Positions 1 to 64,000 of a DNA stretch of 64,000 nucleotides are shown here, one piece after another. Each line of letters begins with the position of its first letter. Within the stretch, counting starts at the first letter, position 1. The stretch lies in assembly GCA_964552475.1 (NCBI GenBank), contig CAZKFZ010000004.1, forward strand, positions 22,283-86,282, given 5' to 3'. This stretch comes from an uncultured Candidatus Saccharibacteria bacterium. Its GTDB lineage: Bacteria > Patescibacteriota > Saccharimonadia > CAILAD01 > BJGX01. The translations under genes were made by a program, and so were the position numbers. A model generated the notes under the pieces. It did no database searches, was not told the DNA's origin, and was given only the letters and a program-made list of their open reading frames with translations.

Positions 1-897
1 CGGGCCAGGATCGAATATTTTTATTAAAATACCAATTACCAACATAAAAGGGAGTGCAATAATTAGGCTTGTAATAGATAGTACAAGATCTAATAGTCGC
101 TTGGCTATTCTTCCCCAGCCTTCAAGTGGTGTTGATATTATCTCCATAACTGGTATATTCTTTATCCTGTTCATCCTCATCGGCACATCATACATCTGGG
201 CAACAGTTGGTACTATATGAAATTGAATCTGATTTTGTCTACAAAAACCTGCACATTTAACAGTTATCTCTTTTGCTAAGCCCTCCTCTAGCAAGAAAAC
301 ATCATCAATAGAATATTTTTGCTGAAGTAAATTTAGTAGGCTTGGTTTTATGTCGTTTTTAACTGCAATATTCTTAACTACTCTGTATAATCTAAATTCA
401 TCTAGGAGATCTTTTTGAAAACCAATTCGTGATGGTCCATTGCCGATTATAAGTACATTATGTGTTCCTATACCCATGCGATAAAGAAAGTGTTGTAAAG
501 AGTACATTATAAACCTCGATGTAGTAACAAAAATAACAGCAAACACAAAACCATAAATTGGAATAGCTTTAGATGGAAATATTGGCTGTTGGGAGAAAAA
601 GTCTATTATTATTAGAACCATTACACCAACTGCTGACGCCATTAAAACCCGACTTGTTTCAGATAGCCTAGATCGAGTTGCCTTAAGATCGTATAGTCCT
701 GCGAAAGCATATATAACTATCCATAGCAGAAGGACCGGTAATATTACTATTAAAAATGACTTACCAGATACAAAATAGGCTAATGGTTTTGCTTGTTCGT
801 GACGAATAAGATAAGCTAAAGCAAAACCCGATACAATCATGAAATAGTCGATAGGTATCAGTAGAGCTCTAAACAATAACTCGCTTCTTTTTTTCAT
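1..897 (-). CDS. Polyprenyl glycosylphosphotransferase (bacterial sugar transferase family); the C-terminus runs off the left window edge
   Basis: Reverse-complement ORF starting at ATG 897..895 and open to position 1. Multi-TM N-terminal region; the C-terminal part reads ...RLLDLVLSITSLIIALPFMLVIGILIKIFDPGP, typical of the bacterial sugar transferase (WbaP/EpsL-like) domain. Absent from the ORF track, which lists only complete ORFs. Confidence 0.55.
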   Translation of the reverse strand, partial: MKKRSELLFRALLIPIDYFMIVSGFALAYLIRHEQAKPLAYFVSGKSFLIVILPVLLLWIVIYAFAGLYDLKATRSRLSETSRVLMASAVGVMVLIIIDFFSQQPIFPSKAIPIYGFVFAVIFVTTSRFIMYSLQHFLYRMGIGTHNVLIIGNGPSRIGFQKDLLDEFRLYRVVKNIAVKNDIKPSLLNLLQQKYSIDDVFLLEEGLAKEITVKCAGFCRQNQIQFHIVPTVAQMYDVPMRMNRIKNIPVMEIISTPLEGWGRIAKRLLDLVLSITSLIIALPFMLVIGILIKIFDPGP

Positions 898-963
898 ATT
901 TTTACTCTCATACTTATGCCTATTATATCAAAATACCCTCTATTCCAGAGGGTGTTTTGATAA

Positions 964-1338
964 TAAGTTAGCTATAAGCCGAATTTTGTCCTCCGTCTAT
1001 TGACGGATGTGTAATCATCTATCTTCCCTTGCGGGCGTCCGTCGATCGACGGATCATGCGATATACCCTTAAAGAGCGAGTAACTCTTCTGCCAAATAAG
1101 CAGATGGGCCCATAATCTTGCAGCCGGTAGGGTTTACCACCTTCTACAGTCACCCATAGAAGTTGCGAGCTCTTACCTCGCTCTTTTCACCCTTACCCCT
1201 CACTAATAGTGGCTAGGGGCGGTATAGTTTCTGTGGCACTTTCCCGAGAGTCACCTCTGGTTGCTGTTAACAACTACCGTACTCTAAGCTGTTCGGACTT
1301 TCCTACCGCCTAATGCCGGTTGATTACCCACTAACTTA
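964..1338 (-). ncRNA. rnpB: RNase P RNA (bacterial type A-like)
   Basis: The minus-strand reading contains the universally conserved P4 segment GGUAGGAAAGUCCGAACAGC. It also contains CCACAGAAACUAUACCGCC and GGGGUAAGGGUGAAAAGAGCGAGGUAAGAGCUCGC (compare E. coli M1 GGGUAAGGGUGAAAGGGUGCGGUAAGAGCGCACC). The 3' terminal segment is GGACAAAAUUCGGCUUAUAGCUAACUU (compare E. coli ACAGAACCCGGCUUAUCGG). A P1 helix forms between 5' AAGUUAG and 3' CUAACUU. The region is GC-rich relative to its flanks and contains no ORF. Confidence 0.75.
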
Positions 1339-1372
1339 TCAGTAATAATATAGCACTTTTTTACTAAAATGT

Positions 1373-1783
1373 CTATAGAGTTTGGTTATCTAAGCAAATA
1401 TTTACCTGTTCGTCAGCAAGTTTATTATCTTCCCTATAAACATGTGTAAAGCTAATATTTAAGTTGTTAATTAAAGAAATAATCTCTTTATAAATAGGCT
1501 TAATATTGGCATTCTTAACTTTATAATCACCATTTAGCTGCTTAACTACCAACATACTGTCTAGATAAAACTCAATTTTAAAGTCTTTATATGGCTCAAT
1601 GTGTTTTAAAGCTAGTATTACCGCCATATATTCAGCGAAATTATTAGTCTGAATACCAAGGAATTCGTTATACTCTGCTAATACCTCATCCTCTGATGAT
1701 ACAAATACAACACCGGCCGCAGCTGGACCAGGATTGCCCCTAGATCCACCATCACAGAATATTTTTATCGTCTTATTAACCAT
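1373..1783 (-). CDS. rnhA: Ribonuclease HI
   Basis: 136 aa with the CDGGSRGNPGPAAAGVV motif and conserved D/E residues of the RNase H fold. Confidence 0.85.
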   Translation of the reverse strand: MVNKTIKIFCDGGSRGNPGPAAAGVVFVSSEDEVLAEYNEFLGIQTNNFAEYMAVILALKHIEPYKDFKIEFYLDSMLVVKQLNGDYKVKNANIKPIYKEIISLINNLNISFTHVYREDNKLADEQVNICLDNQTL

Positions 1784-2550
1784 ATGGCTATTATACCTAA
1801 TCCTAAAATAATTCTATACAATACAAATATCAACATTGAATGACTCTTAAGGTAGTCTAGTAACCATTTAATGACCAATAACCCCACAACAAACGTTACT
1901 ACTATGCCTAAAATGATATCTAAATTTGATATAGACTTAACAGGCTCTTTAACTAAACTAAGTGCTTTATATAGTCCTGCACCGAGAGATATAGGTGTGG
2001 CAAGCAAAAAACTAAATCTAGCAGCGTCTTCTCGCTTTAAACCTAGCCATAAACCTGCAGTAATTGTTATACCAGATCTAGAGGTACCGGGTATAAGAGC
2101 AACAGCCTGAGCAAAACCAATTATTACACTTTGTTTTAATGTAATTTTGTCAACAGATTCGTATAGTTTGGCAGTTTTATCGACATATAGTAGTAAAAAT
2201 CCAAACAATATCATACCGATTGCTAAAACAAGAGGGGCATAACTACTAGCATGTAAATAGTGTTCAATATATTTATCGCCAAAGTAACCAATAAATAGAG
2301 CTGGTAGGGTGGCTATTATTATGTATTTAATTAACTTGTCTTTTTTTATTAGCATCTGCCAAAATTCTTGACCAAAAAAGACCAGTAGGGCTAGGGCTGT
2401 GCCAATATGTAGTGCAGCGTCAAAGGCTAGGCCTGGATTAGTAAAATTAAAAACCCAAGGGACTAAAAGTAGGTGCGCCGATGACGATATGGGCAAAAAC
2501 TCTGTCACTGCCTGAACGATAGAAAGTATAATAACTACATAGATATTCAT
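1765..2550 (-). CDS. uppP: Undecaprenyl-diphosphate phosphatase
   Basis: 261-aa polytopic membrane protein with the EFLPISSSAHLLL and GTSRSGITI motifs diagnostic of BacA/UppP. Confidence 0.85.
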   Translation of the reverse strand: MNIYVVIILSIVQAVTEFLPISSSAHLLLVPWVFNFTNPGLAFDAALHIGTALALLVFFGQEFWQMLIKKDKLIKYIIIATLPALFIGYFGDKYIEHYLHASSYAPLVLAIGMILFGFLLLYVDKTAKLYESVDKITLKQSVIIGFAQAVALIPGTSRSGITITAGLWLGLKREDAARFSFLLATPISLGAGLYKALSLVKEPVKSISNLDIILGIVVTFVVGLLVIKWLLDYLKSHSMLIFVLYRIILGLGIIAIWLIRR

Positions 2551-2963
2551 TTTTTAGCGCTCAATACTTTAAGCTTAGATCTAATCTTGGTAGCTTCTTT
2601 AGATAAATCTTGGATGTTCACCCGGTGAGCTTTATTGTGATCTAGATCGGCAATGTCAAATAAAGACAATACATGAATGTGTACGTGTGGTACTTCAAAA
2701 CCAACGGCACTTAGACCAACTTTGGGTGGGTTATAGAGTGTTTTTATTACCTTTCCCACCTCTTGAGCTAAAAGCATCATCTCTTGCCAGGTTTCGCCTG
2801 GCAAATCTTGCCAATCGGCAATCGGTCCTTTAGATACTATAAGTACGTGGCCAGGATTGTGTGGTGCTATCGTAAGCATGGCAAAACATTCTCTACCCCT
2901 GTAGACTATCTCTCCAGGTATATCGCCATTCAAAATTTTTGTAAAAACTGTTTCTGACATCAC
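2547..2963 (-). CDS. HIT family (Hint-like) nucleotide hydrolase
   Basis: 138 aa with the histidine triad HVHIHVL. The start overlaps the uppP stop, so the two genes form an operon. Confidence 0.8.
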   Translation of the reverse strand: MMSETVFTKILNGDIPGEIVYRGRECFAMLTIAPHNPGHVLIVSKGPIADWQDLPGETWQEMMLLAQEVGKVIKTLYNPPKVGLSAVGFEVPHVHIHVLSLFDIADLDHNKAHRVNIQDLSKEATKIRSKLKVLSAKK

Positions 2964-2969
2964 CCTACT

Positions 2970-5411
2970 CTACACCTGCAGGTCACCAACATCAAGCACT
3001 ACTTGGGCGCCCTTCTGAACTTTGCCAGACAGTATTTGCTTGGCAACAGTATTCTCTACCATTCTCTGTACTGCCCTTCTCATTGGTCTAGCACCTAGCC
3101 TAGGATCATAACCAACATCAACCAGATGTGCGTAAGCAGCCTCAGTGAGCTGTACGGAAATTTTTTGCGCAGAGAGTTCTTTATTTACTCCTTTTATCAT
3201 TAAGTACGCAACTTGTAAAAGTTCTTGCTTATTAAGGGGTCTAAACAGCACTAGCTCGTCAAAGCGATTAATAAGCTCTGGTTTGAATAGGTGTTGATTA
3301 ATGATATTGTCGGTGAATTCTTGCTCAAACTGTTCTAAAGATTGACCAGCCTCTATGTGAGACCTAATCTCATCTGAGCCAGCATTTGATGTACAAATAA
3401 CTATTGCTTCTTTAAATGAAACTTTTTTACCACTCTCATCGGTGAGTACGCCTTCGTCTAATAATTGTAGAAGTAAATTCAATATATCTGGGTTGGCTTT
3501 TTCTATCTCGTCGAATAACACCACTGAAAAAGGTTTTTGTGTTATAGCTTCAAGCAGTGGACTACCAGCTTCATCCTCTGAGCTAGCCGATAAGAATCTG
3601 TGAACATCTTCGGTGGTCTGATACTCACTCATATCTAAACGGATCATATCACCTTCTCCACCAAAATACACCGCTGCCAAAGACTTGGCTAGCTCAGTCT
3701 TACCAACACCTGTTGGCCCCAAGAATAAGAAACTTCCAACTGGTCTATTGGTGTTGCGCACACCAGCTCTTGAGCGTCTCAAGGCATCTGCTACTACCTT
3801 CACCGCTCTTTCCTGATTAATCATGCGTTGGTGTATAAGGTCTTCAAGTTGCAATAGTTGACCCTTCTCTTGATTATCACCTTCTTTTACCTTAGTATTA
3901 GCAATTATTTCAACCGCCTGCTGAACAGATTCAGGAGTAATAATACCGTTAACCGGATAGTTGCAACTGTCTTCTAATAAATCGATGGCTTTCGAGGGCA
4001 TACCTTTATCTTGTATGTACCTTTCTGCTAGCCTATAAGTCTCTTCAAGGGCTTTGAAGGTAATTGCTCTGCGATACTGGGCCTCAAAATTTATGGCTAT
4101 ATCTTGCAAAATAGCTATTGTTTGTGCCTGGTCGGCTTCCGCAACATCCACCCTAGCAAAAGTTTGACCCAAACTAGGATTACTAGAGGTAAGCTTGTGC
4201 CAGTCTTGATTATTCATAGATATAATACATTTGAGACCTGTTCGCTCTAATATTGGTAGGAGTATTTTAGAAATATTAACCGTACCTGGCTCATTACTGA
4301 AAAATAGCTGGGCTTCATCAAAAAACAGAATAATATTACCTGCCCTTACTGTGTTGATAAATATTTGTTCAAATATTTGTTCTATATGGGTATCTTCTGT
4401 TACCGATGCAGTAACAACCGTAGGGTCTATTTGAACAATTTGCTTGTATTGCAAGCTAGGGTCGGTCTCGCCTCTTATCATTTGCTCTGCCAGAGCATAA
4501 ACCAGGGCCGATTTACCAACCCCTACTTCACCTATTAAGGCAATGCTTCCTCTATTCGGTCTTGCTAGATTTGTCGACATTTGTTCGAGTACATGCCCCC
4601 TACTTACACCAGAGAAGTCTTGGTTGCCGTTTTGTATCTCTAAGCTAATATTGTGCCCATATTGGTCAAGTATAGGCGTAAATCCTGATGCCCAATCTCT
4701 ACCAATACCTCCAAACATATTGTTTTTCTTAGGTGTTAATTCTCTTTTCAAAAGTGACTCTTGCCATTGTAGGCCCTGAACAATATCCTCGGTGTCGAGA
4801 GCGAGTGTCGTAATATATTCAACTATTTTGGGTGTGCCAACAATAATAGCTGTGGCAATCACTCCAGCATTTACCTCTCGTACTGGCATTTGTTGTACAA
4901 GCTGTACGCACAGATGCCACATAGCCGCACTATCAGAGGGGCTTTGTGATATTCTGGAAACTATCTCAGCTTCACTGAGCTCATAGTGTAATAGCAAAAA
5001 CCTTAACTCCCAATTCTTATTAATGCTCTCCCAAACTTGCTTGGGCGACATTGTTTCATTGATACTTGCAACAATATCACTCGCTAGCACCTTATCTAGA
5101 GCAAGTGGGCCTTCTGTGGCCGACATAACGGCCGGAATGTCGGCTAGATCCCAACTCAGCCAAAAACTAAAGCATATTAAGCCAGTAGCTAATCCAATAA
5201 GCATATAGCCCGGATGTATACCGATAAACACCAAGGCAACTCCGCCAGCTATTAATACAATAGCTAGAAAAGTGCTAATCTTGGCTGTAGAGTGAGGAAA
5301 ATGATTTACAAACTTCGCTTTTCGCACCCTTATTGTCGTTGAATATGTTATATCGCTCATGAGAAACCTAAAATAAAGAAGCCTACTATACCAAATGGCA
5401 AGAAAGGCCAA
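2970..5411 (-). CDS. Clp-family AAA+ ATPase (ClpC/ClpB-like) with an N-terminal transmembrane anchor
   Basis: 813 aa. Two Walker A sites are present (GEVGVGKSALV and GPTGVGKTELAKSLA), followed by a C-terminal D2 small domain. The first 100 aa or so carry two predicted TM helices before the Clp-N-like repeats. Confidence 0.8.
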   Translation of the reverse strand: MAFLAIWYSRLLYFRFLMSDITYSTTIRVRKAKFVNHFPHSTAKISTFLAIVLIAGGVALVFIGIHPGYMLIGLATGLICFSFWLSWDLADIPAVMSATEGPLALDKVLASDIVASINETMSPKQVWESINKNWELRFLLLHYELSEAEIVSRISQSPSDSAAMWHLCVQLVQQMPVREVNAGVIATAIIVGTPKIVEYITTLALDTEDIVQGLQWQESLLKRELTPKKNNMFGGIGRDWASGFTPILDQYGHNISLEIQNGNQDFSGVSRGHVLEQMSTNLARPNRGSIALIGEVGVGKSALVYALAEQMIRGETDPSLQYKQIVQIDPTVVTASVTEDTHIEQIFEQIFINTVRAGNIILFFDEAQLFFSNEPGTVNISKILLPILERTGLKCIISMNNQDWHKLTSSNPSLGQTFARVDVAEADQAQTIAILQDIAINFEAQYRRAITFKALEETYRLAERYIQDKGMPSKAIDLLEDSCNYPVNGIITPESVQQAVEIIANTKVKEGDNQEKGQLLQLEDLIHQRMINQERAVKVVADALRRSRAGVRNTNRPVGSFLFLGPTGVGKTELAKSLAAVYFGGEGDMIRLDMSEYQTTEDVHRFLSASSEDEAGSPLLEAITQKPFSVVLFDEIEKANPDILNLLLQLLDEGVLTDESGKKVSFKEAIVICTSNAGSDEIRSHIEAGQSLEQFEQEFTDNIINQHLFKPELINRFDELVLFRPLNKQELLQVAYLMIKGVNKELSAQKISVQLTEAAYAHLVDVGYDPRLGARPMRRAVQRMVENTVAKQILSGKVQKGAQVVLDVGDLQV

Positions 5412-5716
5412 ATTATCAAAATTACTAGACTTACAACGAGCATAGCTATCATTGAGACAAGTCCGGCGACAATAGTGAATATTCTGATAGTAAAGCCCAC
5501 AAACCTAGATACTAAGTTGTCTACTATAGCCCTAAAGAAATTCTGTATTCCTTTACCAGCATCTGTTTGAATTCTTTTCCAGGGAGCGAAAAGTGTTTTC
5601 AACAAAATTGGTATAGAAAACATATACCATATAGCCTTAAGACGCGCTTGGAGAGTTGAGGCTAATCGAGCAAAACCTCGAGTATACCACCAGGAGAAAA
5701 ACTCAATAATAAGCAT
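5357..5716 (-). CDS. Small polytopic membrane protein (hypothetical)
   Basis: 119 aa with three hydrophobic helices. Its 3' end overlaps the Clp ATPase start by 55 nt. No recognisable family. Confidence 0.35.
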   Translation of the reverse strand: MLIIEFFSWWYTRGFARLASTLQARLKAIWYMFSIPILLKTLFAPWKRIQTDAGKGIQNFFRAIVDNLVSRFVGFTIRIFTIVAGLVSMIAMLVVSLVILIIWPFLPFGIVGFFILGFS

Positions 5717-5905
5717 GTGTATATTGTAACAAACTTATGCTTATATTGGCTACCTAGATTCTAGATAGAAATATTATTTATTATAAAGGGCGACAGGTCA
5801 GCGCTCGAATGTTATTCAGGCTAACCTGCAATTTAGCAAACTAAATATGCAGTTTCAGGCTACTCTCTCCATATATAAAAAGACCCATACATGAGTCTTT
5901 TTATA

Positions 5906-5981
5906 TGGTCAGGGTGACAGGACTTGAACCTGCGACCTCACGGCCCCCAGCCGTACGCGCTACCAACTGCGCCACACCCTG
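5906..5981 (-). tRNA. tRNA-Pro (anticodon GGG)
   Basis: The reverse complement folds as a cloverleaf: acceptor CAGGGUG/CACCCUG, anticodon stem UACGG/CCGUG, loop CUGGGGG giving anticodon GGG, T-loop GGUUCAAGUCC, encoded CCA. A hairpin plus U-run terminator follows immediately at about 5875..5905. Confidence 0.85.
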
Positions 5982-6000
5982 ATACTTACCGATTTATCTC

Positions 6001-6423
6001 TTAACTATATTCCAGCGTATAAGGATCTCTCCGGTAAATAGCGTTGTCGAGGCGCCTACCAAGCTTGATAAAATGCGTGTGATGGTGATTGATAGTACGC
6101 ACTGGATTATTTGGCTCACGAAAAAATACATTGTAGCCCTGCTCTTCGTATTTTATGATTATATCGAGAAACTGCAACCTTTCGGGCTTGGATAAGTTCT
6201 CAAGAGTATCTACGTGTTTGATAGGTACCACCATCAGATGGTCAGTAACTTCGCACATCTCAAAGATATTATAACCAAACTTATTACGGACAATTACGAA
6301 GTAGTCATACTGTTCTACAATTTCTTCAAAATCCCATGCACAAAATACACACCCCTTATCTCTTGGGTTGTTTTTATAGTACTGATTCTTTGCAACTTCC
6401 CTCTTGGTAGATAAGTACATCAC
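6001..6423 (-). CDS. HIT-like protein with an N-terminal CxxC motif
   Basis: 140 aa. The C-terminal NHHHTHFIKL matches the HxHxHxx histidine-triad pattern and the N-terminus carries CVFCAW. It resembles GalT/Ap4A-phosphorylase-like HIT proteins but the function is unknown. Confidence 0.45.
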   Translation of the reverse strand: MMYLSTKREVAKNQYYKNNPRDKGCVFCAWDFEEIVEQYDYFVIVRNKFGYNIFEMCEVTDHLMVVPIKHVDTLENLSKPERLQFLDIIIKYEEQGYNVFFREPNNPVRTINHHHTHFIKLGRRLDNAIYRRDPYTLEYS

Positions 6424-6543
6424 ATGTATTATGACACACTATCTAATGCTATTTCAATCAATAGTATATAATAGGTATTTACATACCACTTATGCTGTGA
6501 CATACTTATTATGTAATTTTAGTGTGTATATATTTTATATTAT

Positions 6544-7080
6544 ATGGTAAAACCTAATAAAACTGCGCAGATATTGCGCTATATTTCTCGTAAAAAAATA
6601 TGTAGCCTTTTAGATATAACTTCAAGACAACAGTTGTTAGATGTTTTTGTAGATACCAATTCTACTACCCCAAAACGTAGGCTAATAGACGCCTTAAGCC
6701 TGCTTGCAAAAAAGGGCTATATTTCTGTAGGAACCGTAGATAATGACAAGATTTATAAAATAACCGAAAAAGGCTCGAGACACCTTAAACGCTTAGAAAT
6801 TCTTGAAATAGATATAAACAACTCGACATGGGATGGTCGGTGGTACATAGTAACTTTTGATATTCCTGAGAACAAAAAAGTCGTTCGTAATCAAATCATA
6901 CTCTGTCTTAAAAGGCACGACTTCTATAATTACACCAAGGGTATCTGGGTTTACCCACACAATCCTATCAAACTAGTTAATGAATTACGTGATCAGTACT
7001 CTATTCAAAAACAACTAAGGCTGATTGTTGCATATCATATAGATGGCGAACAACAATTAAAAAAGCATTTTCAGCTGTAG
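6544..7080 (+). CDS. PaaX-like winged-helix transcriptional regulator
   Basis: 178 aa with an N-terminal wHTH-like region and the WDGRWYIVTFDIPE...GIWVYP motif typical of the PaaX family. Divergent from the HIT-like gene. Confidence 0.45.
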   Translation: MVKPNKTAQILRYISRKKICSLLDITSRQQLLDVFVDTNSTTPKRRLIDALSLLAKKGYISVGTVDNDKIYKITEKGSRHLKRLEILEIDINNSTWDGRWYIVTFDIPENKKVVRNQIILCLKRHDFYNYTKGIWVYPHNPIKLVNELRDQYSIQKQLRLIVAYHIDGEQQLKKHFQL

Positions 7081-7281
7081 TTTAAAAGATGAATAGATAC
7101 TAAAAAACCCGCGATGCCGAAAAGTCTTTGCAAAATAACCTTTCCCGTCAAAATATACAGGTGGGTGCCCGCAACACAATGACAATTATCAGGGGTAATC
7201 TTAGGCTCCCTTAAAGTTATGCTTAATCAGAAAAAATTATTTAAGACCTATAAAATAGCTCGAGCATAGCAGGCTATAGAC

Positions 7282-7914
7282 TTATTGTAGCACAATAGGG
7301 TGCCCTAATATAACCGATGCTAGACCCGTAACTAAGCTTAATATAAATGGCCCAATAAACTTATAAAGTAGTAGAAGTATTACAAATATCATTAATATAC
7401 CATACCGCTCCATCTGATCCATTACATCTTGCATACTACTTGGCAACACAGCATATAACACCCTAGACCCGTCTAGGGGTGGTATAGGTATCATATTAAA
7501 CACAAAAAATGCTAAGTTAATTAGTACGAATTGCAACAAGAATATTCCAGCTATGCCACCTATGTCAAATAATCTAAGAAACAGACCTACAAATATTGCC
7601 ATAACCAAGTTACTTGCTGGCCCAGCAACTGCTACCAGAGCTGCTCCCCATTTACCATAACGCACCGCATAAGGGTTGAAAGGAACGGGTTTGGCAGCCC
7701 CAAATACTACTGGTGAACCAATAAGGATAAGTGCTACAGGCAGAAATAGGGTTGAAAAAGGATCAATATGAGCGATTGGGTTGAGAGTAAGTCTACCCTC
7801 TCTTTTTGCAGTCACGTCGCCCAGTAAATGCCCCGCCCAGGCATGGCAAAATTCATGCACCGTAAGAGCAATAATTACAATAACTAGATATAATCCAATT
7901 GCTGCTAAGTTCAT
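7282..7914 (-). CDS. Site-2 protease family (peptidase M50) zinc metalloprotease
   Basis: 210-aa polytopic membrane protein with the HEFCHAW HExxH motif inside a TM helix. Confidence 0.75.
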   Translation of the reverse strand: MNLAAIGLYLVIVIIALTVHEFCHAWAGHLLGDVTAKREGRLTLNPIAHIDPFSTLFLPVALILIGSPVVFGAAKPVPFNPYAVRYGKWGAALVAVAGPASNLVMAIFVGLFLRLFDIGGIAGIFLLQFVLINLAFFVFNMIPIPPLDGSRVLYAVLPSSMQDVMDQMERYGILMIFVILLLLYKFIGPFILSLVTGLASVILGHPIVLQ

Positions 7915-7961
7915 AGTCTTACTATCTTACCAAATATAAGCATAAACATAAAACAAGGTCT

Positions 7962-8795
7962 TTAGTAGAACTCACCCTTTTTATATGTCCCTAGCTCAAA
8001 GCACTCACAGTCTATTTTGCTTAACTCAGACATAGCTTTTATTGAATTGTCACTTTGAGAACCAACATCGATATCTATATAAAACTGATAATGCCATGCT
8101 TTGCCAATTATAGGTCGTGACTCTAGCTTTGAAAGATTTATGTTGTTTTTTGCAAACACTCCTAGCGCCTTATATAGCGAACCCGGTTTGTGATTGGTGC
8201 GCAATATTAAAGAGGTCTTCTCGGCATTTGAGTCTGCCTCTTTTTGTTTAGATATCACAATAAACCTAGTGTAGTTTTGTTTGTGAGACTCAATTTCTTC
8301 TGCCAACACCTCTAAGCCATAGTGTTTGGCAGATTCCTTACTACCAATCGCCACTACTTTAGCATCTGCTAGCATAGCCACTTTTTCTACGCTAGCTGCA
8401 GTATCGTGCTCTTCAACTCTCTCGGCAAAGTCTAGGTTTTTATCTAGCCAATCTTCACATTGCGCCAAGGCCGGTAGCTGGGAATGTATCTCGCTTATTT
8501 GTTTTAAATTCGTTCCTTTCAAGCCTATTAAACAGTGGTTGATTCTAAGATATACTTCGCCAACTATTAGGGTGTTTTTCTTCATTAACTGGGCGTATAC
8601 ATCGGCAATAGAGCCGAAAAGCGAGTTTTCAATAGCTACCAAGCCATAATCAGCTTCACCCGTAGCCACGTCTTTAAAAACCTCTTTAAAGGTATCTCTA
8701 TGTAAAACATTGGTTTTGTTATTGCCAAAATACTTTTGCCTGGCAATATCGTGAAAAGAATAGCTTTTACCTTGTATAGAAACGGTACTTTTCAT
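7962..8795 (-). CDS. pheA: Prephenate dehydratase
   Basis: 277 aa consisting of a PDT domain plus a C-terminal ACT domain with the ESRP motif (LESRPIIGKAWHYQFYIDI). Confidence 0.85.
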   Translation of the reverse strand: MKSTVSIQGKSYSFHDIARQKYFGNNKTNVLHRDTFKEVFKDVATGEADYGLVAIENSLFGSIADVYAQLMKKNTLIVGEVYLRINHCLIGLKGTNLKQISEIHSQLPALAQCEDWLDKNLDFAERVEEHDTAASVEKVAMLADAKVVAIGSKESAKHYGLEVLAEEIESHKQNYTRFIVISKQKEADSNAEKTSLILRTNHKPGSLYKALGVFAKNNINLSKLESRPIIGKAWHYQFYIDIDVGSQSDNSIKAMSELSKIDCECFELGTYKKGEFY

Positions 8796-8915
8796 AAGAT
8801 TGAAATTATACCAGAATACACTAATTCATACAAATTGACTGTACCTGAAACACTTACTGCACTCTTGCATTACTTGGTATGCTATGATAATATAACAAAG
8901 TTAATTTTAAAGATT

Positions 8916-9146
8916 ATGTCATACAAATGCGATATCACCGGCAAAGGTAAACAATTTGGTAACAACCGCTCACATTCTATGCGAGCAACCAAAAAAACCT
9001 GGAAACCCAATTTACAGAAAAAAACCCTGGTTATTGACGGCCAAAAGGTTAGATTAAAGCTAGCTACATCCACTATACGTACTCTTCGCAAGTACCAGAC
9101 ACAGATAGACAAAAAAGAACTTATTGCAACCAAAAAAGAAGCTTAA
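8916..9146 (+). CDS. rpmB: 50S ribosomal protein L28
   Basis: Internal Met of the 8736..9146 ORF. MSYKCDITGKGKQFGNNRSHSMRATKKTWKPNLQKK matches the L28 signature (CxxTGK...GNNRSHA). The upstream 60 codons of the listed ORF overlap pheA and are unlikely to be coding. Confidence 0.85.
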   Translation: MSYKCDITGKGKQFGNNRSHSMRATKKTWKPNLQKKTLVIDGQKVRLKLATSTIRTLRKYQTQIDKKELIATKKEA

Positions 9147-9161
9147 AAAAGCTTCTTTTTT
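9138..9161 (+). terminator. Rho-independent terminator after rpmB; also usable for the convergent minus-strand gene
   Basis: GAAGCUU-AAAA-AAGCUUC hairpin overlapping the rpmB stop codon, followed by UUUUUU and preceded by an A-run. Confidence 0.6.
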
Positions 9162-9178
9162 GATATTAATTACAAATA

Positions 9179-9718
9179 TTATTCTATAACTACTAGTCTT
9201 TGTTGATCTACGTCGATAAGTTCTTTCTTCTGTACCTTAAACTTAGTAGATTTTTCTTGCTCTTGGCCAAGCTCATCTATAAATGCTTTTAACTCGTCTG
9301 GAGAATAACTATGCGGAATAACCACTTTTGGCTCTATTTGACTAATCACCTTGGTAACAGTTCCGGTTTTATCGCTTTTAACAGGTACAAGTAAAATATC
9401 TACGCTCGCAAATGCTTCAAGCTGCAGATCGGTCAATACATCTTCTATTGAGGCTAGGTAGGCCACCCTAATGCCTTCACTTAATACCGAGAAAGCTGTG
9501 TTGTCTTTGGCGATATCTATTGCATCGATCATGCAGTTTTTAACTTCATACTCGCCAGGCGAGTCAAAAACCACTAGCCCGCCTACTTTATTAACTTTGT
9601 CTTTTTGGTGATCTGAAAAAAGAACAGCATCGGCTTTAGGGTTCATATCTTCAAGCGATATATTAATTGACCTAGTAACAATATAAAAATGGTTTTTGTT
9701 GGTCTTTGTAATTTCCAT
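9179..9718 (-). CDS. Degenerate MBL-fold (beta-lactamase-like) hydrolase-like protein
   Basis: 179 aa with ADAVLFSDHQKD (degenerate HxHxDH), VDILLVPV and VVIPHSY segments resembling COG2220-type metal-dependent hydrolases. Confidence 0.35.
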   Translation of the reverse strand: MEITKTNKNHFYIVTRSINISLEDMNPKADAVLFSDHQKDKVNKVGGLVVFDSPGEYEVKNCMIDAIDIAKDNTAFSVLSEGIRVAYLASIEDVLTDLQLEAFASVDILLVPVKSDKTGTVTKVISQIEPKVVIPHSYSPDELKAFIDELGQEQEKSTKFKVQKKELIDVDQQRLVVIE

Positions 9719-9769
9719 AACTTAATTAGTATATATTAATTTTAGCTAAATAATTGATTTTTTTGTACC

Positions 9770-10804
9770 TTATTTCTCTACCTGCTCGTTATAATATTGA
9801 TATAAGCTACTAACTATTACCGATGCTGCTGCCGTAACTGGTACAGCAATTAAAACACCTACAAAACCAAATAGAGTACCTCCTATCAAAGCGGCAAGCA
9901 GTACCAACATAGGATGTATGCCTACAGTCTTCTTCATCACTTGTGGCACAATAAGGTTGCCCTCTATCTGTTGAATTACCAAGAAAAATATCGCAACTAT
10001 AACTGCCTTAAGTGGTGATCCAGTAAGTAGTGCAAATAACACGGCAGGGATTGCCCCTAAATAAGCTCCAACCATCGGTACAGCCTCCATAAGACCAGCG
10101 AATAGTGCAAGCGTAAGAGCATAATCTACACCAATAATACTTAGACCTATATAAGACGCCACAAAAATTACCAAACAAAGTATAGCTTGTCCACGCAACC
10201 ATCCACCAAGCTTATTAGAAACATCATGCAGTAGCTTAACAAACTGTTCTCGCCAAAGCTTCTTTGGTAGCATGCCAGACAATAAAACCGCAAACTGCCG
10301 ACCGCTAGCCAACATATAGATTAGAAATATAAAGAAAGTTAAAAAGCTAAATAATCCACCTGCTACACCTAGTGATATAGCTGTAGCATTAGCACTAATT
10401 CTTTCTGCACTTTTATGAAGATTTTCGGCTGCTTTGTCGTAGATAAACTGCGTATATGTTTGATGCGACGAAAATTCTTGAATTTTATCTTGATAATATG
10501 GCCAATGAGAGTTTAGAGTTCTGGCCTGAGTAACTATTGTTGGTATTATGAGTGCCGACACTATCACAAAAACTGCCACAATACTTATTACCACAATCGC
10601 CACGGCCAACCCTCTACGCAAATGTAGCCGTCTTTCAATACTCGATACCACTGGGTTTAAGGCTACAGCGAATATCCCAGCTGCAAGAAGAGATATTATT
10701 ATTCCAGATATCTGAAACATAACCCAGACAAACAAAACCGTTAGTAGTAAATACAAAAACGATAGTGGTGAGATAATAATAATATGTCGCTTGGTATCTT
10801 TCAT
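9770..10804 (-). CDS. AI-2E family transporter (PerM/YdiK-like)
   Basis: 344 aa with about 8 TM helices and the characteristic C-terminal GxWLRGQ...MEAVPMVG region. Confidence 0.75.
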   Translation of the reverse strand: MKDTKRHIIIISPLSFLYLLLTVLFVWVMFQISGIIISLLAAGIFAVALNPVVSSIERRLHLRRGLAVAIVVISIVAVFVIVSALIIPTIVTQARTLNSHWPYYQDKIQEFSSHQTYTQFIYDKAAENLHKSAERISANATAISLGVAGGLFSFLTFFIFLIYMLASGRQFAVLLSGMLPKKLWREQFVKLLHDVSNKLGGWLRGQAILCLVIFVASYIGLSIIGVDYALTLALFAGLMEAVPMVGAYLGAIPAVLFALLTGSPLKAVIVAIFFLVIQQIEGNLIVPQVMKKTVGIHPMLVLLAALIGGTLFGFVGVLIAVPVTAAASVIVSSLYQYYNEQVEK

Positions 10805-10811
10805 CTCTCTA

Positions 10812-11507
10812 TTAGTTATTAACCTGTTTTGATTGTATTGGTATCTTAGCGCTATTGTCTTTTATGATAGGAGTAACTACTTTTGGCTCTGAAGTAACCG
10901 TTGGCTCGGTTTCTGAAAAAATATTAAGATTATCATATAAAACATCTTTTTTGGCATCTAGGATATCGGTTAGGAACCTATCGTTAAGGTTACGTCTATA
11001 ATCAAAGTCCTCTAAGCGCATTGCTGTGTAATTTAGCTCTCGGGTCATTTCTTTCTCCATTTCACCAATTATCTGGGCGAGTTTTGCACTATTCATGTCG
11101 CCCACAATGAAAATATCTATCTGTTGATCACTACCTCTTACAAATGCACCGGTCAAGAATAATAGCCTTACATTACCAGCTTTTTTAATACGTTTTAGAA
11201 TTTGGTCATCTTCTTTGGTCTGCTTTATTACTTTAGATTTAGCTGGAATTTTCGAGAAAATAGACTGTAATTCGTTGTGAAAAGCGTATTTTTGGTTGAT
11301 TTCGTAATACAATCTATTGCCTTGGCTTACCGATCTAACTATACCTATATTTAAAAGGTTTTGTAGTTCACGTCTAACTGAATTTATTTGTTCATCAATT
11401 TTTCGAGTAATTTCTCGTACATAAAAAGGTCGTTCTGGATTGTTATAAAACAGACTTAGTAATTTTACTCGTGTTTTTGATCCAAACAATTGTTCAAACA
11501 TTACCAC
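10812..11507 (-). CDS. Winged-helix DNA-binding protein with a C-terminal nucleotidyltransferase-like region (hypothetical regulator)
   Basis: 231 aa. The N-terminus (PFYVREITRKIDEQINSVRRELQNLLNIGIV) looks like a wHTH. The function is unknown. Confidence 0.4.
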   Translation of the reverse strand: MVMFEQLFGSKTRVKLLSLFYNNPERPFYVREITRKIDEQINSVRRELQNLLNIGIVRSVSQGNRLYYEINQKYAFHNELQSIFSKIPAKSKVIKQTKEDDQILKRIKKAGNVRLLFLTGAFVRGSDQQIDIFIVGDMNSAKLAQIIGEMEKEMTRELNYTAMRLEDFDYRRNLNDRFLTDILDAKKDVLYDNLNIFSETEPTVTSEPKVVTPIIKDNSAKIPIQSKQVNN

Positions 11508-11615
11508 TCCTTTTTATTATAGTATAGTTATTCATACACCTATAAACTACAATGTTACATCTGATTATACATGTAATTGAACACATTTTACAAGTTGGGC
11601 AAACAATAGTTCTTT

Positions 11616-12332
11616 TTATTGAGGCCTTTTTTGTGCAGCTATTGCTGCGATATTTTCTAACCGATCGTCAAGCCTAGAAAGTTGATAGTCGTTGTTATTT
11701 AAGCTTATAGCCTGCTCTATAATATAATCAGCTACAACTGGATTTTTGGGCAAGAATGACCCGTGTAAATAAGTTCCGATTGCGTTTTTGCTATGAATAC
11801 CCTCTTCTTTAGATGTTCTATTATTACCAAACCCTTTAATCACCAAACCTAGAGGTTTTTGGCTCCCCAAGAGCTCTGTATTGCCACTATGGTTCTCAAA
11901 ACCTACCATTTCACCAAATTTATCGCTACTAATAACAATGTTTCCAATCATTCTAAATTCTGTTGCTTTTGTTATTGCATTAAATATACCTATACCTGGT
12001 ATATCTTCTTTGTTTGAGGTCACAAAGTACTTACCAAAAAGCTGATAACCACCACAAATAGCAAGCATGGGAACGTTTCTGTTGTAGTGATCATGCAATA
12101 TTTTTTTGTGTTTTTGCAGGTCTTGTGCCGCGTAGGTTTGTCCCTTGTCTTGTCCTCCACCAATAAAGATAATATCGAAGTCATCTTTAAGACTATCGTC
12201 TATTAAGTGCTTATGGTATTCATATTTTATACCACGCCACTCCATCCTTTTTTGTAGAGTAATGATATTCCCAAAATCACCATAGATATTCATTCTATCT
12301 GGGTATAAATGAAGTATTTTTATGGGTTTCAT
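11616..12332 (-). CDS. gatD: Lipid II isoglutaminyl synthase glutaminase subunit GatD (CobQ-type glutamine amidotransferase)
   Basis: 238-aa GATase1-like protein (...LAICGGYQLFG..., catalytic Cys) translationally coupled to murT immediately upstream. Confidence 0.8.
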   Translation of the reverse strand: MKPIKILHLYPDRMNIYGDFGNIITLQKRMEWRGIKYEYHKHLIDDSLKDDFDIIFIGGGQDKGQTYAAQDLQKHKKILHDHYNRNVPMLAICGGYQLFGKYFVTSNKEDIPGIGIFNAITKATEFRMIGNIVISSDKFGEMVGFENHSGNTELLGSQKPLGLVIKGFGNNRTSKEEGIHSKNAIGTYLHGSFLPKNPVVADYIIEQAISLNNNDYQLSRLDDRLENIAAIAAQKRPQ

Positions 12333-13711
12333 GACGAAATACCCCCTATACTGCTATCGCCTTTTTTTGCAATTATCTCCCGTATATTCATCATTGCGGT
12401 ATAGGTAGGAAGTATATATGCGGTATTATCTTTGGGCGTAAGTTCGATAAGTTTATTTAGGGCTTTTTCTATGTTGGGCTCGATGTTTATTTTATCAATA
12501 CCAATTCCGGCATACTTAAGTCTAAGCGCCATATCGTAAGCTCTACTACCACTTACCACAATTTTTGCTTTGTAGCTACTAATATCTTCAATGGCGCTGT
12601 CCCATAGCCACGACACATCCCTACCATCTGCTAAGTAATCATTAATACATATAAGGAGAGGTTGGGTCTGTGGCTTTGGTTTTAGATAAGTTTGTATTAC
12701 CTGGTTTAATCCAGTAGGGTTTTTAATAAGAATTAGTTCTATTTTTCTTTGAGAGTAAGTTAGTTCTTCGCCTCTACCAAAGGCAGGTGTACTATTATTA
12801 AGCGTTTCTACAAGGGTGTTTGTTGTAATATTAAGGATATTTGCCACACCTATAACCGCTAAGGCATTATATATATTGTATAGCCCTGGTAACTTTAGAT
12901 TAATTTTTAGTACTTCTGTTGGTGTTTTCACATCAATTTTGGAACCATTCTTAGATATTTGATGCATTTTAGATAGTGCTATTTGGGGTTTCGGTCTAGA
13001 GTTGTGAGTATTTTCAGACCTGTAGATTCCAACGTGGCTAAAATAACGTTGTAAATATTTCAACTTTTTTCCATTATTTATATCAAATACACTATCGGCA
13101 GTATAATCGTGCTCTATCTTCTCACCAATATAGTCATCGACACCAAAGTATACAACGTCTTTTTTTGATTCCCTACCTAAACTTGCCACTAGAGGGTCGT
13201 CTGCATTAAGAATAAGAGTAGATTTAAGCTTTTTAAAGGTGTTGCGGAAATTCTTTGCTATACTATCTAGTTCACCATAACGGTCTAACTGATCTCTAAA
13301 AAGGTTGGTAACAACAACGTAGTCGGGCTTTAAATCTCTACAAACACTAGGTATATAGGCCTCATCCACCTCAAAAACGGCCATATCCTCCTCGCATCTG
13401 CCTTTACTATTGCTATGAGCCAAAATTGCGGCAATTATACCTCTTCTAAGGTTAGAGCCGGCAGTATTGCGAACAAAGCTTATACTGCTACGCTTCAAAA
13501 CGTCTGCTAGTATTTTTGAGGTGGTAGTCTTACCGTTCGTACCAGTAATAACAATAACCCCTTTTGGAAAATTATCCTTGCGCAACTTGCTTAGTAGATC
13601 AGAGTCTACTTTTTCTGCAACCAAGCCGGGCATAGCCGTACCGCTCAATCTAAACAATCTACCCGTAGATCGAGCTAGTTTAGCCGATTGTATTGCTATA
13701 TATTTACGCAT
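12329..13711 (-). CDS. murT: Lipid II isoglutaminyl synthase MurT (Mur ligase family)
   Basis: 460 aa with the Mur ligase central domain P-loop VIVITGTNGKTTTSKILA and a DUF1727-type C-terminus. Forms an operon with gatD. Confidence 0.8.
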   Translation of the reverse strand: MRKYIAIQSAKLARSTGRLFRLSGTAMPGLVAEKVDSDLLSKLRKDNFPKGVIVITGTNGKTTTSKILADVLKRSSISFVRNTAGSNLRRGIIAAILAHSNSKGRCEEDMAVFEVDEAYIPSVCRDLKPDYVVVTNLFRDQLDRYGELDSIAKNFRNTFKKLKSTLILNADDPLVASLGRESKKDVVYFGVDDYIGEKIEHDYTADSVFDINNGKKLKYLQRYFSHVGIYRSENTHNSRPKPQIALSKMHQISKNGSKIDVKTPTEVLKINLKLPGLYNIYNALAVIGVANILNITTNTLVETLNNSTPAFGRGEELTYSQRKIELILIKNPTGLNQVIQTYLKPKPQTQPLLICINDYLADGRDVSWLWDSAIEDISSYKAKIVVSGSRAYDMALRLKYAGIGIDKINIEPNIEKALNKLIELTPKDNTAYILPTYTAMMNIREIIAKKGDSSIGGISS

Positions 13712-13743
13712 ATTGTTTATATTGTATCAAAGAAGTTAGGATT

Positions 13744-14619
13744 TTATGTATTTAGGTATGAATAGATAAGTTCTTCTGCTTGTGAAGTATCTTGTATCCA
13801 AGAGATATGCTTATTTCTTCTAAACCAGGTTAGTTGTTTTCTAGATAATTGCCAGGTGGCGTTATTTATTTTAGCTTCTAAATCATTATAGCCCAACTTA
13901 CCATGAAGGTAGTCAATTACTTGGGCGTAGCCAGTTGTGTGTAGAAGTATGTCTGCTTGCCCATAGGTTTTTAGTAAATCCTCTACTTCTTGTATAAAGT
14001 TATTATTCAACATATATTTTGTACGTGTTGCTATATTTTGCTTTAATATAGGCGTTTCTACATACAAACCCAAGACTAGTGAGTTAGGTATATTGCGTTT
14101 TCTATCGTTATCTTTGCTAGGACCTTTGGTGATTAACTGCTCAACTCTACGCCTATTTTTTATATCAATATTAATATAATCTTTAGGGTATTTTTGCTTT
14201 GCAACTTCTTGGAGTTTAGTAAGGCTCATTTCTTTGATTTTTGTTTGGTCGGCAGGGCTTAATGTATTTCTGAATTTATAATCATACAATACTGTATCTA
14301 TATACATACCACTACCACCTACCAAGAATGGTAATTTGTTCTTTATTTCTATGTTAGTAATAGCTCTTTGTGCTCCTTTTTTATATTCGGCAGCACTAAA
14401 TGGTTTGTCTGGACTACAAACATCAATAAGATAGTGCTTCACTTCTTTTTGTTCAGATCTAGTTGGTTTGGCTGTGCCAACGTTCATCCCCTTGTATATG
14501 GTTCGAGAGTCAGCACAGACAATCTCGCCATTAAATTCTTTGGCCAATTTAATTGATAGCGAGGTTTTGCCAGAGGCAGTAGCACCCAAAATAGTGACTA
14601 GTTTACTATTATTGTGCAT
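13744..14619 (-). CDS. miaA: tRNA dimethylallyltransferase
   Basis: 291 aa with P-loop GATASGKTSLSIKLA and CADSRTIYKGMNVGTAKPT, the MiaA family signature. Confidence 0.85.
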   Translation of the reverse strand: MHNNSKLVTILGATASGKTSLSIKLAKEFNGEIVCADSRTIYKGMNVGTAKPTRSEQKEVKHYLIDVCSPDKPFSAAEYKKGAQRAITNIEIKNKLPFLVGGSGMYIDTVLYDYKFRNTLSPADQTKIKEMSLTKLQEVAKQKYPKDYINIDIKNRRRVEQLITKGPSKDNDRKRNIPNSLVLGLYVETPILKQNIATRTKYMLNNNFIQEVEDLLKTYGQADILLHTTGYAQVIDYLHGKLGYNDLEAKINNATWQLSRKQLTWFRRNKHISWIQDTSQAEELIYSYLNT

Positions 14620-16433
14620 TACAGGCTACGATTTTTGATATTTTCCAATAATGTTGCTAAAAATACCTCATACTTTTGAGTTCCAAGGTCATTTCCCCCA
14701 TATTTCCTTATAGATACAGAACTTGTTTTTTGCTCTTTCTCACCTACAATCAACGCATATGGAACTTTCATAACTTCCGCATTACGAATTCTTTTGCCAA
14801 GCGACTCTGATGAATCGTCTAATTTTAACCTAATACCAGAAGCATGGTAGTGCCTGGTAACTTCTTGCGCAAACTTATTATATTTTTCTGATACCGGAAT
14901 TATGCGTACTTGTTCTGGTGCTAGCCATAGAGGGAATGCCCCTGCAAAATGCTCAATGAGTATCATAATAAATCGCTCAAAAGAGCCAAATATTGCTCGG
15001 TGTATCATAACAGGGGTGACTTCACTACCCTCATTATCTGTATATGTCAGACCAAAACGCTTGGGTGTAGCGAAGTCTAATTGTACTGTAGCGAGCTGTG
15101 TCTCTCTACCAAGGGCATCTTTAAACATAAAGTCTAGCTTAGGCCCATAAAGAGCAGCTTCGCCCTCCATACGCATTGCGCCAAGTTTTTTCTCTTCTGC
15201 AAGCTCAGTAAGCATAGATTCAGATTGCTCCCAGTCCTTCTCATCGCCAATATATTTTTCAGGTGTCTTAGGGTCGCTCACAGATAATGAAACCCAATGA
15301 TTACCCCAGAGTCCTAACGACGTATAGAAACCTTCTATTAGTTCTACTATCATGCTTGCTTCTTGCTTAATCTGATCAACCGTACAGAAGGTATGCCCAT
15401 CATCTACGGTAAATCCTCGTGTTCTTTGCAATCCACCAATCTCTCCGGGTTTCTCGTCGCGATACTGCATAGTCTGTTCTACATACCTAATAGGAAGATC
15501 TTTATAGCTTCTTGGTTTAGATGCATATATCTGTGTATGATGTGGGCAATTGACTGGCTTAAGTACAAACTCTTGTTTGTGATGACTAGCTACCTTAAAA
15601 AGTTCATCTGCAAATTTCTCGGCATGACCAGATATATTGTAGAGATCAATCTTGGCCAGATGTGGAATAGATACCTGTTGCATTTCGTGTTTTGCACCAA
15701 GATCCTTAAGTACCGTCTTAAGCTCTTCTATTAATACCGTTCCACGAGGTGTATACATAGGCAGTCCAGAACCGACAAGTTCTGAAAAAGTAAATAAATC
15801 GAGCTGTAGCCCAAGCTTACGATGGTCGCGCTTGGCAGCTTCTTCTAACATTTGCTTGTAACTAGTTAATTCGTCTTTAGTTGTAAAAGCTACACCGTAA
15901 ATTCTTTGAAGCTGAGGATTATTTTCGTTACCACGCCAAAACACACCTGATATTTTAGTTAAATCAAAGCCTTCTGGGTTTATTTCGGACGTATTTTTTA
16001 CATGTGGGCCACGACAAAGATCTACAAAACTACCTGTTTTATATACTGTAACTGTTGTTATTTTTTCTGCATTTTGTATCAAATCGCTATCGCCAGCATC
16101 ATCCACGGCGGTTGAACCCTTGGTTTTTAGATCTTTTAGCAGTTCTACCTTAAGATCTTGATTATTCCTTTTAAAGTATGTAATGGCTTCGTCTATAGGC
16201 CACTCCTCTTTTACAAAGTCAATTTTCTGACTAATCATTTTTTGCATGGCTTTGCGTATCTTTGGTAGGTCTGCCAATACTAGGGGCTTATCTAAGCCCA
16301 TATCGTAGTAAAAACCATTCTCTACTACAGGACCAACACCAAATTGAGCTTCTGGGTGCTGCTGCTGTATCACAGCTGCCATAATATGGGCGAGGCTATG
16401 TCTTATCTTATGTAGCTGTTCACTTTTGTCCAT
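14619..16433 (-). CDS. thrS: Threonyl-tRNA synthetase
   Basis: 604 aa with the HSLAHIMAAV (second additional domain), class II core motifs and a C-terminal anticodon-binding domain. Confidence 0.9.
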   Translation of the reverse strand: MDKSEQLHKIRHSLAHIMAAVIQQQHPEAQFGVGPVVENGFYYDMGLDKPLVLADLPKIRKAMQKMISQKIDFVKEEWPIDEAITYFKRNNQDLKVELLKDLKTKGSTAVDDAGDSDLIQNAEKITTVTVYKTGSFVDLCRGPHVKNTSEINPEGFDLTKISGVFWRGNENNPQLQRIYGVAFTTKDELTSYKQMLEEAAKRDHRKLGLQLDLFTFSELVGSGLPMYTPRGTVLIEELKTVLKDLGAKHEMQQVSIPHLAKIDLYNISGHAEKFADELFKVASHHKQEFVLKPVNCPHHTQIYASKPRSYKDLPIRYVEQTMQYRDEKPGEIGGLQRTRGFTVDDGHTFCTVDQIKQEASMIVELIEGFYTSLGLWGNHWVSLSVSDPKTPEKYIGDEKDWEQSESMLTELAEEKKLGAMRMEGEAALYGPKLDFMFKDALGRETQLATVQLDFATPKRFGLTYTDNEGSEVTPVMIHRAIFGSFERFIMILIEHFAGAFPLWLAPEQVRIIPVSEKYNKFAQEVTRHYHASGIRLKLDDSSESLGKRIRNAEVMKVPYALIVGEKEQKTSSVSIRKYGGNDLGTQKYEVFLATLLENIKNRSL

Positions 16434-16632
16434 AATATCTCCTTATATAATAAAAACCACCTAGTAAGTGCTCGGTCCCAAGGGTCTTGGGAGGTTCCAC
16501 CGAGCTTATCCGTGGTGGATCTCTCTTTGCTAATCTGTTACGCCGACTAGCTTACGAGACACATAGGTTGGTTGGGCCTATGTATGGTCTTATTTATCTA
16601 AACTCTATTTTAGCAAATATTTGTAATAATTC

Positions 16633-16653
16633 AATTGGTGGGCAATACAGGAC
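16633..16653. repeat. 21-nt direct repeat identical to the 3' end and 3' flank of tRNA-Val (att-like scar)
   Basis: AATTGGTGGGCAATACAGGAC at 16633..16653 is identical to 16792..16812. The latter covers 18 nt of the tRNA-Val 3' end plus 3 flanking nt. Flanking bases differ on both sides, so the repeat is exactly 21 nt. Confidence 0.7.
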
Positions 16654-16794
16654 AGCGGCTACCGCCTTTTTCGTCCAGTGCTTGGTCAAACTGCAAACAA
16701 GTTTGCTTTTGACACTGCGCGCTGTACTCCACCGAACCTAAGGTTTCGAACTTCTATTTGTCACCAATTTCTAACCAAAGTGATGATCAGAAAT

Positions 16795-16871
<77 letters not shown>

Positions 16872-16972
16872 TTGTAAAAGCAATACTTTGGTTTCAAAAT
16901 ACTTCAAAAAGCATTCTATAAAATTATATCCTTTATCTGGTAAGTTTACAATTTACCATTAAAACATATAGC

Positions 16973-18229
16973 TTAGTGTTGGGCGCTTTCTCTAACTTCA
17001 TCTGTAGCAAAACCAATCTTATCAAGTGAAAACGACTGCTCAGACCAAGAGCTAGCCGATAAAACAATTTTGGAGCCATACTTATTTTCTAGAACATCTA
17101 CAGCCTCAGACAGAGCAGAATCACTAGGCCCTAAGGATGCAGGTAAAAGGTCTAGTTGTTGTATAGAGGTTAAATCTATCAAAGTAATACTAATTTTCTT
17201 TAGCTTAGAAATATATTTATGTTTTTTTAACAACATTCTAATATAATGAGTAATTAAATAATTACTATTAAAAATTGGTAGCTTATTAAGCTTATAGTTG
17301 AAGTAAATATTATCAATATAGGCCAGCTGAATAACCAAACCTTTAGCAAATAATTTATTTTCTCTAAGCCTATAACCAAGAACTTCAGCTATTTTTATAC
17401 AATATGTTGTAATTTTATATAAATTAGCATTTTTTAAACCTGTTATGGTCACTTGATGGCCCAGTGATTTGCGCTCTATGAGCGGTAGTTCATCCACTTC
17501 GTAACCCCTTAGTCTTAGATACCATTTTTGGCCATTTACACCAAAGTTCTTACCTAGAAATCCCCAAGAAGCTCGGTATAGATCAGATGGCGTATTGATT
17601 TGTTGAGATATAAACTGCTTGGCCATTCTCTTACCTACACCAGTAAGTTCGGTAAGCTTAAAGTTAGAATAAAATTCTAAGAGATTGGACTGTTCAATAC
17701 AAAATAAACCATTGGGCTTGTCGTAGCTCGCTGCCATTTTGGCTAGCCAGACATTACTAGCAATACCAATAGAACAATTTATATGTTCGTTATATATATT
17801 ATTTATAGAGCTATTTATTGCTTTACACAAAGCAAATACTTGGTATTTATTTTGTGCATACGAAGGTACTTTGAGGTATGCCTCGTCTATCCCCCGAGCT
17901 CTCACTCGGCAAATCGTATTATGTAAAATACTCATAAATTCATTGTGAACTTGTCTATAGCGAGTTGGATTGCCATATACTATCTCTATCTCTGGGCAAA
18001 GCATTAGGGCCTCACCCACCCTAATACCGGTATATATACCGGCTCGTTTTGCAATATATGATGCAGCTACAATGCTTGAGCCCATTGTGGAACCTGTTGC
18101 TACTCCCACTGGTTTATTGCGTAATCTTGGGTTGTAATACTGCTCTACCGACGCAAAGAATGAGTCCATATCTATATAGATAGTTGAATAATCTATAGGC
18201 TTTTGGCGTAACATTTCTTCTGGTTTCAT
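16973..18229 (-). CDS. dinB: Y-family DNA polymerase (DinB/Pol IV-like)
   Basis: 418 aa starting IYIDMDSFFASVEQ, the DMDxFFAxVE catalytic motif of the UmuC/DinB family. Confidence 0.85.
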   Translation of the reverse strand: MKPEEMLRQKPIDYSTIYIDMDSFFASVEQYYNPRLRNKPVGVATGSTMGSSIVAASYIAKRAGIYTGIRVGEALMLCPEIEIVYGNPTRYRQVHNEFMSILHNTICRVRARGIDEAYLKVPSYAQNKYQVFALCKAINSSINNIYNEHINCSIGIASNVWLAKMAASYDKPNGLFCIEQSNLLEFYSNFKLTELTGVGKRMAKQFISQQINTPSDLYRASWGFLGKNFGVNGQKWYLRLRGYEVDELPLIERKSLGHQVTITGLKNANLYKITTYCIKIAEVLGYRLRENKLFAKGLVIQLAYIDNIYFNYKLNKLPIFNSNYLITHYIRMLLKKHKYISKLKKISITLIDLTSIQQLDLLPASLGPSDSALSEAVDVLENKYGSKIVLSASSWSEQSFSLDKIGFATDEVRESAQH

Positions 18230-18355
18230 ATAAATATGATATAAAAATTAACCATATTTTGCAAACAAAAACCGAATATACATCATTAGTTAAATTATTG
18301 ACGCCTTAACTATTGTCTGCTAAGGTAAATGCGATAGCTTAACTCTATAGCAAAG

Positions 18356-18925
18356 GTGTACAAGATGAAGCTACCGAACCTAATAAGTAAGTCAGGTCGC
18401 CTATATCAGAAACTTCGCAGACGACGAGGAACCAAACCTGGACTATTTGATGTATCTTGCATATTAACCGGTGAAGCATTCTATGCTACACCTAATTTCT
18501 ACTATTTTGAAGACTGTGGACGCCCATGTTGGTTGCCTCTCAACCCTGCTCCAAAGCGTGGTGGACCAAATTGGGCTGTTACTGACGGTTGGCCGTCAGA
18601 AATTAATCCTGATCACCTGATTATTCAGCTTCAGCCTAGTGGATACATATCTGCATTACATAAAATGGATCATGGAGACAAAGTACTTGTAGTTGGTGAA
18701 GTAAGAGGAGAAATAGCTAGAGATGAAGTTGGTAATAAGTCAGATCTGTGGTACGTAATTGCCTGCCCACCAGATAAAGTAGTGAGAAACGCCCATCTAA
18801 TTAAAGAAAGAGACAATGAGGGTAACTACATAGTCTACGCAAATAGTCTGTGGCTAGGTAATACAGGGTCGCACGGTATTTCGTACACCATGCCCCAAGC
18901 TACCCTAGATCTACTAGAGACCTAA
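18356..18925 (+). CDS. Hypothetical protein
   Basis: 189-aa ORF divergent from dinB with good coding composition. No recognisable motif. Confidence 0.4.
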   Translation: MYKMKLPNLISKSGRLYQKLRRRRGTKPGLFDVSCILTGEAFYATPNFYYFEDCGRPCWLPLNPAPKRGGPNWAVTDGWPSEINPDHLIIQLQPSGYISALHKMDHGDKVLVVGEVRGEIARDEVGNKSDLWYVIACPPDKVVRNAHLIKERDNEGNYIVYANSLWLGNTGSHGISYTMPQATLDLLET

Positions 18926-18931
18926 TCTAAA

Positions 18932-18959
18932 CACCTCTCAAAAATTGAGAGGTGTTTTT
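18932..18959 (+). terminator. Bidirectional rho-independent terminator
   Basis: CACCUCUCAA-AAAU-UUGAGAGGUG hairpin followed by UUUUU. It sits between convergent genes at 18356..18925 (+) and 18965..19681 (-). Confidence 0.65.
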
Positions 18960-18964
18960 ACTTT

Positions 18965-19681
18965 TTAGTCCTTTTTGTCAGCATCTTTTGAGGCTTCGCC
19001 GTCGGCAGGTTTGCCTTCGCCACCCTCGGTAGTTTCGACCTCGGCGCCTTCAACGCCCTCTTCACCTTCTTCGGCAGGCATTTCTTCTACAATATCTTCG
19101 TCTAGTGCATCAATTTCTTCTTGTGAGCGCGGCGCTTCTACCTTGGCAACCAATTCCTCGCCATCAACAAAGATCTCAACTCCTTCTGGAATAACCAGGT
19201 CACGTACATGAATAGATTTTTCAAAGTCGTCTAGTACGGTAATATCTACTTCTATATTAGCTGGAAGCTTGGCTGGGAGAGTTTCTACCTCCACCTCTTC
19301 AATATTTGTAAGTAATGTACCCTCTAGTTGGTAAACAGCTGGAGCATCGCCCACAAAGTGCAATGGCACGGTAGTACGAATAGCTTGGCTCATATTTACC
19401 CTATACAGATCGGCATGAATAAGATCGCCGGTGACAGGGTCGTGATTGACATCGTGAATAAGTACATTAGCAGATTTGTCTTGGTCTATCTTGAGATCTA
19501 AGATAGTATTATGACCCGACGCAGCAAAAACACGTCCAAATTCGTGGGCGTTTAGAAAAATTGGTTCATTAGCTTTGTCTTGACCATACACAATAGCTGG
19601 CAAATTACCAGATTTGCGCTCGGTTGAAAGTTTTTTTCCAAACACATCACGTGTCTGGCCAATAAGTGTAGTTTTGTCCAT
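18965..19681 (-). CDS. rplY: 50S ribosomal protein L25 / general stress protein Ctc form
   Basis: 238 aa. The N-terminal L25 domain reads RKSGNLPAIVYGQ and the C-terminal tail is acidic (E/D-rich). Confidence 0.8.
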   Translation of the reverse strand: MDKTTLIGQTRDVFGKKLSTERKSGNLPAIVYGQDKANEPIFLNAHEFGRVFAASGHNTILDLKIDQDKSANVLIHDVNHDPVTGDLIHADLYRVNMSQAIRTTVPLHFVGDAPAVYQLEGTLLTNIEEVEVETLPAKLPANIEVDITVLDDFEKSIHVRDLVIPEGVEIFVDGEELVAKVEAPRSQEEIDALDEDIVEEMPAEEGEEGVEGAEVETTEGGEGKPADGEASKDADKKD

Positions 19682-19696
19682 AATGTTATTAAAATA

Positions 19697-20083
19697 TTAG
19701 AAATGGGAATTGAGATCGGTAGTATGACTAGTAAGATAGAGGTGTAAATCAGCGACTTCGCTAGAATCAATCGGAGAAAGGCCTGAGAAGTGTTGCTTTT
19801 CACCCTTTTCTAAGTCATTCTTGCGAAGCTTACTACCATAGTAATGGCTAGATTTGGTTTTTTTACTCTCTAGTTGACCACTCAATAAAACAGTGGCAAG
19901 AATTGGTAACGAACAAGCTGTACAGGTTAGTTGCATAAAACAATGTTCATCTATACGACCCAAAAAGGTGATATCCTCATGCTGGTACTGTGCACCGCAT
20001 GATGGACACTTATAAAATACTTGTAGATTTTTTATCAATTCTTGAAGGTTCTTACCATTCATATTTACTACCCTCTTGCACAC
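19697..20083 (-). CDS. Zinc-ribbon domain hypothetical protein
   Basis: 128 aa with CPSCGAQ...CTAC (two CxxC pairs). Confidence 0.4.
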   Translation of the reverse strand: MCKRVVNMNGKNLQELIKNLQVFYKCPSCGAQYQHEDITFLGRIDEHCFMQLTCTACSLPILATVLLSGQLESKKTKSSHYYGSKLRKNDLEKGEKQHFSGLSPIDSSEVADLHLYLTSHTTDLNSHF

Positions 20084-20114
20084 AAGTGTAGCACAATATT
20101 ACTTGTAGTGTCAA

Positions 20115-21182
20115 TCAAGACTGCCTGCCTTTACGTCTAATAATTACCGACAGAAGAAGAAACATTAACATAAGTAGTATAACTAACGAGAAAATAGCTA
20201 CTATCTTTTGAGTTGGTGATGCTATAAGAGCAATACCACCAAATATTATACAGAGTGCGTAAATACTAAGGGCCGCCTGACGCTGTGAGAGACCAGCATC
20301 TAGTAATAAATAATGCAAGTGTCCTCTATCGGCGCTAAATGGCGATCTACCGCTTAAAATGCGTCTTAGAGCTGCCCAAACGGCGTCTATTATAGGAACA
20401 CCTAGTACTAGCGCGGCGGTAGCAAGCTTACCACCAGAGAATATAGCAATCACACCTAGACTCATACCTAAAAAATAAGCCCCAGAATCACCATTAAATA
20501 TTTTGGCTGGATGAAAGTTGTATACCAAATAACCCATACAACCACCAGCTAATGCAATAGAAATAAGTGCGGTCTGACTTTGTTGTACATCTGGGCTTAG
20601 GGCCAAAAAGAACATCACTACAGCCGCGATAGCAGCAATACCACCAGACAGGCCATCTATACCATCTACAAAGTTCATAGTGTTGGTCATACCAGCTAAC
20701 CAAAGAGTGGTAAAAAATAGTGCCACAATATTAAAACTCACCATGTAGCCAAGAACTCCAAAACTAAAAGTTGGGTCTGTAAAAACAAAACTTTGCCCGC
20801 CGATAGGATTAGTAACAGCCTCTATTCGAATTCCAAAAAAGCTAAAAGCTATTATCGCCGCCAAAATCTGTACTGTAAGTTTATGCCATGGTTTTAACCT
20901 AGAAATATCATCTATAAAGCCTAGTACCAACACTATTGTGCTAGCCACTATCAAACCCCAGTACTCTAGGTTGTGTTCAGGTACCAGAATAAGTGTAGTA
21001 ACAATAAAGGCCAAAAATATAGCTATGCCACCGCCACGTGCCATTGTGGTAGTGTGTATTTTTCTACTATTTTTTTCAGGCTTGACATCTACCGCACCAA
21101 CCATAAAGGCAAACTTTTTTACCGCTGGCACAAAAAGTGCGGCCAAAATAAGTGTGGTAAGTAGAGCAACAAAATATATCAT
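20115..21182 (-). CDS. Glycosyltransferase family 4 polyprenyl-phosphate sugar-1-phosphate transferase (MraY/WecA family)
   Basis: 355 aa with 10-11 TM helices and the NFVDGIDGL motif. Overlaps the downstream GT2 gene by 4 nt, forming an operon. Confidence 0.7.
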   Translation of the reverse strand: MIYFVALLTTLILAALFVPAVKKFAFMVGAVDVKPEKNSRKIHTTTMARGGGIAIFLAFIVTTLILVPEHNLEYWGLIVASTIVLVLGFIDDISRLKPWHKLTVQILAAIIAFSFFGIRIEAVTNPIGGQSFVFTDPTFSFGVLGYMVSFNIVALFFTTLWLAGMTNTMNFVDGIDGLSGGIAAIAAVVMFFLALSPDVQQSQTALISIALAGGCMGYLVYNFHPAKIFNGDSGAYFLGMSLGVIAIFSGGKLATAALVLGVPIIDAVWAALRRILSGRSPFSADRGHLHYLLLDAGLSQRQAALSIYALCIIFGGIALIASPTQKIVAIFSLVILLMLMFLLLSVIIRRKGRQS

Positions 21183-22846
21183 TTCTTTACAGCCTTCTCG
21201 GTAACAACAAAACCTAGATAGCGACCAAACATTAGCTTAGTTTGAGCACTAATGGCGGCAAATGCACCAAAAACTATAGCGGTAACCGGTACCAATATCC
21301 ACTGTAAAACCATATAGATTATGCGGTGTCGCTTAATGTGTGCTGGGCGCTTGGGGAGCATGATAAAACTTATCCAAATAGTAACAAACAAACCAACCAT
21401 TGCCAGCGTAAGTATGTTAGACGCTACTATGGGTAACTGATGAGCTATAGCCTGTCTGTTAAATGAGGTATTGAGATACAGGGGTGTCCAGGCTGCAAAA
21501 GTAAGAATAAGTGGTGCCGTTGCCCAACTAAAGTGCCCTTCAAATAACCTACCTATCTGTAAAAGCTTATTACTAGCTGCTATATTAGTGTTCTTTACGG
21601 AGTTTTTTACAACATACGGAAAATCACTTACACCGTAGGCCCACCTTTGAAGCTGCTTAAACTGTGCAATAAAGGTTCTTCTATAGGTGCGAGCCAATAC
21701 AGCGTCTTGATATATTGGTAGGAACAAAGGCTCTACCATATAGTCGCCGTTAAAGGCAAAATAACTACGATAAAACTGATGACCATCTTCTACGGGGCTA
21801 GTGATAGACCAGAAATCAGTATCTATTAGAGCATCTAGGCTTTGAGCATGAGAGGCAAAATTGCGTAATCTACCTTGCCTCACACTCTCTATCATCACCC
21901 AGAAAGAATTACTAGTAGCAATCACTCTCATGGGAGCAGGCACATCCCAAATATTATTATTAAACAAAGCTAAAGGCTGGAAAGAGCTGTGTTTTCTATT
22001 GGGATTTACACAGTAGGCGTAAGTTAAACGACTAAAATACTGGGGGTGTACTCGATGATCACAGTCAATTGTAGTAATAATTACATTGCTTGGATCGATA
22101 CCCTTTTTTTCTATGAATTTAAGTGCTTTTTTACCGGCAAAAGAAATGTTTGCGCCTTTGCCTTTTAGTTCTCCAGCTATATTATCTGGGTGACAGTATG
22201 TAATATACTCACCGAAATGTTTAGAATAATCTTTTTCAAGTGTTTTAGCAGTCTGCTTGGTGGATTGCCCGCCCCTAGCTTCGTAACTAAATACAAAAAT
22301 GACTTTTTTTCTATCATACTCCGAATCTATAAGCGCCTGTATAGCTGGTCGTATTATGTCTATAGACTCTATATAAAGTGGCATTATTACAAGATGATAT
22401 ATATCTTTTGGAGCCAATGTAGTTGCTTGGTGATCATATAAGAGCCCCAGTCTTTCTACCTCGGCCTTAAGATGCTTAATATGGGTTTTTGATGCTTTTC
22501 TACTAATGGATTGTGTAAGTCTGTCTTGAGCGTGAGAAAGAGTTGTCTCTATAGACTCTAGTTCAACAATTCTGGCGTTCCAATCTATAGCCTCTGTGTC
22601 ACGCATTTTTCTATAGCCCAACAGTAGAGAGTAGCTCATTCTTAGTGACTTAAGTAACCAAAAGAGATCAAAAGCAATAATAAAATAAGCAACTCCAATT
22701 GGCCATAGAAAGCTTAGGTATATAGGGCTAAGCAAAAATAACCAAGTTATTAGGCCAGGCAGTATCTCGAATATTCTATAAAACAGCCGTGAGTCGGCGA
22801 AACTTACAGAAGCAGGTATTGTATCTTGGGTATTAAGTTGTGCCAT
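21179..22846 (-). CDS. Membrane-embedded processive family-2 glycosyltransferase (cellulose/chitin/hyaluronan synthase-like)
   Basis: 555 aa. N- and C-terminal TM bundles flank a GT-A domain with TIDCDHRV (D,D,D) and QLQRWAYG (the QxxRW motif of processive beta-glycosyltransferases). Confidence 0.7.
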   Translation of the reverse strand: MAQLNTQDTIPASVSFADSRLFYRIFEILPGLITWLFLLSPIYLSFLWPIGVAYFIIAFDLFWLLKSLRMSYSLLLGYRKMRDTEAIDWNARIVELESIETTLSHAQDRLTQSISRKASKTHIKHLKAEVERLGLLYDHQATTLAPKDIYHLVIMPLYIESIDIIRPAIQALIDSEYDRKKVIFVFSYEARGGQSTKQTAKTLEKDYSKHFGEYITYCHPDNIAGELKGKGANISFAGKKALKFIEKKGIDPSNVIITTIDCDHRVHPQYFSRLTYAYCVNPNRKHSSFQPLALFNNNIWDVPAPMRVIATSNSFWVMIESVRQGRLRNFASHAQSLDALIDTDFWSITSPVEDGHQFYRSYFAFNGDYMVEPLFLPIYQDAVLARTYRRTFIAQFKQLQRWAYGVSDFPYVVKNSVKNTNIAASNKLLQIGRLFEGHFSWATAPLILTFAAWTPLYLNTSFNRQAIAHQLPIVASNILTLAMVGLFVTIWISFIMLPKRPAHIKRHRIIYMVLQWILVPVTAIVFGAFAAISAQTKLMFGRYLGFVVTEKAVKK

Positions 22847-23219
22847 ATTTTATTACCGTAAAACCCAGTAAAATTGCAATTGCCAAAATTACTACCATTA
22901 GAGCAGCAATTGCCAAGAATATACTCAGTATTCTATTTTTTTTGTGCAGTAGTGTTGCTAGAAAGATATTCATTAGTGAGACAATTACGGCAATTGCAGT
23001 AATATCATAGAGTTGATACCAGGGGCCGAGTTGATCAAAATTTGACAGCGAGGTGAACCTTACCGGAAGGTCAATGTTGACCTTATATATATGTGTAACC
23101 GACCAAATTATTAAAAAGGCATTACCAATAATAATGAGTACAACTATACCAATAAGCCAGCCATCTTTAAAAAACATTTGGCCTTTGAGCTCGGATTTGA
23201 TTTTTTTTAGTGTCTGCAT
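22833..23219 (-). CDS. Small membrane protein, possible accessory subunit of the GT2 synthase
   Basis: 128 aa with 3-4 TM helices. Its end overlaps the GT2 start. Confidence 0.4.
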   Translation of the reverse strand: MQTLKKIKSELKGQMFFKDGWLIGIVVLIIIGNAFLIIWSVTHIYKVNIDLPVRFTSLSNFDQLGPWYQLYDITAIAVIVSLMNIFLATLLHKKNRILSIFLAIAALMVVILAIAILLGFTVIKYGTT

Positions 23220-23298
23220 ACCAATATAGCTATATTATACCCTAAAATTACTTAAAAAAATGACCCCATCATCAAGTTGGGTATCTCGAAAATTCCCT

Positions 23299-23374
23299 TG
23301 GAGCCGATGAGCGGGATCGAACCGCTGGCCTATACTTTACGAAAGTATCGCTCTACCAACTGAGCTACATCGGC
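23299..23374 (-). tRNA. tRNA-Thr (anticodon CGU)
   Basis: The reverse complement GCCGAUGUAGCUCAGUUGGUAGAGCGAUACUUUCGUAAAGUAUAGGCCAGCGGUUCGAUCCCGCUCAUCGGCUCCA has anticodon loop UUCGUAA and T-loop GGUUCGAUCC. Confidence 0.85.
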
Positions 23375-23452
23375 CTATACACAAATATGAGTTACTCATT
23401 ACAGGTTAGAGCAACTCATATTCTATCATATATATTTTAGCTGTAGTTCTAC

Positions 23453-23698
23453 TTAGACAATACGTTTTTTTAAGCGATTTGAAAGTTTTTGCCAAGCCTC
23501 GTACTCGGTTATTTTACGTTCATTGGGGCTTAAGAAAAACGATCTACCAAACTTGGTCTTGCCCTTTTGCGATATTGATCGAATATCTAGTACATTTTCG
23601 CTACCCAAATAAGGCACTTGGTCGTGTGCCTTTACCACCCTCACCTTTACCTTGCGTGGTCTGGTGACTTGATAATATGTTAGCATTGCAACTTGCAT
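23453..23698 (-). CDS. Small basic hypothetical protein
   Basis: 81 aa, Lys/Arg-rich. No family recognised. Confidence 0.3.
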   Translation of the reverse strand: MQVAMLTYYQVTRPRKVKVRVVKAHDQVPYLGSENVLDIRSISQKGKTKFGRSFFLSPNERKITEYEAWQKLSNRLKKRIV

Positions 23699-23878
23699 TA
23701 GTTGCCCTCCTTTTTGTTTTTATATTATTTTTTGTTTTTATATTATTAAAAACTTATCTGACTTCACCTCTGAAGTTACCTATATCGTATCAAATAGTTA
23801 TGCAATAGTCAATAATATTCTTATGCTTTTTTTATAGTAAAAATCCTCCAAAATTTTTGCATTCTGGAGGATTTAGAT

Positions 23879-24490
23879 TTACCAAGTTTCTCGCTCAGCA
23901 ATCAAGTTTACTCTAGCCTGCCCTTCAAATATCTTATAAAACAGGTCTGTAGAGAATATTCTCTCACGAGACAAGAGCCTATCTATAAAGGCATTGCGAC
24001 CAGCGCTCTGTAAAGAGCCAGCAAATGCTGCAAACTCTCGGCCAATCTTCTCACTATTTTCTCTATAGACATCTGGTAAGGACGCTAAGGAGCAGAGATC
24101 GAGGTCGCAAAGCATAGCTGCTTGCCAGCTATTTGGTACATGGTCTTTGGTACACTCAATCATCTGGGCAATAAGCTTAATATCGACCCGTGTTACGCCC
24201 AAATCTGGCAAAATTGTCTTTGCAATCATAGCGCTATCGGCCTCATTGTAGCTACTACCAGGCTCATAGACTATGTTGTGTAGCCAAACGGCGATCTTTA
24301 CTACTCTAGGTACAAAATCAAAGTACTCTTCGGCTACTAATAGTAAATACTCAATATGTTCTAGTGAGTGAAAATGCCGATTTGGCGCATGATAATGATC
24401 TTTCACCCAGTTAAACCACTCTAGCGATGTATCTAGCGAAACAGTTGGGAAAAGATCTACCCAACGCTGCATCATGCTTTTGGTCATCAT
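23879..24490 (-). CDS. HD-domain superfamily protein (putative metal-dependent phosphohydrolase)
   Basis: 203 aa with H...HSLEH...D spacing consistent with an HD fold. Family assignment is tentative. Confidence 0.45.
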   Translation of the reverse strand: MMTKSMMQRWVDLFPTVSLDTSLEWFNWVKDHYHAPNRHFHSLEHIEYLLLVAEEYFDFVPRVVKIAVWLHNIVYEPGSSYNEADSAMIAKTILPDLGVTRVDIKLIAQMIECTKDHVPNSWQAAMLCDLDLCSLASLPDVYRENSEKIGREFAAFAGSLQSAGRNAFIDRLLSRERIFSTDLFYKIFEGQARVNLIAERETW

Positions 24491-24500
24491 GGTGTCTCCT

Positions 24501-24686
24501 TTAGTCTTTAAAGAAACTATACATTAGATCATCTGGTGGAGCTTTGCCAATTTGCCTTTTGGCTTGGTCTATCCAGGCCTGAGCATTAGGACAAACACCA
24601 CTCACGCAGTCCCAAAAATCGCGACCACTACCGTTCCAGCGAGGGTCGGATTCGCTAGTAATACTCCAGGTACCCTCTCTAGGCAT
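24501..24686 (-). CDS. Small Cys/Trp-rich hypothetical protein
   Basis: 61 aa (MPREGTWSITSESDPRWNGSGRDFWDCVSGVCPNAQAWIDQAK...) immediately downstream of the HD gene and co-oriented with it. Confidence 0.25.
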   Translation of the reverse strand: MPREGTWSITSESDPRWNGSGRDFWDCVSGVCPNAQAWIDQAKRQIGKAPPDDLMYSFFKD

Positions 24687-24790
24687 CTTAGTTTCCTTTT
24701 GTTGTTTTTAAGGTACACTCAAATATTAGTCTCTTGTTACAATAGTGTAAAGTGTGTATAATAATCATTATACAAAGGAGTAAATATATA

Positions 24791-25567
24791 ATGATAAATC
24801 AAAAATTATTCCTGGCTAAATTAGATCTTAGTGAGGCCGAGATTGATGTGTATCTGGCAATGGTACAGGGAGCCTTGGCAGCGCGCGATATCGTACAGGT
24901 TACCGGCAGAAGCCGACCCACTGTGTATTATGCTCTCACCTCTCTAGAGCGACGTGGTTTTATCAGTAAAACTGGCCTAGAAGATGACAAGCGTTTTCGT
25001 ATAGAGCCTTTAAAAAGACTTAAAACTATTCTAGAAACCAAGCAATCAGAGCTAGTGGCACTAAATAAGCAGGCTGATGAGTTTATAGCTCATTTTAAAC
25101 AAACTCAACCTGGCGATCACAAGCCACAAGTATCTTTTTATGAAGGTGCGGCGGCGGTACGCAACGTTATTATGGAAACGGTTTATTGTAAGAGCAAACA
25201 TATAGACAGTCTAGTGCCTACCAATAATTTCTTTTGGCAGCTAGGGGAAGACTTTGTGCAGCACTATGTGGCTATGCGGCAAAAACACCGAGTAAGTACT
25301 AAAAATTTATGGGGAACTACCATAAACCCTCAAGAAATAAGCAAATACTACAACAAGGCCGAGATACGAATGTTGCCCAAAGGAGTCGGTGAAAGCTTTG
25401 ATAGTACGGTATTTATGTTTGACAACTCAGTACTATATATATCTTCATTATCTAGTGGTTATGGTCTATTAGTACAATCAAAAGAACACTTCCATCTTAT
25501 GCAAGCTATGTATAAGACTATGTGGCAAATCTCTAAACCGCTAGATTTAAATATAAAAACGGCTTAA
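24791..25567 (+). CDS. TrmB-family transcriptional regulator
   Basis: Internal start of the 24752 ORF at MINQKLFLAKLDLSEAEIDVYLAMV.... The N-terminal wHTH of the TrmB type (LGLSEYEAKVY-like) is followed by a TrmB C-domain-sized region. Confidence 0.6.
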   Translation: MINQKLFLAKLDLSEAEIDVYLAMVQGALAARDIVQVTGRSRPTVYYALTSLERRGFISKTGLEDDKRFRIEPLKRLKTILETKQSELVALNKQADEFIAHFKQTQPGDHKPQVSFYEGAAAVRNVIMETVYCKSKHIDSLVPTNNFFWQLGEDFVQHYVAMRQKHRVSTKNLWGTTINPQEISKYYNKAEIRMLPKGVGESFDSTVFMFDNSVLYISSLSSGYGLLVQSKEHFHLMQAMYKTMWQISKPLDLNIKTA

Positions 25568-25618
25568 ACTTTCGTTTAAACCGTTTGTCATTACTTTGCA
25601 TTATTTATAAGCCTACCT

Positions 25619-25936
25619 CTAAGGTAGATTGCGCATGCGCTCCCAGTTGTATTCAACCTGACGGTTGCCAGATGAACGCCGATGGCTTGAGCCACTCGAG
25701 CCAAAAACTACAGCACCAACCGCAGTACACGCCCAGAAGATCAAGCCACCGACCAGTTCTGCTAAGATAAACACCTCAGCAGCACCCCAGGCAATTTGAT
25801 TACCGTTGGTTGGATCAGCCTTGACACCATCTACCATATTCACGATGCCACCGATCAAGAACACCCAAATACCTACATACAGACCGAGTACAACGCCAGC
25901 AATAATGAAAAGTACACCGAGAATTTTCACGTTCAC
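25619..25936 (-). CDS. Small membrane protein (hypothetical)
   Basis: 105 aa with three hydrophobic helices and a Gly-rich composition. Confidence 0.4.
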   Translation of the reverse strand: MNVKILGVLFIIAGVVLGLYVGIWVFLIGGIVNMVDGVKADPTNGNQIAWGAAEVFILAELVGGLIFWACTAVGAVVFGSSGSSHRRSSGNRQVEYNWERMRNLP

Positions 25937-26060
25937 CTCATCTAGGTACTCACAGGGAGGCTGCCCTGTCAGATTACTAATGGGTAGTAATGATTGCTAT
26001 AATAACATATTAGATATTCATAGTCAATATAAAACTCCCCACCAACCGGTGAGGAGTATG

Positions 26061-26462
26061 TTATTTACTGGCGCTATGTTCGTCAGCAGCATCTGAAATC
26101 GATCTAAAATCCTCTTTTGTCATAGACCGCTCAGTGCCGTCACGTTCAATAACCTTTTTGCCTATCCTTACATGTACCCAGCCATTGTCGTAAGCAGGGC
26201 CTGCTTGGTGCATAGGTAGCCAATGTGACTTACCATCAATCACCATTTCGTAGCGAGGAAACTCACGTTCTAACCAACGAATTTCGCTCTCAAGACTTCT
26301 TACTACCTCCTGTACTACTAGCTGTGCAGCAGCATCTACTGAAGCGTCAAAAACAACACCCGTATCCACCACTCCAGTGTCAGCTAGCTCACGTGCTGCA
26401 TACACAGCAGCTTGGCGCCACCGTTGCTTGAGTTCTTCGGTAACCAACGCTGTATCGGTCAT
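26061..26462 (-). CDS. Hypothetical protein
   Basis: 133 aa with an ATGA overlap to the upstream alpha/beta hydrolase gene. Compositionally more GC-rich than neighbours. No motif recognised. Confidence 0.4.
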   Translation of the reverse strand: MTDTALVTEELKQRWRQAAVYAARELADTGVVDTGVVFDASVDAAAQLVVQEVVRSLESEIRWLEREFPRYEMVIDGKSHWLPMHQAGPAYDNGWVHVRIGKKVIERDGTERSMTKEDFRSISDAADEHSASK

Positions 26463-27106
26463 TTCACCCCTTTGAATAGGCTCTGAGTATTATAGCTGTC
26501 TTTTGTATTATGTAAAAGTCTAGCTAAGCCCATTACTACTCCCACAAGATGACCAACGGCCAATACACGGTGTTGTTCAACTCCTACAATGCTCATCGTA
26601 CCAACCGGTACAACACAGTCTAATAGCGGTTTGTAGATAGTAATTAGCAGTTTGTCTTGCACTGTAAGCCTATTTACAAATTGCTCGTCACAATCTACTA
26701 CTGAGTGCAAGTATGCAATACTAGGCTTTTTACCTTTTCTATGCAAGGCAGTTTGTACTAGGTGATTTCTATCACCTAGTTGCAGGCGACCACTAATACA
26801 AACGAGTTTAATACTGGCATCTGGAAACTCTTGGCGTAACTGTACAAACACCGATAGTGCTAAGCTAGCCCCAGCACTAACGCCTACAAGAGTAAGTTGA
26901 TTGGTGCTAGCAAGTATTTCCTTGGCTTGCACAACCACTTTTGAGCGTAACTCTATAACATCTCCATTGCCATGCCAATCAACACTAGTAAAATGAAGGT
27001 CTATATATTTACGGCTAAATAGCCAACTTAGTAATCTTTCTGGCCAACCAACGCCTGTTCTCTCTAAGCCATTAATATAGAGCATCTGTGAATGAGTTTT
27101 TTTCAC
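26459..27106 (-). CDS. Alpha/beta-hydrolase fold protein
   Basis: 215 aa with a GVSAGAS nucleophile elbow (GxSxG). Confidence 0.5.
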   Translation of the reverse strand: MKKTHSQMLYINGLERTGVGWPERLLSWLFSRKYIDLHFTSVDWHGNGDVIELRSKVVVQAKEILASTNQLTLVGVSAGASLALSVFVQLRQEFPDASIKLVCISGRLQLGDRNHLVQTALHRKGKKPSIAYLHSVVDCDEQFVNRLTVQDKLLITIYKPLLDCVVPVGTMSIVGVEQHRVLAVGHLVGVVMGLARLLHNTKDSYNTQSLFKGVK

Positions 27107-27266
27107 TTGTCACCTATTTAGGATTGTGAAAGAGCTTTACGGCACCTAGAATACCATATTTTATTAAAATATTCAATAATAAATTTATTTGGTGTGGCTC
27201 GATCCGGATAGCGACAGAATACTTCGTTTTTGTCTAACCGGCTTCGCCGGTCAAACCTGGTCATCA

Positions 27267-27292
27267 TGAAAAAAGCATCACAGTAGTGATGC
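27267..27292 (-). terminator. Rho-independent terminator downstream of the XRE regulator gene
   Basis: Minus-strand GCAUCAC-UACU-GUGAUGC hairpin followed by UUUUUU. Confidence 0.6.
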
Positions 27293-27451
27293 ACTTTTCA
27301 TGGCGGGGGCTAGTTGTTACATTGAGAACTTGTGCTAATGACTTTGAGGGTTATGAGTTTGATAATTTGTTTGACGCTATTGAAGAGCACGAGCCAAGTC
27401 TTGCCATATTACAACCAGCATCAGCTCAATAGGCTATAGCTCACTTGTTGA

Positions 27452-27673
27452 TTAGAGCCTTTTGAATAGGTCTACTAGCGATATATTAAGAGCCTTTGCT
27501 ATCTTATGGATATTCCCAATACTCGGATTGCGTTTACCTTGCTCAATAAACCCAATATAAGTTCTATGAACATCAATTATATCTGCTAGTTTTTCTTGCG
27601 TAATACCCGTTTTCTTACGAACTTCAGATATTCGCCGACCTAACTCTTTTAAAAATAAATCTTCAGAAGCCAT
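27452..27673 (-). CDS. XRE-family HTH transcriptional regulator
   Basis: 73 aa with the canonical Cro/C1 HTH (ITQEKLADIIDVHRTYIGFIEQGKRNPS). Confidence 0.8.
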   Translation of the reverse strand: MASEDLFLKELGRRISEVRKKTGITQEKLADIIDVHRTYIGFIEQGKRNPSIGNIHKIAKALNISLVDLFKRL

Positions 27674-27764
27674 ACATACAGTTTGTCGCTATTAGCCTGT
27701 TGCTTCTACAGACAGCTTGTAGCATAATTATGAATAAGAAATAACAATTTAAGGAGAAGATGTA

Positions 27765-28520
27765 ATGAAAAATGAAGAACACAAAGCTGCCCCTGCACAG
27801 CCTGAGGCAGCTCATCACCCTGTACAAGCACCTACCAAAACAAACACCCTAGCAATTTGGGGTTTTATTCTAGCTATCTTACTGCCACTTATTGGCCTAA
27901 TTTTATCAATTATTGCAATTTCACAGATTAAAAAATCAAATGAGGGCGGCAAAGGTTTAGCCATAGCTGGCATTGTCATAGCAAGCATTTTGCTCTTTTT
28001 CCAGCTAATTATATTTGTTTCATTGGTTAATGGGGCTAAAAATATTTCAACAACGACAAGCTCAGACAAAAGCTCACAGTCATCTTCAAGCAACTCAGGT
28101 TCAAAGCCTGCTGAAGTAGCTAAAATTGGCCAAGCTGTGCGAGATGGTAAGTTTGAGTTTACTGTTACGGGCTTCAGCTGTGGTCAAACATCAGTCGGGA
28201 CAAACCAATATCTAACCAAGCAAGCTCAAGGTCAGTTTTGTATGCTAAATCTTAGTATCAAGAACATTGGCGACCAAGCTCAAAGCCTATTTTCTGGCAA
28301 TCAAAAACTACTTAACGGCAGCACCCAGTATTCTGCAGATGATACGGCTACTTTGTATGCTGGGCCATCAGGCTCAACTTCTACTTGGTTCAACGACATA
28401 AACCCTGGTAATAGCGTTTCAGGCACAATTGTCTTTGATGTGCCAAAGGGCGTTACCCCAACCCAGGCTGAATTGCACGATAGTGCGTTTTCAGGCGGTA
28501 TAAAAGTTAACTTGCAATAA
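27765..28520 (+). CDS. Membrane-anchored DUF4190/DUF4352-like protein
   Basis: 251 aa with an N-terminal TM pair (DUF4190-like), a Ser-rich linker, and a C-terminal beta-rich domain with the GxxFDVPKG pattern typical of DUF4352. Confidence 0.5.
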   Translation: MKNEEHKAAPAQPEAAHHPVQAPTKTNTLAIWGFILAILLPLIGLILSIIAISQIKKSNEGGKGLAIAGIVIASILLFFQLIIFVSLVNGAKNISTTTSSDKSSQSSSSNSGSKPAEVAKIGQAVRDGKFEFTVTGFSCGQTSVGTNQYLTKQAQGQFCMLNLSIKNIGDQAQSLFSGNQKLLNGSTQYSADDTATLYAGPSGSTSTWFNDINPGNSVSGTIVFDVPKGVTPTQAELHDSAFSGGIKVNLQ

Positions 28521-28524
28521 GTTA

Positions 28525-29226
28525 CTATTTGCCAGGCATTGAGCCGTCTTTTGGCGGCTCTTTTGCTTTTTGTTGTTTAAGATATTCAGCCATCTTCTTG
28601 CGACCCTCTTCTGTTCGTCCAAGAGTAATCTCTTTCATACCGTTTGACCATAACTCAACTACACCCTCACGCATCAACTTATTTATTTCTTGTGTTGTTG
28701 GCTTTGCTTCAGGCGTTGTTTGAAGTATTAGAGCCTTAGTATCTGCTACCGCTTTTTTGTTTTTGTAATGCAGATGTACTAACTCGCCGATAAACTCGTC
28801 TTCTGGGATTGAAGGTATCGGTGGTTTCTCTAAGTATTTAACGAGGAACGACTTATAACCATACCTACTTCTAATAACTTTAGTGACCTGAGCTAGGTCG
28901 CCAGCTGCAACTACAAAGTCGTTCACTTCTATATCTGGTTTAGTCTTCTTGGTGTGTAGGGCCACAGGATAATCATTTTTTTTCACAAGGTCAGCACACA
29001 TCTTGAGAAAACCATTTGTGTTGTGTATCCGCATCAAGTCTTTGGTGGCGTTAACAACGTGCAGTGATAGTATGCCAACTCTGCCCAGATGCAAATCTAG
29101 GTCGTCTAGGCTCAGATTACGGCTACCCGCAGAACCTCCAGGATGAAGCGACTTGCTTTGACTGCCTAGCGATACATAGTGTGTTCTTAAGACAGCCTTT
29201 TGCTCTGGCTTCATTTTTGGAAACAC
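28525..29226 (-). CDS. Hypothetical protein
   Basis: 233-aa open frame in an AT-rich context where the opposite strand is full of stops. No motif recognised. Confidence 0.4.
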   Translation of the reverse strand: MFPKMKPEQKAVLRTHYVSLGSQSKSLHPGGSAGSRNLSLDDLDLHLGRVGILSLHVVNATKDLMRIHNTNGFLKMCADLVKKNDYPVALHTKKTKPDIEVNDFVVAAGDLAQVTKVIRSRYGYKSFLVKYLEKPPIPSIPEDEFIGELVHLHYKNKKAVADTKALILQTTPEAKPTTQEINKLMREGVVELWSNGMKEITLGRTEEGRKKMAEYLKQQKAKEPPKDGSMPGK

Positions 29227-29583
29227 CGCTTGAAACCTGAGGTTGAGAGGATTACTCTCAATGAATACGACGAATATGTTAAAGACCTAAAAGCTAGGCA
29301 AGAGCAATTGGATGAGCAACTCGTAAGCCTTACGCATAACGACAAAAGCTTTATGCTAACCAGCTCATACCTGTTAGAGATAGCCACAAAAGCCCCTAAG
29401 CTATTCCAAAGTTCTAAAGCGGCTCTAAAATCAAAGCTATTACGCTTTGTACTTTCTAACCTTGAATTACACGATAAAAAGCTCCATTTCAATCTAAAAA
29501 CACCCTTTGATGTAATCGCAGAGTGTTCTCAAAATGCTGATTGGCGGGCCCGACCGGATTTGAACCGGCGATCTCCTCCGTGA
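29200..29583 (+). pseudogene. C-terminal remnant of a large serine recombinase (DUF4368-like tail)
   Basis: The ORF encodes a coiled-coil-like segment (EYDEYVKDLKARQEQLDEQL) followed by KSKLLRFVLSNLELHDKKLHFNLKTPFDVI, resembling the conserved C-terminal tail of large serine recombinases. No N-terminal catalytic part exists upstream on this strand. The 3' end overlaps the tRNA-Asp 3' end. Confidence 0.3.
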
Positions 29584-29618
29584 CAGGGAGGCGTGTTAGG
29601 CCTCTACACCACGAGCCC
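29542..29618 (-). tRNA. tRNA-Asp (anticodon GUC)
   Basis: The reverse complement GGGCUCGUGGUGUAGAGGCCUAACACGCCUCCCUGUCACGGAGGAGAUCGCCGGUUCAAAUCCGGUCGGGCCCGCCA has anticodon loop CUGUCAC and T-loop GGUUCAAAUCC. Confidence 0.85.
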
Positions 29619-29708
29619 AGGGTTTTGGCTTAAAACTAACCTGATAATTTTACCAAATATTGTCCACATTTACAATAAAACACCCCGGGCAAATGCCTGA
29701 GGTGTAGA

Positions 29709-30308
29709 CTAGCACGACAAATCGTAAAAATGCCATGCCTCATTGAGGTGCGAAAAAACCTTATATTCAACAATTGAGTAGCCAAATTTTTCTATGAGAC
29801 ATTCAAATCTCGCCACGTTATCGCCATATATTGCGATATGTAGTACCCCACCAATAGATAAGTACTGGTGTGCTTGGCTCATTAGCTCAATATGAAGCGC
29901 AAGACCAGGGTCGTTGCAAGCAATATCGTTATAGCTAACTATCGGTTCATCAAAAGAAGGTAAGTAAGCCACAATTGCATCAAACTCACCCGTTACACTC
30001 ATAAATAAATTAGAGTAATAAACCTCTATCTCTACGCCTATATTGGTAGCATTAGCTATAGTGCTAATTAAAGCATTGGGCATAATGTCTACTGCTTCTA
30101 CATGCGTAGCTCCAGACGCGGCAGCAATAATGCCACGCACTCCACAACCACAGCCGATATCAAGCACTCTTTTACCCCTGTACATCTCAATATTGCGAGG
30201 TGTTACCAAAATAGTTTCACCAAAATCTGGCCTAGGCGCAAACACGCCAGGCAAGACAACCCAATCTACTCCACGATAACGTACTTTGCTTTCTACATTT
30301 AGTGGCAT
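29709..30308 (-). CDS. Class I SAM-dependent methyltransferase (small MTase domain)
   Basis: Motif I is VLDIGCGCGVRG. The start is placed at the internal Met (MPLNVESK...) to avoid a 64-nt overlap with the upstream dioxygenase. Substrate unknown. Confidence 0.55.
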   Translation of the reverse strand: MPLNVESKVRYRGVDWVVLPGVFAPRPDFGETILVTPRNIEMYRGKRVLDIGCGCGVRGIIAAASGATHVEAVDIMPNALISTIANATNIGVEIEVYYSNLFMSVTGEFDAIVAYLPSFDEPIVSYNDIACNDPGLALHIELMSQAHQYLSIGGVLHIAIYGDNVARFECLIEKFGYSIVEYKVFSHLNEAWHFYDLSC

Positions 30309-30310
30309 AT

Positions 30311-30988
30311 CTACACCCCTTTCAGGCCAGGTTTGGTAGCTAAGCGATATGTTAGCGACACTCGTGGCCCGCAAATTGGCGGAGGTACTGAGTGTGTAGG
30401 GCGCAAATCTTCATCTGTTGGGTACAAACCTGGCGCACGCATAATTAGCTCACTACCAGGACCAGTTTGCAATACTCTATTGGGCACAGTGTCATCACGA
30501 GTTGAATACATTTTTAGTTCACCCGTGCCAGCAATGGTATATGACACAATTAGGTGAATATCGCTACTGTAATCGCGATGACGTCCAATACCATCATAAC
30601 GATCGCTATAGCGTTGCACAGCAACATCGTTAGGTTGCCAGGTTTGCAAGCACTTATAGCGACCAGCACTAGCTCTTACCATCTGGCCTAGCGTATCGCC
30701 CAATTCTCGCATAAGTGGGTAGTTTTGCCGTGTAGACTCGTCAAAATAGACCGGCGCAAATACCTCGAATCGCTGGTATACACCTTGTTCTATGTCGAAA
30801 AAGCGACAAAATTCACCTTTTAGTACCTCACTTGCCAAAGCTTTGGTGAAATCTCGGCTCAGTGCCTGGGTAGTAAAGGCATAGCCACTTCTGCCTGCAT
30901 CCGAAATTCGCCCGGCATAATCTGGTGGTGTAGCAAATATCTCCATTACACTCCCCTTTCGAGTTTGTTTAGCAAGACATACCAACAA
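30311..30988 (-). CDS. 2OG-Fe(II) dioxygenase, AlkB-like
   Basis: 225 aa with the HRD (HxD) ... H ... RVSLTYR arrangement. The last element closely resembles the AlkB RxNLTFR 2-oxoglutarate-binding motif. Confidence 0.55.
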   Translation of the reverse strand: MLVCLAKQTRKGSVMEIFATPPDYAGRISDAGRSGYAFTTQALSRDFTKALASEVLKGEFCRFFDIEQGVYQRFEVFAPVYFDESTRQNYPLMRELGDTLGQMVRASAGRYKCLQTWQPNDVAVQRYSDRYDGIGRHRDYSSDIHLIVSYTIAGTGELKMYSTRDDTVPNRVLQTGPGSELIMRAPGLYPTDEDLRPTHSVPPPICGPRVSLTYRLATKPGLKGV

Positions 30989-31272
30989 CTTATGTGAATA
31001 AGGTAACAGCGATGCCCTAAGCGGTCCAGCACTACCTCTACCGTATCTGTTAAGGCAAAATCCACTCCGCAGCCATTACAAGCACTTCCTACAGCCTTAG
31101 GGTAGCATTCTAGCTCAAATACACCTTCGCTCTCGAGTACTTTTAACATCTTAGTCTCCTTTGTGAGTAGCGATATAGTAATTGGGCCTGCTGTAGCCAT
31201 GACTAACCATATACCAACACAACGCAATAGACGCCGGCCCAAAAACAACCTCAGGCTCGATATCGTTAGCAT
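30946..31272 (-). CDS. Small Cys-containing hypothetical protein (possible NifU-like fragment)
   Basis: 108 aa. The segment VFELECYPKAVGSACNGCG resembles NifU/Nfu CxxC regions. The frame overlaps the next small ORF, so a frameshifted single gene is possible. Confidence 0.25.
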   Translation of the reverse strand: MLTISSLRLFLGRRLLRCVGIWLVMATAGPITISLLTKETKMLKVLESEGVFELECYPKAVGSACNGCGVDFALTDTVEVVLDRLGHRCYLIHISCWYVLLNKLERGV

Positions 31273-31333
31273 CCCATGCCTCTAGAGCTTCTATAGAGTT
31301 TCTGCATATAACATACAGATTGGTCTTACACAT
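31151..31333 (-). CDS. Small hypothetical protein
   Basis: 60-aa ORF overlapping 30946..31272 in another frame. Weak call. Confidence 0.2.
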   Translation of the reverse strand: MCKTNLYVICRNSIEALEAWDANDIEPEVVFGPASIALCWYMVSHGYSRPNYYIATHKGD

Positions 31334-31383
31334 TTTTGGCTCCTAAAGTTGATTGTTAAGGTTCTCTCGGTAGCTTTAATACT

Positions 31384-31411
31384 AAAAAACTGCCCGAGAA
31401 GGCAGTTTTTT
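31384..31411. terminator. Bidirectional rho-independent terminator
   Basis: AAAAAA-CUGCC-CGAGAA-GGCAG-UUUUUU: a perfect 5-bp GC-rich stem flanked by an A-run and a U-run. Confidence 0.55.
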
Positions 31412-31635
31412 AGTTAATATTAGTAATAATTACAGATACAAGCTTAAAAACTCCCTTCTAAAGCAGTGTTTCTAGCAAAATATTGAAATGATGACCAAGT
31501 GGTGTGTTTTTTATTCAGTAACATTATTTCTCTCTCTTATGTCTATAAGCATAACAAAATCAAAAATTATTGTCAAAAATGGTGCTCTACAGGTTGGTGT
31601 ATCTGTTAAACTATATAAAAAAGTGTTAAAAACTA

Positions 31636-31664
31636 TTGACTTTTATGTAATAGTTTGCTATAAT
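31636..31664 (+). promoter_or_regulatory. Consensus sigma70-type promoter
   Basis: TTGACT, 17 nt, TATAAT: a perfect -35/-10 pair with optimal spacing. No protein-coding gene follows. Confidence 0.6.
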
Positions 31665-31670
31665 ACCCCT

Positions 31671-32119
31671 AATGCTTAGTCAGTAGGCAGAGAACCTCAC
31701 AGATCAAAAAACCACAAAAAGAAACTGAGAGGAGGTGCACGTGTTCGTCATTCAGAACCGTGCTACCGAGTATATAGATAGTTTCTAGGAGCAGTTGGAG
31801 CCTCTACTAGAGCCGTTAATCTATATCTTATAGATAATGGCTCAAAAACGCTTTTACCACCCGGCATATCCGCCAGACTTTTACATATTGAGTTACCAAA
31901 CTCATTCATGGGTAGACCCATGAGTATTTGTGAAAGTAAAGGAGTTAGCGACAAAAAATTGACGCTAAGGTATCAGCGCCGTAGAGTACTCTCATCTGTT
32001 CCGTCCTTAAGGACAACTAACAATGTTAGTTTGTCCGCTTTACGACCCATCTAGCCTTGCGAGCAATGCTCCTTGGCAGACGGGTCGATAGACCCCACCT
32101 TTATTAGGTGGGGTTTTTT
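31671..32119 (+). ncRNA. Candidate ncRNA or small-peptide transcript of about 450 nt (unclassified)
   Basis: Delimited by the consensus promoter at 31636..31664 and a strong intrinsic terminator at 32093..32119. The longest plus-strand ORFs inside are 15, 27 and about 44 codons. Several stable hairpins are present. It is not tmRNA (no tRNA-like 3' end), and RNase P RNA has already been found elsewhere. Confidence 0.35.
32093..32119 (+). terminator. Rho-independent terminator
   Basis: CCCCACC-UUUAUUA-GGUGGGG followed by UUUUUU. Confidence 0.7.
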
Positions 32120-32146
32120 CTATTCTAAGTTGTGTTTTTAATATAG

Positions 32147-32560
32147 TTATTTAGAATCTATAGAATAAGTCATGCCACATACAGCGCCAAGATCTATATC
32201 GCTGCTTATTGCTTGATTATAAAGATCTTCTAATACAACCAATATTATATTGGTATTAGCACCAGCACTTTCTAGATAAAACCGCTCGCCAGACACATTA
32301 TCGAACAACTCTATGGCTTGCAAGGGCCATTGTTTGGCTACAGAATAGGCATGGCGTAGCTCAGCCTCAGTAATTAGCCAAGCAGTTTTTTGGTGACTTT
32401 TAAGGCTCTCAAAAGTCTCGGCTACGTTGCCGGTAATATGATAATTATTGCTTTGCAAAGCACTTTTGAGGTTATCTATATTACTGTCTTTTTCATAAAT
32501 AATAAGACCAACCTCGCGACTTTGGGCTTGAGCTGTTAAAAAAGTGTGTAAATCTTGCAT
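32147..32560 (-). CDS. Hypothetical protein, third gene of the AAA_5/vWA module
   Basis: 137 aa, co-oriented with and 24 nt downstream of the vWA gene. No motif recognised. Confidence 0.4.
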   Translation of the reverse strand: MQDLHTFLTAQAQSREVGLIIYEKDSNIDNLKSALQSNNYHITGNVAETFESLKSHQKTAWLITEAELRHAYSVAKQWPLQAIELFDNVSGERFYLESAGANTNIILVVLEDLYNQAISSDIDLGAVCGMTYSIDSK

Positions 32561-32584
32561 ATTAGTTATATCTTAACATAATAC

Positions 32585-34639
32585 TTAAGCTTGCTCTATA
32601 ACGCGCCTTAGTACCTCTACTAGTGCGGCTGGCAACTCAGCTACATCTTGTATTACTGAATAGTCTGGGTAGTAATCGGCTACAGAATCTGATTGTATAC
32701 CGATACTAGCTAGTTTTTGGTTGGTATTATGAATTATGTTGTCTACCACCCTATGCAAATCATATTCGGGCCCATTGTGCCTGTAGCTTTCGGCTGGCTG
32801 TCCATCAGATAAAATAACTACAATTTTCTCGGTACCAGGTTGCTGAGACAAACGTTCAGAGGTTTCTGTAAGCGCCCAACCATCGTCATTGTACCCAGAT
32901 AAATCATAATCGCTTGCTTCTTCTATCATACCAGGAATAATTTCGCGACTTGGTTTACCAAACTGCTCATCAAACCCCTTGTATTTATGCAAAACTGAAT
33001 TAAAACCATATATTTCAAAACGAATATTAAGCTTACTTAGCACCTCAGAAAACACTATAGCGCTCTTTAGGGCCTCTTCTACTCTATCGCCTGCCATAGA
33101 GCCAGATAAATCTACTAGTAGACTTATAGTATAGTCTTTTTGGGTGGGTAACTCTCGCCTCTCCCAGGCTTTGCTTTGTACAGCCGAAACACCCTTAGCT
33201 TTTTCGGATATCCGCTTGCCAATATTAATACGTTTACCCGTACGATAGCCACTTTTGTAGCCATGCGAAGATCTGGCAATAAATAAGTTATTAAGATCGT
33301 TATACAAGCTATCTATGAGTGGCTTGAGCTCTTTGTAGAGTTCATTATAGTAATCTAGTTGCTCGTCTTGCTCGGTTTTTTCGCTAGGCTGATCTTCTTG
33401 GTCACCCTCTTGTGAGGGCTTAACGGGCTCTATATCGGCATCGGCATCGAGAGGTTCGCCCGAGTCACTATCTGAGGCTTCGCTAATACTAAGCTTGGCT
33501 TCTAGTTGGTCGGTAATCTCTTTATCTAAATCGGCTAGGGCCTCGGCAGCCTCTTCGTGTAGCTGTTGTTTAACATCTTCTGGCAAACTAGCAATAAATT
33601 CTTGTAAGGCCTTGAGTTGCTCTGCGGATAGGTCTGAAAGTTTAATGGGTTGGTAGTAGCCTTGCTCTTTGGCAATTTCGGCGGCCTGCTGAAGCATCTC
33701 TTGCAAGTCACTTGGTAATTCGTTAAAGCCTTCGGGGGTATTTCCGTCTACCAAATCTTTTATCATTTTGTGTAGTTGTTTGGCGGCGGCGGCATTGGCT
33801 ATATCGATATCGACAAGTTTTTTAAATTCTGGCCAAATTTGGTCGGTTAATATTGCCCCACTAGCTTTGGCGTATTTATCTACCAAGGCGCTCGATCTGT
33901 CGGCCTCTTCTTTGGTAGGGTATGTCCACCACATATCTTGTAAGTATGGAGCTACTCTTGCAACATAATCTTTTATTTCTTGAGGTAGTTCTGGGTTTAC
34001 CTGTATGGGTTGGCGTTGTCTATCTTGATACCAAAGACTCATATTCTCATAACTAGCTAATACATGGAGTGGTTCAAATCCCAGTTCAGACTGAGCTCTT
34101 TGTATGGCACTATGGTGCTTTTCTAGATAGTCTTTATAATAAATATCCATCCCTTCATCTAATAATCTATAATTGTCAGATAAAAAATTATTTACCCTAG
34201 GATCTTCTAAAACGCTATATAGCACATTTCCACCTGGCAGGTGACGCATTTCTTGCACCGACTCAATGATACGGGTTATTCGCCTATGACTGGCCTCGTG
34301 GCCAATGCTCCAGCGATTTTCTTGAGCAGGGCGCTCTAGTAGATCTTGTAAACCCACAGCTACGTAGTTTTCATTCATACTCCAATACCATTCACGGCCC
34401 GGCGCGAGTATTACTGGCATATCGAAGTCTTTACCTATAAAGCTACTTATCACACTTAAGCTTCGCAAGCGTTCTTGCACCACCCGACGTTGAGACAAGG
34501 GCAAGCTAGCTAGCATAGCCTCAGAACGTTCTTTGTCAGCCTGGTAGGTTAGCTCAGGGTCTGGGGCGTGACCATCACGCAGTACTCCACTGGCAGGTGG
34601 TTCGGCCTTGGCAGCGTATGTCTTTTCTATCTCACCCAA
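32585..34639 (-). CDS. vWA (MIDAS) domain protein with an N-terminal HExxH putative metallopeptidase-like domain (DUF2201-like architecture)
   Basis: 684 aa. N-terminal SIGHEASHRRI (HExxH). The central region is an acidic coiled-coil/low-complexity linker (DSDSGEPLDADADIEPVKPSQEGDQEDQPSEKTEQDEQ). The C-terminal vWA domain has ISLLVDLSGSM (MIDAS DxSxS) and VVILSDGQP. Confidence 0.6.
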   Translation of the reverse strand: MGEIEKTYAAKAEPPASGVLRDGHAPDPELTYQADKERSEAMLASLPLSQRRVVQERLRSLSVISSFIGKDFDMPVILAPGREWYWSMNENYVAVGLQDLLERPAQENRWSIGHEASHRRITRIIESVQEMRHLPGGNVLYSVLEDPRVNNFLSDNYRLLDEGMDIYYKDYLEKHHSAIQRAQSELGFEPLHVLASYENMSLWYQDRQRQPIQVNPELPQEIKDYVARVAPYLQDMWWTYPTKEEADRSSALVDKYAKASGAILTDQIWPEFKKLVDIDIANAAAAKQLHKMIKDLVDGNTPEGFNELPSDLQEMLQQAAEIAKEQGYYQPIKLSDLSAEQLKALQEFIASLPEDVKQQLHEEAAEALADLDKEITDQLEAKLSISEASDSDSGEPLDADADIEPVKPSQEGDQEDQPSEKTEQDEQLDYYNELYKELKPLIDSLYNDLNNLFIARSSHGYKSGYRTGKRINIGKRISEKAKGVSAVQSKAWERRELPTQKDYTISLLVDLSGSMAGDRVEEALKSAIVFSEVLSKLNIRFEIYGFNSVLHKYKGFDEQFGKPSREIIPGMIEEASDYDLSGYNDDGWALTETSERLSQQPGTEKIVVILSDGQPAESYRHNGPEYDLHRVVDNIIHNTNQKLASIGIQSDSVADYYPDYSVIQDVAELPAALVEVLRRVIEQA

Positions 34640-34669
34640 AACAACAAATACCTATTATTATTTAACACC

Positions 34670-37039
34670 TCACAACTCGGCTCCCCAAGAGTGATTACGC
34701 TTGGGTTCACTATTTTGTTGGCTACTAGTGGGTCCCCAGCCTGGTGAGTGAGTGGGTGGCGGTGGTGGGTTTGGAGTAGGTGGCCGTGAAGCTGTGGGTG
34801 GAGACGATATTGGCGAGCCGGCCGGCGCAAAAGCCGAACCAGCCATTGGGGTACCGATAGGCGATGACCCGGTTGGTACTCCACTAGCAGGTGTAGAAGT
34901 AGTACCCAAACTTTCTACAGCATTTAGGGCTTGCAATACCCAGTTGTTACCTATAGACATAGCATAGTAGTCAGGCTTATCAGCGTAGTGGTCTTCGCGC
35001 GCTTGCCAGGCTCTGGGTGAAAAACAACCACTCATGCTCTTGGCAAGCGTAGCTTCAGAAACACGTCCCTCAAGTATTTCTCTAATACCCCAAGCCCAAT
35101 CGGTATCTAGGCCGGCTAAAGATATGGCAAGTGCCTCTTCATTTCTATTAGTTATAAACTCATTTCTTATATCGCTTGCAGTACTTGAGTCGTCACCAGA
35201 AATCGCCCAAGCTATGGCTGTTAGCTTCTCGCTTTCTGTAAGACCAAATAAGTTGACATCTAATTCTAGTAGTTCTAACTTTACCGCAGTGGTATTGGGG
35301 TATTTAATATAGCGCATGCCGAGTGCAAAAGCACTGGGTTTTTTACCAGCTTCTTTTAAAACCACCATTAACTCAGAAAGTCCTGGTGTTTGGCTTAGAC
35401 CGGCAAGAGAAGTGATGATAGCATTTATATCTTGTTCGTCAAAAGAGTCTATATCTGATTTTATCACTTCTATAAATTGCTCTTCACCACCATAATGCGA
35501 TACCACATCGTGACCAACCATACCATTAAAACCTGCGGAGTGTCTACTAGCCATTAATAGTCCATTAAGATCTGATTCAACGTCAGCGCCCATAACTCCT
35601 GCCAAAGACTTACCATAGGCTTTGGTGTTGCCGGACTTGTTCTTTGTATCTATTCGAATGGTAAAGGCTGTTTCCGAAGGATTGCCAGCAAGGGCGGTAA
35701 GTATAACCGGATCTTTGGCTGGCCCAGCTGGCCCAATGAATACCTGCAACTCTTGTAGGCGTTTGGCAATATATTCGGGGTCTCTTAGAGTTTCGGGGTC
35801 GCTTGGTAACTCTGCTGTGCTACTGCTACCACTTACTCCGCGCCTACGTGAGTCGCCAGTGTCTTCTACCTTGATAGTGTGTATTTTATCTATCATTTCT
35901 TGGCGTTCAGTTGGGTCGGCAAGTTTATTGGCATAGTAATACTCGAGTGCTCTGTGGACGGTTGCGTTAAGATCACCATTATAAAAATTACAAATAAACT
36001 CAGCTACTCTGTTTATTTCTTCGCGGTCGTCATAGCTTATTTTTTGAGGTTGGTCGCGTCCTATCTCACCTGCTTTGGCTTGGCTTTTTACCATAAAGTG
36101 AAAAATACGAATTTGCTCAGCCATATCGGCCATGCCAGGAATAGCACCCAGTTCTTCGCGAGTAAGAGTGCGTTCTCCGCTGTGTAGATATTTACTCTCA
36201 TTTGGTTTAGCAACTTCGGTGCCTTTTTTCAGTCCAAACGTAGCATCTACATAGCCCTCCACCGACTCTTCTGGTAACTCCTCTGGTAATTTAATATAGA
36301 CCCATCTTCTAAACTGGGCGGGGTCTAGAGGGTGACGCTCTGAATACTCGCTACCGTTACGACTAGGAGCGTTACCAAGAGCAACAATGCTAAGATTCTC
36401 ACGCACTACCTTGAGCCGTTTAGAAGCATCTTCGGTTACACTAACCATTCCAGAGTCTTCATAAGCATCTATGACTTCGTGCAGACGTATAAGAATATCG
36501 GGGGTGGCAGCATTGAACTCGTCCACCATTAAGATTACTTTATGGCCTTTTATTGCCTCTTCTATAGCTGCCGTAACCGGGCCATTGGCAAAAACATACT
36601 CAGGGTCTTCGGTAGAGTGACGGTCTGGGTTGGGCGCGTACTGACCCATAAGAGACGATGTATCGTCACTACCCTTCATGTTGATATAGTGAACAGACCA
36701 ACCCAGCTCGTGAGCCATTTTACGCACAGCCGAGCTCTTACCTACCGAAGTGCCAGCTTCTACAAACACAGGCTGATGCAAAGCAAAAGCTGTTGCTAGG
36801 TCGCGTTGCAATTCTTGACTAAACTCATCTTCTACATAGCCTTCTTTCTTAAGCGGGACTTGCTCTTCTTCACCAGTACCTTTAGGTAGGCGCACGCCCA
36901 AATATTCAACATATTGGGGCTCAGCAACAGCTGCCAATTCCACAAGATGTGGCATATCTACAGACGATGGCTCACTACCTACTGGCGTAGGCTCATTTGC
37001 TACATCTGACCCACTATCACCGAGTGCTGGTTCTGGCAC
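34670..37039 (-). CDS. AAA_5 (MoxR/CbbQ/NorQ-like) ATPase with a long C-terminal extension and Pro-rich tail
   Basis: 789 aa. Walker A is AGTSVGKSSAV and Walker B is ILMVDEFN within an AAA_5-like core (residues about 90-290). About 450 aa of helical repeats follow. The C-terminal 80 aa are a Pro/Ser/Thr/Gly-rich low-complexity region ending PPTPNPPPPPTHSPGW. Confidence 0.6.
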   Translation of the reverse strand: MPEPALGDSGSDVANEPTPVGSEPSSVDMPHLVELAAVAEPQYVEYLGVRLPKGTGEEEQVPLKKEGYVEDEFSQELQRDLATAFALHQPVFVEAGTSVGKSSAVRKMAHELGWSVHYINMKGSDDTSSLMGQYAPNPDRHSTEDPEYVFANGPVTAAIEEAIKGHKVILMVDEFNAATPDILIRLHEVIDAYEDSGMVSVTEDASKRLKVVRENLSIVALGNAPSRNGSEYSERHPLDPAQFRRWVYIKLPEELPEESVEGYVDATFGLKKGTEVAKPNESKYLHSGERTLTREELGAIPGMADMAEQIRIFHFMVKSQAKAGEIGRDQPQKISYDDREEINRVAEFICNFYNGDLNATVHRALEYYYANKLADPTERQEMIDKIHTIKVEDTGDSRRRGVSGSSSTAELPSDPETLRDPEYIAKRLQELQVFIGPAGPAKDPVILTALAGNPSETAFTIRIDTKNKSGNTKAYGKSLAGVMGADVESDLNGLLMASRHSAGFNGMVGHDVVSHYGGEEQFIEVIKSDIDSFDEQDINAIITSLAGLSQTPGLSELMVVLKEAGKKPSAFALGMRYIKYPNTTAVKLELLELDVNLFGLTESEKLTAIAWAISGDDSSTASDIRNEFITNRNEEALAISLAGLDTDWAWGIREILEGRVSEATLAKSMSGCFSPRAWQAREDHYADKPDYYAMSIGNNWVLQALNAVESLGTTSTPASGVPTGSSPIGTPMAGSAFAPAGSPISSPPTASRPPTPNPPPPPTHSPGWGPTSSQQNSEPKRNHSWGAEL

Positions 37040-37077
37040 TATACCCTCCTTTTGTTTTTTTAAATCTTAATACTTAA

Positions 37078-38133
37078 CTATGGTTGAAAATACTGAACAA
37101 TCTTGGCATTGTTGCGCTGTTCGCGTAACCAACTATCAAAATCTGGCCCTTTTATAAGAATGTGGCTAGCGCGAACTTGATCGCCGTTTCTCTCAGTAAC
37201 TTTTATAATGTGGTAACCATATTGAGTTTTTACTACTTTACTAACTTGGCCAGGTTCTAGCGCAAATGCCGCAGCCTCAAACTCTGGCACCAACTGACCT
37301 TTACCAAAGAATCCTAAGTCGCCACCATTGGCAGCACTACCGTCTCCGCTGTATTGTTTGGCTAGTGCAGCAAAATCTCCGCCAGCGTTTATTTGGGCCA
37401 ATATACTTTCAGCCTGTTTTTGGGCGGGCTCGGTAAGTGCGGGGTCGCTAAGTACTTTGTCGGATAATTTTTGTCGTACTAGTTGTTGGCGAATCTTATC
37501 TTTAAAATCGTCGGTAGACCAACCGTATAGTTTGTCTAGAGTGCGTTTTACTTGATCTATGCCACCAGCATCTTTCACTAGCTGGTTGAATTTTTCATCT
37601 ACTTCTTTACCAGTAACTTTTATGCCATATTTGTTAGCTTGCTGGGTAATAATAATATTATCTTCTAACTGTTTTATAAGGTCTTGCTTGAACTGCAAAA
37701 GTTGTTGCTTACCTTCTTCTGAATTGAAGTCTTGGTTTTGAGTTTGGAAATATTTTTGGGCCGAAGTAAGCTCAAAAAGGTAGTCGTTATAAGTAGCGGT
37801 GTTCCAGATGATATTACCATTTACGCTAGCTACTGGGTAAGGTACTACTTTGCTAGCAATTTTAACTGCTCTGTTGCCCACCTTATACTTGTAGATAAGT
37901 ACACCAAAAACAGTAATAGTAATAACCAAACAGATAAGGGCAATAATGCCCACATTACGAACATTTTTCTTGTTTTTTTCTGGGTCTACACCCAACTTAT
38001 TGAGTTTGTCTTTAAAAGACATACTCTTTTGCGAGATAGCTTTTTTTGCTGCAGCTGTCTTGCTACCTTTTTTGGCTGTGGGTTTGGCTTTCTTGGGGGT
38101 TTTAGACGATTTAATATCTGGATCTTTTGGCAT
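37078..38133 (-). CDS. Parvulin-type peptidyl-prolyl cis-trans isomerase (PrsA/SurA-like), membrane-anchored
   Basis: 351 aa with an N-terminal TM helix and a PpiC domain ([22 protein letters not shown]...YGYHIIKV). Confidence 0.75.
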
Positions 38134-38205
38134 AATTAGTTTTTAAAACTCCTTTAGTTTTCTATTACTGCACTTATTAGTAGCTTAATGATACACTTTT
38201 TGAGC

Positions 38206-38745
38206 TCACTTGTCCAAGTCGCTACGACGAATTATCTCTAGTATGGCTTGTTGCATTTTAACAGGCTTATGAACAGTTCTTAAGCGTAAGGGCTTGCTAC
38301 CCGAAAGAGTCTCTATTGTAACCGTACCAAAACCCAAAAGCGAACCTTGCATACCTACTATTTTGTAATTGACATTTTGCACGTTGTTAAGAGCCAGTTC
38401 TTTGACCTCGCGACTAAAAAAGCCACGTTGTTTTACTATCATAATGCGGTGATTGGTGACTACATAAACACTATAGTACCAACCTACCCAAGTTCTTAGC
38501 CAATAAAACGCCAAGCCTATAAGACCAATAAAGATAAACCAGTTGGCATACACTAGCCAATCATAAAAGTTAGCCGTAGCGATAGCCCAGGGTATCATTA
38601 CTACCAATATAACCAACATGCCGAAGATAAGAGCTCGGCGCATTACTATTGGATGTTGATGTTCTACCAAAATAACTTGTTCGTCATCGTGCTGGCCAGC
38701 AAAAGTGTGGCGCTTGGCTCTTGATTGTTTAGTGCTTCTTGCCAT
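38206..38745 (-). CDS. Bacterial PH-domain (YdbT/DUF304-like) membrane protein
   Basis: 179 aa with two TM helices followed by a bPH_2-like domain. Confidence 0.45.
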   Translation of the reverse strand: MARSTKQSRAKRHTFAGQHDDEQVILVEHQHPIVMRRALIFGMLVILVVMIPWAIATANFYDWLVYANWFIFIGLIGLAFYWLRTWVGWYYSVYVVTNHRIMIVKQRGFFSREVKELALNNVQNVNYKIVGMQGSLLGFGTVTIETLSGSKPLRLRTVHKPVKMQQAILEIIRRSDLDK

Positions 38746-38827
38746 ATTAATACTATTGTATACCAGTTATGTATGAAAATTCTAGATTATAAAGTAATTG
38801 AGATAAATGCTATAGTATGGGTGGTGT

Positions 38828-38903
38828 GCCCTGGTAGCTCAGTGGATAGAGCGTCGCCGTCCTAAGGCGAGCGTCGGGGGTTCGAATCCCTCCCAGGGTA
38901 CCA
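38828..38903 (+). tRNA. tRNA-Arg (anticodon CCU)
   Basis: GCCCUGGUAGCUCAGUGGAUAGAGCGUCGCCGUCCUAAGGCGAGCGUCGGGGGUUCGAAUCCCUCCCAGGGUACCA, with anticodon loop GUCCUAA and T-loop GGUUCGAAUCC. Confidence 0.85.
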
Positions 38904-38917
38904 ATAGAAATATCGTT

Positions 38918-39529
38918 ATGAAAAAAATTATCGCCCATTTTGAAAAAGTTGACCCCAAAATGGTTGTTTTGGTAAAAAATTACATTCAAAGTAAGCACTA
39001 TCAGCCACCTAGTAAGGTTGACCCCCAAGACTATGCTGTTTCACTCACTAGCTCAATAATTTCTCAACAAATTTCTACTAAAGCAGCTGCTAAAATTAAG
39101 CAGCGGTTTTTTGAATTGGTAGGCACGGAATACGATCCGAAAACTATTTTGAGCTTTGATATAGAACAGCTACGTGCGGTTGGCTTGTCCCGCCAAAAAG
39201 CTAGTTATGTACACAGTATTGCTCAGAGTAGTATTGATGGTCTTGTGCGTTTTAGTCAGCTAGATAATCTTAGCGACCAAGAAGTTATTGATGAGCTAGT
39301 ACAAATAAAAGGAGTTGGGGTATGGACTGCCGAGATGTTTCTTATTTTTACCCTTGCTCGCCCAGATGTGTTTAGTGCTGGCGATTTGGGTTTGCAAAAC
39401 ACTATAAAAAAACACTACAACAAACTAAACATTAGCCAAAGCCAGGTTGATAGCATTAGCTCTAAGTGGAGCCCTTACAGAAGTATAGCTAGCCTAGCGC
39501 TGTGGCATAGTCTAGATAATAAGCCTTAA
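38918..39529 (+). CDS. HhH-GPD family DNA glycosylase (AlkA-like 3-methyladenine DNA glycosylase)
   Basis: 203 aa. The helix-hairpin-helix with Gly/Pro loop plus Asp is IKGVGVWTAEMFLIFTLARPDVFSAGDLGL. Confidence 0.7.
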   Translation: MKKIIAHFEKVDPKMVVLVKNYIQSKHYQPPSKVDPQDYAVSLTSSIISQQISTKAAAKIKQRFFELVGTEYDPKTILSFDIEQLRAVGLSRQKASYVHSIAQSSIDGLVRFSQLDNLSDQEVIDELVQIKGVGVWTAEMFLIFTLARPDVFSAGDLGLQNTIKKHYNKLNISQSQVDSISSKWSPYRSIASLALWHSLDNKP

Positions 39530-39532
39530 ATG

Positions 39533-39961
39533 TTAGCGATTGCGTTTTAGCCATTCTTGATATTGCTCTAGTTGGTACTTAGTCATAGGAGTAAGCTCCA
39601 TTTTAAAACATTCTTCTATACTCAACCATTTGTGGTCTATTACTCTGTCAAACTGAGTGACTTTGGGCCGACCACTAACGTATTTACATAAGTATGTGAG
39701 CCCTACCCACTCTTCGCCCGTCTTCTCGTCATATCTTACATTGGTACCAATAATATCAATTGGTTCAACCTTAATACCTGCCTCTTCTTGCACTTCTCTA
39801 GCTATAGCTTCTTGAGGGGATTCGCCAAACTGCACCAAACCACCCAGTAACTCCCACTTGAAGTGTTGATCTCTAGCTTTTGGCCCACGAAGACCTAAAA
39901 GTATTTTTTGGTCTTTTACGATTATTGCACCGGTACCAACCCTAAATAGCTTGTTCTTCAT
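39533..39961 (-). CDS. NUDIX hydrolase
   Basis: 142 aa with the Nudix box GGLVQFGESPQEAIAREVQEEAGI. Confidence 0.8.
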   Translation of the reverse strand: MKNKLFRVGTGAIIVKDQKILLGLRGPKARDQHFKWELLGGLVQFGESPQEAIAREVQEEAGIKVEPIDIIGTNVRYDEKTGEEWVGLTYLCKYVSGRPKVTQFDRVIDHKWLSIEECFKMELTPMTKYQLEQYQEWLKRNR

Positions 39962-40252
39962 ACATTAAATTATAGCAAAAAATTATATTTACAAATTAAA
40001 AATTGTGTATTAATCTATTGGGGTAATTCGTGTTGTCTAGATATGGAGATGAATGTTTGGCCTGTGTTGAATTTACCCAAGTAAGAAATCAGCCACCCCA
40101 AAAACTTCTAAGTCCTGCTAATCAATGTTCTAGACGAAAGATAATGGGCCATAAAGGTCCACCACCTCCATATAATAGAGTTAAGAAAAAACGACAAAAG
40201 GCTAAGGCTTAAACAAACTACCACCTTGGTAAAATACTAAGGTGGTTTTTAA

Positions 40253-40708
40253 TTATTGCCCGTAAATATCTATATAATCACGTTTTTGATAGTCAAAAAG
40301 TTCACTGGGCTCAAAAAAACGTTCGGTTTCGCTCTTACCATTTTCTACTGAGTCTGAGGCATGAACAATATTATTAGACCCCGACATACCAAAATCACCA
40401 CGAATAGTACCGGCAGCAGCCTCAAAACCTTTTGTAGGTCCTACCAATAGTCGTATAGCGTCTACGCTACCCTTACCGCCTTGTAAAACTATCGCTACTA
40501 CAGGTGAGCTCTGCATGAAATCTTTTATATCGCCAAAGAAAGATTCATTTTTTAGATGTGAATAATGTTCATCTAACTGTTCATCTTTAAGATTTAACAT
40601 CTTTATGCCTATTAGTTTTAAACCTTTTCTCTCGAATCGGCTAATTATTTCACCTACCAAACCTCTCTGTAAGCCATCGGGCTTAATTAATATAAGTGAT
40701 TGTTCCAT
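40253..40708 (-). CDS. ndk: Nucleoside diphosphate kinase
   Basis: 151 aa with LILIKPDGLQRGLVGEIISRFE and NIVHASDS (active-site His). Confidence 0.9.
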   Translation of the reverse strand: MEQSLILIKPDGLQRGLVGEIISRFERKGLKLIGIKMLNLKDEQLDEHYSHLKNESFFGDIKDFMQSSPVVAIVLQGGKGSVDAIRLLVGPTKGFEAAAGTIRGDFGMSGSNNIVHASDSVENGKSETERFFEPSELFDYQKRDYIDIYGQ

Positions 40709-40710
40709 TT

Positions 40711-41985
40711 TTATTCCTCCAATAATTTACTAAATTTTGATGTTTGATCTTCGCTAAACGGCCCCAATATTGCAAGTCGAACTAAATCTTTATACAAATA
40801 ATTTTGAGCAACCGTTAAAATATCGTCTGGGCTAACTCGGTCTAGTTTTGCTAGTGTGCTGTCTAAATTGTCTACTTTATTTGTAAGAACAAGTTGGGTG
40901 CCCTGCATGTCGGCAACTGCGGCATTTCCCTCTTGCCCCATTATGTATCGTCCTCTTACTTGTTCTTTTGCCTTGTTGAGTTCGCGTAAACTTACCTTAT
41001 TGTGTTGTATTTTTTGCAACTCTTCGTGGATAGCGCTCAGCGCTTGCCCTACTTTATCATTATTTACTCCAGCGTATATTTCAAACTTACCGCTATCTAC
41101 AAAATTAGAATAACTCATATACACCGTATAAGCCAAGCCTTTGGTTTCTCGAACATTAAGAAATAGTCGTGAACTCATGCCTGAGCCCAATATTGTACTT
41201 AAAAGTTTCATTGCAGCCTCGTCTTCGGCATCAATTCTAGGTGCTCGCCCAGCCACGACTAAGTGAGTTTGGTTGGTGTCTTGGTGCTCTATATAATATC
41301 GCTTTTTAGAAAGGTCACCTTTTACTGGCGCCCATGTTCTATTACTTTTTAGATGTGTGTATGACAACAGCTGAGTAGCCATTTCTACTACCATTTTGTG
41401 GCTAATATTGCCCGCTACCGACACTACAATGTTGTCCATAGTGTATAAAGCTTTAAAGTAGTTGGCAATGGTTTGGCGCTGCATTGTACTAATAATGTGC
41501 TCATTACCAATGACGTTTGTGCGAAGTGCATCGCTAGGCCATAACAAATCGCCAACAAAGTCGTAGACGTAGCGTGCGGGGTCGTCTTTGTAAACTTTCA
41601 TTTCTTCTAAAATTACATTGCGTTCACGATCTATCTCAACTTGCTCTAAAAGTGGGTCGGTAATAATGTCGGCTAAAATATTAAACGCCAAACCAAAATA
41701 TTTTTTTGGCAGTTTTATGTAATAGCTAGTATGGTCTTCGGCAGTAAAGGCATTTAAATAGCCGCCAACTGAGTCTATCTCTTCAGATATCTGCTTAGCC
41801 GTGGGTCGCTTGTGTGTACCTTTAAATAAAAGATGCTCTAAAAAGTGCGATGCACCATACTCGGTCTTAAGATTTTCGTAACGTCCACCAGCACCTACAA
41901 AAAAATTAACAGTAACACTTTCGGTTTCGTTCATAGTGTGCGTAACTATACGCAACCCATTAGTTAGCTTAGTTGTCTCGTGCAT
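40711..41985 (-). CDS. M16 family (pitrilysin/insulinase-like) zinc peptidase
   Basis: 424 aa with the inverted zinc motif HFLEHLLF (HxxEH). Confidence 0.8.
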   Translation of the reverse strand: MHETTKLTNGLRIVTHTMNETESVTVNFFVGAGGRYENLKTEYGASHFLEHLLFKGTHKRPTAKQISEEIDSVGGYLNAFTAEDHTSYYIKLPKKYFGLAFNILADIITDPLLEQVEIDRERNVILEEMKVYKDDPARYVYDFVGDLLWPSDALRTNVIGNEHIISTMQRQTIANYFKALYTMDNIVVSVAGNISHKMVVEMATQLLSYTHLKSNRTWAPVKGDLSKKRYYIEHQDTNQTHLVVAGRAPRIDAEDEAAMKLLSTILGSGMSSRLFLNVRETKGLAYTVYMSYSNFVDSGKFEIYAGVNNDKVGQALSAIHEELQKIQHNKVSLRELNKAKEQVRGRYIMGQEGNAAVADMQGTQLVLTNKVDNLDSTLAKLDRVSPDDILTVAQNYLYKDLVRLAILGPFSEDQTSKFSKLLEE

Positions 41986-42641
41986 TACTTAGTGCTCTTT
42001 TTTGATTTCGATCTTTTACTTTTAAGACTATTGACTTGGCTTATTATTTTGGCACGGCTCTCTTGGTCTTTAAGCAGATGATACATTGTTGGTATTATTG
42101 ATATTAGAATAATAATAAATAGTGCGGGTATAAGGTATTTGTCAATATCTGGTATAGATTTGCCCAAGAAATAACCAAGCAATGTAATACCAACTGCCCA
42201 GATCAATGCACCTGTAACATTATAAATAAAAAACATTTTATATTGCATTTTGCCTACACCGGCTATAATTGGTGCAAATGTACGCACCACCGGCACAAAT
42301 CTAGAAAGAATAATCGCTTTGCCGCCATGCTTTTTGTAAAATCTCTCAGAACGACTAATATTTTCTTGAGAAAATAGTATAGAATTTGGTTTTTTAAATA
42401 ATCTTGGCCCGGCCTTCTTACCAAACTGATAACCGACATTATCACCCAATACGGCCGCAACAAAAGTGACTATACAAAGCAAAGCGATGTTAAAAACACC
42501 CTGAGAAGCCAAGAAACCTGCAGTAAATAATAAGCTATCACCTGGCAGAAAAAAACCGATAAGCAGGCCAGACTCAGCAAATATAATACCAAATATTCCT
42601 ACATACCCTACCGTTCTTAATAATGAATCTAAATCAAACAT
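41985..42641 (-). CDS. DedA family membrane protein
   Basis: 218 aa with FAESGLLIGFFLPGDSLLFTAG, the DedA/SNARE-associated signature. Confidence 0.8.
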   Translation of the reverse strand: MFDLDSLLRTVGYVGIFGIIFAESGLLIGFFLPGDSLLFTAGFLASQGVFNIALLCIVTFVAAVLGDNVGYQFGKKAGPRLFKKPNSILFSQENISRSERFYKKHGGKAIILSRFVPVVRTFAPIIAGVGKMQYKMFFIYNVTGALIWAVGITLLGYFLGKSIPDIDKYLIPALFIIILISIIPTMYHLLKDQESRAKIISQVNSLKSKRSKSKKSTK

Positions 42642-42694
42642 AGAGAATATTATAACAAATTGATATCTGGGCTGGGCTTATTTTGGTAAGTAAA

Positions 42695-44533
42695 TTATTT
42701 TTTTGCATAGGCATGTACCATAATTATAGATAAATCAGCTGGTGTAACGCCCTGCACTAGCGAGGCCTGGGCAATAGATTGTGGCTTAATTTCGTTTAAG
42801 CGCTTTCTTGCTTCGTTACGTAGACCACTAATTTTGTCGTACTCTAAAGTTGTTGGTATGGTATGGTGTTGTTTTTCTTTTAGTCTTTGCGCCTCGCTAA
42901 GTTGACGATCAAAGTAACCCGAGTATTTTACTAATACCTCTACGTTGTATGCCACCTCTGGGTTAAGAGTTAACCCAGTAGCTGTTTCTAAGCTATAACG
43001 GTTATTTTCTGGTCTTTTAAGCCAATCATAGGCTGTAATTGTTTTGCCGTTTTCTACAGTCTTGGTGGCTTTCAATTGGGCAATTTCTTTGTCTATAACT
43101 AATATTTTTTTATCTACTGCATCTTTGGCAGACTTGGTTTGTAAGCCAATTTTGTATGCCTTATTAGTTAGTCGCACATCAGCATTGTCATTGCGCAAAA
43201 GCAATCTGTACTCAGCTCGGCTAGTAAACATTCTATATGGTTCTACATGGGTTTTGGTAACCAAATCTTCTACTAAAACGCCAATATATGCCTCGGTGCG
43301 ATCTAGCACAAAAGCCGGTTTTTTTGCAGCTTTGAGAGCAGCATTAATACCAGCAATTAGCCCTTGAGCGGCCGCCTCTTCGTACCCCGTAGTACCATTG
43401 AGTTGACCAGCCAAGAACAAACCACCAATCTTTTTGGTTTCTAGGCTGTTTTTGAGTTGATGCGGTAAAAAGTAGTCATAACGCACAGCATAACCATAAT
43501 CTAAAAACTTAGCATTTTCTAACCCCGGAATAGTACGAAATATCTTTTCTTGCATGTCTGGTGAAAAAGCTGTGCTACAACCTTGCAAATACATCCGCTC
43601 ACCATCAGGTGTGCCTTGTTTACCAACAGGTTCAATAAATATTGGATGACGGGATTTACTAGGAAAATTGTATACTTTTAGGTCTAAGCTGGGGCAGCTA
43701 CGCGGTCCGGTTTCGGTTATAAGACCAGACGTGTTACCAGAAAGGCTATAGTTATCTAATATCATTTTATGGGTTTTGGGTGTGGTGTAGGTAAGCCAGC
43801 AAAGCTCTTGGTCTTTTAGGGGTAATACTTCTTTATCTGGATGGGCAAAACTTATTTTACCCTTCGTTCCTGGTGCCTTTTCTAGCTTAGAAAAGTCTAT
43901 ACTACTGCGCTCTATGCGAGGCGGTGTACCAGTTTTTAATCTACCTCTTGCCAAACCTAGTGCTGTAAGAGACTCCGAAAGCCCATGACAAGCTTTTTCG
44001 TCCATTCTACCACCCTTTTTAACCACCTTGGGGCCAAGTACAATTTCGCCATTTAAGAATGTGCCTGAGCAAATAATAGCATTTGAAGTAGTAATAATGC
44101 CATTTTGCTTGGTTTTTACGCCCTCAACTATGTTTTTGGTAGCCTCTACTCCTTTTGCTTCATCTTCTAAAAAATCAAGATTGGGAGTTTTTTTGAGTTG
44201 TTTGAGCATGAAGTGGTTGTAATCATTTCTGTCTAGCTGGGCTCTATATGCTCGCACGGCCGGCCCTTTGCCAGTATTGAGCTCTTTTAGTTGCAGGGCG
44301 CTAGCATCTACTACCTTGGCCATTACACCACCAAGGGCGTCAATTTCGCGTACCAAATGACCCTTACCAGGCCCACCAACAGATGGATTGCAAGGCAAAG
44401 TTGCTACTTTTTGCATATTGGCGGTAATAAGTAGAGTTTTGGCACCTAGCTTGGCGCTAGCTATAGCTGCCTCACAACCAGCATGCCCAGCACCAATCAC
44501 TATCACGTCATATTGATTTTTGAGCGTCTTCAT
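42695..44533 (-). CDS. mnmG: tRNA uridine 5-carboxymethylaminomethyl modification enzyme MnmG
   Basis: 612 aa with the FAD-binding N-terminus DVIVIGAGHAGCEAA and the conserved GidA C-terminal domain. Confidence 0.9.
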   Translation of the reverse strand: MKTLKNQYDVIVIGAGHAGCEAAIASAKLGAKTLLITANMQKVATLPCNPSVGGPGKGHLVREIDALGGVMAKVVDASALQLKELNTGKGPAVRAYRAQLDRNDYNHFMLKQLKKTPNLDFLEDEAKGVEATKNIVEGVKTKQNGIITTSNAIICSGTFLNGEIVLGPKVVKKGGRMDEKACHGLSESLTALGLARGRLKTGTPPRIERSSIDFSKLEKAPGTKGKISFAHPDKEVLPLKDQELCWLTYTTPKTHKMILDNYSLSGNTSGLITETGPRSCPSLDLKVYNFPSKSRHPIFIEPVGKQGTPDGERMYLQGCSTAFSPDMQEKIFRTIPGLENAKFLDYGYAVRYDYFLPHQLKNSLETKKIGGLFLAGQLNGTTGYEEAAAQGLIAGINAALKAAKKPAFVLDRTEAYIGVLVEDLVTKTHVEPYRMFTSRAEYRLLLRNDNADVRLTNKAYKIGLQTKSAKDAVDKKILVIDKEIAQLKATKTVENGKTITAYDWLKRPENNRYSLETATGLTLNPEVAYNVEVLVKYSGYFDRQLSEAQRLKEKQHHTIPTTLEYDKISGLRNEARKRLNEIKPQSIAQASLVQGVTPADLSIIMVHAYAKK

Positions 44534-44594
44534 ATCTGGTAAGTATAGCTCAAAATGGGTTATTTTTCAATCCCAAAAAATATAATAGTAAGTA

Positions 44595-44623
44595 TTGACA
44601 TATATGCTTATGCTTGCTATAAT
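44595..44623 (+). promoter_or_regulatory. Consensus sigma70-type promoter
   Basis: TTGACA, 17 nt, TATAAT, 13 nt upstream of the ATG at 44636. Confidence 0.55.
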
Positions 44624-44635
44624 ATCCAACGTTCG

Positions 44636-44971
44636 ATGAAACCTCATCGATTCAACAGTCGAGGAGACAAAGTGCCTAGAGTTAGGGTTTCTGGGATATC
44701 AATTGGTGGTTTCCTTGCCACTATTGAACCCACGGTAGAGTTTACAAACAAACTACATACGCTATGGAAAGGTGAATTAGAAGACGCACATAACGCAATA
44801 AATAACCCTGAGGTTCTGTCAAGAATTCACCGTTGGCAAAATCGACCCGCGAGTATTGGTCGTCAACGAATTAGATTTCCAGGGATAATCGTCTCTGTAC
44901 GAAAAGGTTTAAAATACCAACAAGTACTTGCTTATGACAAATACGGTACGCTTGTCATGGATAAGACCTAG
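44636..44971 (+). CDS. Hypothetical basic protein
   Basis: Internal Met (MKPHRFNSRGDK...) of the 44555 ORF, chosen because the consensus promoter lies inside the longer ORF. 111 aa with no recognised motif. Confidence 0.35.
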   Translation: MKPHRFNSRGDKVPRVRVSGISIGGFLATIEPTVEFTNKLHTLWKGELEDAHNAINNPEVLSRIHRWQNRPASIGRQRIRFPGIIVSVRKGLKYQQVLAYDKYGTLVMDKT

Positions 44972-45065
44972 TATCTATAAGATGTACTGTCCTCTTCAGC
45001 ACTTGCATTATATGCAGGTGCTGTTTTACCACAGGCTTCAAACGATTGAAGTTTGTGGTAAAAAT

Positions 45066-45713
45066 CTAAATTTGTTTAACTTGTAGCCCAATCTCAGCAG
45101 CCAATTGAGGGGCAATAGTAATAAGTTGCGTTGAGCTAATAATTACTCCTTTTAGCGATGTAATACCTTTTATACCTATTAAATCACTTGTACGCATATC
45201 TAGCTTAGTAATCTTGGAATTAGAGAAATCCGCGCCTTCTAGATCACAATTTACAAATTTTACATTGTTAAACTCCGCACCAACAAAATCTGCATCTTTT
45301 AAAACACAGTCTTCAAAGACCACGTTTTTAAGTTTGGCGAACCTGAAGTTTGCCAAATCAAGTTTAACGTCTTTAAACAAAATCTCTTTTAAAGTAGATT
45401 CGTATATTTGTGCGCCACTCATTCTACTAGAAGTAAATTCAATTCGGTCAGCAGAAATTTTTGGCACTTTTAGCGCTGAAAGTTCACACTTAGAAAAAAT
45501 AACGTCGTCTATGCTACAATCTCTAAGTTCAACATCTTGAATTGTTATATTAGTAAACATCGCCTGTTTTACAGATATCGACTTTGGTTTCACATCTAAA
45601 ATGCTTTGATTATTGCATGTAATCTGTGTGATAGCTGCCTCAGCAACAACAAGATTCTGTAAACTGGATATTTCATTAAGATCAACAGCCAAATTTGGTT
45701 TTTTAATTTTCAT
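45066..45713 (-). CDS. Pentapeptide-repeat protein
   Basis: 215 aa with tandem A(D/N)LxX pentapeptide repeats (...NVVFEDCVLKDADFVGAEFNNVKFVNCDLEGADFSNSKI...). Confidence 0.75.
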   Translation of the reverse strand: MKIKKPNLAVDLNEISSLQNLVVAEAAITQITCNNQSILDVKPKSISVKQAMFTNITIQDVELRDCSIDDVIFSKCELSALKVPKISADRIEFTSSRMSGAQIYESTLKEILFKDVKLDLANFRFAKLKNVVFEDCVLKDADFVGAEFNNVKFVNCDLEGADFSNSKITKLDMRTSDLIGIKGITSLKGVIISSTQLITIAPQLAAEIGLQVKQI

Positions 45714-45775
45714 AAATTAATTATAACAAACAATATTATTTGCCTATTGTGCGTCGCACAATTTATAATAACCTT

Positions 45776-46687
45776 ATGTTTAGCGAATACATGAGCGATT
45801 TTTTGGAATACCTAGAAATAGAAAAAGGCCGAAGCCTTAAGACTATTGAAAACTATAGTTTGTATTTGAATAGATTTGTAGAATTTAGCGACGACATAAA
45901 GGTAAGTAAAATAGACATAGGCAAAATAAGTAAATGGCGCCAGTGGCTCAACCGCTACAAGGGCGAGGATGGTCGCACTATGGGCAAGGCAACTCAAAAT
46001 TACCACCTAATAGCTATGCGTAGTTTTTTAAAGTATTTGGCACGGCGCGACATAGACTCTTTGGCGCCAGAAAAGATTGAGCTAGCAAGTAGTAAACGCC
46101 CACAAGTAAGTTTTTTGACCGAGGAAGAAGTAAAACGATTGTTTGAGGCCATAGATACTAGTAATATTATTGGCCTGCGCGACAGAGCTATAGTAGAGCT
46201 ACTCTTCTCTACCGGGCTTAGGGTATCTGAGCTTGCAGCACTCAATATTAAAGACCTCAATTTTAAAACTGGTGAGTTTTCTGTGCGCGGTAAAGGCCAA
46301 AAAGATCGGCCGGTGTATGTAAGTGAGTCAGCGGCTTATGTGCTTAGTAAATACTTAGAAGCACGACAAGACGATTATGCGCCCTTATTTGTACATTACC
46401 GCGGAACCAAAGACGATTTTAACAATGGCGAATATACTCGACTTACAGTGCGCTCTATTCAACGCATAGTAGAGCGCTACGCAAAAAAAGCTGGTATAGC
46501 CAAACATGTCACTCCGCATACCCTACGCCATAGTTTTGCCACAGATTTGCTCACAAATGGTGCAGATTTGCGTAGCGTACAAAGCCTGCTTGGGCATAGC
46601 AATATAGCGACTACTCAGGTGTATACTCACGTTACAGACCCTCAACTACAAAAAACCCACCAAAAGTTTCACTCTGGTAATAAGTAG
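45776..46687 (+). CDS. Tyrosine site-specific recombinase XerC/XerD
   Basis: The C-terminal catalytic region is ...HTLRHSFATDLLTNGADLRSVQSLLGHSNIATTQVYTHV (R-H-R-Y tetrad). The start is taken at the internal Met MFSEYMSDFLEYL. Confidence 0.85.
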   Translation: MFSEYMSDFLEYLEIEKGRSLKTIENYSLYLNRFVEFSDDIKVSKIDIGKISKWRQWLNRYKGEDGRTMGKATQNYHLIAMRSFLKYLARRDIDSLAPEKIELASSKRPQVSFLTEEEVKRLFEAIDTSNIIGLRDRAIVELLFSTGLRVSELAALNIKDLNFKTGEFSVRGKGQKDRPVYVSESAAYVLSKYLEARQDDYAPLFVHYRGTKDDFNNGEYTRLTVRSIQRIVERYAKKAGIAKHVTPHTLRHSFATDLLTNGADLRSVQSLLGHSNIATTQVYTHVTDPQLQKTHQKFHSGNK

Positions 46688-46708
46688 TAAATAAAAAAGA
46701 TTATTGGG

Positions 46709-47800
46709 TTATGAACAATTATTTTGACTGTTGAGGCCGTAGTCGGCGTTAACTCTTAAATTCTTGCATATAGATTGCGATGAGTACAAAACATCGTTAA
46801 AGAAACTGTTGGTGTAGATTGTTTTGTAAGACTTAATTCGACGGGTAAGATCGCCCACCCTTACTGTGGTGTCTATAGTAGCCCTTGACGATTGTATTTG
46901 TATTGGGTTTCCACTAGCATCAAATGCTTCGGCTTTAAAAGTAGTATCTGCATAGCGAGGTCGCAGCTGAATAGCTATATAGTTATTGCCAGCAGGTACG
47001 AGAGGATTTGAAACTGTGTTGTCTAGGCTAAGGGTAATACTACACCTATATGTGCTCTCTGGTGGTGTATTTGTGCAGGTTCTGTTTTCTGGCGTGGTCA
47101 GATTTGCGCTACCAGCTTTGAAGGAAGGAGTTGCGCTGGGTAAAACAAGGGTGGTATTGAGCGATAAAGCAGTTTTGGGGTCTTGATTGGCACCGGTCTT
47201 CCAAGATACCACCGACACCTCAAGAGCTGCAGGTTTGCCAACACCGTAGTCTGAAGATATGTAGGGACTAAGTGTTGTAGCTGCAGTTTCTGATGTTTTG
47301 TTACCCCATTGCAGCGTAAGAGACTTAGGAACCGAAGGTGTTGGGTTGCTTCCAGTTTTTACTAGGTAGGTGAATAGCTGGCTAGAGTTGTCTTTTTTTA
47401 CACTTTCTTCTATAGAATAGCCCTTGCTAGTAATGGTTTGGCAGGTAACATAAGACACGTTGTCATTCGGAATAACTTTTGAGGGTTGTATAAGTGATTT
47501 GATAGTTTCTGGGGCAGTATTAGGTAGGTTTTCAACATCAGTTGTGTCGTTGGGATCGCAGTTGGGTAATTGCATATTGGGGTAAGTCTCTAAAAACTCT
47601 GAGGCAAAAGTAGCCGAGGCTTTAGCGGCAGCCAGAGCTCTATTGGAAAGATCGGTATTGGTAGCCTGGCGCGACTCGCGTATAGATAAGGTGGTAAGAC
47701 CTACCGCCATAATTATAAAAACCATAGTAATACCTACTACCACCAAGATAGAGGTGACGCCAGGTGAGAAACTTTTGTTGTTAACTAGTCTGTTTTTCAT
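46709..47800 (-). CDS. PilX-like type IV pilus minor component
   Basis: 363 aa with an N-terminal hydrophobic segment of the PilX-N type (GVTSILVVVGITMVFIIMAVGLTTLSIRE) and a Thr/Ser/Asn-rich extracellular region. It is the last gene of the minor pilin block. Confidence 0.45.
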   Translation of the reverse strand: MKNRLVNNKSFSPGVTSILVVVGITMVFIIMAVGLTTLSIRESRQATNTDLSNRALAAAKASATFASEFLETYPNMQLPNCDPNDTTDVENLPNTAPETIKSLIQPSKVIPNDNVSYVTCQTITSKGYSIEESVKKDNSSQLFTYLVKTGSNPTPSVPKSLTLQWGNKTSETAATTLSPYISSDYGVGKPAALEVSVVSWKTGANQDPKTALSLNTTLVLPSATPSFKAGSANLTTPENRTCTNTPPESTYRCSITLSLDNTVSNPLVPAGNNYIAIQLRPRYADTTFKAEAFDASGNPIQIQSSRATIDTTVRVGDLTRRIKSYKTIYTNSFFNDVLYSSQSICKNLRVNADYGLNSQNNCS

Positions 47801-47848
47801 TACTTATGCTTATGCTTATATTATATCAGAAAATACTCAAAAACAAGC

Positions 47849-48451
47849 TTATATTGTATTTTCAGCTATTGTGGTATTAAATGATGCTTCGTCACAGAAG
47901 TTGTCTGCTGGAGCACATTGACCACTGCCATTATCGACACCATTGAGAATATCCATACTGACTTTGGCAGTTTTCTTGAAATTGTGAGTACTCATATATG
48001 ACTGGCTGTTGTAGGCACCATAAATTAATTCAAAAGATAGTGACTGTACATAAGAATCAATCTTGGTAAGTGGCTCAGTTGTTGCTGGAGAACCAGTGCA
48101 ATCGAGGTTGTTGTAAACTTTTGTAACTACAATAGGCCTACTCGGAACAAGATACGTCTCAGCCGTTATTTGTGTTGACTTACCGTTTAGCGCTCCTGGC
48201 TCAATTAAGCACAGCTTGGTACCGCTGTCGGTCACAGCTACGATAGTCTTAGACTCTACAAGACGCTTAATAGCCTCCATAGTGTCTCGGGCGGCAACTT
48301 GATTGGTACGAGTGGTTTTTGACCATGTTGAGAATTTTAATACTCCTATAAAAGTAGTAATCACCATTGTAAACATAATTGCTAACAGTGTAATAGCAAA
48401 AGTTAGCTCTATTAGAGTAAACCCGCTTTTATTTTTCGGTGTATTTATCAT
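47849..48451 (-). CDS. Type IV minor pilin (prepilin-type N-terminal domain)
   Basis: 200 aa with a GFTLIELTFAITLLAI class III signal peptide. Confidence 0.6.
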   Translation of the reverse strand: MINTPKNKSGFTLIELTFAITLLAIMFTMVITTFIGVLKFSTWSKTTRTNQVAARDTMEAIKRLVESKTIVAVTDSGTKLCLIEPGALNGKSTQITAETYLVPSRPIVVTKVYNNLDCTGSPATTEPLTKIDSYVQSLSFELIYGAYNSQSYMSTHNFKKTAKVSMDILNGVDNGSGQCAPADNFCDEASFNTTIAENTI

Positions 48452-48460
48452 ATATCTACC

Positions 48461-49072
48461 TTATTCACTCTTGGTTAGTATTACAAAATTCTTCACACTA
48501 GATAATTGGCCGTAAGGATCTGTCCAGAAAACGCCTATTTCTGCCCTTATTGCATCGCATACTGCAACAACAGAACAGGTACCGTTTGGATCGCCACTAC
48601 CAAAACCTTCAAAAATTACTCTTATTACCTTATTGTTGGCCGGGTCGCTTACAGTTAGCGGATTAGCTAGATTGTTGCACAATGTAGTGTTGTTTGGACT
48701 ATTTTGCTCTAACAATGCCCAGGTGGTATATCCACTAGGTGTAGGTGCTGATTGCGAAGTACTGAGTACGCAATATACTTTACCACTACTTACGAGCTCT
48801 AACTTGGCGCTACCGTTTGTTTGACCACCTTTAAAACTAGGTATTCCACCAGCTTCGTCCCATGGAAGAGCAGATCTATAAGAGACCATCGCGCTAGCTT
48901 GGGCTTGGGCTATTAGCAAGGCTTGAGAGCGTTGTTGAGCAGCAACAGCACTTTTGCGACCTTGAACGACACCAGTAAATGCAAAGCCTATTATTGTACC
49001 CAGAATAGCAAAGGCAAAGATAACTTCTATGAGTGTGTCGCCAGCTGGTTTTTTGGAGTTAGTTATAATCAT
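48461..49072 (-). CDS. Type IV minor pilin (PilV-like)
   Basis: 203 aa with a GDTLIEVIFAFAILG prepilin N-terminus. Confidence 0.6.
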   Translation of the reverse strand: MIITNSKKPAGDTLIEVIFAFAILGTIIGFAFTGVVQGRKSAVAAQQRSQALLIAQAQASAMVSYRSALPWDEAGGIPSFKGGQTNGSAKLELVSSGKVYCVLSTSQSAPTPSGYTTWALLEQNSPNNTTLCNNLANPLTVSDPANNKVIRVIFEGFGSGDPNGTCSVVAVCDAIRAEIGVFWTDPYGQLSSVKNFVILTKSE

Positions 49073-49866
49073 TTCACTTTCGTTAACACCGTAGTATTAC
49101 TACCGCTCATATCTATACTAATAAGATATTGGGCAGTATTGTCTGAACTTGCAATAAATAATTGCAGTAGACCAGTTTGCCCACTAGTACTACCTAGAGC
49201 ACTATCGAAAGTCGATTTGGGAAAGGTATTGGAAACCGGCTCTATTGCAAGTAATGCCATTTTTTTGCTTACACTTGGGTTAGGAATAAATAAAACTGGT
49301 AGATTTGCACCTATAGCGGAGACCGGTGGACAAGTTAGATACATCATCCAACCAGGATTACAATTGGCGTAAGTATTACCTGGCTTTGCTGTAAAGCCGC
49401 AAGAAGACGAGCCCAAACACGAAGATGATGGAAATACAGTATTATATAGACTTACAGGTGTCTGAGTGGTATCGAACATAAACTTAAAACCTTCTGGCAA
49501 ATCTATTGTTTTAGCATCGTAGCCAACTAGGTCGGCCGGTGAAGATGTACTTTGTCTAAGTTTAGATACCGCCATACAAGCTTTGCCGGCTCCAAAGCAA
49601 GTGTTATCAAACATTACTGCTTGTCCGTAGAGGGTATCTGGATTGTTTACGGACCCAGGGGGCTGAGTATAACCCGATGCTCCTCTCTGAGCCTCGTTAC
49701 GCACCAAATCTATTTGAGAAAGTATCTGTTGAGCAGCATTGTCGTTGGCGGTTTGGCGACGCAAGCTATATATACCACCAAGCACCCCTATAAGTAGAAG
49801 TGATATAGCCATCGCAATGACTAGCTCTATAAGTGAGAATGCTTTTTTGTTTTTTATTGAGCTCAT
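49069..49866 (-). CDS. Type IV minor pilin (FimT/PilE-like)
   Basis: 265 aa with a KAFSLIELVIAMAISLLLIG prepilin N-terminus. Confidence 0.6.
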   Translation of the reverse strand: MSSIKNKKAFSLIELVIAMAISLLLIGVLGGIYSLRRQTANDNAAQQILSQIDLVRNEAQRGASGYTQPPGSVNNPDTLYGQAVMFDNTCFGAGKACMAVSKLRQSTSSPADLVGYDAKTIDLPEGFKFMFDTTQTPVSLYNTVFPSSSCLGSSSCGFTAKPGNTYANCNPGWMMYLTCPPVSAIGANLPVLFIPNPSVSKKMALLAIEPVSNTFPKSTFDSALGSTSGQTGLLQLFIASSDNTAQYLISIDMSGSNTTVLTKVK

Positions 49867-49908
49867 ATAAAAGTATTATAACACTTATGCTAGGCACTAG
49901 TAATACTA

Positions 49909-50346
49909 CTAAGTTGATATGCAGACTGCTCCATCTATTTCTTGGTATACAGAAACTGCAAAAGTTAAAGCGTTGACTATTGGCTTTACTTCGTCACCAT
50001 CACACAATCCCGTCGCCATTACGATAAGCTGAGAAGATGACGCGGCTTGTTGGGTTGTTGCGTATATTACATTGCTAGCATCATACGGTACACCACTTGG
50101 GTCGGTAGTAAGCGTACTATATGGTGCCATATCTGACAAACTAGCTGGCATTGACCCAGAGTGGTTGCTAGAGTACTGTACAGCCATTGTTAATATTAAC
50201 GATCCAACTCTTTTTCTTGCGACATCGCGCTGGGTTCTCTGCACTCCAGCGATAGCGAAGAATACAATTACTATTATAAGCGCAGCTATCGCTAGTACAA
50301 TTACTATTTCTATGAGGGTGAATCCTTTTTTGGGAGAAAAGATCAT
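49909..50346 (-). CDS. Type IV pilin (PilA-like), copy 1
   Basis: 145 aa with KGFTLIEIVIVLAIAALI, a class III signal with Gly-1/Phe+1/Glu+5. It is of major-pilin size. Confidence 0.7.
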   Translation of the reverse strand: MIFSPKKGFTLIEIVIVLAIAALIIVIVFFAIAGVQRTQRDVARKRVGSLILTMAVQYSSNHSGSMPASLSDMAPYSTLTTDPSGVPYDASNVIYATTQQAASSSQLIVMATGLCDGDEVKPIVNALTFAVSVYQEIDGAVCIST

Positions 50347-50405
50347 AACATACTGCCTGATTGGTTTTTTAAATTATACCACTAATGCTTATTTTTGTAT
50401 AAAAA

Positions 50406-51185
50406 TTAAAACAAACCCAGGTACCAATTACTTACTTGAGAGCCAAAAAACAAACCTATATAAAGCCCAATAATTAAAAAGGGGCCAAATGGTACGGGGT
50501 CGGTGCGCTTTTTTTGCTTGGTAGCAATCAGTACCACGCCAACAGTTGCACCTAAGAGATAGGCTGCAAAAATAGCTACTAGCAGCTGCGGCACAACCAA
50601 GAGTAGTCCCATAGCAATAGCCAGGCGTATATCGCCATCACCCAAAAACCTACCACCACTAAAGAACCAAAGGGCAAAATACAAGCCACCAAATATGGCA
50701 GTAGCTAGTAGTTGCGGAACAACTGCACCCCATCCGTACGTAAACGCCTGCAAAGCAACTAGAGTAATACCTATTCCAATCACCGGCAACATAAACCTAT
50801 CTGGCAGTTGCATATAGTAGTAGTCGTACACGAAGGCGGCCACCAAAAACACCGTTGCCAAACACCAACCGGCAAGTTCTAGCCACTCTACTCTGTATAC
50901 GGGCCCAAAATGCCAGTACAATGCAACAAACAATAGTGCAGTAGATAATTCTACTATAGGGTACTGTATAGAAATAGGCTTATTGCAATAGCGACATTTA
51001 CCGCGCAACACAATATAGCTCATAAGTGGTAAATTATCGTACCAAGCTAGCTGATGCTTGCAACGTGGGCACATAGAGCGCCCAGTAGCAATGCTCCGAC
51101 CAGTTTTGGTGCGCCATACCCAGGCATTTACAAAGCTTCCAACGCAAAGACCGAGCACAAAGAATATAAATGCTAAAATTAACAT
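50406..51185 (-). CDS. pilD: Prepilin peptidase (A24 family)
   Basis: 259 aa with an N-terminal CxxC...CxxC zinc motif (CPRCKH...CRYC) and polytopic membrane aspartyl protease topology. Confidence 0.85.
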   Translation of the reverse strand: MLILAFIFFVLGLCVGSFVNAWVWRTKTGRSIATGRSMCPRCKHQLAWYDNLPLMSYIVLRGKCRYCNKPISIQYPIVELSTALLFVALYWHFGPVYRVEWLELAGWCLATVFLVAAFVYDYYYMQLPDRFMLPVIGIGITLVALQAFTYGWGAVVPQLLATAIFGGLYFALWFFSGGRFLGDGDIRLAIAMGLLLVVPQLLVAIFAAYLLGATVGVVLIATKQKKRTDPVPFGPFLIIGLYIGLFFGSQVSNWYLGLF

Positions 51186-51285
51186 AAGTACATTATCGGC
51201 AATTATATATAACTATGCAAATATTTATTATAAAGATATATCAAAAAAGACCCTTATGGGTCTTTTTTGATAATAGTTAGCTTCT

Positions 51286-51732
51286 TTAATTATTAACGCA
51301 TTGTTGAGAACCTGCAACTTCACTCCAATAAACAACGGCGACTTGTTTAGGGTTGGTGGTGTTGGCTATCAACCCATTATTACATGTGTGTCCTACGGTT
51401 GGGTTAACCGCTGGAGTTGGTGCACTATAGTAAACATTGCCAGAGTTAGAACTTGAAAGGGCTGCAGTATAGTCTAATGGAGCTGGTGAAATGCCCGAAA
51501 GGTAATTATTTTGAAAAGCAGCTACATTTGCGGGGTATACTCCACTAGTGTTTGAGGCATATTGCTCAGCGCCAGCTAGTACTCTAGCGGCATTATTTTT
51601 AAGAGTAGTGTCTCTTTGCGATCTTTGGGCTCCGGCAACTGCCAAGAACACAATTACCATTATTAGTGCAGCTATAGCTAGCACAATTACTATTTCTATA
51701 AGGGTGAATCCTTTTTTGGGGGAAAGCTTCAT
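51286..51732 (-). CDS. Type IV pilin (PilA-like), copy 2
   Basis: 148 aa. The N-terminal 30 aa (MKLSPKKGFTLIEIVIVLAIAALIMVIVFLAVAG) are nearly identical to copy 1 and the globular domain diverges. Confidence 0.7.
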   Translation of the reverse strand: MKLSPKKGFTLIEIVIVLAIAALIMVIVFLAVAGAQRSQRDTTLKNNAARVLAGAEQYASNTSGVYPANVAAFQNNYLSGISPAPLDYTAALSSSNSGNVYYSAPTPAVNPTVGHTCNNGLIANTTNPKQVAVVYWSEVAGSQQCVNN

Positions 51733-51845
51733 TAGTTTGTATTATCCTTTCAATACTTTACTTATTTAAGTTGTACACACTTATGTGTGGTTAGTCTCTA
51801 TTTTGTAGCATAAGTACTATACTGTCAATGGTTTTATGAGAGTTT

Positions 51846-53099
51846 TTATTGACCAGTAGTTGTGGTTGGTGTTGTGCTACTTGAGCTTTCAATACCCCCT
51901 CCTACTAAGCTATATACCGGAAAAAGTATGGCAATAATAATAAACGCCACCATTATACCCAGCACTATCATTAGAGCCGGCTCGATAATGGTACTTATAT
52001 TTTTGACGGCCTGGTCTACCTCGGCCTCATAAAAATCGGCTACTTTACTGAGCATGTCACTTAATGTACCAGAGTCTTCACCTATCTTTATCATTTGCGG
52101 CACAAGCTTAAGAAAATACTTGTTTTTGTCTAATGCGCCAGCCAGTGACTTACCGCTTTTTACGTCTTCTGCGGCAGCATTTACAGTATCTGCCAGTACC
52201 ACGTTGTTCATAGCCTCAGCACTAATACTAAGCGACTCTAGTAGCGGTAAGCCAGACCCCGTAAGACTACTGAGTGTACGAGCAAAGCGAGCCATATACA
52301 TTTTCTTTAGCAAAACACCTACAATAGGAATATTTAACTTAAGCTCGTCCCAGTGCTTGCGACCAACTGGTGATTTTACATAAGCTCTTAGACCAAAAAC
52401 AATAGCGATAAGTACAAGTATGGCAAGCCACCAAAACTTGGTGAGGTAGTTAGATATTTGCAGAGTTACTTGCGACACTATAGGCAATGGTTTTTTGAGC
52501 TGCACATACAAGTCACTAATTTGCGGCATTACCGCCGACATCATATATAGCATTACCCCGACAATTACAAAAAGTACAAGTACAGGGTATATAAATGCGC
52601 CGCGAATTTTAGAAATAATTTGTTGCTCTTTCTCTTGCTGATCGGCCAAGCGCTCGAGGGTTTCGTCTAGCGTGCCAGACTCTTCACCGGCGTGCACAAG
52701 ATTGGTGTAAACACTATTAAAAACATCCGGGAACTGACCAAACGAGTCAGCCAATGTTTGACCACCCTCAACCGAGGCGGCAACTTTTTGTAAAATAGCC
52801 TTAAAATTTTTATCGCTCACCTGCTCTATAGCTGAGTTAAGCGACTGGGTAATAGGTAGGCTAGCCTTTACCAAGGTGGCTAGTTGACGAGTAAAAATTA
52901 CTCTACTCTTGGCGCTTACTTTGTTAAAAAACTTAATGTCTTTGAGTACATTTTGCTCATGATAAGCTTCAATTTTTATAGGATAAAGATTTTTAGATTT
53001 GAGCAAACTAGCCGCAATTTGCTTGTTTTCGGCAGATATTTTGCCCTCAACTACCTTGGTGCTATCGGGGTCTTTGGCTTTGTAAGAATACTCTTGCAC
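51846..53099 (-). CDS. pilC: Type IV pilus platform protein PilC (GspF family)
   Basis: 417 aa with two T2SSF repeats and three TM segments. Confidence 0.85.
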   Translation of the reverse strand: MQEYSYKAKDPDSTKVVEGKISAENKQIAASLLKSKNLYPIKIEAYHEQNVLKDIKFFNKVSAKSRVIFTRQLATLVKASLPITQSLNSAIEQVSDKNFKAILQKVAASVEGGQTLADSFGQFPDVFNSVYTNLVHAGEESGTLDETLERLADQQEKEQQIISKIRGAFIYPVLVLFVIVGVMLYMMSAVMPQISDLYVQLKKPLPIVSQVTLQISNYLTKFWWLAILVLIAIVFGLRAYVKSPVGRKHWDELKLNIPIVGVLLKKMYMARFARTLSSLTGSGLPLLESLSISAEAMNNVVLADTVNAAAEDVKSGKSLAGALDKNKYFLKLVPQMIKIGEDSGTLSDMLSKVADFYEAEVDQAVKNISTIIEPALMIVLGIMVAFIIIAILFPVYSLVGGGIESSSSTTPTTTTGQ

Positions 53100-53105
53100 T
53101 TGGCG

Positions 53106-54191
53106 CTATCTCCTCATAAGTCTTTCAAACTCTTTACGATCTACGGAGTAAGTTTGAGCTTCTTCTAAGGCTACTTTGCCAGCCTTAACAAGCTCTACTA
53201 GCTGTTTGTCCATAGACTGCATACCTTCATCAGCACTAGTTTGAATAACAGCACCTATTTGGTGAGTTTTGCCTTCTCGTATGAGGTTGCGAACCGCCGA
53301 GTTGGCCACCATTATTTCGACTGCAGGCATTCGCCCACCACCTATTAAGGGTATAAGGCGTTGGTTGATTATACCTTGTATTACCCCCGCTAGCTGAGTG
53401 CGAATTTGTTGTTGTTGATGAGCCGGGAACACATCTATCATACGATCGATTGATTGGGCTGCACCATTAGTGTGTAGCGTGGCTAGTACTAGGTGTCCGG
53501 TCTCGGCGACGGTAATTGCTGTAGCTATAGTTTCAAGATCGCGCATTTCGCCTATTAGCACTACATCGGGGTCTTCACGCAAACTAGAGCGCAATGCCGC
53601 GCCAAAACTAACGGTATCAAAGTGCACCTCACGCTGTACAATAATAGAGTTTTTGTGATGGTATTGGTACTCTATGGGGTCTTCAATAGTAATTACGTGC
53701 ATAGCCTTGTTGGTGTTTATAAGGTCTATCATGGCGGCTTGGGTAGTAGACTTACCAGAGCCAGTTGGGCCAGTAGATAGCACAAGCCCTCTTGGTAAAT
53801 TACTAAATTGTTCTACCACCTTCGGTAGACCCAGCTCTTCAATAGTACGAATTTTGGTAGGTATAAGTCGTAGCGCAGCTGCAAGTGAGCCCTTTTCGTG
53901 GAAAGCGTTTACACGAAACCTACCTAAATCACCAAAGGCAAATGAAAAATCTAGCTCTAGCCGAGTAGTGAGTAGCTCTTTTTGTTTTTCGTCTATAAGA
54001 GTATATATATGTTGCTCAATAGCTTGTTCGCTAAGAACTTGTTCGTTTTCAGATTTTAATAGCCTACCGTCAATTCTAAGCATAGCCGGTATACCAACTT
54101 GCAAGTGAAGGTCTGACGCATTTCGACGAATAACTTCTTCTAAGTATTTTTCTATATGTGTTACTGTGTTGGGCTGCATATTGTTCTCCAA
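53106..54191 (-). CDS. pilT: Type IV pilus retraction ATPase PilT
   Basis: 361 aa with Walker A GPTGSGKSTT and the PilT-type Asp/His boxes. It lacks the N-terminal GSPII_E_N domain. Confidence 0.9.
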   Translation of the reverse strand: MENNMQPNTVTHIEKYLEEVIRRNASDLHLQVGIPAMLRIDGRLLKSENEQVLSEQAIEQHIYTLIDEKQKELLTTRLELDFSFAFGDLGRFRVNAFHEKGSLAAALRLIPTKIRTIEELGLPKVVEQFSNLPRGLVLSTGPTGSGKSTTQAAMIDLINTNKAMHVITIEDPIEYQYHHKNSIIVQREVHFDTVSFGAALRSSLREDPDVVLIGEMRDLETIATAITVAETGHLVLATLHTNGAAQSIDRMIDVFPAHQQQQIRTQLAGVIQGIINQRLIPLIGGGRMPAVEIMVANSAVRNLIREGKTHQIGAVIQTSADEGMQSMDKQLVELVKAGKVALEEAQTYSVDRKEFERLMRR

Positions 54192-54199
54192 ATTACTTC

Positions 54200-56002
54200 T
54201 TAAGAGTCTGAGGCAACGCGAGCTACTTCTTCTAGGGTGGTTACTCCGCCCAGAGCTTTAAGTATGCCGTCTTGTAACATCGTTATCATACCGTCAGCTT
54301 GAGCCTGTTTTTGAATAGCACTAGTAGTGGCGTGCTGAAGCAGTAGCTGCTCAATATCTGGGTTCATCTCGAATACTTCGTATAGACCAATGCGACCCTG
54401 ATAGCCTTCTTGGCACTGTTCGCAGCCTCTACCCTTATATAGAGTATAAGCGGTTTGAGAGGCTATTGGCAAATTGCTATAACCCAAGGCCTTCTCTACA
54501 TCGGCAGTGCTTGCTTGGTCTTTGGGTAAAAGATTGCCAACAAACTTATTTATCATTTTTACCGCCGCAGTGCTGGCCGGGTAACCAGCTCGACAATTGT
54601 TACATATCTTACGCACTAACCTTTGACCAATACATGTATTGATGGTGCTAGCTATTAAATAAGGTTCTATTTTCATATCTAACATTCTAGGCAAAACCCC
54701 CGCTGCACCATTAGTGTGTAGCGTAGAAAGCACCAGGTGACCGGTGAGTGCTGACTGCACCGCTAAGTCGGCGGTAATGTGGTCGCGAATCTCCCCTACC
54801 ATAATTACATTGGGATCTTGACGAAGTATTGAGCGCAAACCCGAAGCAAAAGTTAGACCCACATCGGTATTTACTTGTATTTGATTTACGCCAGCCATTT
54901 TGTACTCTACGGGGTCTTCTAGGGTAATAATGTTTATCTTGGGGCTAAGTATTTCTTGAATAATGGCATATAGAGTGGTAGATTTACCTGATCCGGTTGG
55001 GCCAGTTGAGAGTATCATGCCGTGAGATTTGGCCATACCTTTTTTGATAATCTCATAGCTTCGACCGTATATACCGAGGCTCGCCAACTTAAACAGTGCA
55101 TCAGATTTGTCTAGCAAACGAATAACTACCTGCTCACCATAACTGATTGGAGCTATAGCGATACGCAAGTCTATCTCTCGCCCACCCAGGCGGTATTGGG
55201 CTTCACCGTCTTGCGGCACCCTGTGTTCATCAATTTTCAGCTTAGAGAGAATTTTTATTCTTGAGATAAGGGCAGGCTCGGTAGTCTTTGGCAGGGTCAT
55301 CACTTCTTGTAATATTCCGTCTACCCTAAAACGAATTTTTAACTCATTTTCACGTGGCTCTATATGAATATCTGAAGCATGAGCATTAATAGCGTACTCA
55401 ATAATTGAATTGAGCGCTCTAGTAATAGGTGTATCTTGTACGATAGTTTCGAGTTTTTTGGAGTCGGCTTTGTCAAAGTGCTTGACGGCTTCGGTCTGTT
55501 TTTGGTCGTCTTTTTTGTCTTGTCCCAAAGCCTGCTCTACCTCACTATCAAGGTTGGCCTGATAGCGATTTATCCAGGCTGAAATTTGTTTTTGGGTAGC
55601 CAGATAAGCCTTAATAGGATATCCACTTTTGCGAGACAAGAAATCAATTGCTTGCAGGTCTTCGGGGTCTTTCATGGCTACCTGCAAACGACCTTCCTCT
55701 ATACCAAAGGCAACTGCGGTGTACTCCATCGCATCGTCTTTGGGAATTAAGTTAAGAATATCGTTACCGATGTTTTGATTACTCAAATCTATAAACGGAA
55801 TATTGTTGGTAAGGGCAGTAATTTTAACACTGTCTTCTTCGCTTAGTAGGTTTTGACTCACTAATGTTTGTAGCAAGGTCTTGCCGGTTTGGGCGGCATC
55901 GAGTTTGGCCTTTTCTAGTTTATCGGCAGCTACCAATCCATTTTGGGCTATAAACTGATCTACATTTATTTTTGAAGTTTTAGATGGCAAAACAACCTCC
56001 AC
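54200..56002 (-). CDS. pilB: Type IV pilus assembly ATPase PilB (GspE family)
   Basis: 600 aa with an N-terminal GSPII_E_N domain, Walker A GPTGSGKSTT, and a C-terminal tetracysteine motif (CNNC...CEQC). Confidence 0.9.
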   Translation of the reverse strand: MEVVLPSKTSKINVDQFIAQNGLVAADKLEKAKLDAAQTGKTLLQTLVSQNLLSEEDSVKITALTNNIPFIDLSNQNIGNDILNLIPKDDAMEYTAVAFGIEEGRLQVAMKDPEDLQAIDFLSRKSGYPIKAYLATQKQISAWINRYQANLDSEVEQALGQDKKDDQKQTEAVKHFDKADSKKLETIVQDTPITRALNSIIEYAINAHASDIHIEPRENELKIRFRVDGILQEVMTLPKTTEPALISRIKILSKLKIDEHRVPQDGEAQYRLGGREIDLRIAIAPISYGEQVVIRLLDKSDALFKLASLGIYGRSYEIIKKGMAKSHGMILSTGPTGSGKSTTLYAIIQEILSPKINIITLEDPVEYKMAGVNQIQVNTDVGLTFASGLRSILRQDPNVIMVGEIRDHITADLAVQSALTGHLVLSTLHTNGAAGVLPRMLDMKIEPYLIASTINTCIGQRLVRKICNNCRAGYPASTAAVKMINKFVGNLLPKDQASTADVEKALGYSNLPIASQTAYTLYKGRGCEQCQEGYQGRIGLYEVFEMNPDIEQLLLQHATTSAIQKQAQADGMITMLQDGILKALGGVTTLEEVARVASDS

Positions 56003-56245
56003 TCACCGTAATACCGGTACATTACCGCCATTGTCGATAGGTGTTAAGTTTTGACTGTAGTCTTTCACGTCGTTTTTGAGAGTGTTGAGTTGCTCTTGGT
56101 TGAAAGTTGGGTCTACCGGGTGCGGCACCTCTACCATAATGCCCGAGTTTTTGGGTGCTGGCACAAAATAGCGGTATATAAAAGCTAGTGCGACTATAAA
56201 TATTACTACAGATATTACGATGGTAATGATGTTTTTCTTTGGCAT
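56003..56245 (-). CDS. Small single-TM protein within the pilus operon (hypothetical)
   Basis: 80-aa ORF with one TM helix between pilO and pilB. Confidence 0.3.
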   Translation of the reverse strand: MPKKNIITIVISVVIFIVALAFIYRYFVPAPKNSGIMVEVPHPVDPTFNQEQLNTLKNDVKDYSQNLTPIDNGGNVPVLR

Positions 56246-56248
56246 AGG

Positions 56249-56959
56249 CTATTTTAGTGGTACCTCAGTACTTTCAATATTGGCTTCTGGCTTAAAGAAA
56301 GTGGTCATAGTCAGATTGGCATTAATATTGCCGGTTTTACCATTTAGACTCATACTATTAAAGTTTATCACGCGAGCTGAATTCTCAGTTTTTTTGAGAA
56401 ACTCTAAGATGGCATTGTAGCTACCTTCTACGTTTACACTGAAGCTAAAAGGTGTTGCCTCCGTACTGCTAGAGGTGCTTGGCGCAATAAGAGTCGATGT
56501 AGAATCTGTTGGAGTTGTGCTGGCGCTGTTATTAACCTGAGAAATACTAGATACCTTCACTCCACTTTCTATACCCATTTTTTCTAGAGATGCAACTAAG
56601 TTTTCATAGTCTTCGTTAATTGGCATTGCCCTTAGAATTAAATCGGCATCTGAAACGCCATTTTCACCTTTAGTATTTATAGCATCATAGTTGGGTTTTA
56701 ATTCTTTTAGATTTTTCTGTTTTACCTGTAGAGAAGTAAACAATTGATCTTGGGCCTTATTGATATTCGACATATGGGTGTATTTACCTACCAAATAGTA
56801 GATGGTATAGCCACCGACCAACACTACCAGAGCAATTATTACTCCAGCTATTTGCATATAGCGACGTGTAGAAGCACTAGCAGCTTGGCTTTTTGGGGTG
56901 TCTGGTACGCTGACAGCTTTTGGTTTGACTGGTTTCGGTGTTGGGTTTGGGTTTTCCAT
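56249..56959 (-). CDS. pilO: PilO-like type IV pilus inner-membrane component
   Basis: 236 aa with a single TM helix plus a coiled-coil and periplasmic domain, positioned after pilN. Confidence 0.5.
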   Translation of the reverse strand: MENPNPTPKPVKPKAVSVPDTPKSQAASASTRRYMQIAGVIIALVVLVGGYTIYYLVGKYTHMSNINKAQDQLFTSLQVKQKNLKELKPNYDAINTKGENGVSDADLILRAMPINEDYENLVASLEKMGIESGVKVSSISQVNNSASTTPTDSTSTLIAPSTSSSTEATPFSFSVNVEGSYNAILEFLKKTENSARVINFNSMSLNGKTGNINANLTMTTFFKPEANIESTEVPLK

Positions 56960-56961
56960 AT

Positions 56962-57564
56962 CTATTGCACCTGGCTTTGGTTAAACAGTGTTGGGTCTAC
57001 CTTAAATGTCATAGTAAATGTCACTGTGGTACTATTGCTATCTCGGCTTACTGAGGTGATCTTAACATCGGTAAATAGCTGCTTTCTCTCTAGGTTAGCT
57101 TGGGGTTTAAAATTTACATTGTATTGTTGCAAAGCCTCAGAAAACGTACTAACAGCAGCAAAGCTTGGTGCTGTGCCACTTACGGTTACTAGGTAATCAT
57201 TACTTATTTGAAAACTATTAATTTTCACGTTGGCAGGAATAACACTACCTAGATTGCGAAATATCTCACTTACGTATAGACGACTTTGTTGCTGAGTAGC
57301 AAAAGCAGCTAAATTTTCTTGCAAAGTAGCAGATTTTTGCTCGAGATCGCGCTTGCTATTAATGTCTTTTTTGAGACTATCAATTCTTAGCTGTGTTGCT
57401 CTATTTAGGGAGTATTCGTAGCCCAAAAGTAACACCAAAGTCGCGATAATGGTACCAACCACAAGTATGGTAAGTATAGTAATAGTAGCTGCGGTACGCT
57501 TTCGCGTCATATCTTTTAGCTTGAGTATCCTAGCTTCTGGCAGAAGATTTATTTGAAGCATCAT
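56962..57564 (-). CDS. pilN: PilN
   Basis: 200 aa with the INLLP motif, one TM helix and a coiled-coil. Confidence 0.7.
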   Translation of the reverse strand: MMLQINLLPEARILKLKDMTRKRTAATITILTILVVGTIIATLVLLLGYEYSLNRATQLRIDSLKKDINSKRDLEQKSATLQENLAAFATQQQSRLYVSEIFRNLGSVIPANVKINSFQISNDYLVTVSGTAPSFAAVSTFSEALQQYNVNFKPQANLERKQLFTDVKITSVSRDSNSTTVTFTMTFKVDPTLFNQSQVQ

Positions 57565-58607
57565 AGCTTAAACCCTCTCAGTGATAAGCCTATTGCCGTA
57601 CCATAGCTTAAGCTAAGGCTAGCTAAGCTAGACTCTAGCTCTGCTGGATAACTAATGTTTTGCCAAGCGTTGCCAATCTCTACAGTTAAACCGGTGGAGT
57701 TTGCAATATATAGCGGTAGGCCGGGTAGTGCTGCAGTACCTCCGGTAAGTATTATTTTTTCTACTTTGAGATTGGTATTCTTCTCTTGAAAGAAGTTAAT
57801 TGATTTATTTATCTCGTCTACTAGTTGATCAACTATAGTTTTGAGAGTTTTGAATACTTGTCCTTCTATTTTGGTTTTATCCATACCGAATTTATGCATA
57901 AACTGATCGGCTTGCTCGTCGTCTATACCCAGGTTTTGCACAAGTGAGCGCGACAAAGCTTTCGACCCAACGGTAACGGAACGTACCAAATGAGGTACCA
58001 AATCTTCTACTATTGCAAGGTCCGAGGCTTGTCTACCAATATCTACGATTAATAGACATTTCTCTCTATCGGCTGGTCGTACTAGCGATCGAGCTTGGGC
58101 AATTGCGTTGATCTCTAGTGCTAATAGCTCAAAACCAGCTTTTTGAACAATTTCTAGATATTTATTTGCCACTATATTTGGGGCCGCTACCAGCAAAATA
58201 TCTAGCTCTTCGTTTTCTACATCCTCTCCTACTACCGCCCAGTCTAATTTGACCTGGTCTATAGCCATTGGTATTACCTTGTCAGCCTGAAACTCAATAC
58301 TATTAGCAATTTCTTCGTGAGTGAGCTTGGGAGTCTGAATAATTGCAGTATATGATTGTGAGGCATTTAGGCTTGCTACAACGTTTTTAGAGGTAACTTT
58401 GGCATCTTTGGCAAGTTGGCTAATAAGACCGGCAAGTTTGGTTTGGTCTATCTCTGAACCGCTTGCAAAAAGGTTTTCTGGTATCTCAATATCACCATAG
58501 GTTACAAGGTTGGGTCGACCATGCAGTTGGCGTAGCTGGGTAATCTTGACACTACTCGAGCCAATATCTAAGCCAAAAAAATTATCTGATTGTGGTAAGA
58601 ATTTCAT
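57561..58607 (-). CDS. pilM: PilM (actin-like ATPase fold)
   Basis: 348 aa with an FGLDIGSSSVK phosphate-1 motif and an actin/FtsA-like fold. Confidence 0.8.
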   Translation of the reverse strand: MKFLPQSDNFFGLDIGSSSVKITQLRQLHGRPNLVTYGDIEIPENLFASGSEIDQTKLAGLISQLAKDAKVTSKNVVASLNASQSYTAIIQTPKLTHEEIANSIEFQADKVIPMAIDQVKLDWAVVGEDVENEELDILLVAAPNIVANKYLEIVQKAGFELLALEINAIAQARSLVRPADREKCLLIVDIGRQASDLAIVEDLVPHLVRSVTVGSKALSRSLVQNLGIDDEQADQFMHKFGMDKTKIEGQVFKTLKTIVDQLVDEINKSINFFQEKNTNLKVEKIILTGGTAALPGLPLYIANSTGLTVEIGNAWQNISYPAELESSLASLSLSYGTAIGLSLRGFKL

Positions 58608-58824
58608 TACCCTACCCTACCCGCATAATTATTGAGTAAATACATAGCACTCTTGAATATAGCCAAACATTTATTTGGGTTGGTTATTATTGGGGGATTT
58701 TTTGATTTAATTTTCATACCGTAAAAGTGTTATATAGCTTATATTTTAACATAAGAGCTATAAATAAGCCTACTTATAATTGGTATAAGTTTTATAGATT
58801 GTATAAGAGTTTTTGTATTTGGCG

Positions 58825-61800
58825 TTACTGCAATCGTGGCTGATACTCGTTGGGGTCTATCTCTAGCCCTGTATTGATATCGCTATCTTTCTTGCTTAGT
58901 CCTGGTGCTGGGAAGGCAAGTGATTGGACTGTAAGAATAACTTTTTCTGCAGCAGTGGGTGCATCTTTGTTGTAGGCTCTGCGACCAAAATTAATTGGCC
59001 CACCACTTGCCCACAATCCATTAGCTACTAGATTGTTAGAGCAGCCTGGGTTGTTTCCGAGACTAACAGACTCACCACAACTATATATAGAGCCTGTAGC
59101 GATAATAGTGGCATCAATTCTGGTTACTGAATTCGAAATATACACATCTCCCTCAACAAATATTGCAAAGTTAGGCAATTGACTTGGTGCAGATAATGTA
59201 ACGGTAGCTGGGTAAGTTATGTTTTGGGTAACAGATACAACACTCGGTTCGGTTACGTTGTTCGCCGGAGTGACCCATAGAGTTCCTCTACCGCTTACTG
59301 TAAGCGCTGCACCAGGTGTGAGGTTAAATACATTCGATGGAGCGGCACCAGTTTCTTTTTTCTGAATACCACCACCGGCAGAAGGGCTGGGGTTGTAAGT
59401 TTGCACAATATTTGGGCTACCAACTGGACAGGTTGGGCTACCAACAGGTGTTCCATCTGTACAAACTGGACCATTTGCGTCTGTACAGCCTAGGTTTAGG
59501 TTGGTATCAATCGCTGTGCCTACAATAGCTGTATTGTGTGGTATACACTTGCTTTTGGCGTCCCCTACACCCGCTCCATTTTTTAACCAGGCCGATTCTA
59601 CTGAGCTAGCAACAGCGCCAAAATCTATACTGGCCGGGCTATAGCCACCTGTTGCACATGAGGTCTGAACGCTCGATTGAGCGACACCTAGATTGTATAA
59701 ATTGAACGAACAGAAGTTATTGCCAGATCCGCTACCTACTACTAAGTACTTGGCTTCTGCAGAAGGTAAAGCCAGGTTGGCCGCACTACTGTAACGACGA
59801 CCCCCAGGGTTATCGTTGAGGTTGCTAGCTAAACCAAGGCTTTGACCTACTATCTTACCAACACTACGCACATCACCACCATCGGTTTGAAGCCATGGGT
59901 AGTATTGTGCAGAGTTAATTACTACATTAACATCACTAGTGGCGCTAGAAGGGTTGCTGCCGGTGTTGCCATTACAGGTAATTCTATAAGTAATGGTATT
60001 TGAAGCAGCTGTATCGGCATTGTGGTTTTCGCCAGTCGAGTTGTTTGTAGCTTTGGCCCCAGACCAAGTGGTAATGGCGGGGTTCGATACAGGTACTGAG
60101 GCACTGCAGCTAGTAACATTGCTACTCGTCCAGGTAAGGCTTAGTGGATCGTTGATGTTTACATATACTGTTCCGGTATTGTTATTTGCCCTTAGAGTAA
60201 CTGATGGTGGTGCCACAACGGTAACTCTCACCGCATCTGTCGCCGTACTCCCAGATGAAGTAGTACAAGAAATATTGTAATCGCGTACGCCGACTGTGGT
60301 GTTGTCTAGACCTACCCCCGAACCACTAGTAGGTTTGGCGCCTGTCCAGGTGTTTGTGGTTGGGGTAGCAGTAGCAGTACAAGGGTTGGTACCAGTCGAT
60401 AGGTTGCTACCACTCCAGCTAGCTGTGAGTGCAGCGCCGGCAGCTACTGTTACGGGTCCATCAGAGTTATTTACCTTGAGATCGACTGTGCCTAAAGGAT
60501 TTTGTTTGGTAACGTCGGTAGAGCAAGATGCCACGCCGCGGTCATTTACAAAAGTAGCAGTGTACCTGTAAGTAGTGCCATTGGGCTGATTACTGTAAGA
60601 AAATGTACCGCCAGACCTGTTAAGACTACCGCTTGCTATTTCATAGGCTGTATTCGATGTATTAAACACGCTTACGCTAGCGGACTCTGCGTTGGTACCT
60701 GTAAAACTTGTATTTACTGGGTTAGTATTGGCAGTAACGGTAAGTGTCGATACTCCAGGAGTACAAGTTGGCATATCTGGTCTATACGCCCAGTATGCAT
60801 TCTTGATTGTGTTAGCGGCTATACCCGACCCTATATTTCGTGCAGCACCACTCGTTGTTGATGTTAGCCCGCTAGTCCAACAGGTAGTGCTGTTTGTACA
60901 AAGAGTATACCCATAAAGCTTCCAGGCAATACCATTAACGGTTATGGTGTTTGGCGCCGATACAGTTGGGTTAAAATTAACACTCGCCCCAGCCTTTGCG
61001 TCACTAACAAAGTTCCATTTTTTATAATTACTTCGAGTAACACAACCTGTACCGCTACAGCTGCTGCTTGCTGGTTTATAGTATATTGTGTTGGTACCGC
61101 TATAGCTCACCGGTGAGTCATCGCTATTATTGGAGGGGTTGTTGTAATTTGTGTCATTTGGCATAGCTGTATACGAACCTGGGTCGCTAAGCTGGGTAGA
61201 AGTGCCGTCCATCAACCTATTTCTAATATCAAAATCAGGGTTAGTAACCACTATTGGTGGTGGTGTATATACTAGAGCGAATCCCTTAGTACCACCGTTG
61301 GTAACGTATTTGTTTGGTAATGAACTCCAGGTACCGTTAGCCGGTGCAGATATGCCGTCGTGAGTAACTGGAGTTGCAGCCCCTACTCCTTTAGAAAAGG
61401 TAAATGCTACCTGTGCACCTGAATCGGTTCTACAATCAAGCGACCAATATGTAGATCCATTGCTCGCAGCAGGAGAAGTAGTTCCATAGCCCAAGACTAC
61501 TGATCTAATCTGGCCACCGTAAACACAGCCAGCTATTGGATTGAAATGAACATCTGATTCACGCTGTTGGGTGTTGTAGTTACTGGAGTCAGTACGTACA
61601 ACATTACTTCCATTATTGCTTTGAACTCTTACGGCAGTATTACTTGAGTAAATCTTATTTCCTTGCGAATCTGTCCAGTACGCCGACACAATAGCCCCAG
61701 CATAACTACCAGTGTCGCCACCCTGAACGCCACAATTTGCTAATGCAGTTTTAGTATTTAGATAAAAGCTTGCCAGTACAGTCGCTAGGCCTAGGCCTAC

Positions 61801-61851
61801 AAACAATAAAATATAAGACTTTTTACTTAACTTACTAAAAAACAATTTCAT
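58825..61851 (-). CDS. Large secreted/surface Ser/Thr/Asn/Gly-rich protein (possible pilus-associated adhesin)
   Basis: 1008 aa with an N-terminal signal/TM segment and a highly biased composition with Cys pairs. It lies directly upstream of pilM. No catalytic motif is present. Confidence 0.45.
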   Translation of the reverse strand: MKLFFSKLSKKSYILLFVGLGLATVLASFYLNTKTALANCGVQGGDTGSYAGAIVSAYWTDSQGNKIYSSNTAVRVQSNNGSNVVRTDSSNYNTQQRESDVHFNPIAGCVYGGQIRSVVLGYGTTSPAASNGSTYWSLDCRTDSGAQVAFTFSKGVGAATPVTHDGISAPANGTWSSLPNKYVTNGGTKGFALVYTPPPIVVTNPDFDIRNRLMDGTSTQLSDPGSYTAMPNDTNYNNPSNNSDDSPVSYSGTNTIYYKPASSSCSGTGCVTRSNYKKWNFVSDAKAGASVNFNPTVSAPNTITVNGIAWKLYGYTLCTNSTTCWTSGLTSTTSGAARNIGSGIAANTIKNAYWAYRPDMPTCTPGVSTLTVTANTNPVNTSFTGTNAESASVSVFNTSNTAYEIASGSLNRSGGTFSYSNQPNGTTYRYTATFVNDRGVASCSTDVTKQNPLGTVDLKVNNSDGPVTVAAGAALTASWSGSNLSTGTNPCTATATPTTNTWTGAKPTSGSGVGLDNTTVGVRDYNISCTTSSGSTATDAVRVTVVAPPSVTLRANNNTGTVYVNINDPLSLTWTSSNVTSCSASVPVSNPAITTWSGAKATNNSTGENHNADTAASNTITYRITCNGNTGSNPSSATSDVNVVINSAQYYPWLQTDGGDVRSVGKIVGQSLGLASNLNDNPGGRRYSSAANLALPSAEAKYLVVGSGSGNNFCSFNLYNLGVAQSSVQTSCATGGYSPASIDFGAVASSVESAWLKNGAGVGDAKSKCIPHNTAIVGTAIDTNLNLGCTDANGPVCTDGTPVGSPTCPVGSPNIVQTYNPSPSAGGGIQKKETGAAPSNVFNLTPGAALTVSGRGTLWVTPANNVTEPSVVSVTQNITYPATVTLSAPSQLPNFAIFVEGDVYISNSVTRIDATIIATGSIYSCGESVSLGNNPGCSNNLVANGLWASGGPINFGRRAYNKDAPTAAEKVILTVQSLAFPAPGLSKKDSDINTGLEIDPNEYQPRLQ

Positions 61852-62825
61852 TACTTATCTACCTTCATATTATCGTAAGTTGCTTGCATCTCTTCGCCCT
61901 GGTTTGTTACATCGGTCATATACACAAAGTAGTAATAGGCGTCTTTAAAGTCTTGTTCTGAGCTTGGAACCGGTACGGTAGAGATTTTGCCGGTCTGTAT
62001 GTCGGTGGGTTTGTTAATTTGCTTGATGCTATTTATGTATTCAACGATAGGTGTCAACTGAACTTGGTTTTGCCAAGTTTCCTGTACATCCGGGCTATCA
62101 CCAAACTGCGTACTATAGCTACCGTCTAAGTAGTACCCATAGCTCAAGCGGCTATCTGACTTAAGTTGCTTGAGAGCTTCTTCTGGAGTTATTTTTTTAT
62201 TCATCAATAACCCGTGGTACTCATCGGCCTTAGCTTTAGCATAATCTTTGTCGGCTTGGGCCATCTCTGCATTACCAAAGTTAGCAGGCGGTTGCCTATA
62301 GGGACTCTTAATGGTTAGATTTGCATAGTAAAATACAAAACTAAAACCTTTCTTACCTTGAGCATTTTTGAGTTCAATGTAGTTGTTCATAGCTACTTTA
62401 TAGCCTACAGTTGCCACCCAAGGGTCAAGTGGCTCTTCTCCTTGAGCAATGTCAGAATATGGTGTTACTAGCAGTGCTTTGCGAATATCGGCATCGGTAA
62501 TTTCTACTTTATATTTTTGAGCCACAGCTTTTAGCTTGGCAGTGTCTATTGTAGTCTGGAACGACTGAGCTTTATCCTGACTGTATTTGTCGGCAGAAAT
62601 ATTTACGGCAGTCTCTACCTCGGCTTTTGGCACCGCTTTGCCGTTAACTACAAAGGCGGCATTGGGGTCTTTGTAGAAATATTGAAAAAACAAATAGCCT
62701 ACCAAAGCAATTGCCAGTAATGCAGACCCAACAATTAAAACAATTTTTAGTGTTTTGTTGGGCTTGTTGGCCTTTTTAGCCTTCTCTGACTTGGGGTTAT
62801 TGGTTTTTTGCGGTTTAGATTCCAT
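61851..62825 (-). CDS. Membrane-anchored hypothetical protein
   Basis: 324 aa with a Lys-rich N-terminus, one TM helix and an extracytoplasmic domain. Its stop overlaps the start of the 1008-aa protein gene. Confidence 0.4.
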   Translation of the reverse strand: MESKPQKTNNPKSEKAKKANKPNKTLKIVLIVGSALLAIALVGYLFFQYFYKDPNAAFVVNGKAVPKAEVETAVNISADKYSQDKAQSFQTTIDTAKLKAVAQKYKVEITDADIRKALLVTPYSDIAQGEEPLDPWVATVGYKVAMNNYIELKNAQGKKGFSFVFYYANLTIKSPYRQPPANFGNAEMAQADKDYAKAKADEYHGLLMNKKITPEEALKQLKSDSRLSYGYYLDGSYSTQFGDSPDVQETWQNQVQLTPIVEYINSIKQINKPTDIQTGKISTVPVPSSEQDFKDAYYYFVYMTDVTNQGEEMQATYDNMKVDK

Positions 62826-62963
62826 AACTCTTACGTTTTATTGTATCAAATACTCAAAATCAAACAAGAGTATAGTACAAAGTTATTTGAGTAGTTAAAA
62901 AAATCAAAATTATACATATAACTATGCTATAAATAAAACCTCTATATCTGATATAATAGCTCA

Positions 62964-64000
62964 ATGAGTCTTTCACTTGGCATAGTGGGTCTACCCAACG
63001 TGGGTAAGTCTACACTTTTTAATGCCTTAACAAAAAACCAAGTACTTGCGGCCAATTACCCATTTGCTACCATTGAGCCCAATGTAGGCATCGTAAATGT
63101 GCCAGACAAACGCATAGAAAAATTAGCTGAGGTATCTAGCTCGGCCAAGACTATTCCGGCAAGCTGCACATTTGTAGATATTGCCGGAATTGTACGTGGT
63201 GCTTCTGAAGGTGCTGGTTTGGGCAATAAATTCTTAAGTCACATACGTGAGTGCTCAGCAATAGTACAGGTAGTACGTGCATTTGTAGACGACGATGTTG
63301 TTCATGTAGAAGGCAAGGTAGATGCCAAAGACGATATCGACACTATTAGGGCCGAACTTTGTCTGGCCGACCTAGCAAGTCTAACTAAACGAATAGAAAC
63401 TCTACAAAAAGAGCTTAAATCTAACCCCAAAGTAAGTAGTGAAATTGCTGAGTTAGAAAAACTAAAATCTACCTTAGATAAAGGTGATCTTATATCTGAC
63501 TATTTTGATGAGCTGCCTGACTCGGCCAGAGACCTACAGCTTATTACCGCCAAGAAGTTTATATATGTATTTAATATAGATGAGAGTGAGCTAGGTGATA
63601 ACGATAAAAATCAACAACTTCAAGCTCTTGTACCCCATTCTCTGTGTGTGTTTTTGTCTGCCAAAACCGAGTCTGAATTGCAAGACTTACCAGACTCAGA
63701 AGCCCAAGAGCTGCTAACTAGCCTAGGCCAAGAAGAATCTGGCCTAGAAAGCCTAGTGAGACTCGGGTACCAAACACTTGGCTTACAAAGCTACTTTACT
63801 AGCGGCCCCAAAGAAACACGCGGCTGGACGATAAGAATTGGCGATACCGCACCACAGGCCGCAGGTGTAATTCATACCGACTTTGAGAATGGTTTTATTA
63901 AAGCCGAGGTGGTTAGCTATGACGATTTTGTGGCAGGTAATGGTTGGGCAGGCGCCAAAGATGCTGGCAAAGTACGATTAGAAGGAAAAGACTATGTTAT
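62964..64000 (+). CDS. ychF: Ribosome-binding ATPase YchF; 3' end runs off the right window edge
   Basis: Starts MSLSLGIVGLPNVGKSTLFNALT... (Obg-family G1 motif) and continues to the window end. A TATAAT box lies at 62951. Absent from the ORF track because it is incomplete. Confidence 0.85.
   Translation, partial: MSLSLGIVGLPNVGKSTLFNALTKNQVLAANYPFATIEPNVGIVNVPDKRIEKLAEVSSSAKTIPASCTFVDIAGIVRGASEGAGLGNKFLSHIRECSAIVQVVRAFVDDDVVHVEGKVDAKDDIDTIRAELCLADLASLTKRIETLQKELKSNPKVSSEIAELEKLKSTLDKGDLISDYFDELPDSARDLQLITAKKFIYVFNIDESELGDNDKNQQLQALVPHSLCVFLSAKTESELQDLPDSEAQELLTSLGQEESGLESLVRLGYQTLGLQSYFTSGPKETRGWTIRIGDTAPQAAGVIHTDFENGFIKAEVVSYDDFVAGNGWAGAKDAGKVRLEGKDYV

Follow-up and report, generated by a model that had tools for sequence, protein, structure and literature searches.

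What is encoded between the minus-strand genes at 30946–31333 and those at 32147–38745 of the window, the 64-kb stretch of DNA analyzed here? The interval consists of non-coding DNA, ~800 nt long, and on the ORF lists it seems to be the longest ORF-free part of the window; another large gap, 27107–27764, contains an ORF of 73 aa. The original prediction placed here an orphan transcription unit of ~450 nt, read as either an unclassified structured RNA or a small-protein or toxin transcript. The unit itself is borne out: a promoter (31636–31664, plus strand) and an intrinsic terminator (32091–32119, plus strand) enclose a region with no conserved long ORF.

The promoter is composed of a −35 hexamer TTGACT (31636–31641), a 17-nt spacer and an extended −10 element, TGcTATAAT, with the TG at 31656–31657 and the −10 hexamer at 31659–31664. 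It had been described as perfect; the TTGACT-17-TATAAT arrangement is confirmed, with the extended −10 in addition, but the match to consensus is 11/12 and thus near-consensus. With both strands scanned, the window has just three sites that match at 11/12 or better, this one included. A 12/12 promoter at 44595 precedes a protein gene. The terminator is made up of GACCCCACC-loop-GGUGGGGUU plus U6, its stem pairing 32091–32099 with 32107–32115 (11 pairs in the terminator scan, six of them G-C) and the T6 lying at 32114–32119. The predicted transcript of ~450 nt (31671–32119, plus strand) is delimited by these signals, with a start placed 7 nt past the −10 hexamer and an end at the U-tract, and is backed by its fold z-score and by comparison with L005, a species related at 81%. 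Its assignment to the plus strand is consistent with the G-U pairs of the consensus and with the orientation of promoter and terminator, alike in 6/6 sequences. A cis-regulatory leader or riboswitch was discarded, as no regulated gene lies downstream on the same strand and a converging gene follows the terminator. The combination of an own promoter, an intrinsic terminator and no same-strand gene downstream is the one looked for in dual-function small RNAs. To the left, the minus strand carries a divergent arrangement (31378–31576) of a promoter (31576–31548), a leader and a hairpin with U-tract (31411–31384), upstream of the p60, p108, p225 and methyltransferase genes. The hairpin at 31384–31411, previously taken for a bidirectional terminator, is present but reads better as part of this minus-strand leader.

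The predicted RNA is exceptionally structured. Its minimum free energy (MFE) is −174.8 kcal/mol for 456 nt, as compared with −109.3 ± 6.3 kcal/mol in dinucleotide shuffles, which gives z = −10.35 on the plus strand. When the whole window is tiled, z falls below −6.5 only in the tile of the RNase P RNA and in that of the unit. The original prediction had noted several stable hairpins, which are indeed there, but understated the degree of folding. Equivalent units in other genomes have z-scores of −7.9 (L005), −4.8 (L008 and L175) and −3.4 (L090).

In the consensus fold, the 5′ end forms the hairpin H1 (GCUUA-loop-UAGGC, 31674–31688), which is invariant across three sequences and therefore yields no covariation information. 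It is followed by a poorly conserved A/C-rich linker (31697–31726) that differs between the window and L005 and leads to a Shine-Dalgarno-like sequence (SD). The segment CCUC at 31695–31698 is predicted to be able to pair with GAGG at 31729–31732, inside the SD. Hairpin H4 (31734–31767; 12 pairs, identical in the window and L005) contains the start codon and codons 1–9 of a putative mini-ORF. The central multi-helix domain (31788–32002) is closed by the helix GGAGCAG.UUGGA.GCCUCU / AGAGUA..UC.AUCUGUUCC and includes the inner helices 31810–31843, 31849–31978, 31877–31937, 31889–31904 and 31906–31923, together with a hairpin with an A-rich loop (31945–31968). Two hairpins precede the terminator: H16 (GGACAACUAAC-AAU-GUUAGUUUGUCC, 32011–32036) and H17 (CGACCC...GGGUCG, 32043–32087), the latter with a conserved tip, GCCUUGCGAGC..UGCUCCUUGGC. 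Helix 2 of the MFE structure, which joins the 5′ end to the U-tail over a long distance, is probably an artefact.

The whole unit is kept in L005, with promoter hexamers and TG identical to those of the window. The two units are 80% identical (nhmmer E = 2.5e-77), as against merely ~65% for the third codon positions of the neighboring VWA gene; the intergenic segment on the left (31334–31635) is 89% identical. Mismatches between the window and L005 are distributed over the three phases as 37/24/28 in the unit and 99/49/239 in the VWA gene, indicating no codon periodicity in the unit. On this comparison, the unit is under purifying selection of a kind that leaves no coding signature. Compensatory double changes, which the original prediction proposed to look for in relatives, were found. 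In the window lineage, eight pairs have both sides changed as against 0–2 in slid controls, and in the L008 lineage there are 12 such pairs as against 0–2 in controls, counts that come from 2–3 distinct sequences per lineage, below the reach of R-scape-type statistics, and for which the shuffle control is optimistic given that the sequences are related. In the window lineage, 97% of the predicted pair cells stay paired. Double compensatory changes between the window and L005 are seen in helices 11, 12, and 13 of the central domain; H16 has an A-U to G-C change, and in H17 two pairs have double compensatory changes and two went from G-C to G-U. In the L008 lineage, the stem sequence of an A-rich-loop hairpin has been replaced with pairing retained. 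As read from these alignments, the helices are maintained in the second species through compensatory changes; together with the retained pair cells and the lack of codon periodicity, this is what a non-coding structured part under selection, as in dual-function small RNAs, should look like.

Does the unit also encode a protein? Only ORFs of 15, 27, and 44 codons had been reported. All three are present, as a 15-codon ORF, a 28-aa ORF (31837–31923, plus strand) and a 48-aa ORF (31908–32054, plus strand) within which the 44 codons begin at an internal ATG, but two ORFs of 63 aa had been missed, one antisense (31763–31954, minus strand) and one across the promoter (31488–31679, plus strand). In L005, the 27/28-codon ORF is destroyed (ATG GCT, then TGA at once), the 44/48-codon ORF is broken by indels and a new stop codon, and the 63-codon antisense ORF is likewise destroyed, so that none of the unit's ORFs of at least 20 aa is kept there. 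No coding similarity was detected by tblastx in any lineage. A longer intact gene in relatives, which would point to a pseudogene, was looked for and not found. Scattered short ORFs on both strands and a left flank that varies between lineages could be taken as remnants of a protein gene or as signs of a type I toxin locus. These features are outweighed by the loss of the ORFs in L005, the negative tblastx comparisons between lineages and codon-phase counts, the selection acting on base pairs, and the lack of repeats and of any conserved hydrophobic ORF of 20–60 aa; the surviving 15-codon ORF is not hydrophobic either. We therefore rejected both the pseudogene reading and a toxin transcript or type I toxin-antitoxin system, a decayed gene or toxin locus being hardly credible, and the small-protein or toxin option of the original prediction falls with them.

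The 15-codon ORF behaves differently from the others. The SD-like sequence GAGAGGAGGUG (31727–31737, plus strand) contains AGGAGGTG at 31730–31737, which occurs once in 64 kb, both strands counted, in a window where just 8 of 59 genes have even a 4-nt SD core. The same GAGAGGAGG is found in L005, L008, and L173, while L175 has GAGAGGGGG and L090 has AAAGGAG. Three nucleotides downstream starts the putative mini-ORF (31741–31788, plus strand; GTG to TAG), coding for MFVIQNRATEYIDSF. It is the sole ORF of the originally reported set to survive in L005, where, as in the same-species variant L004, it reads MFVIQNRATEFLDSL. ORFs of 7–16 codons also follow the SD in L090, L008, L173, and L175, so that an SD plus mini-ORF is present in 6/6 sequences, and in L008/L173/L175 the frame is kept despite a 3-nt indel and differing start codons. 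Several features would suit a micropeptide mRNA, with a product of 15 aa here and of 7–16 aa elsewhere and a folded 3′ part that merely stabilizes the message and terminates transcription: the SD is perfect, occurs nowhere else in the window and follows an A-rich leader in a genome poor in SDs; every sequence has a mini-ORF after an SD; and in the L008 lineage the frame is preserved over an indel. Against this reading, the peptides are unrelated between lineages (MFVIQNRATEYIDSF, MDYSIYGRCTFKLSN, and MNNSTKFRLC), and codons 1–11 are invariant in nucleotides within the window lineage, with no synonymous changes, though the RNA overall differs by 20%; hairpin H4 alone could account for this invariance. 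Moreover, the 3′ part makes up three-quarters of the unit and has helices kept by compensatory changes, beyond what a stabilizer would need. We consider a micropeptide mRNA unlikely on balance, while granting it appreciable weight.

An unclassified structured RNA, the other option of the original prediction, fits the data, with the exceptional fold and the compensatory changes in a relative complemented by negative searches of the known families. As proposed there, the locus was compared with Rfam, and no catalogued family of Rfam 15 matched 31636–32119 at gathering scores. In E-value mode up to 10 over 31350–32250, the unit was overlapped just by sub-threshold matches to small RNA families at 32034–32156, on the terminator and 3′ hairpins, the remaining lax matches falling on the 31384–31411 hairpin, outside the unit. 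The equivalent L008 and L037 units gave no Rfam match, nor did the homologous units. The Rfam models work in this organism, because the same run recovered its RNase P RNA at 209 bits. ARAGORN detected five tRNAs and no tmRNA in the window, and a full-text literature search retrieved no description of this RNA.

One may still ask whether a very divergent universal RNA (tmRNA, 6S, or signal recognition particle (SRP) RNA) has been missed by the Rfam models in this phylum. With its size, strong promoter and internal short ORF, the unit superficially resembles tmRNA (ssrA, ~350–450 nt). The resemblance ends there: no tRNA-like domain was found, no T-arm, acceptor stem or CCA was seen on reading the unit sequence, no match to the tmRNA clan appeared at E up to 10, and the mini-ORF has AGGAGGTG in front, an SD being absent from tmRNA, and ends in ...YIDSF, in place of a hydrophobic degradation tag. 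A 6S RNA was rejected as well, the unit having a 450-nt multi-branched fold and not a rod of ~180 nt, with no 6S match; for SRP RNA there was no match at E up to 10 with lax filters. Taken with the recovery of the RNase P RNA in the same run, these results make a missed universal RNA extremely improbable.

Several other classes were tried and rejected. A sponge of the CsrB/RsmZ type is not supported by GGA counts, which are at or below shuffle expectation in 6/6 RNAs. Repeat-array RNAs (CRISPR, TIGR, and ToxI) would require repeats, and there are no direct repeats in 31600–32130 and no tandem repeat within the unit. Against the template RNA of a diversity-generating retroelement (DGR), no part of the unit recurs in the window and the ten neighboring proteins scanned have no reverse transcriptase or Avd domain. 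Phage origin found no support in blastn against 50,697 phage records. In a naive target screen, RNAduplex against 60 translation-start regions and the divergent leader gave scores no better than shuffles.

The position of the unit is informative. It converges on a minus-strand operon that lies outside the RNA (32147–37039) and encodes, by Pfam, a MoxR-type AAA_5 ATPase (34670–37039) and a CobT-like VWA protein (32585–34639), followed by p137 (32147–32560). The AlphaFold model of p137 (pLDDT 89.6) resembles an AAA+ core such as that of RuvB or NorQ, seemingly in degenerate form, and has no sign of an RNA-binding domain or fold. This trio is conserved across Patescibacteria. In the more distant lineages L090 (VWA protein 48% identical) and L008/L173/L175 (40%), units of the same layout occupy the same place, convergent on the AAA_5/VWA/p137 operon: a perfect promoter (12/12, with TG), an SD with a mini-ORF of 7–16 codons, a structured body of 300 nt, and a terminator. 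The region had been called accessory-looking, and its left flank does vary between lineages, but the unit stays on the p137 side in all three, fixed beside a conserved operon.

Judged from the sequences compared, homology among the units of the three lineages is not demonstrable. Queried by nhmmer against 169 loci, the RNAs of the window and of L008 each retrieved close relatives only. The covariance model R1, built on the 162-nt core of the L008 lineage, had no significant hit in the window, L005, or L090 when filtering was disabled, and among 168 loci it recovered only its own training sequences; short words are shared between lineages at chance level. A scan of the 161 loci whose downstream DNA was long enough, reaching 2.2 kb from the VWA gene, turned up convergent promoters scoring 11/12 or better in these lineages and L037 alone, with a weaker case in L076. 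The L037 unit is a short convergent promoter-terminator unit after p137. Orthologue searches with VWA and p137 profiles yielded eight p137 clusters only. In most Patescibacteria that have this operon the RNA unit is missing, and in many the slot is taken by a DGR, on the other strand and unrelated to the RNA. Most short contigs lack the RNA because their sequence ends 11–83 nt past the p137 stop codon.

Such constant attachment to the p137 side, with the other flank changing, raises the question of whether the unit is mainly a convergent antisense partner or insulator of the operon, with read-through transcripts pairing with the abundant RNA and being processed. The p137 stop codon lies just 27 nt from the U-tract, the hairpin shared by both strands is followed on the minus strand by UCUAUCG and not by a U-tract, and L037 has a convergent unit at the same place. 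The read-through is hypothetical, however, a 330-nt covarying structure with an SD and a mini-ORF would be needless for an insulator, and the operon mostly does without the unit elsewhere in Patescibacteria. As the main role of the unit, this seems to us rather improbable.

The same adjacency, maintained where the VWA proteins are just 40–48% identical, could mean, much as Y RNA goes with the VWA-containing Ro60/Rsr, that the RNA is a subunit or ligand of a ribonucleoprotein with the neighboring MoxR-type ATPase and VWA proteins. As with Y RNA, a non-coding RNA gene is kept beside a gene for a VWA-domain protein. The neighbor is here a CobT/NorD-like VWA protein, without a TROVE domain, next to a MoxR-type AAA_5 ATPase; p137 models as a degenerate AAA+ core and not as an RNA-binding fold; the operon is widespread without the RNA; and the RNA is ~4 times the size of a Y RNA, with no tRNA-like element detected by ARAGORN or Rfam. 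We regard this possibility as very unlikely.

The interpretation that we favor, with moderate confidence, is that the locus is a real gene with a transcription of its own, encoding a stable and highly structured RNA of ~450 nt that is specific to a small branch of Saccharibacteria-like Patescibacteria, and that this RNA would be a two-module regulatory RNA of the RNAIII type. It thus appears to be a new, lineage-restricted structured RNA, possibly with a dual-function part. We infer an abundant regulatory RNA akin to dual-function RNAs such as RNAIII of Staphylococcus aureus. Its 5′ module would consist of the A-rich leader, the perfect SD and the 15-codon mini-ORF, with the start codon inside a hairpin and the upstream CCUC potentially paired with the SD. 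Ribosome binding or translation at this module may remodel or stabilize the RNA, or produce the micropeptide. The 3′ module of ~330 nt, made up of the multi-helix domain and two hairpins, could act as effector through binding to a protein or to other RNAs. In addition, the RNA might serve as an antisense partner of the 3′ end of the operon should the latter read through into the RNA gene, which is conceivable given that this operon lacks its own U-tract terminator. A bolder proposal, which we consider doubtful at best, is that the unit is the founding member of a new class of Patescibacteria RNAs of ~400–450 nt that docks ribosomes or 30S subunits via the perfect SD and mini-ORF, in genomes whose other mRNAs are for the most part leaderless or SD-less, and whose target is the translation apparatus or the MoxR/VWA chaperone system next to it, in contrast to an ordinary base-pairing small RNA; the three versions would then be fast-evolving homologues of one ancestral RNA.

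The genomes of Patescibacteria (candidate phyla radiation) are tiny and densely coding. According to a 2022 preprint, the model Saccharibacterium TM7x has "no currently validated small RNAs" (10.1101/2022.03.25.485537). The ~800 nt of non-coding DNA kept here, the RNase P-like strength of the structure and the use of one of the three strongest promoters of the window suggest a function worth the cost of the RNA in a streamlined epibiont. The RNA is a concrete candidate, with predicted ends, strand, helices and mini-ORF all specified, and its alignment can serve as the seed of a new RNA family. Its unique perfect SD in an SD-poor genome further offers an unusual handle on the use of translation signals in Patescibacteria.

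OLE, GOLLD, ROOL, and raiA are large structured bacterial non-coding RNAs whose function is unknown or recently found. The unit shares with them an unusually large and intricate fold, recognition through conserved intergenic structure and a narrow phylogenetic range. It differs in that no Rfam family matched its body, even sub-threshold, in carrying an SD and mini-ORF, and in being supported so far by 2–3 sequences per lineage; OLE, GOLLD, and ROOL are also larger. Also comparable to the unit in organization are the dual-function RNAs, among them S. aureus RNAIII, of 514 nt, which encodes the 26-aa δ-haemolysin, Bacillus subtilis SR1/SR1P and Escherichia coli SgrS/SgrT. The unit has no sequence or Rfam relationship to these, its mini-ORF is shorter (7–16 codons) and is not conserved as a peptide, and its host is a Patescibacterium with mostly SD-less genes. 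What they have in common with it is a free-standing unit, several hundred nucleotides from promoter to terminator and rich in hairpins, in which a short SD-preceded ORF near the 5′ end is followed by a larger non-coding structured body.

The plus-strand unit (31671..32119) is framed by the promoter and terminator of the original prediction, which had described an orphan transcription unit of 450 nt. The promoter, an 11/12 match with an extended −10, carries TTGACT at 31636-31641 as its −35 box and, after a 17-nt spacer, TGcTATAAT with the −10 box at 31659-31664; the terminator is composed of a GC-rich stem (32091-32099/32107-32115) followed by T6 (32114-32119). Scanning both strands of the 64-kb window yielded just three promoters that score 11/12 or better. 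The window's only 12/12 promoter with TG lies in another plus-strand region (44595-44971) and precedes GAGGAG and a GTG-initiated ORF of ~100 aa (44672-44971), after which no terminator was detected. Short plus-strand ORFs had been predicted for the unit and are found, with 15 codons (31741-31788), 28 aa (31837-31923) and 48 aa (31908-32054); two 63-aa ORFs had been missed, one on the opposite strand (31763-31954) and one crossing the unit promoter.

The transcript is predicted to fold with an MFE of −174.8 kcal/mol, as against −109.3 ± 6.3 in dinucleotide shuffles (z = −10.35), and its complement gives z = −7.2. When the whole window was cut into 450-nt tiles, z fell below −6.5 only in the RNase P RNA tile and in the tile containing the unit, placing the two on a par. 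The comparison with shuffles and the tiling thus confirm the initial observation and take the folding beyond what had been stated.

The whole unit is present at the equivalent place in the 81%-related species (loci L005, L006, L007 and L010; nhmmer E = 2.5e-77). The RNA shares 80% identity with its L005 counterpart, compared with only ~65% for the VWA gene next to it at third codon positions, and its mismatches are evenly spread over the three phases (37/24/28), as compared with 99/49/239 in the VWA gene and 16/11/45 in p137, the gene of a 137-aa protein. This even spread and the level of identity argue that the interval is constrained, but not as coding sequence. A pseudogene or a toxin transcript would be one rival reading, and a small-protein/toxin transcript had been one of the two options of the original prediction; its 27- and 44-codon ORFs are both disrupted in L005 and codon periodicity is absent. 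There, the 28-aa ORF is shortened to two codons (ATG GCT TGA), indels and a newly arisen stop interrupt the 48-aa ORF, and the 63-aa antisense ORF is frame-shifted. In the RNAalifold consensus of the window lineage, 97% of pair cells are standard pairs. Double-sided changes preserving the pairing affect eight pairs, compared with 0-2 in controls with the 3′ partners shifted by 1-3 columns, a covariation that is supportive but no statistical proof, as it comes from two species and one same-species variant only. Both 3′ hairpins contain compensatory changes, and so do the inner helices of the central domain. The G-U pairs and the orientation of promoter and terminator fix the predicted strand as plus.

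A divergent housekeeping RNA is another conceivable identity. The Rfam search proposed with the original prediction assigned the unit to no catalogued family: at gathering thresholds, Rfam 15 gave nothing within the interval, and the same run retrieved, elsewhere in the window, a full-length bacterial class A RNase P RNA (959-1339, minus, 209 bits) and five tRNAs, namely Pro(GGG) (5906-5981), Val(GAC) (16795-16871), Thr(CGU) (23299-23374) and Asp(GUC) (29542-29618) on the minus strand and Arg(CCU) (38828-38903) on the plus strand. Relaxing the filters and allowing E values up to 10 brought up only sub-threshold matches, centred on two terminator hairpins, that of the unit together with its 3′ hairpins (32034-32156) and that at 31384-31411, outside the unit. 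ARAGORN found no tmRNA. The unit is not an array RNA, since it has no direct or tandem repeats, nor a template/variable pair of a diversity-generating retroelement (DGR), since no part of it has a second copy within the window. Phage records gave no match to the unit, and neither a CsrA-sponge model nor a simple target search gave anything.

All the genes neighbouring the unit are on the minus strand. They include a SurA-like PPIase, an AAA_5 (MoxR-type) ATPase (34670-37039), a CobT-like VWA protein (32585-34639) and p137 (32147-32560), which converges on the unit. The VWA homologues all come from Patescibacteria, the closest (81% identity) from a genome labelled uncultured Candidatus Saccharibacteria bacterium, and the AAA_5/VWA/p137 trio is conserved phylum-wide. 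The p137 protein has no Pfam match and its gene always follows the VWA gene; its AlphaFold model (pLDDT 89.6) resembles in Foldseek a RuvB/NorQ-like AAA+ core (E = 5e-4, TM about 0.5), and p137 models confidently as a small AAA+-like α/β domain. The RNA might be the RNP partner of this MoxR/VWA system; no feature of the p137 model suggests RNA binding. It might also act as an antisense RNA or an insulator, and the converging operon has no U-tract terminator of its own.

The slot after p137 homologues holds a DGR in many other Patescibacteria, and similar gaps occur there in many of the loci L013-L087. In L061 (7549-11043), the C-terminus of an AAA_5 paralogue forms the variable repeat (9535-9656), which differs from the template repeat (9934-10055) at template adenines in 17/17 mismatches; a bAvd gene (10071-10538, minus) and a reverse transcriptase (from 10444) are also present. 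A DGR diversifying an AAA_5 ATPase beside a MoxR/VWA operon seems to merit separate study. Among five short metagenomic contigs with p137 homologues (L170-L174), four end 11-83 nt from the p137 stop codon, near which L170 has a convergent terminator hairpin, and L173 continues 478 nt past it. These repeated assembly breaks where the RNA unit would start may stem from variability among strains or from shifts in coverage at the locus.

An equivalent unit occupies the matching slot in two more distant lineages. In L090 (VWA 48% identical), it lies directly after the p137 homologue and converges on it; a TG-bearing 12/12 promoter and a terminator enclose about 400 nt that contain no long ORF (fold z = −3.4). 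A like arrangement of about 390 nt (z = −4.8) is seen in L008/L009 (a 651-kb JGI contig; VWA 40% identical), and L173 and L175 represent two more species of this lineage. Its three sequences show 12 double compensatory pairs versus 0-2 in slid controls; in one hairpin with an A-rich loop, the stem is replaced with the pairing preserved (UCUGCC/GGUAGA versus GCUUAUA/UAUAAGU). The L008 RNA is immediately preceded by a second, identically oriented non-coding unit (12990-13254 on the minus strand of the locus; about 230 nt). Its promoter is TTGACT-16-AATAAT, and its strong terminator, AACCCCACCAGG...CUUGGUGGGGUUU, is also found in L173 and L175. Across the 161 loci that extend 600 nt or more downstream of the VWA gene, a convergent promoter scoring 11/12 or better was detected within 2.2 kb only in the window, L090 and L008 lineages, in L037 and, without TG, in L076. 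In L037, a Zambryskibacteria genome, a TG-bearing 12/12 promoter and a terminator enclose a unit of about 150 nt (7690-7874 on the minus strand of the locus). Convergent on the p137 homologue, squeezed ahead of the next AAA_5 gene and without a match in Rfam, this unit may be a shorter counterpart. Neither nhmmer nor word matches nor a covariance model built on the L008-lineage core revealed homology between the three lineages, and their units are either fast-evolving homologues or analogous.

A strong Shine-Dalgarno (SD) sequence followed by a short ORF is present in 6/6 sequences. The SD is GAGAGGAGG in the window (peptide MFVIQNRATEYIDSF, 15 codons), in its same-species variant L004 and in L005 (MFVIQNRATEFLDSL, 15 codons), in L008 (MNNSTKFRLC, 10 codons) and in L173 (MHTKFRLC, 8 codons); it is AAAGGAG in L090 (M(M)DYSIYGRCTFKLSN, 15-16 codons) and GAGAGGGGG in L175 (MNTKFRL, 7 codons). 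In the window, AGGAGGTG occurs once in 64 kb, at 31730, and of 59 genes (ORFs that reach 100 aa) only 8 carry even GGAG or GAGG no more than 20 nt from the start. Leaderless mRNAs may be widespread among these genes, because TATAAT stands 5-12 nt upstream of many start codons (e.g. 1783, 39961, 42641, 45713). The SD of the window lineage follows an A-rich leader and has a potential pairing partner in an upstream CCUC, and the GTG start is inside the stem of hairpin 31734-31767. The rival that the unit is a micropeptide mRNA finds the start codon of the L008 lineage kept in frame despite a 3-nt indel and differing start positions; a peptide function is disfavoured by the unrelated peptides of the different lineages and by the nucleotide invariance of the first 11 codons between the window and L005. 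As the hairpin alone could explain this invariance, translation of the putative mini-ORF is plausible but unproven.

To the left, the presumed bidirectional terminator (31384..31411) is present as a hairpin with a U-tract, which reads better as the end of a putative minus-strand leader. This leader of ~160 nt (31378-31576) follows a divergent minus-strand promoter, TTGACA-17-TATGCT with TG (31576..31548), and stands just upstream of the p60/p108/p225/methyltransferase genes. Pairing is possible between an upstream segment, AGAAGGGAGUUUUU, and the 5′ arm of the hairpin, AAAAAACUGCCUUCU, which would allow a terminator/antiterminator choice. The left intergenic region is 89% identical to L005, most coding DNA here being less conserved. 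The leader looks like an attenuator, an unclassified riboswitch-like leader or a small sRNA. The p225 gene (30311-30988, minus), preceding an MTS-type methyltransferase gene, encodes a protein 93% identical to its L005 orthologue, for which Pfam gave no match, not even at E = 0.1; an H-x-D ... H ... R-x-S pattern seen by eye in this protein is reminiscent of 2OG-Fe(II) oxygenases.

The existence, strand, structure and non-coding nature of the RNA gene rest on tool results. Full-text literature searches found no description of this RNA, and for the model Saccharibacterium TM7x a 2022 preprint reports "no currently validated small RNAs" (10.1101/2022.03.25.485537). The unit is a candidate for a new RNA family, so far restricted to a few species, and its interest would grow if expression and deeper covariation confirm it, and if the link between a unique SD and an SD-poor genome proves functional. 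As to its mode of action, we infer a stable regulatory RNA of two modules, a 5′ ribosome-binding/mini-ORF module and a 330-nt structured effector module, with a possible added antisense relation to the 3′ end of the converging operon. The general kind is known, that of structured and possibly dual-function bacterial regulatory RNAs, and the unit would act as RNAIII and other dual-function RNAs do.

Follow-up and report, generated by a model that had tools for sequence, protein, structure and literature searches.

A Patescibacteria-wide cassette of AAA_5 ATPase, HExxH–vWA adaptor and AAA-like small protein, and its DGR-free copy in a 64-kb window

Three packed genes on the minus strand of the window (the whole stretch of 64,000 nucleotides analysed here) have been shown to represent one copy of a Patescibacteria-wide three-gene cassette, and this copy is a DGR-less variant endowed with a repeat domain and a permuted gene order. 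The AAA–CLec type of DGR target had already been reported; what is new here is the fixed nature of the trio in the Patescibacteria, the tie of the family to DGRs and the existence of the DGR-free, repeat-domain copy of the window. By analogy with better characterized systems, the cassette would best be explained as a ligand-sensing AAA+ switch controlling a putative zinc peptidase through a MIDAS adaptor, a reading to which we assign a probability of about 0.5.

The locus and its three products

The three genes are separated by intergenic gaps of 30 and 24 nt, and each product has in NCBI an identical counterpart of the same length, encoded on a 105,879-bp contig, which means that an independent annotation has the same starts. 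The three reading frames and the coordinates proposed in the sequence-only reading, an earlier annotation made from the letters of this DNA, are confirmed by both the ORF list and these identical proteins. The operon probably ends at a pair of hairpins lying directly 3' of the third gene. The features are the following:

34670..37039, minus: gene of the 789-aa AAA_5 ATPase, whole ORF with stop, GTG start (ORF list, Pfam, identity with NCBI protein P0043)
35855..36907, minus: conserved AAA+ module, residues ~45-395 (66-sequence alignment, motif positions)
nt 36734-36754, minus: Walker A, G96..K101-S102
nt 36518-36523, minus: Walker B, D173-E174
34940..35722, minus: clade-specific C-terminal repeat domain, residues ~440-700 (alignment of P0043-P0047, motif matches)
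34673..34897, minus: Pro/Ser/Thr/Gly-rich low-complexity tail, residues 715-789 (58% P/S/T/G; PPTPNPPPPPTH at residue 753)
32585..34639, minus: gene of the 684-aa HExxH–acidic linker–vWA/MIDAS protein, whole ORF, TTG start (ORF list, Pfam CobT_C and VWA)
33764..34522, minus: N-terminal conserved domain, residues 40-292, putative gluzincin-type metallopeptidase (invariant columns, AF2 model)
nt 34286-34300, minus: H114-E115-x-x-H118, invariant
nt 34202-34207, minus: E145-D146, invariant
33380..33499, minus: acidic disordered linker, residues 381-420 (pLDDT <50; 32% Asp/Glu)
32588..33142, minus: C-terminal vWA domain with MIDAS (D510-x-S512-x-S514 at nt 33098-33112; D612)
32147..32560, minus: gene of the 137-aa third component, predicted P-loop-less AAA+-like alpha/beta domain, ATG start (ORF list)
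31961..32116: two terminator-like hairpins (32090-32116; 31980-31961 on the minus strand), consensus matches only, from a pattern scan of the sequence

The 789-aa protein is an AAA_5 ATPase of the MoxR/CobS/midasin clade and, judging from its sequence, an active-looking one. The Pfam model AAA_5 (PF07728; cut-off 22) scores 37.1 bits over residues 99-233, and the motifs conserved in a 66-sequence alignment, namely Walker A G96-x4-G100-K101-S102, Walker B D173-E174, the sensor-1 Asn in ALGN and R244-R245, are all intact, so that the original assignment to AAA_5 stands. The family HMM recognizes residues 39-580 (E=1e-156), and the AAA_5 modules of the relatives are 36-45% identical to that of the window ATPase. 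As to the extension of ~450 aa of helical repeats that had been described, its length proved overestimated, ~390 aa being found past the AAA+ module, whereas a repetitive character is borne out by four to five copies of the motif 'LAG.D[TS]..AW..R', with matches at residues 450, 609, 641 and 669. These repeats are common to the clade of the window (alignment of P0043-P0047), match neither the standard C-domain HMM nor any Pfam model, and take up the place that in most relatives belongs to a lectin-type domain diversified by a DGR. The Pro-rich tail that had also been pointed out is found, in the same alignment, exclusively in the window ATPase and in its 83%-identical relative P0044.

The 684-aa protein matches Pfam CobT_C (68 bits, cut-off 21) and VWA (26.1 bits), and possesses, together with the vWA fold, the DxSxS … T/D … D residues of the metal site; D510, S512 and S611-D612-G613 are invariant, and S514 at least 90% conserved, in 38 homologues sharing 33-83% identity. 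Invariant in the same homologues are also H114, E115, H118, R120, E145, D146 and R148, with the sequence HEASH occupying residues 114-118. The N-terminal HExxH, the acidic linker and the C-terminal vWA/MIDAS domain of the sequence-only reading are in this way substantiated, whereas its description of the N-domain as DUF2201_N-like finds no support: no peptidase or DUF2201_N (PF13203) match is found at E<=5 in any of the 38 members, and the domain matches no Pfam or NCBIfam model and, in a profile search, no PDB sequence. In the AF2 model (mean pLDDT 81.8) the N-domain is predicted to comprise strands at 76-96, a helix at 105-121 carrying the HExxH and a second helix at 137-156 carrying E145, and this order of beta-sheet, HExxH helix and Glu helix fits the zincin fold. 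The spacing between H118 and E145 is 26 residues, a second-His-to-Glu distance that lies within the gluzincin range. From the motifs and the predicted topology we infer that residues 40-292 may adopt a metallopeptidase fold. The fold searches list vWA matches only, because the whole 684-aa model was used as the query, the best structural matches being the MIDAS of MDN1/Rea1 and the VWA of NorD; at the sequence level the PDB matches are CobT and midasin, the latter spanning the linker and the MIDAS region (E~1e-10).

The family of this second protein includes 41 full-length homologues, and its HMM matches the window protein at 4e-227. A profile of the N-domain retrieves 529 clusters, nearly all consisting of proteins of ~650-850 aa, and a vWA domain is present in all but one of the ten clusters checked with Pfam.

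The 137-aa protein is predicted to be a degenerate AAA+-like alpha/beta fold devoid of a P-loop, a likeness confined to the level of the fold: NorQ and CbbQ are among its best fold matches, and its hhalign comparison with the AAA core of the ATPase is not significant (E=0.08). It matches the family HMM at 1e-34, and with a size of ~135 aa across the family the small third gene, previously noted as a hypothetical one, turns out to be a conserved cassette member.

None of the three proteins contains hydrophobic segments compatible with a TM helix or a signal peptide (maximum 19-residue Kyte-Doolittle mean 1.24). Sensing is therefore probably intracellular, and this probably suits defence or signalling more than it suits adhesion. 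The same property weighs against the possibility, which we hold to be improbable, that the cassette serves an epibiont in attaching to its host or in interacting at the surface, the variable or repeat domain binding molecules of the host-cell surface; with such a role it is also difficult to reconcile the requirement of an ATP-driven ring for cytoplasmic ATP and the lack of secretion genes recurring nearby, although a role in host interaction has been proposed for CPR/DPANN DGR targets (PMC10907252, PMC8632793) and vWA and lectin-type domains, to judge from the structural match list, are common in adhesins.

Distribution and genomic setting of the cassette

In 83 related loci the same three genes share a strand, and for this reason the features of the cassette are far beyond chance. 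Relatives of the vWA protein are encoded in 119 species genomes out of the 185,579 scanned, a figure obtained in a pattern-limited search that counted the carriers only. In the great majority of the loci the order is vWA>small>ATPase, that of the clade of the window (L001-L003) being ATPase>vWA>small. Viral relatives are rare (only 4 in 2.9 million viral contigs), and a tblastn search with the N-domain or the small protein yielded no match in 50,697 phage records.

The window copy resides in core-gene, or housekeeping, synteny and not in an island. Indeed, the block VTT – M16 peptidase – NDK … bPH – PpiC – ATPase – vWA – small, in which a gene for a PpiC/SurA-type foldase adjoins the cassette, is syntenic with that of the genome of locus L001, whose cassette proteins are ~38-40% identical to those of the window; the cassette has been inherited vertically within a core-gene block. 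None of the defence and mobile genes flanking the relatives is found around the window copy, and the earlier impression of an accessory-looking stretch must be revised in this sense. Likewise, the arrangement is not an orphan, since the cassette is Patescibacteria-wide and its ATPase belongs to the commonest reported architecture of CPR DGR targets. A search with the PADLOC models gave no match for the three window proteins.

The comparison of gene neighbourhoods that had been called for among relatives, besides establishing the co-orientation of the trio, identified the reverse transcriptase as the top recurrent neighbour (40/83 loci), followed by bAvd (16). The other recurrent neighbours, i.e., AbiEii, Fic, HEPN and Dcm genes, occur in only 4-6 loci each. 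Neither a substrate-like or client gene in the 83 loci nor secretion genes or CobN-like neighbours were found to recur beside the cassette.

Ties to DGRs and the DGR-free copy

Pairs of variable and template repeats (VR/TR) are present in 41 of the 83 loci, the variable repeat being formed by the terminal ~120 nt of the ATPase gene, and 838 of the 875 pooled VR/TR mismatches fall at template adenines. In the DGR-bearing relatives the template repeat, bAvd and the reverse transcriptase gene lie downstream of this 3' variable repeat; free-standing paralogues of the ATPase C-domain are DGR targets as well. Since the 3' end of the gene is an adenine-mutated variable repeat, the ATPase family can be equated with the DGR target described in CPR bacteria as 'AAA ATPase–C-type-lectin' and, for the same reason, the tip of the ATPase in these relatives is a hypervariable, lectin-type binding site. 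This AAA ATPase–CLec type is, in the account given by PMC10907252 with reference to Paul et al. 2017, the commonest DGR target architecture in CPR bacteria, and UVR4 DGR targets match the AAA motif of midasin (Wu et al. 2018, PMC5758913). In the accessible literature, to which Paul et al. 2017 does not belong, no mention was found of the DGR-target ATPase being obligatorily partnered by an HExxH–MIDAS protein and a small AAA-like one.

The situation is different in the window, where no reverse transcriptase ORF is found at E<=10 within the 64 kb, the 3' end of the ATPase gene has neither a repeat copy nor a template repeat within the same distance, and the standard C-domain HMM detects no lectin-type C-terminus. 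The clade of the window has either lost the retroelement or never had it. Could such a copy be a decaying relic, which after the loss of the DGR and of the lectin-type tip is heading to pseudogenisation and does nothing specific? The missing reverse transcriptase, TR and standard C-domain, as well as the lineage-specific low-complexity tail, could be read in this way, yet the three ORFs are intact, all catalytic and MIDAS residues are conserved, the repeat domain of the clade has been kept among proteins only 36-38% identical and synteny is retained over the same divergence; furthermore, a nearby DGR is also missing in 17 of the 49 well-covered loci. Decay is thus a most implausible explanation.

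Candidate mechanism and relation to known systems

The mechanism that would correspond to a ligand-sensing switch can be outlined by analogy with Rea1/midasin, NorQD, CbbQO and the MoxR–vWA ternary systems. In such a scheme the ATPase would form a ring whose C-terminal domains, variable in the DGR-bearing relatives and fixed in the window copy, bind a ligand; the MIDAS domain of the adaptor would dock onto the ring, or onto a client, through an acidic residue, and ATP hydrolysis would pull the adaptor via the acidic linker, thereby activating or inactivating the HExxH domain (the putative zinc peptidase). As for the AAA-like protein devoid of a P-loop, it may serve as a non-catalytic partner of the ring, as a cap or as a regulator. 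The mechanism of the MoxR–vWA systems and the idea of a DGR-diversified sensor are described in PMC7159879 and PMC10907252.

A more far-reaching and more tentative version of the switch is that the cassette represents a Patescibacteria-wide programmable intracellular receptor, consisting of a hexameric ring with six tips, rewritten by the DGR in most lineages but germline-fixed in the form of a repeat domain in this Saccharibacteria clade, in which an invader or host protein would trigger a MIDAS-tethered zinc protease under the control of a pseudo-AAA regulator. The CPR/Patescibacteria are unusually rich in DGRs, and we know of no function for the commonest CPR target of these elements, an AAA ATPase whose lectin-type tip is variable; if true, the receptor reading would provide the first mechanistic role for this target and a natural 'fixed versus hypervariable' pair of one and the same receptor. 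An orphan 'variable protein' becomes a defined three-part machine with testable sites in Walker B, in the MIDAS Asp/Ser and in the HExxH through three results: the ATPase is always accompanied by an HExxH–MIDAS adaptor and an AAA-like protein lacking a P-loop, the three proteins have a cytoplasmic look, and natural DGR-free versions exist. The copy with fixed specificity offers biochemistry a simpler entry, since a single sequence would be expected to recognize a single ligand, and co-culture and genetic tools have been reported for Saccharibacteria.

Among known systems, the CPR AAA ATPase–CLec DGR targets belong to the same family as the window ATPase, and the HMMs of this family match all three window proteins; unlike those targets, the window copy has no VR/TR, no reverse transcriptase in 64 kb and a repeat domain in place of the lectin-type end. 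With the MoxR–vWA ternary systems the cassette shares the combination, in one operon (83 loci), of a MoxR-clade ATPase, a vWA protein and a conserved third component. The conflict or signalling role suggested in the sequence-only reading is a reasonable one. The ternary types described are VMAP, iSTAND, FtsH and beta-propeller (Kaur et al. 2020, PMC7159879), and such systems, which descend from CoxD/CoxE and have an N-terminal vWA and a C-terminal effector or CLec on the same protein (PMC7159879), are often accompanied by a peptidase and, likewise often, by a DGR through which a lectin-type sensor domain is diversified (PMC7159879; Doré et al. 2024, PMC10907252). In the cassette, on the other hand, the vWA domain is C-terminal and of the CobT/midasin type, the HExxH is N-terminal, the variable domain is on the ATPase, and the third component is the 137-aa AAA-like protein instead of any of the four types mentioned. 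CPR genomes, for which information on habit is lacking, were left out of the multicellularity association test (PMC7159879/PMC10907252); should the switch model hold, the concept of 'ternary conflict systems' would extend, with a different wiring, from multicellular bacteria to ultra-small epibionts.

Midasin (Rea1/Mdn1) likewise combines an AAA_5 ATPase with a MIDAS domain and a linker rich in D/E, and it matches the vWA domain best in structure and well in sequence. The MIDAS of midasin binds the UBL domains of ribosome assembly factors, and the cassette could accordingly be imagined as a split midasin that strips a factor off a large complex such as a pre-ribosome. Both the match over linker and MIDAS and the midasin-motif matches of the DGR targets of Wu et al. 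(PMC5758913) are in line with this idea, which we nevertheless regard as unlikely: midasin is a single giant polypeptide with six AAA modules and has nothing comparable to the invariant HExxH domain, whereas the cassette distributes its parts over two or three proteins with one AAA module each; no partner resembling a UBL was found, the third protein being AAA-like, the tip is DGR-diversified in the relatives, and the distribution, as far as the pattern-limited search tells (119/185,579 species genomes), is apparently patchy.

CobS/CobT and the phage cobST pairs resemble the cassette in combining a small AAA_5 ATPase with a protein made of N-domain, acidic linker and CobT_C-type vWA; phage cobT is often annotated as 'peptidase' (PMC8651126). 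Orthology with CobS and CobT was considered and rejected (NCBIfam TIGR01650, 17.3 bits vs 558.55; TIGR01651, 34.4 bits vs 759.05), and so was kinship with the CobT N-terminus (no PF06213 match in 38 members; hhalign probability vs canonical CobT of 0.3%). NorQ/NorD and CbbQ/CbbO, in turn, share with it a MoxR-type hexamer served by a single vWA adaptor, the VWA of NorD being a top structural match, but their adaptors have no HExxH domain, they include no third AAA-like subunit or variable domain, and no cognate substrate gene (NorB, Rubisco) adjoins the cassette. That the module is not an orthologue of any of these pairs placed beside its substrate, as implied in the first annotation, is upheld by these scores and by the lack of a recurrent substrate gene. 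A housekeeping chaperone for assembly or metal insertion similar to CobST, NorQD or CbbQO, acting on a single client and using the HExxH to bind or deliver a metal without cleaving peptides, is nonetheless the alternative to be taken most seriously, even if we consider it rather doubtful. The CobT_C type of the vWA, the PDB match to CobT and that to NorD, the parallel of the whole layout with CobT (P0042) and the location of the window copy in a conserved core-gene block, next to the foldase, speak for it. The equivalog scores, however, are far under the cut-offs, the N-domain shows no sequence kinship with the N-terminus of CobT, which in its canonical form lacks an HExxH, and no CobN was seen; moreover, the recurrent neighbours are the reverse transcriptase and Avd and not a client-like gene, a hypervariable tip in about half of the loci is hard to square with one fixed client, and only 119 species genomes were found as carriers in the pattern-limited search.

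Returning to the switch controlling a putative peptidase, a further parallel, drawn by description, is that with Mg-chelatase, whose BchD subunit combines a MIDAS-vWA with an acidic/Pro-rich linker and an AAA+-like domain that is inactive, and has the active AAA+ BchI as its partner. The set of modules is the same as in the cassette, where, however, the inactive AAA-like module forms a 137-aa protein of its own that has no lid domain, and the HExxH domain is found in the adaptor instead.

Genes, surroundings and distribution of the cassette

The cassette comprises the genes of an ATPase, of an adaptor (N-terminal HExxH domain, residues 40-292, followed by a linker and a C-terminal vWA/MIDAS domain) and of a small protein, arranged head-to-tail on the minus strand with spacers of 30 and 24 nt.

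Features of the cassette and its 3' side
34670..37039, minus strand: ATPase ORF, 789 aa (ORF list)
32585..34639, minus strand: adaptor (HExxH–vWA) ORF, 684 aa (ORF list)
32147..32560, minus strand: small-protein ORF, 137 aa (ORF list)
32090-32116, plus strand: strong terminator-like hairpin and T-run, 3' of the plus-strand promoter-like site (pattern scan and sequence)
31980-31961, minus strand: terminator-like hairpin (pattern scan and sequence)
29200-29583, plus strand: 127-aa ORF overlapping tRNA-Asp (29542-29618, minus strand), in the side region 29200-29633

The three-gene module proposed by the sequence-only reading is confirmed by the ORF list and by the NCBI contig (105,879 bp), which encodes proteins identical in sequence and length. 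Within the window, whose G+C content is ~36-45% and whose tRNAs are scattered, the cassette terminates a core-gene block encoding a VTT-domain protein, an M16 peptidase, NDK, a NUDIX protein, an HhH-GPD glycosylase, tRNA-Arg, a bPH protein and a PpiC/SurA-like foldase. This block is syntenic with L001, a relative's locus on a 651-kb contig, despite the fact that the cassette proteins encoded there are ~38-40% identical to those of the window; the window version, which is devoid of a diversity-generating retroelement (DGR), is thus old and vertically inherited, not a recent island. The surroundings, which had been described as accessory-looking, are therefore not so, and neither the presumed "recombinase remnant" (29200-29583), matched neither by Pfam nor by a serine-recombinase HMM from the relatives' neighbours, nor the presumed "orphan ncRNA", for which no Rfam family exceeded threshold, is part of the module. 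The closest relative (L004, 81-83% identity) derives from a MAG labelled Candidatus Saccharibacteria.

The last cassette gene is followed by the two terminator-like hairpins found by pattern scan, and the gap before the next ORFs (31961-32125) also contains a plus-strand promoter-like site (31959-31987); this gap, in which Rfam detected no family at threshold, may encode a small RNA of ~120 nt, antisense to the operon 3' UTR, or may just be a bidirectional terminator. Farther on, a hairpin-rich, AT-rich spacer (31381-31483) gives a sub-threshold Rfam RNAI match (32 bits vs a gathering score of 47, E 7e-4), most likely by chance, and overlapping minus-strand candidate ORFs (225 and 108 aa; 30311-31272), none with a Pfam match, lie between a methyltransferase gene and the cassette.

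A one-genome-per-species scan found a relative of the adaptor encoded in 119 genomes, and the 80 loci retrieved belong overwhelmingly to records titled as Patescibacteria (Saccharibacteria, Paceibacteria, Falkowbacteria, Peribacteria, Berkelbacteria, Gottesmanbacteria and others). Near-identical Patescibacteria-type cassettes occur in records titled as Gammaproteobacteria, Pseudomonadales, Anaerolineaceae, Bdellovibrionales or Micrarchaeota MAGs (L010, L020, L022, L024, L029, L030, L061); these labels probably reflect mis-binning or mislabelling rather than a real distribution outside Patescibacteria. Tabulation of the neighbourhoods, as had been proposed, revealed that the three genes share the same strand in 83/83 loci, the order being vWA>small>ATPase in most of them and ATPase>vWA>small in the clade of the window (L001, L002, L004). 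At one locus (L036, 9181-16130) a single vWA gene is followed by two successive pairs of small-protein and ATPase genes.

The three proteins

The identification of the first protein as an AAA_5 ATPase is upheld by an above-threshold Pfam match over residues 99-233. The catalytic motifs, namely Walker A (G96…G100-K101-S102), Walker B (D173-E174), the sensor-1 Asn and R244-R245, are kept across 66 aligned full-length family members and, judging from this conservation, the ATPase looks enzymatically active; that the cassette is a decaying relic is considered very improbable. The conserved AAA+ module extends to about residue 395, and the ~390 residues beyond it, in which "LAG·D[T/S]··AW··R" motifs recur and which match no Pfam family, are common only to a small clade of relatives (P0044-P0047, 36-83% identity). 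The Pro-rich tail noticed earlier is indeed present, limited to the window protein and its closest relative.

The C-terminal third of the adaptor is, as expected, a vWA domain, of the CobT_C type according to Pfam, in which the MIDAS residues D510, S512 and D612 are invariant and S514 is at least 90% conserved among 38 homologues; in the PDB its sequence is matched by CobT (E 8e-19) and by midasin (E ~1e-10). The acidic linker, also anticipated, is found at residues 381-420 and is disordered. The N-terminal ~250 residues constitute a distinct conserved domain in which H114-E115-x-x-H118, R120, E145-D146 and R148 are invariant among 38 homologues (33-83% identity). Of the earlier proposal of a zincin-like, DUF2201_N-like domain, the HExxH motif stands and the family assignment does not, since with 38 members Pfam yielded no match at E<=5 to DUF2201_N, CobT-N or any peptidase family. 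Likewise, no match was obtained for this domain in NCBIfam, in a profile search of the PDB or in an hhalign comparison with canonical CobT, whose N-terminus is unrelated and lacks HExxH. Two fold searches with the whole adaptor model were swamped by vWA matches; the predicted order of elements (a three-stranded sheet, the HExxH-bearing helix and the E145-bearing helix) would be that of a gluzincin. The N-domain profile retrieved 529 clusters among 1.84 billion representatives, almost all of 650-850 aa, and Pfam found a C-terminal vWA in 9/10 of those checked; lengths and vWA content together imply that fusion of the two domains is the rule.

The small protein, whose homologues adjoin the vWA gene in 80/83 loci, has no match in Pfam, PHROG, NCBIfam or PADLOC. 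Its AF2 model, built from an 81-sequence alignment (pLDDT 91.2, pTM 0.87), is AAA-like, a designation restricted to the level of fold because the hhalign profile comparison with the AAA core of its partner was not significant, and sequence homology to that core was accordingly rejected. The family consensus is without a GK[S/T] P-loop and the lid domain is absent.

Diversity-generating retroelements in the relatives

Clustering of the adjoining ORFs identified only two frequent neighbours: 40 loci have a reverse transcriptase of ~334 aa and 16 a bAvd protein. In relatives, the ATPase gene closes with ~115-125 nt that are repeated ~400 nt downstream, short "ORFs" matching the end of the ATPase HMM being these template repeats, and the mismatches fall almost only at adenines of the downstream copy (15/15, 17/18 and 10/11 in the first three loci). 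Pairs of variable and template repeats occur in 41/83 loci, with 838/875 pooled mismatches at template adenines; full-length ATPase genes hold 40 of the variable repeats, and C-domain copies of ~330 aa that stand on their own hold 14. Where a complete ATPase gene and >=2.5 kb downstream are available, a DGR is present in 32/49 loci, and the DGR-bearing relatives display lectin-type signatures at their C-termini (e.g., "…GVSFSR", "…IGFRVAV").

The ATPase family is the CPR (Patescibacteria) "AAA ATPase–CLec" DGR target of Paul et al. 2017, to the extent that this work is conveyed by Doré et al. (PMC10907252), and agrees with the "UVR4" targets for which Wu et al. (PMC5758913) noted a midasin motif. 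Paul et al. 2017 aside, the literature examined contains no description of its constant partnership with an HExxH–MIDAS protein and an AAA-like small protein.

Several loci depart from the simple arrangement. In L036 a single template repeat (14595-14711) is matched by the variable repeats of both ATPase genes, 13/14 and 15/15 of the mismatches falling at adenines. AAA-less C-domain paralogues of ~280-365 aa, found in or just after the cassette (L007, L008, L014, L016, L018, L031, L035, L038, L039, L065, L083), are diversified by the cassette's own template repeat. Some ATPases, much longer than the rest (925-1159 aa), have a further, internal copy of the variable-repeat region that is not adenine-biased (L041, 12291-12405; L068, 11493-11625; L078, 9587-13066), which suggests that lectin-type domains stand in tandem and that targeting at present concerns the last one only. 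Other recurrent neighbours are an AbiEii toxin (6 loci), Fic/DOC (5), HEPN (4) and a C5 DNA methylase (4); the flanks concerned, defence-island-like in character, are those of L003, L005, L006, L010, L012, L013, L019, L022, L023, L032, L041, L047, L060, L062, L064, L066, L073 and L083.

The window has no such equipment. Its 64 kb contain no RT-like ORF and no second sequence resembling the 3' end of the ATPase gene that could be a TR, and homologues of the relatives' flanking Avd, AbiE (AbiEii), Fic, HEPN, Dcm and recombinase genes are missing; a DGR in the window was thus rejected, and the defence-island-like context of the relatives is absent from it. Furthermore, the window ATPase does not match the HMM of the standard C-domain, a fixed repeat domain replacing the variable tip in this old, vertically inherited version.

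Comparison with known systems and proposed mechanism

None of the three proteins is matched by PADLOC, so that a known defence system was rejected, as was a phage origin, PHROG matches being confined to the AAA and vWA domains. A tblastn search of 50,697 phage records with the N-domain or the small protein gave no match, and only 4 relatives were found among 2.9 million viral contigs. The systems that the cassette most resembles in its working are the MoxR–vWA ternary systems (Kaur et al., PMC7159879), to which it nevertheless does not belong, differing in third component, domain order, vWA subtype and location of the variable domain. With CobST, NorQD, CbbQO and midasin it has domains in common, but not orthology; a client-specific assembly or metal-insertion chaperone is a doubtful alternative and a midasin-like disassembly factor an unlikely one.

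Observation provides the conserved parts list, catalytic and metal-site residues that are intact, fold assignments for two domains and the DGR targeting in relatives; to these a mechanism may be added by analogy with Rea1, NorQD, CbbQO, the MoxR–vWA ternary systems of Kaur et al. and the sensor model of Doré et al. The ATPase ring would bind a ligand via its C-terminal domains, the adaptor would be coupled to the ring or to a client through its MIDAS domain, and an ATP-driven pull along the acidic linker would gate the HExxH domain, the putative effector, the AAA-like small protein acting presumably as a non-catalytic partner. A surface or host-attachment device seems improbable, since all three proteins lack a hydrophobic segment fit for a signal peptide or membrane anchor. 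The assignment of the window cassette to the family and its DGR-less status within the window are held with high confidence and the sensing–switch–peptidase mechanism is proposed tentatively; for the best overall explanation, which covers both, we estimate a probability of about one half.

Taken singly, the window copy is unremarkable within its large, uncharacterised family. On the other hand, the family-level picture renders directly testable two matters of long standing, the targets of CPR DGRs and the reason for diversifying them, and the DGR-free window copy offers a handy starting point.
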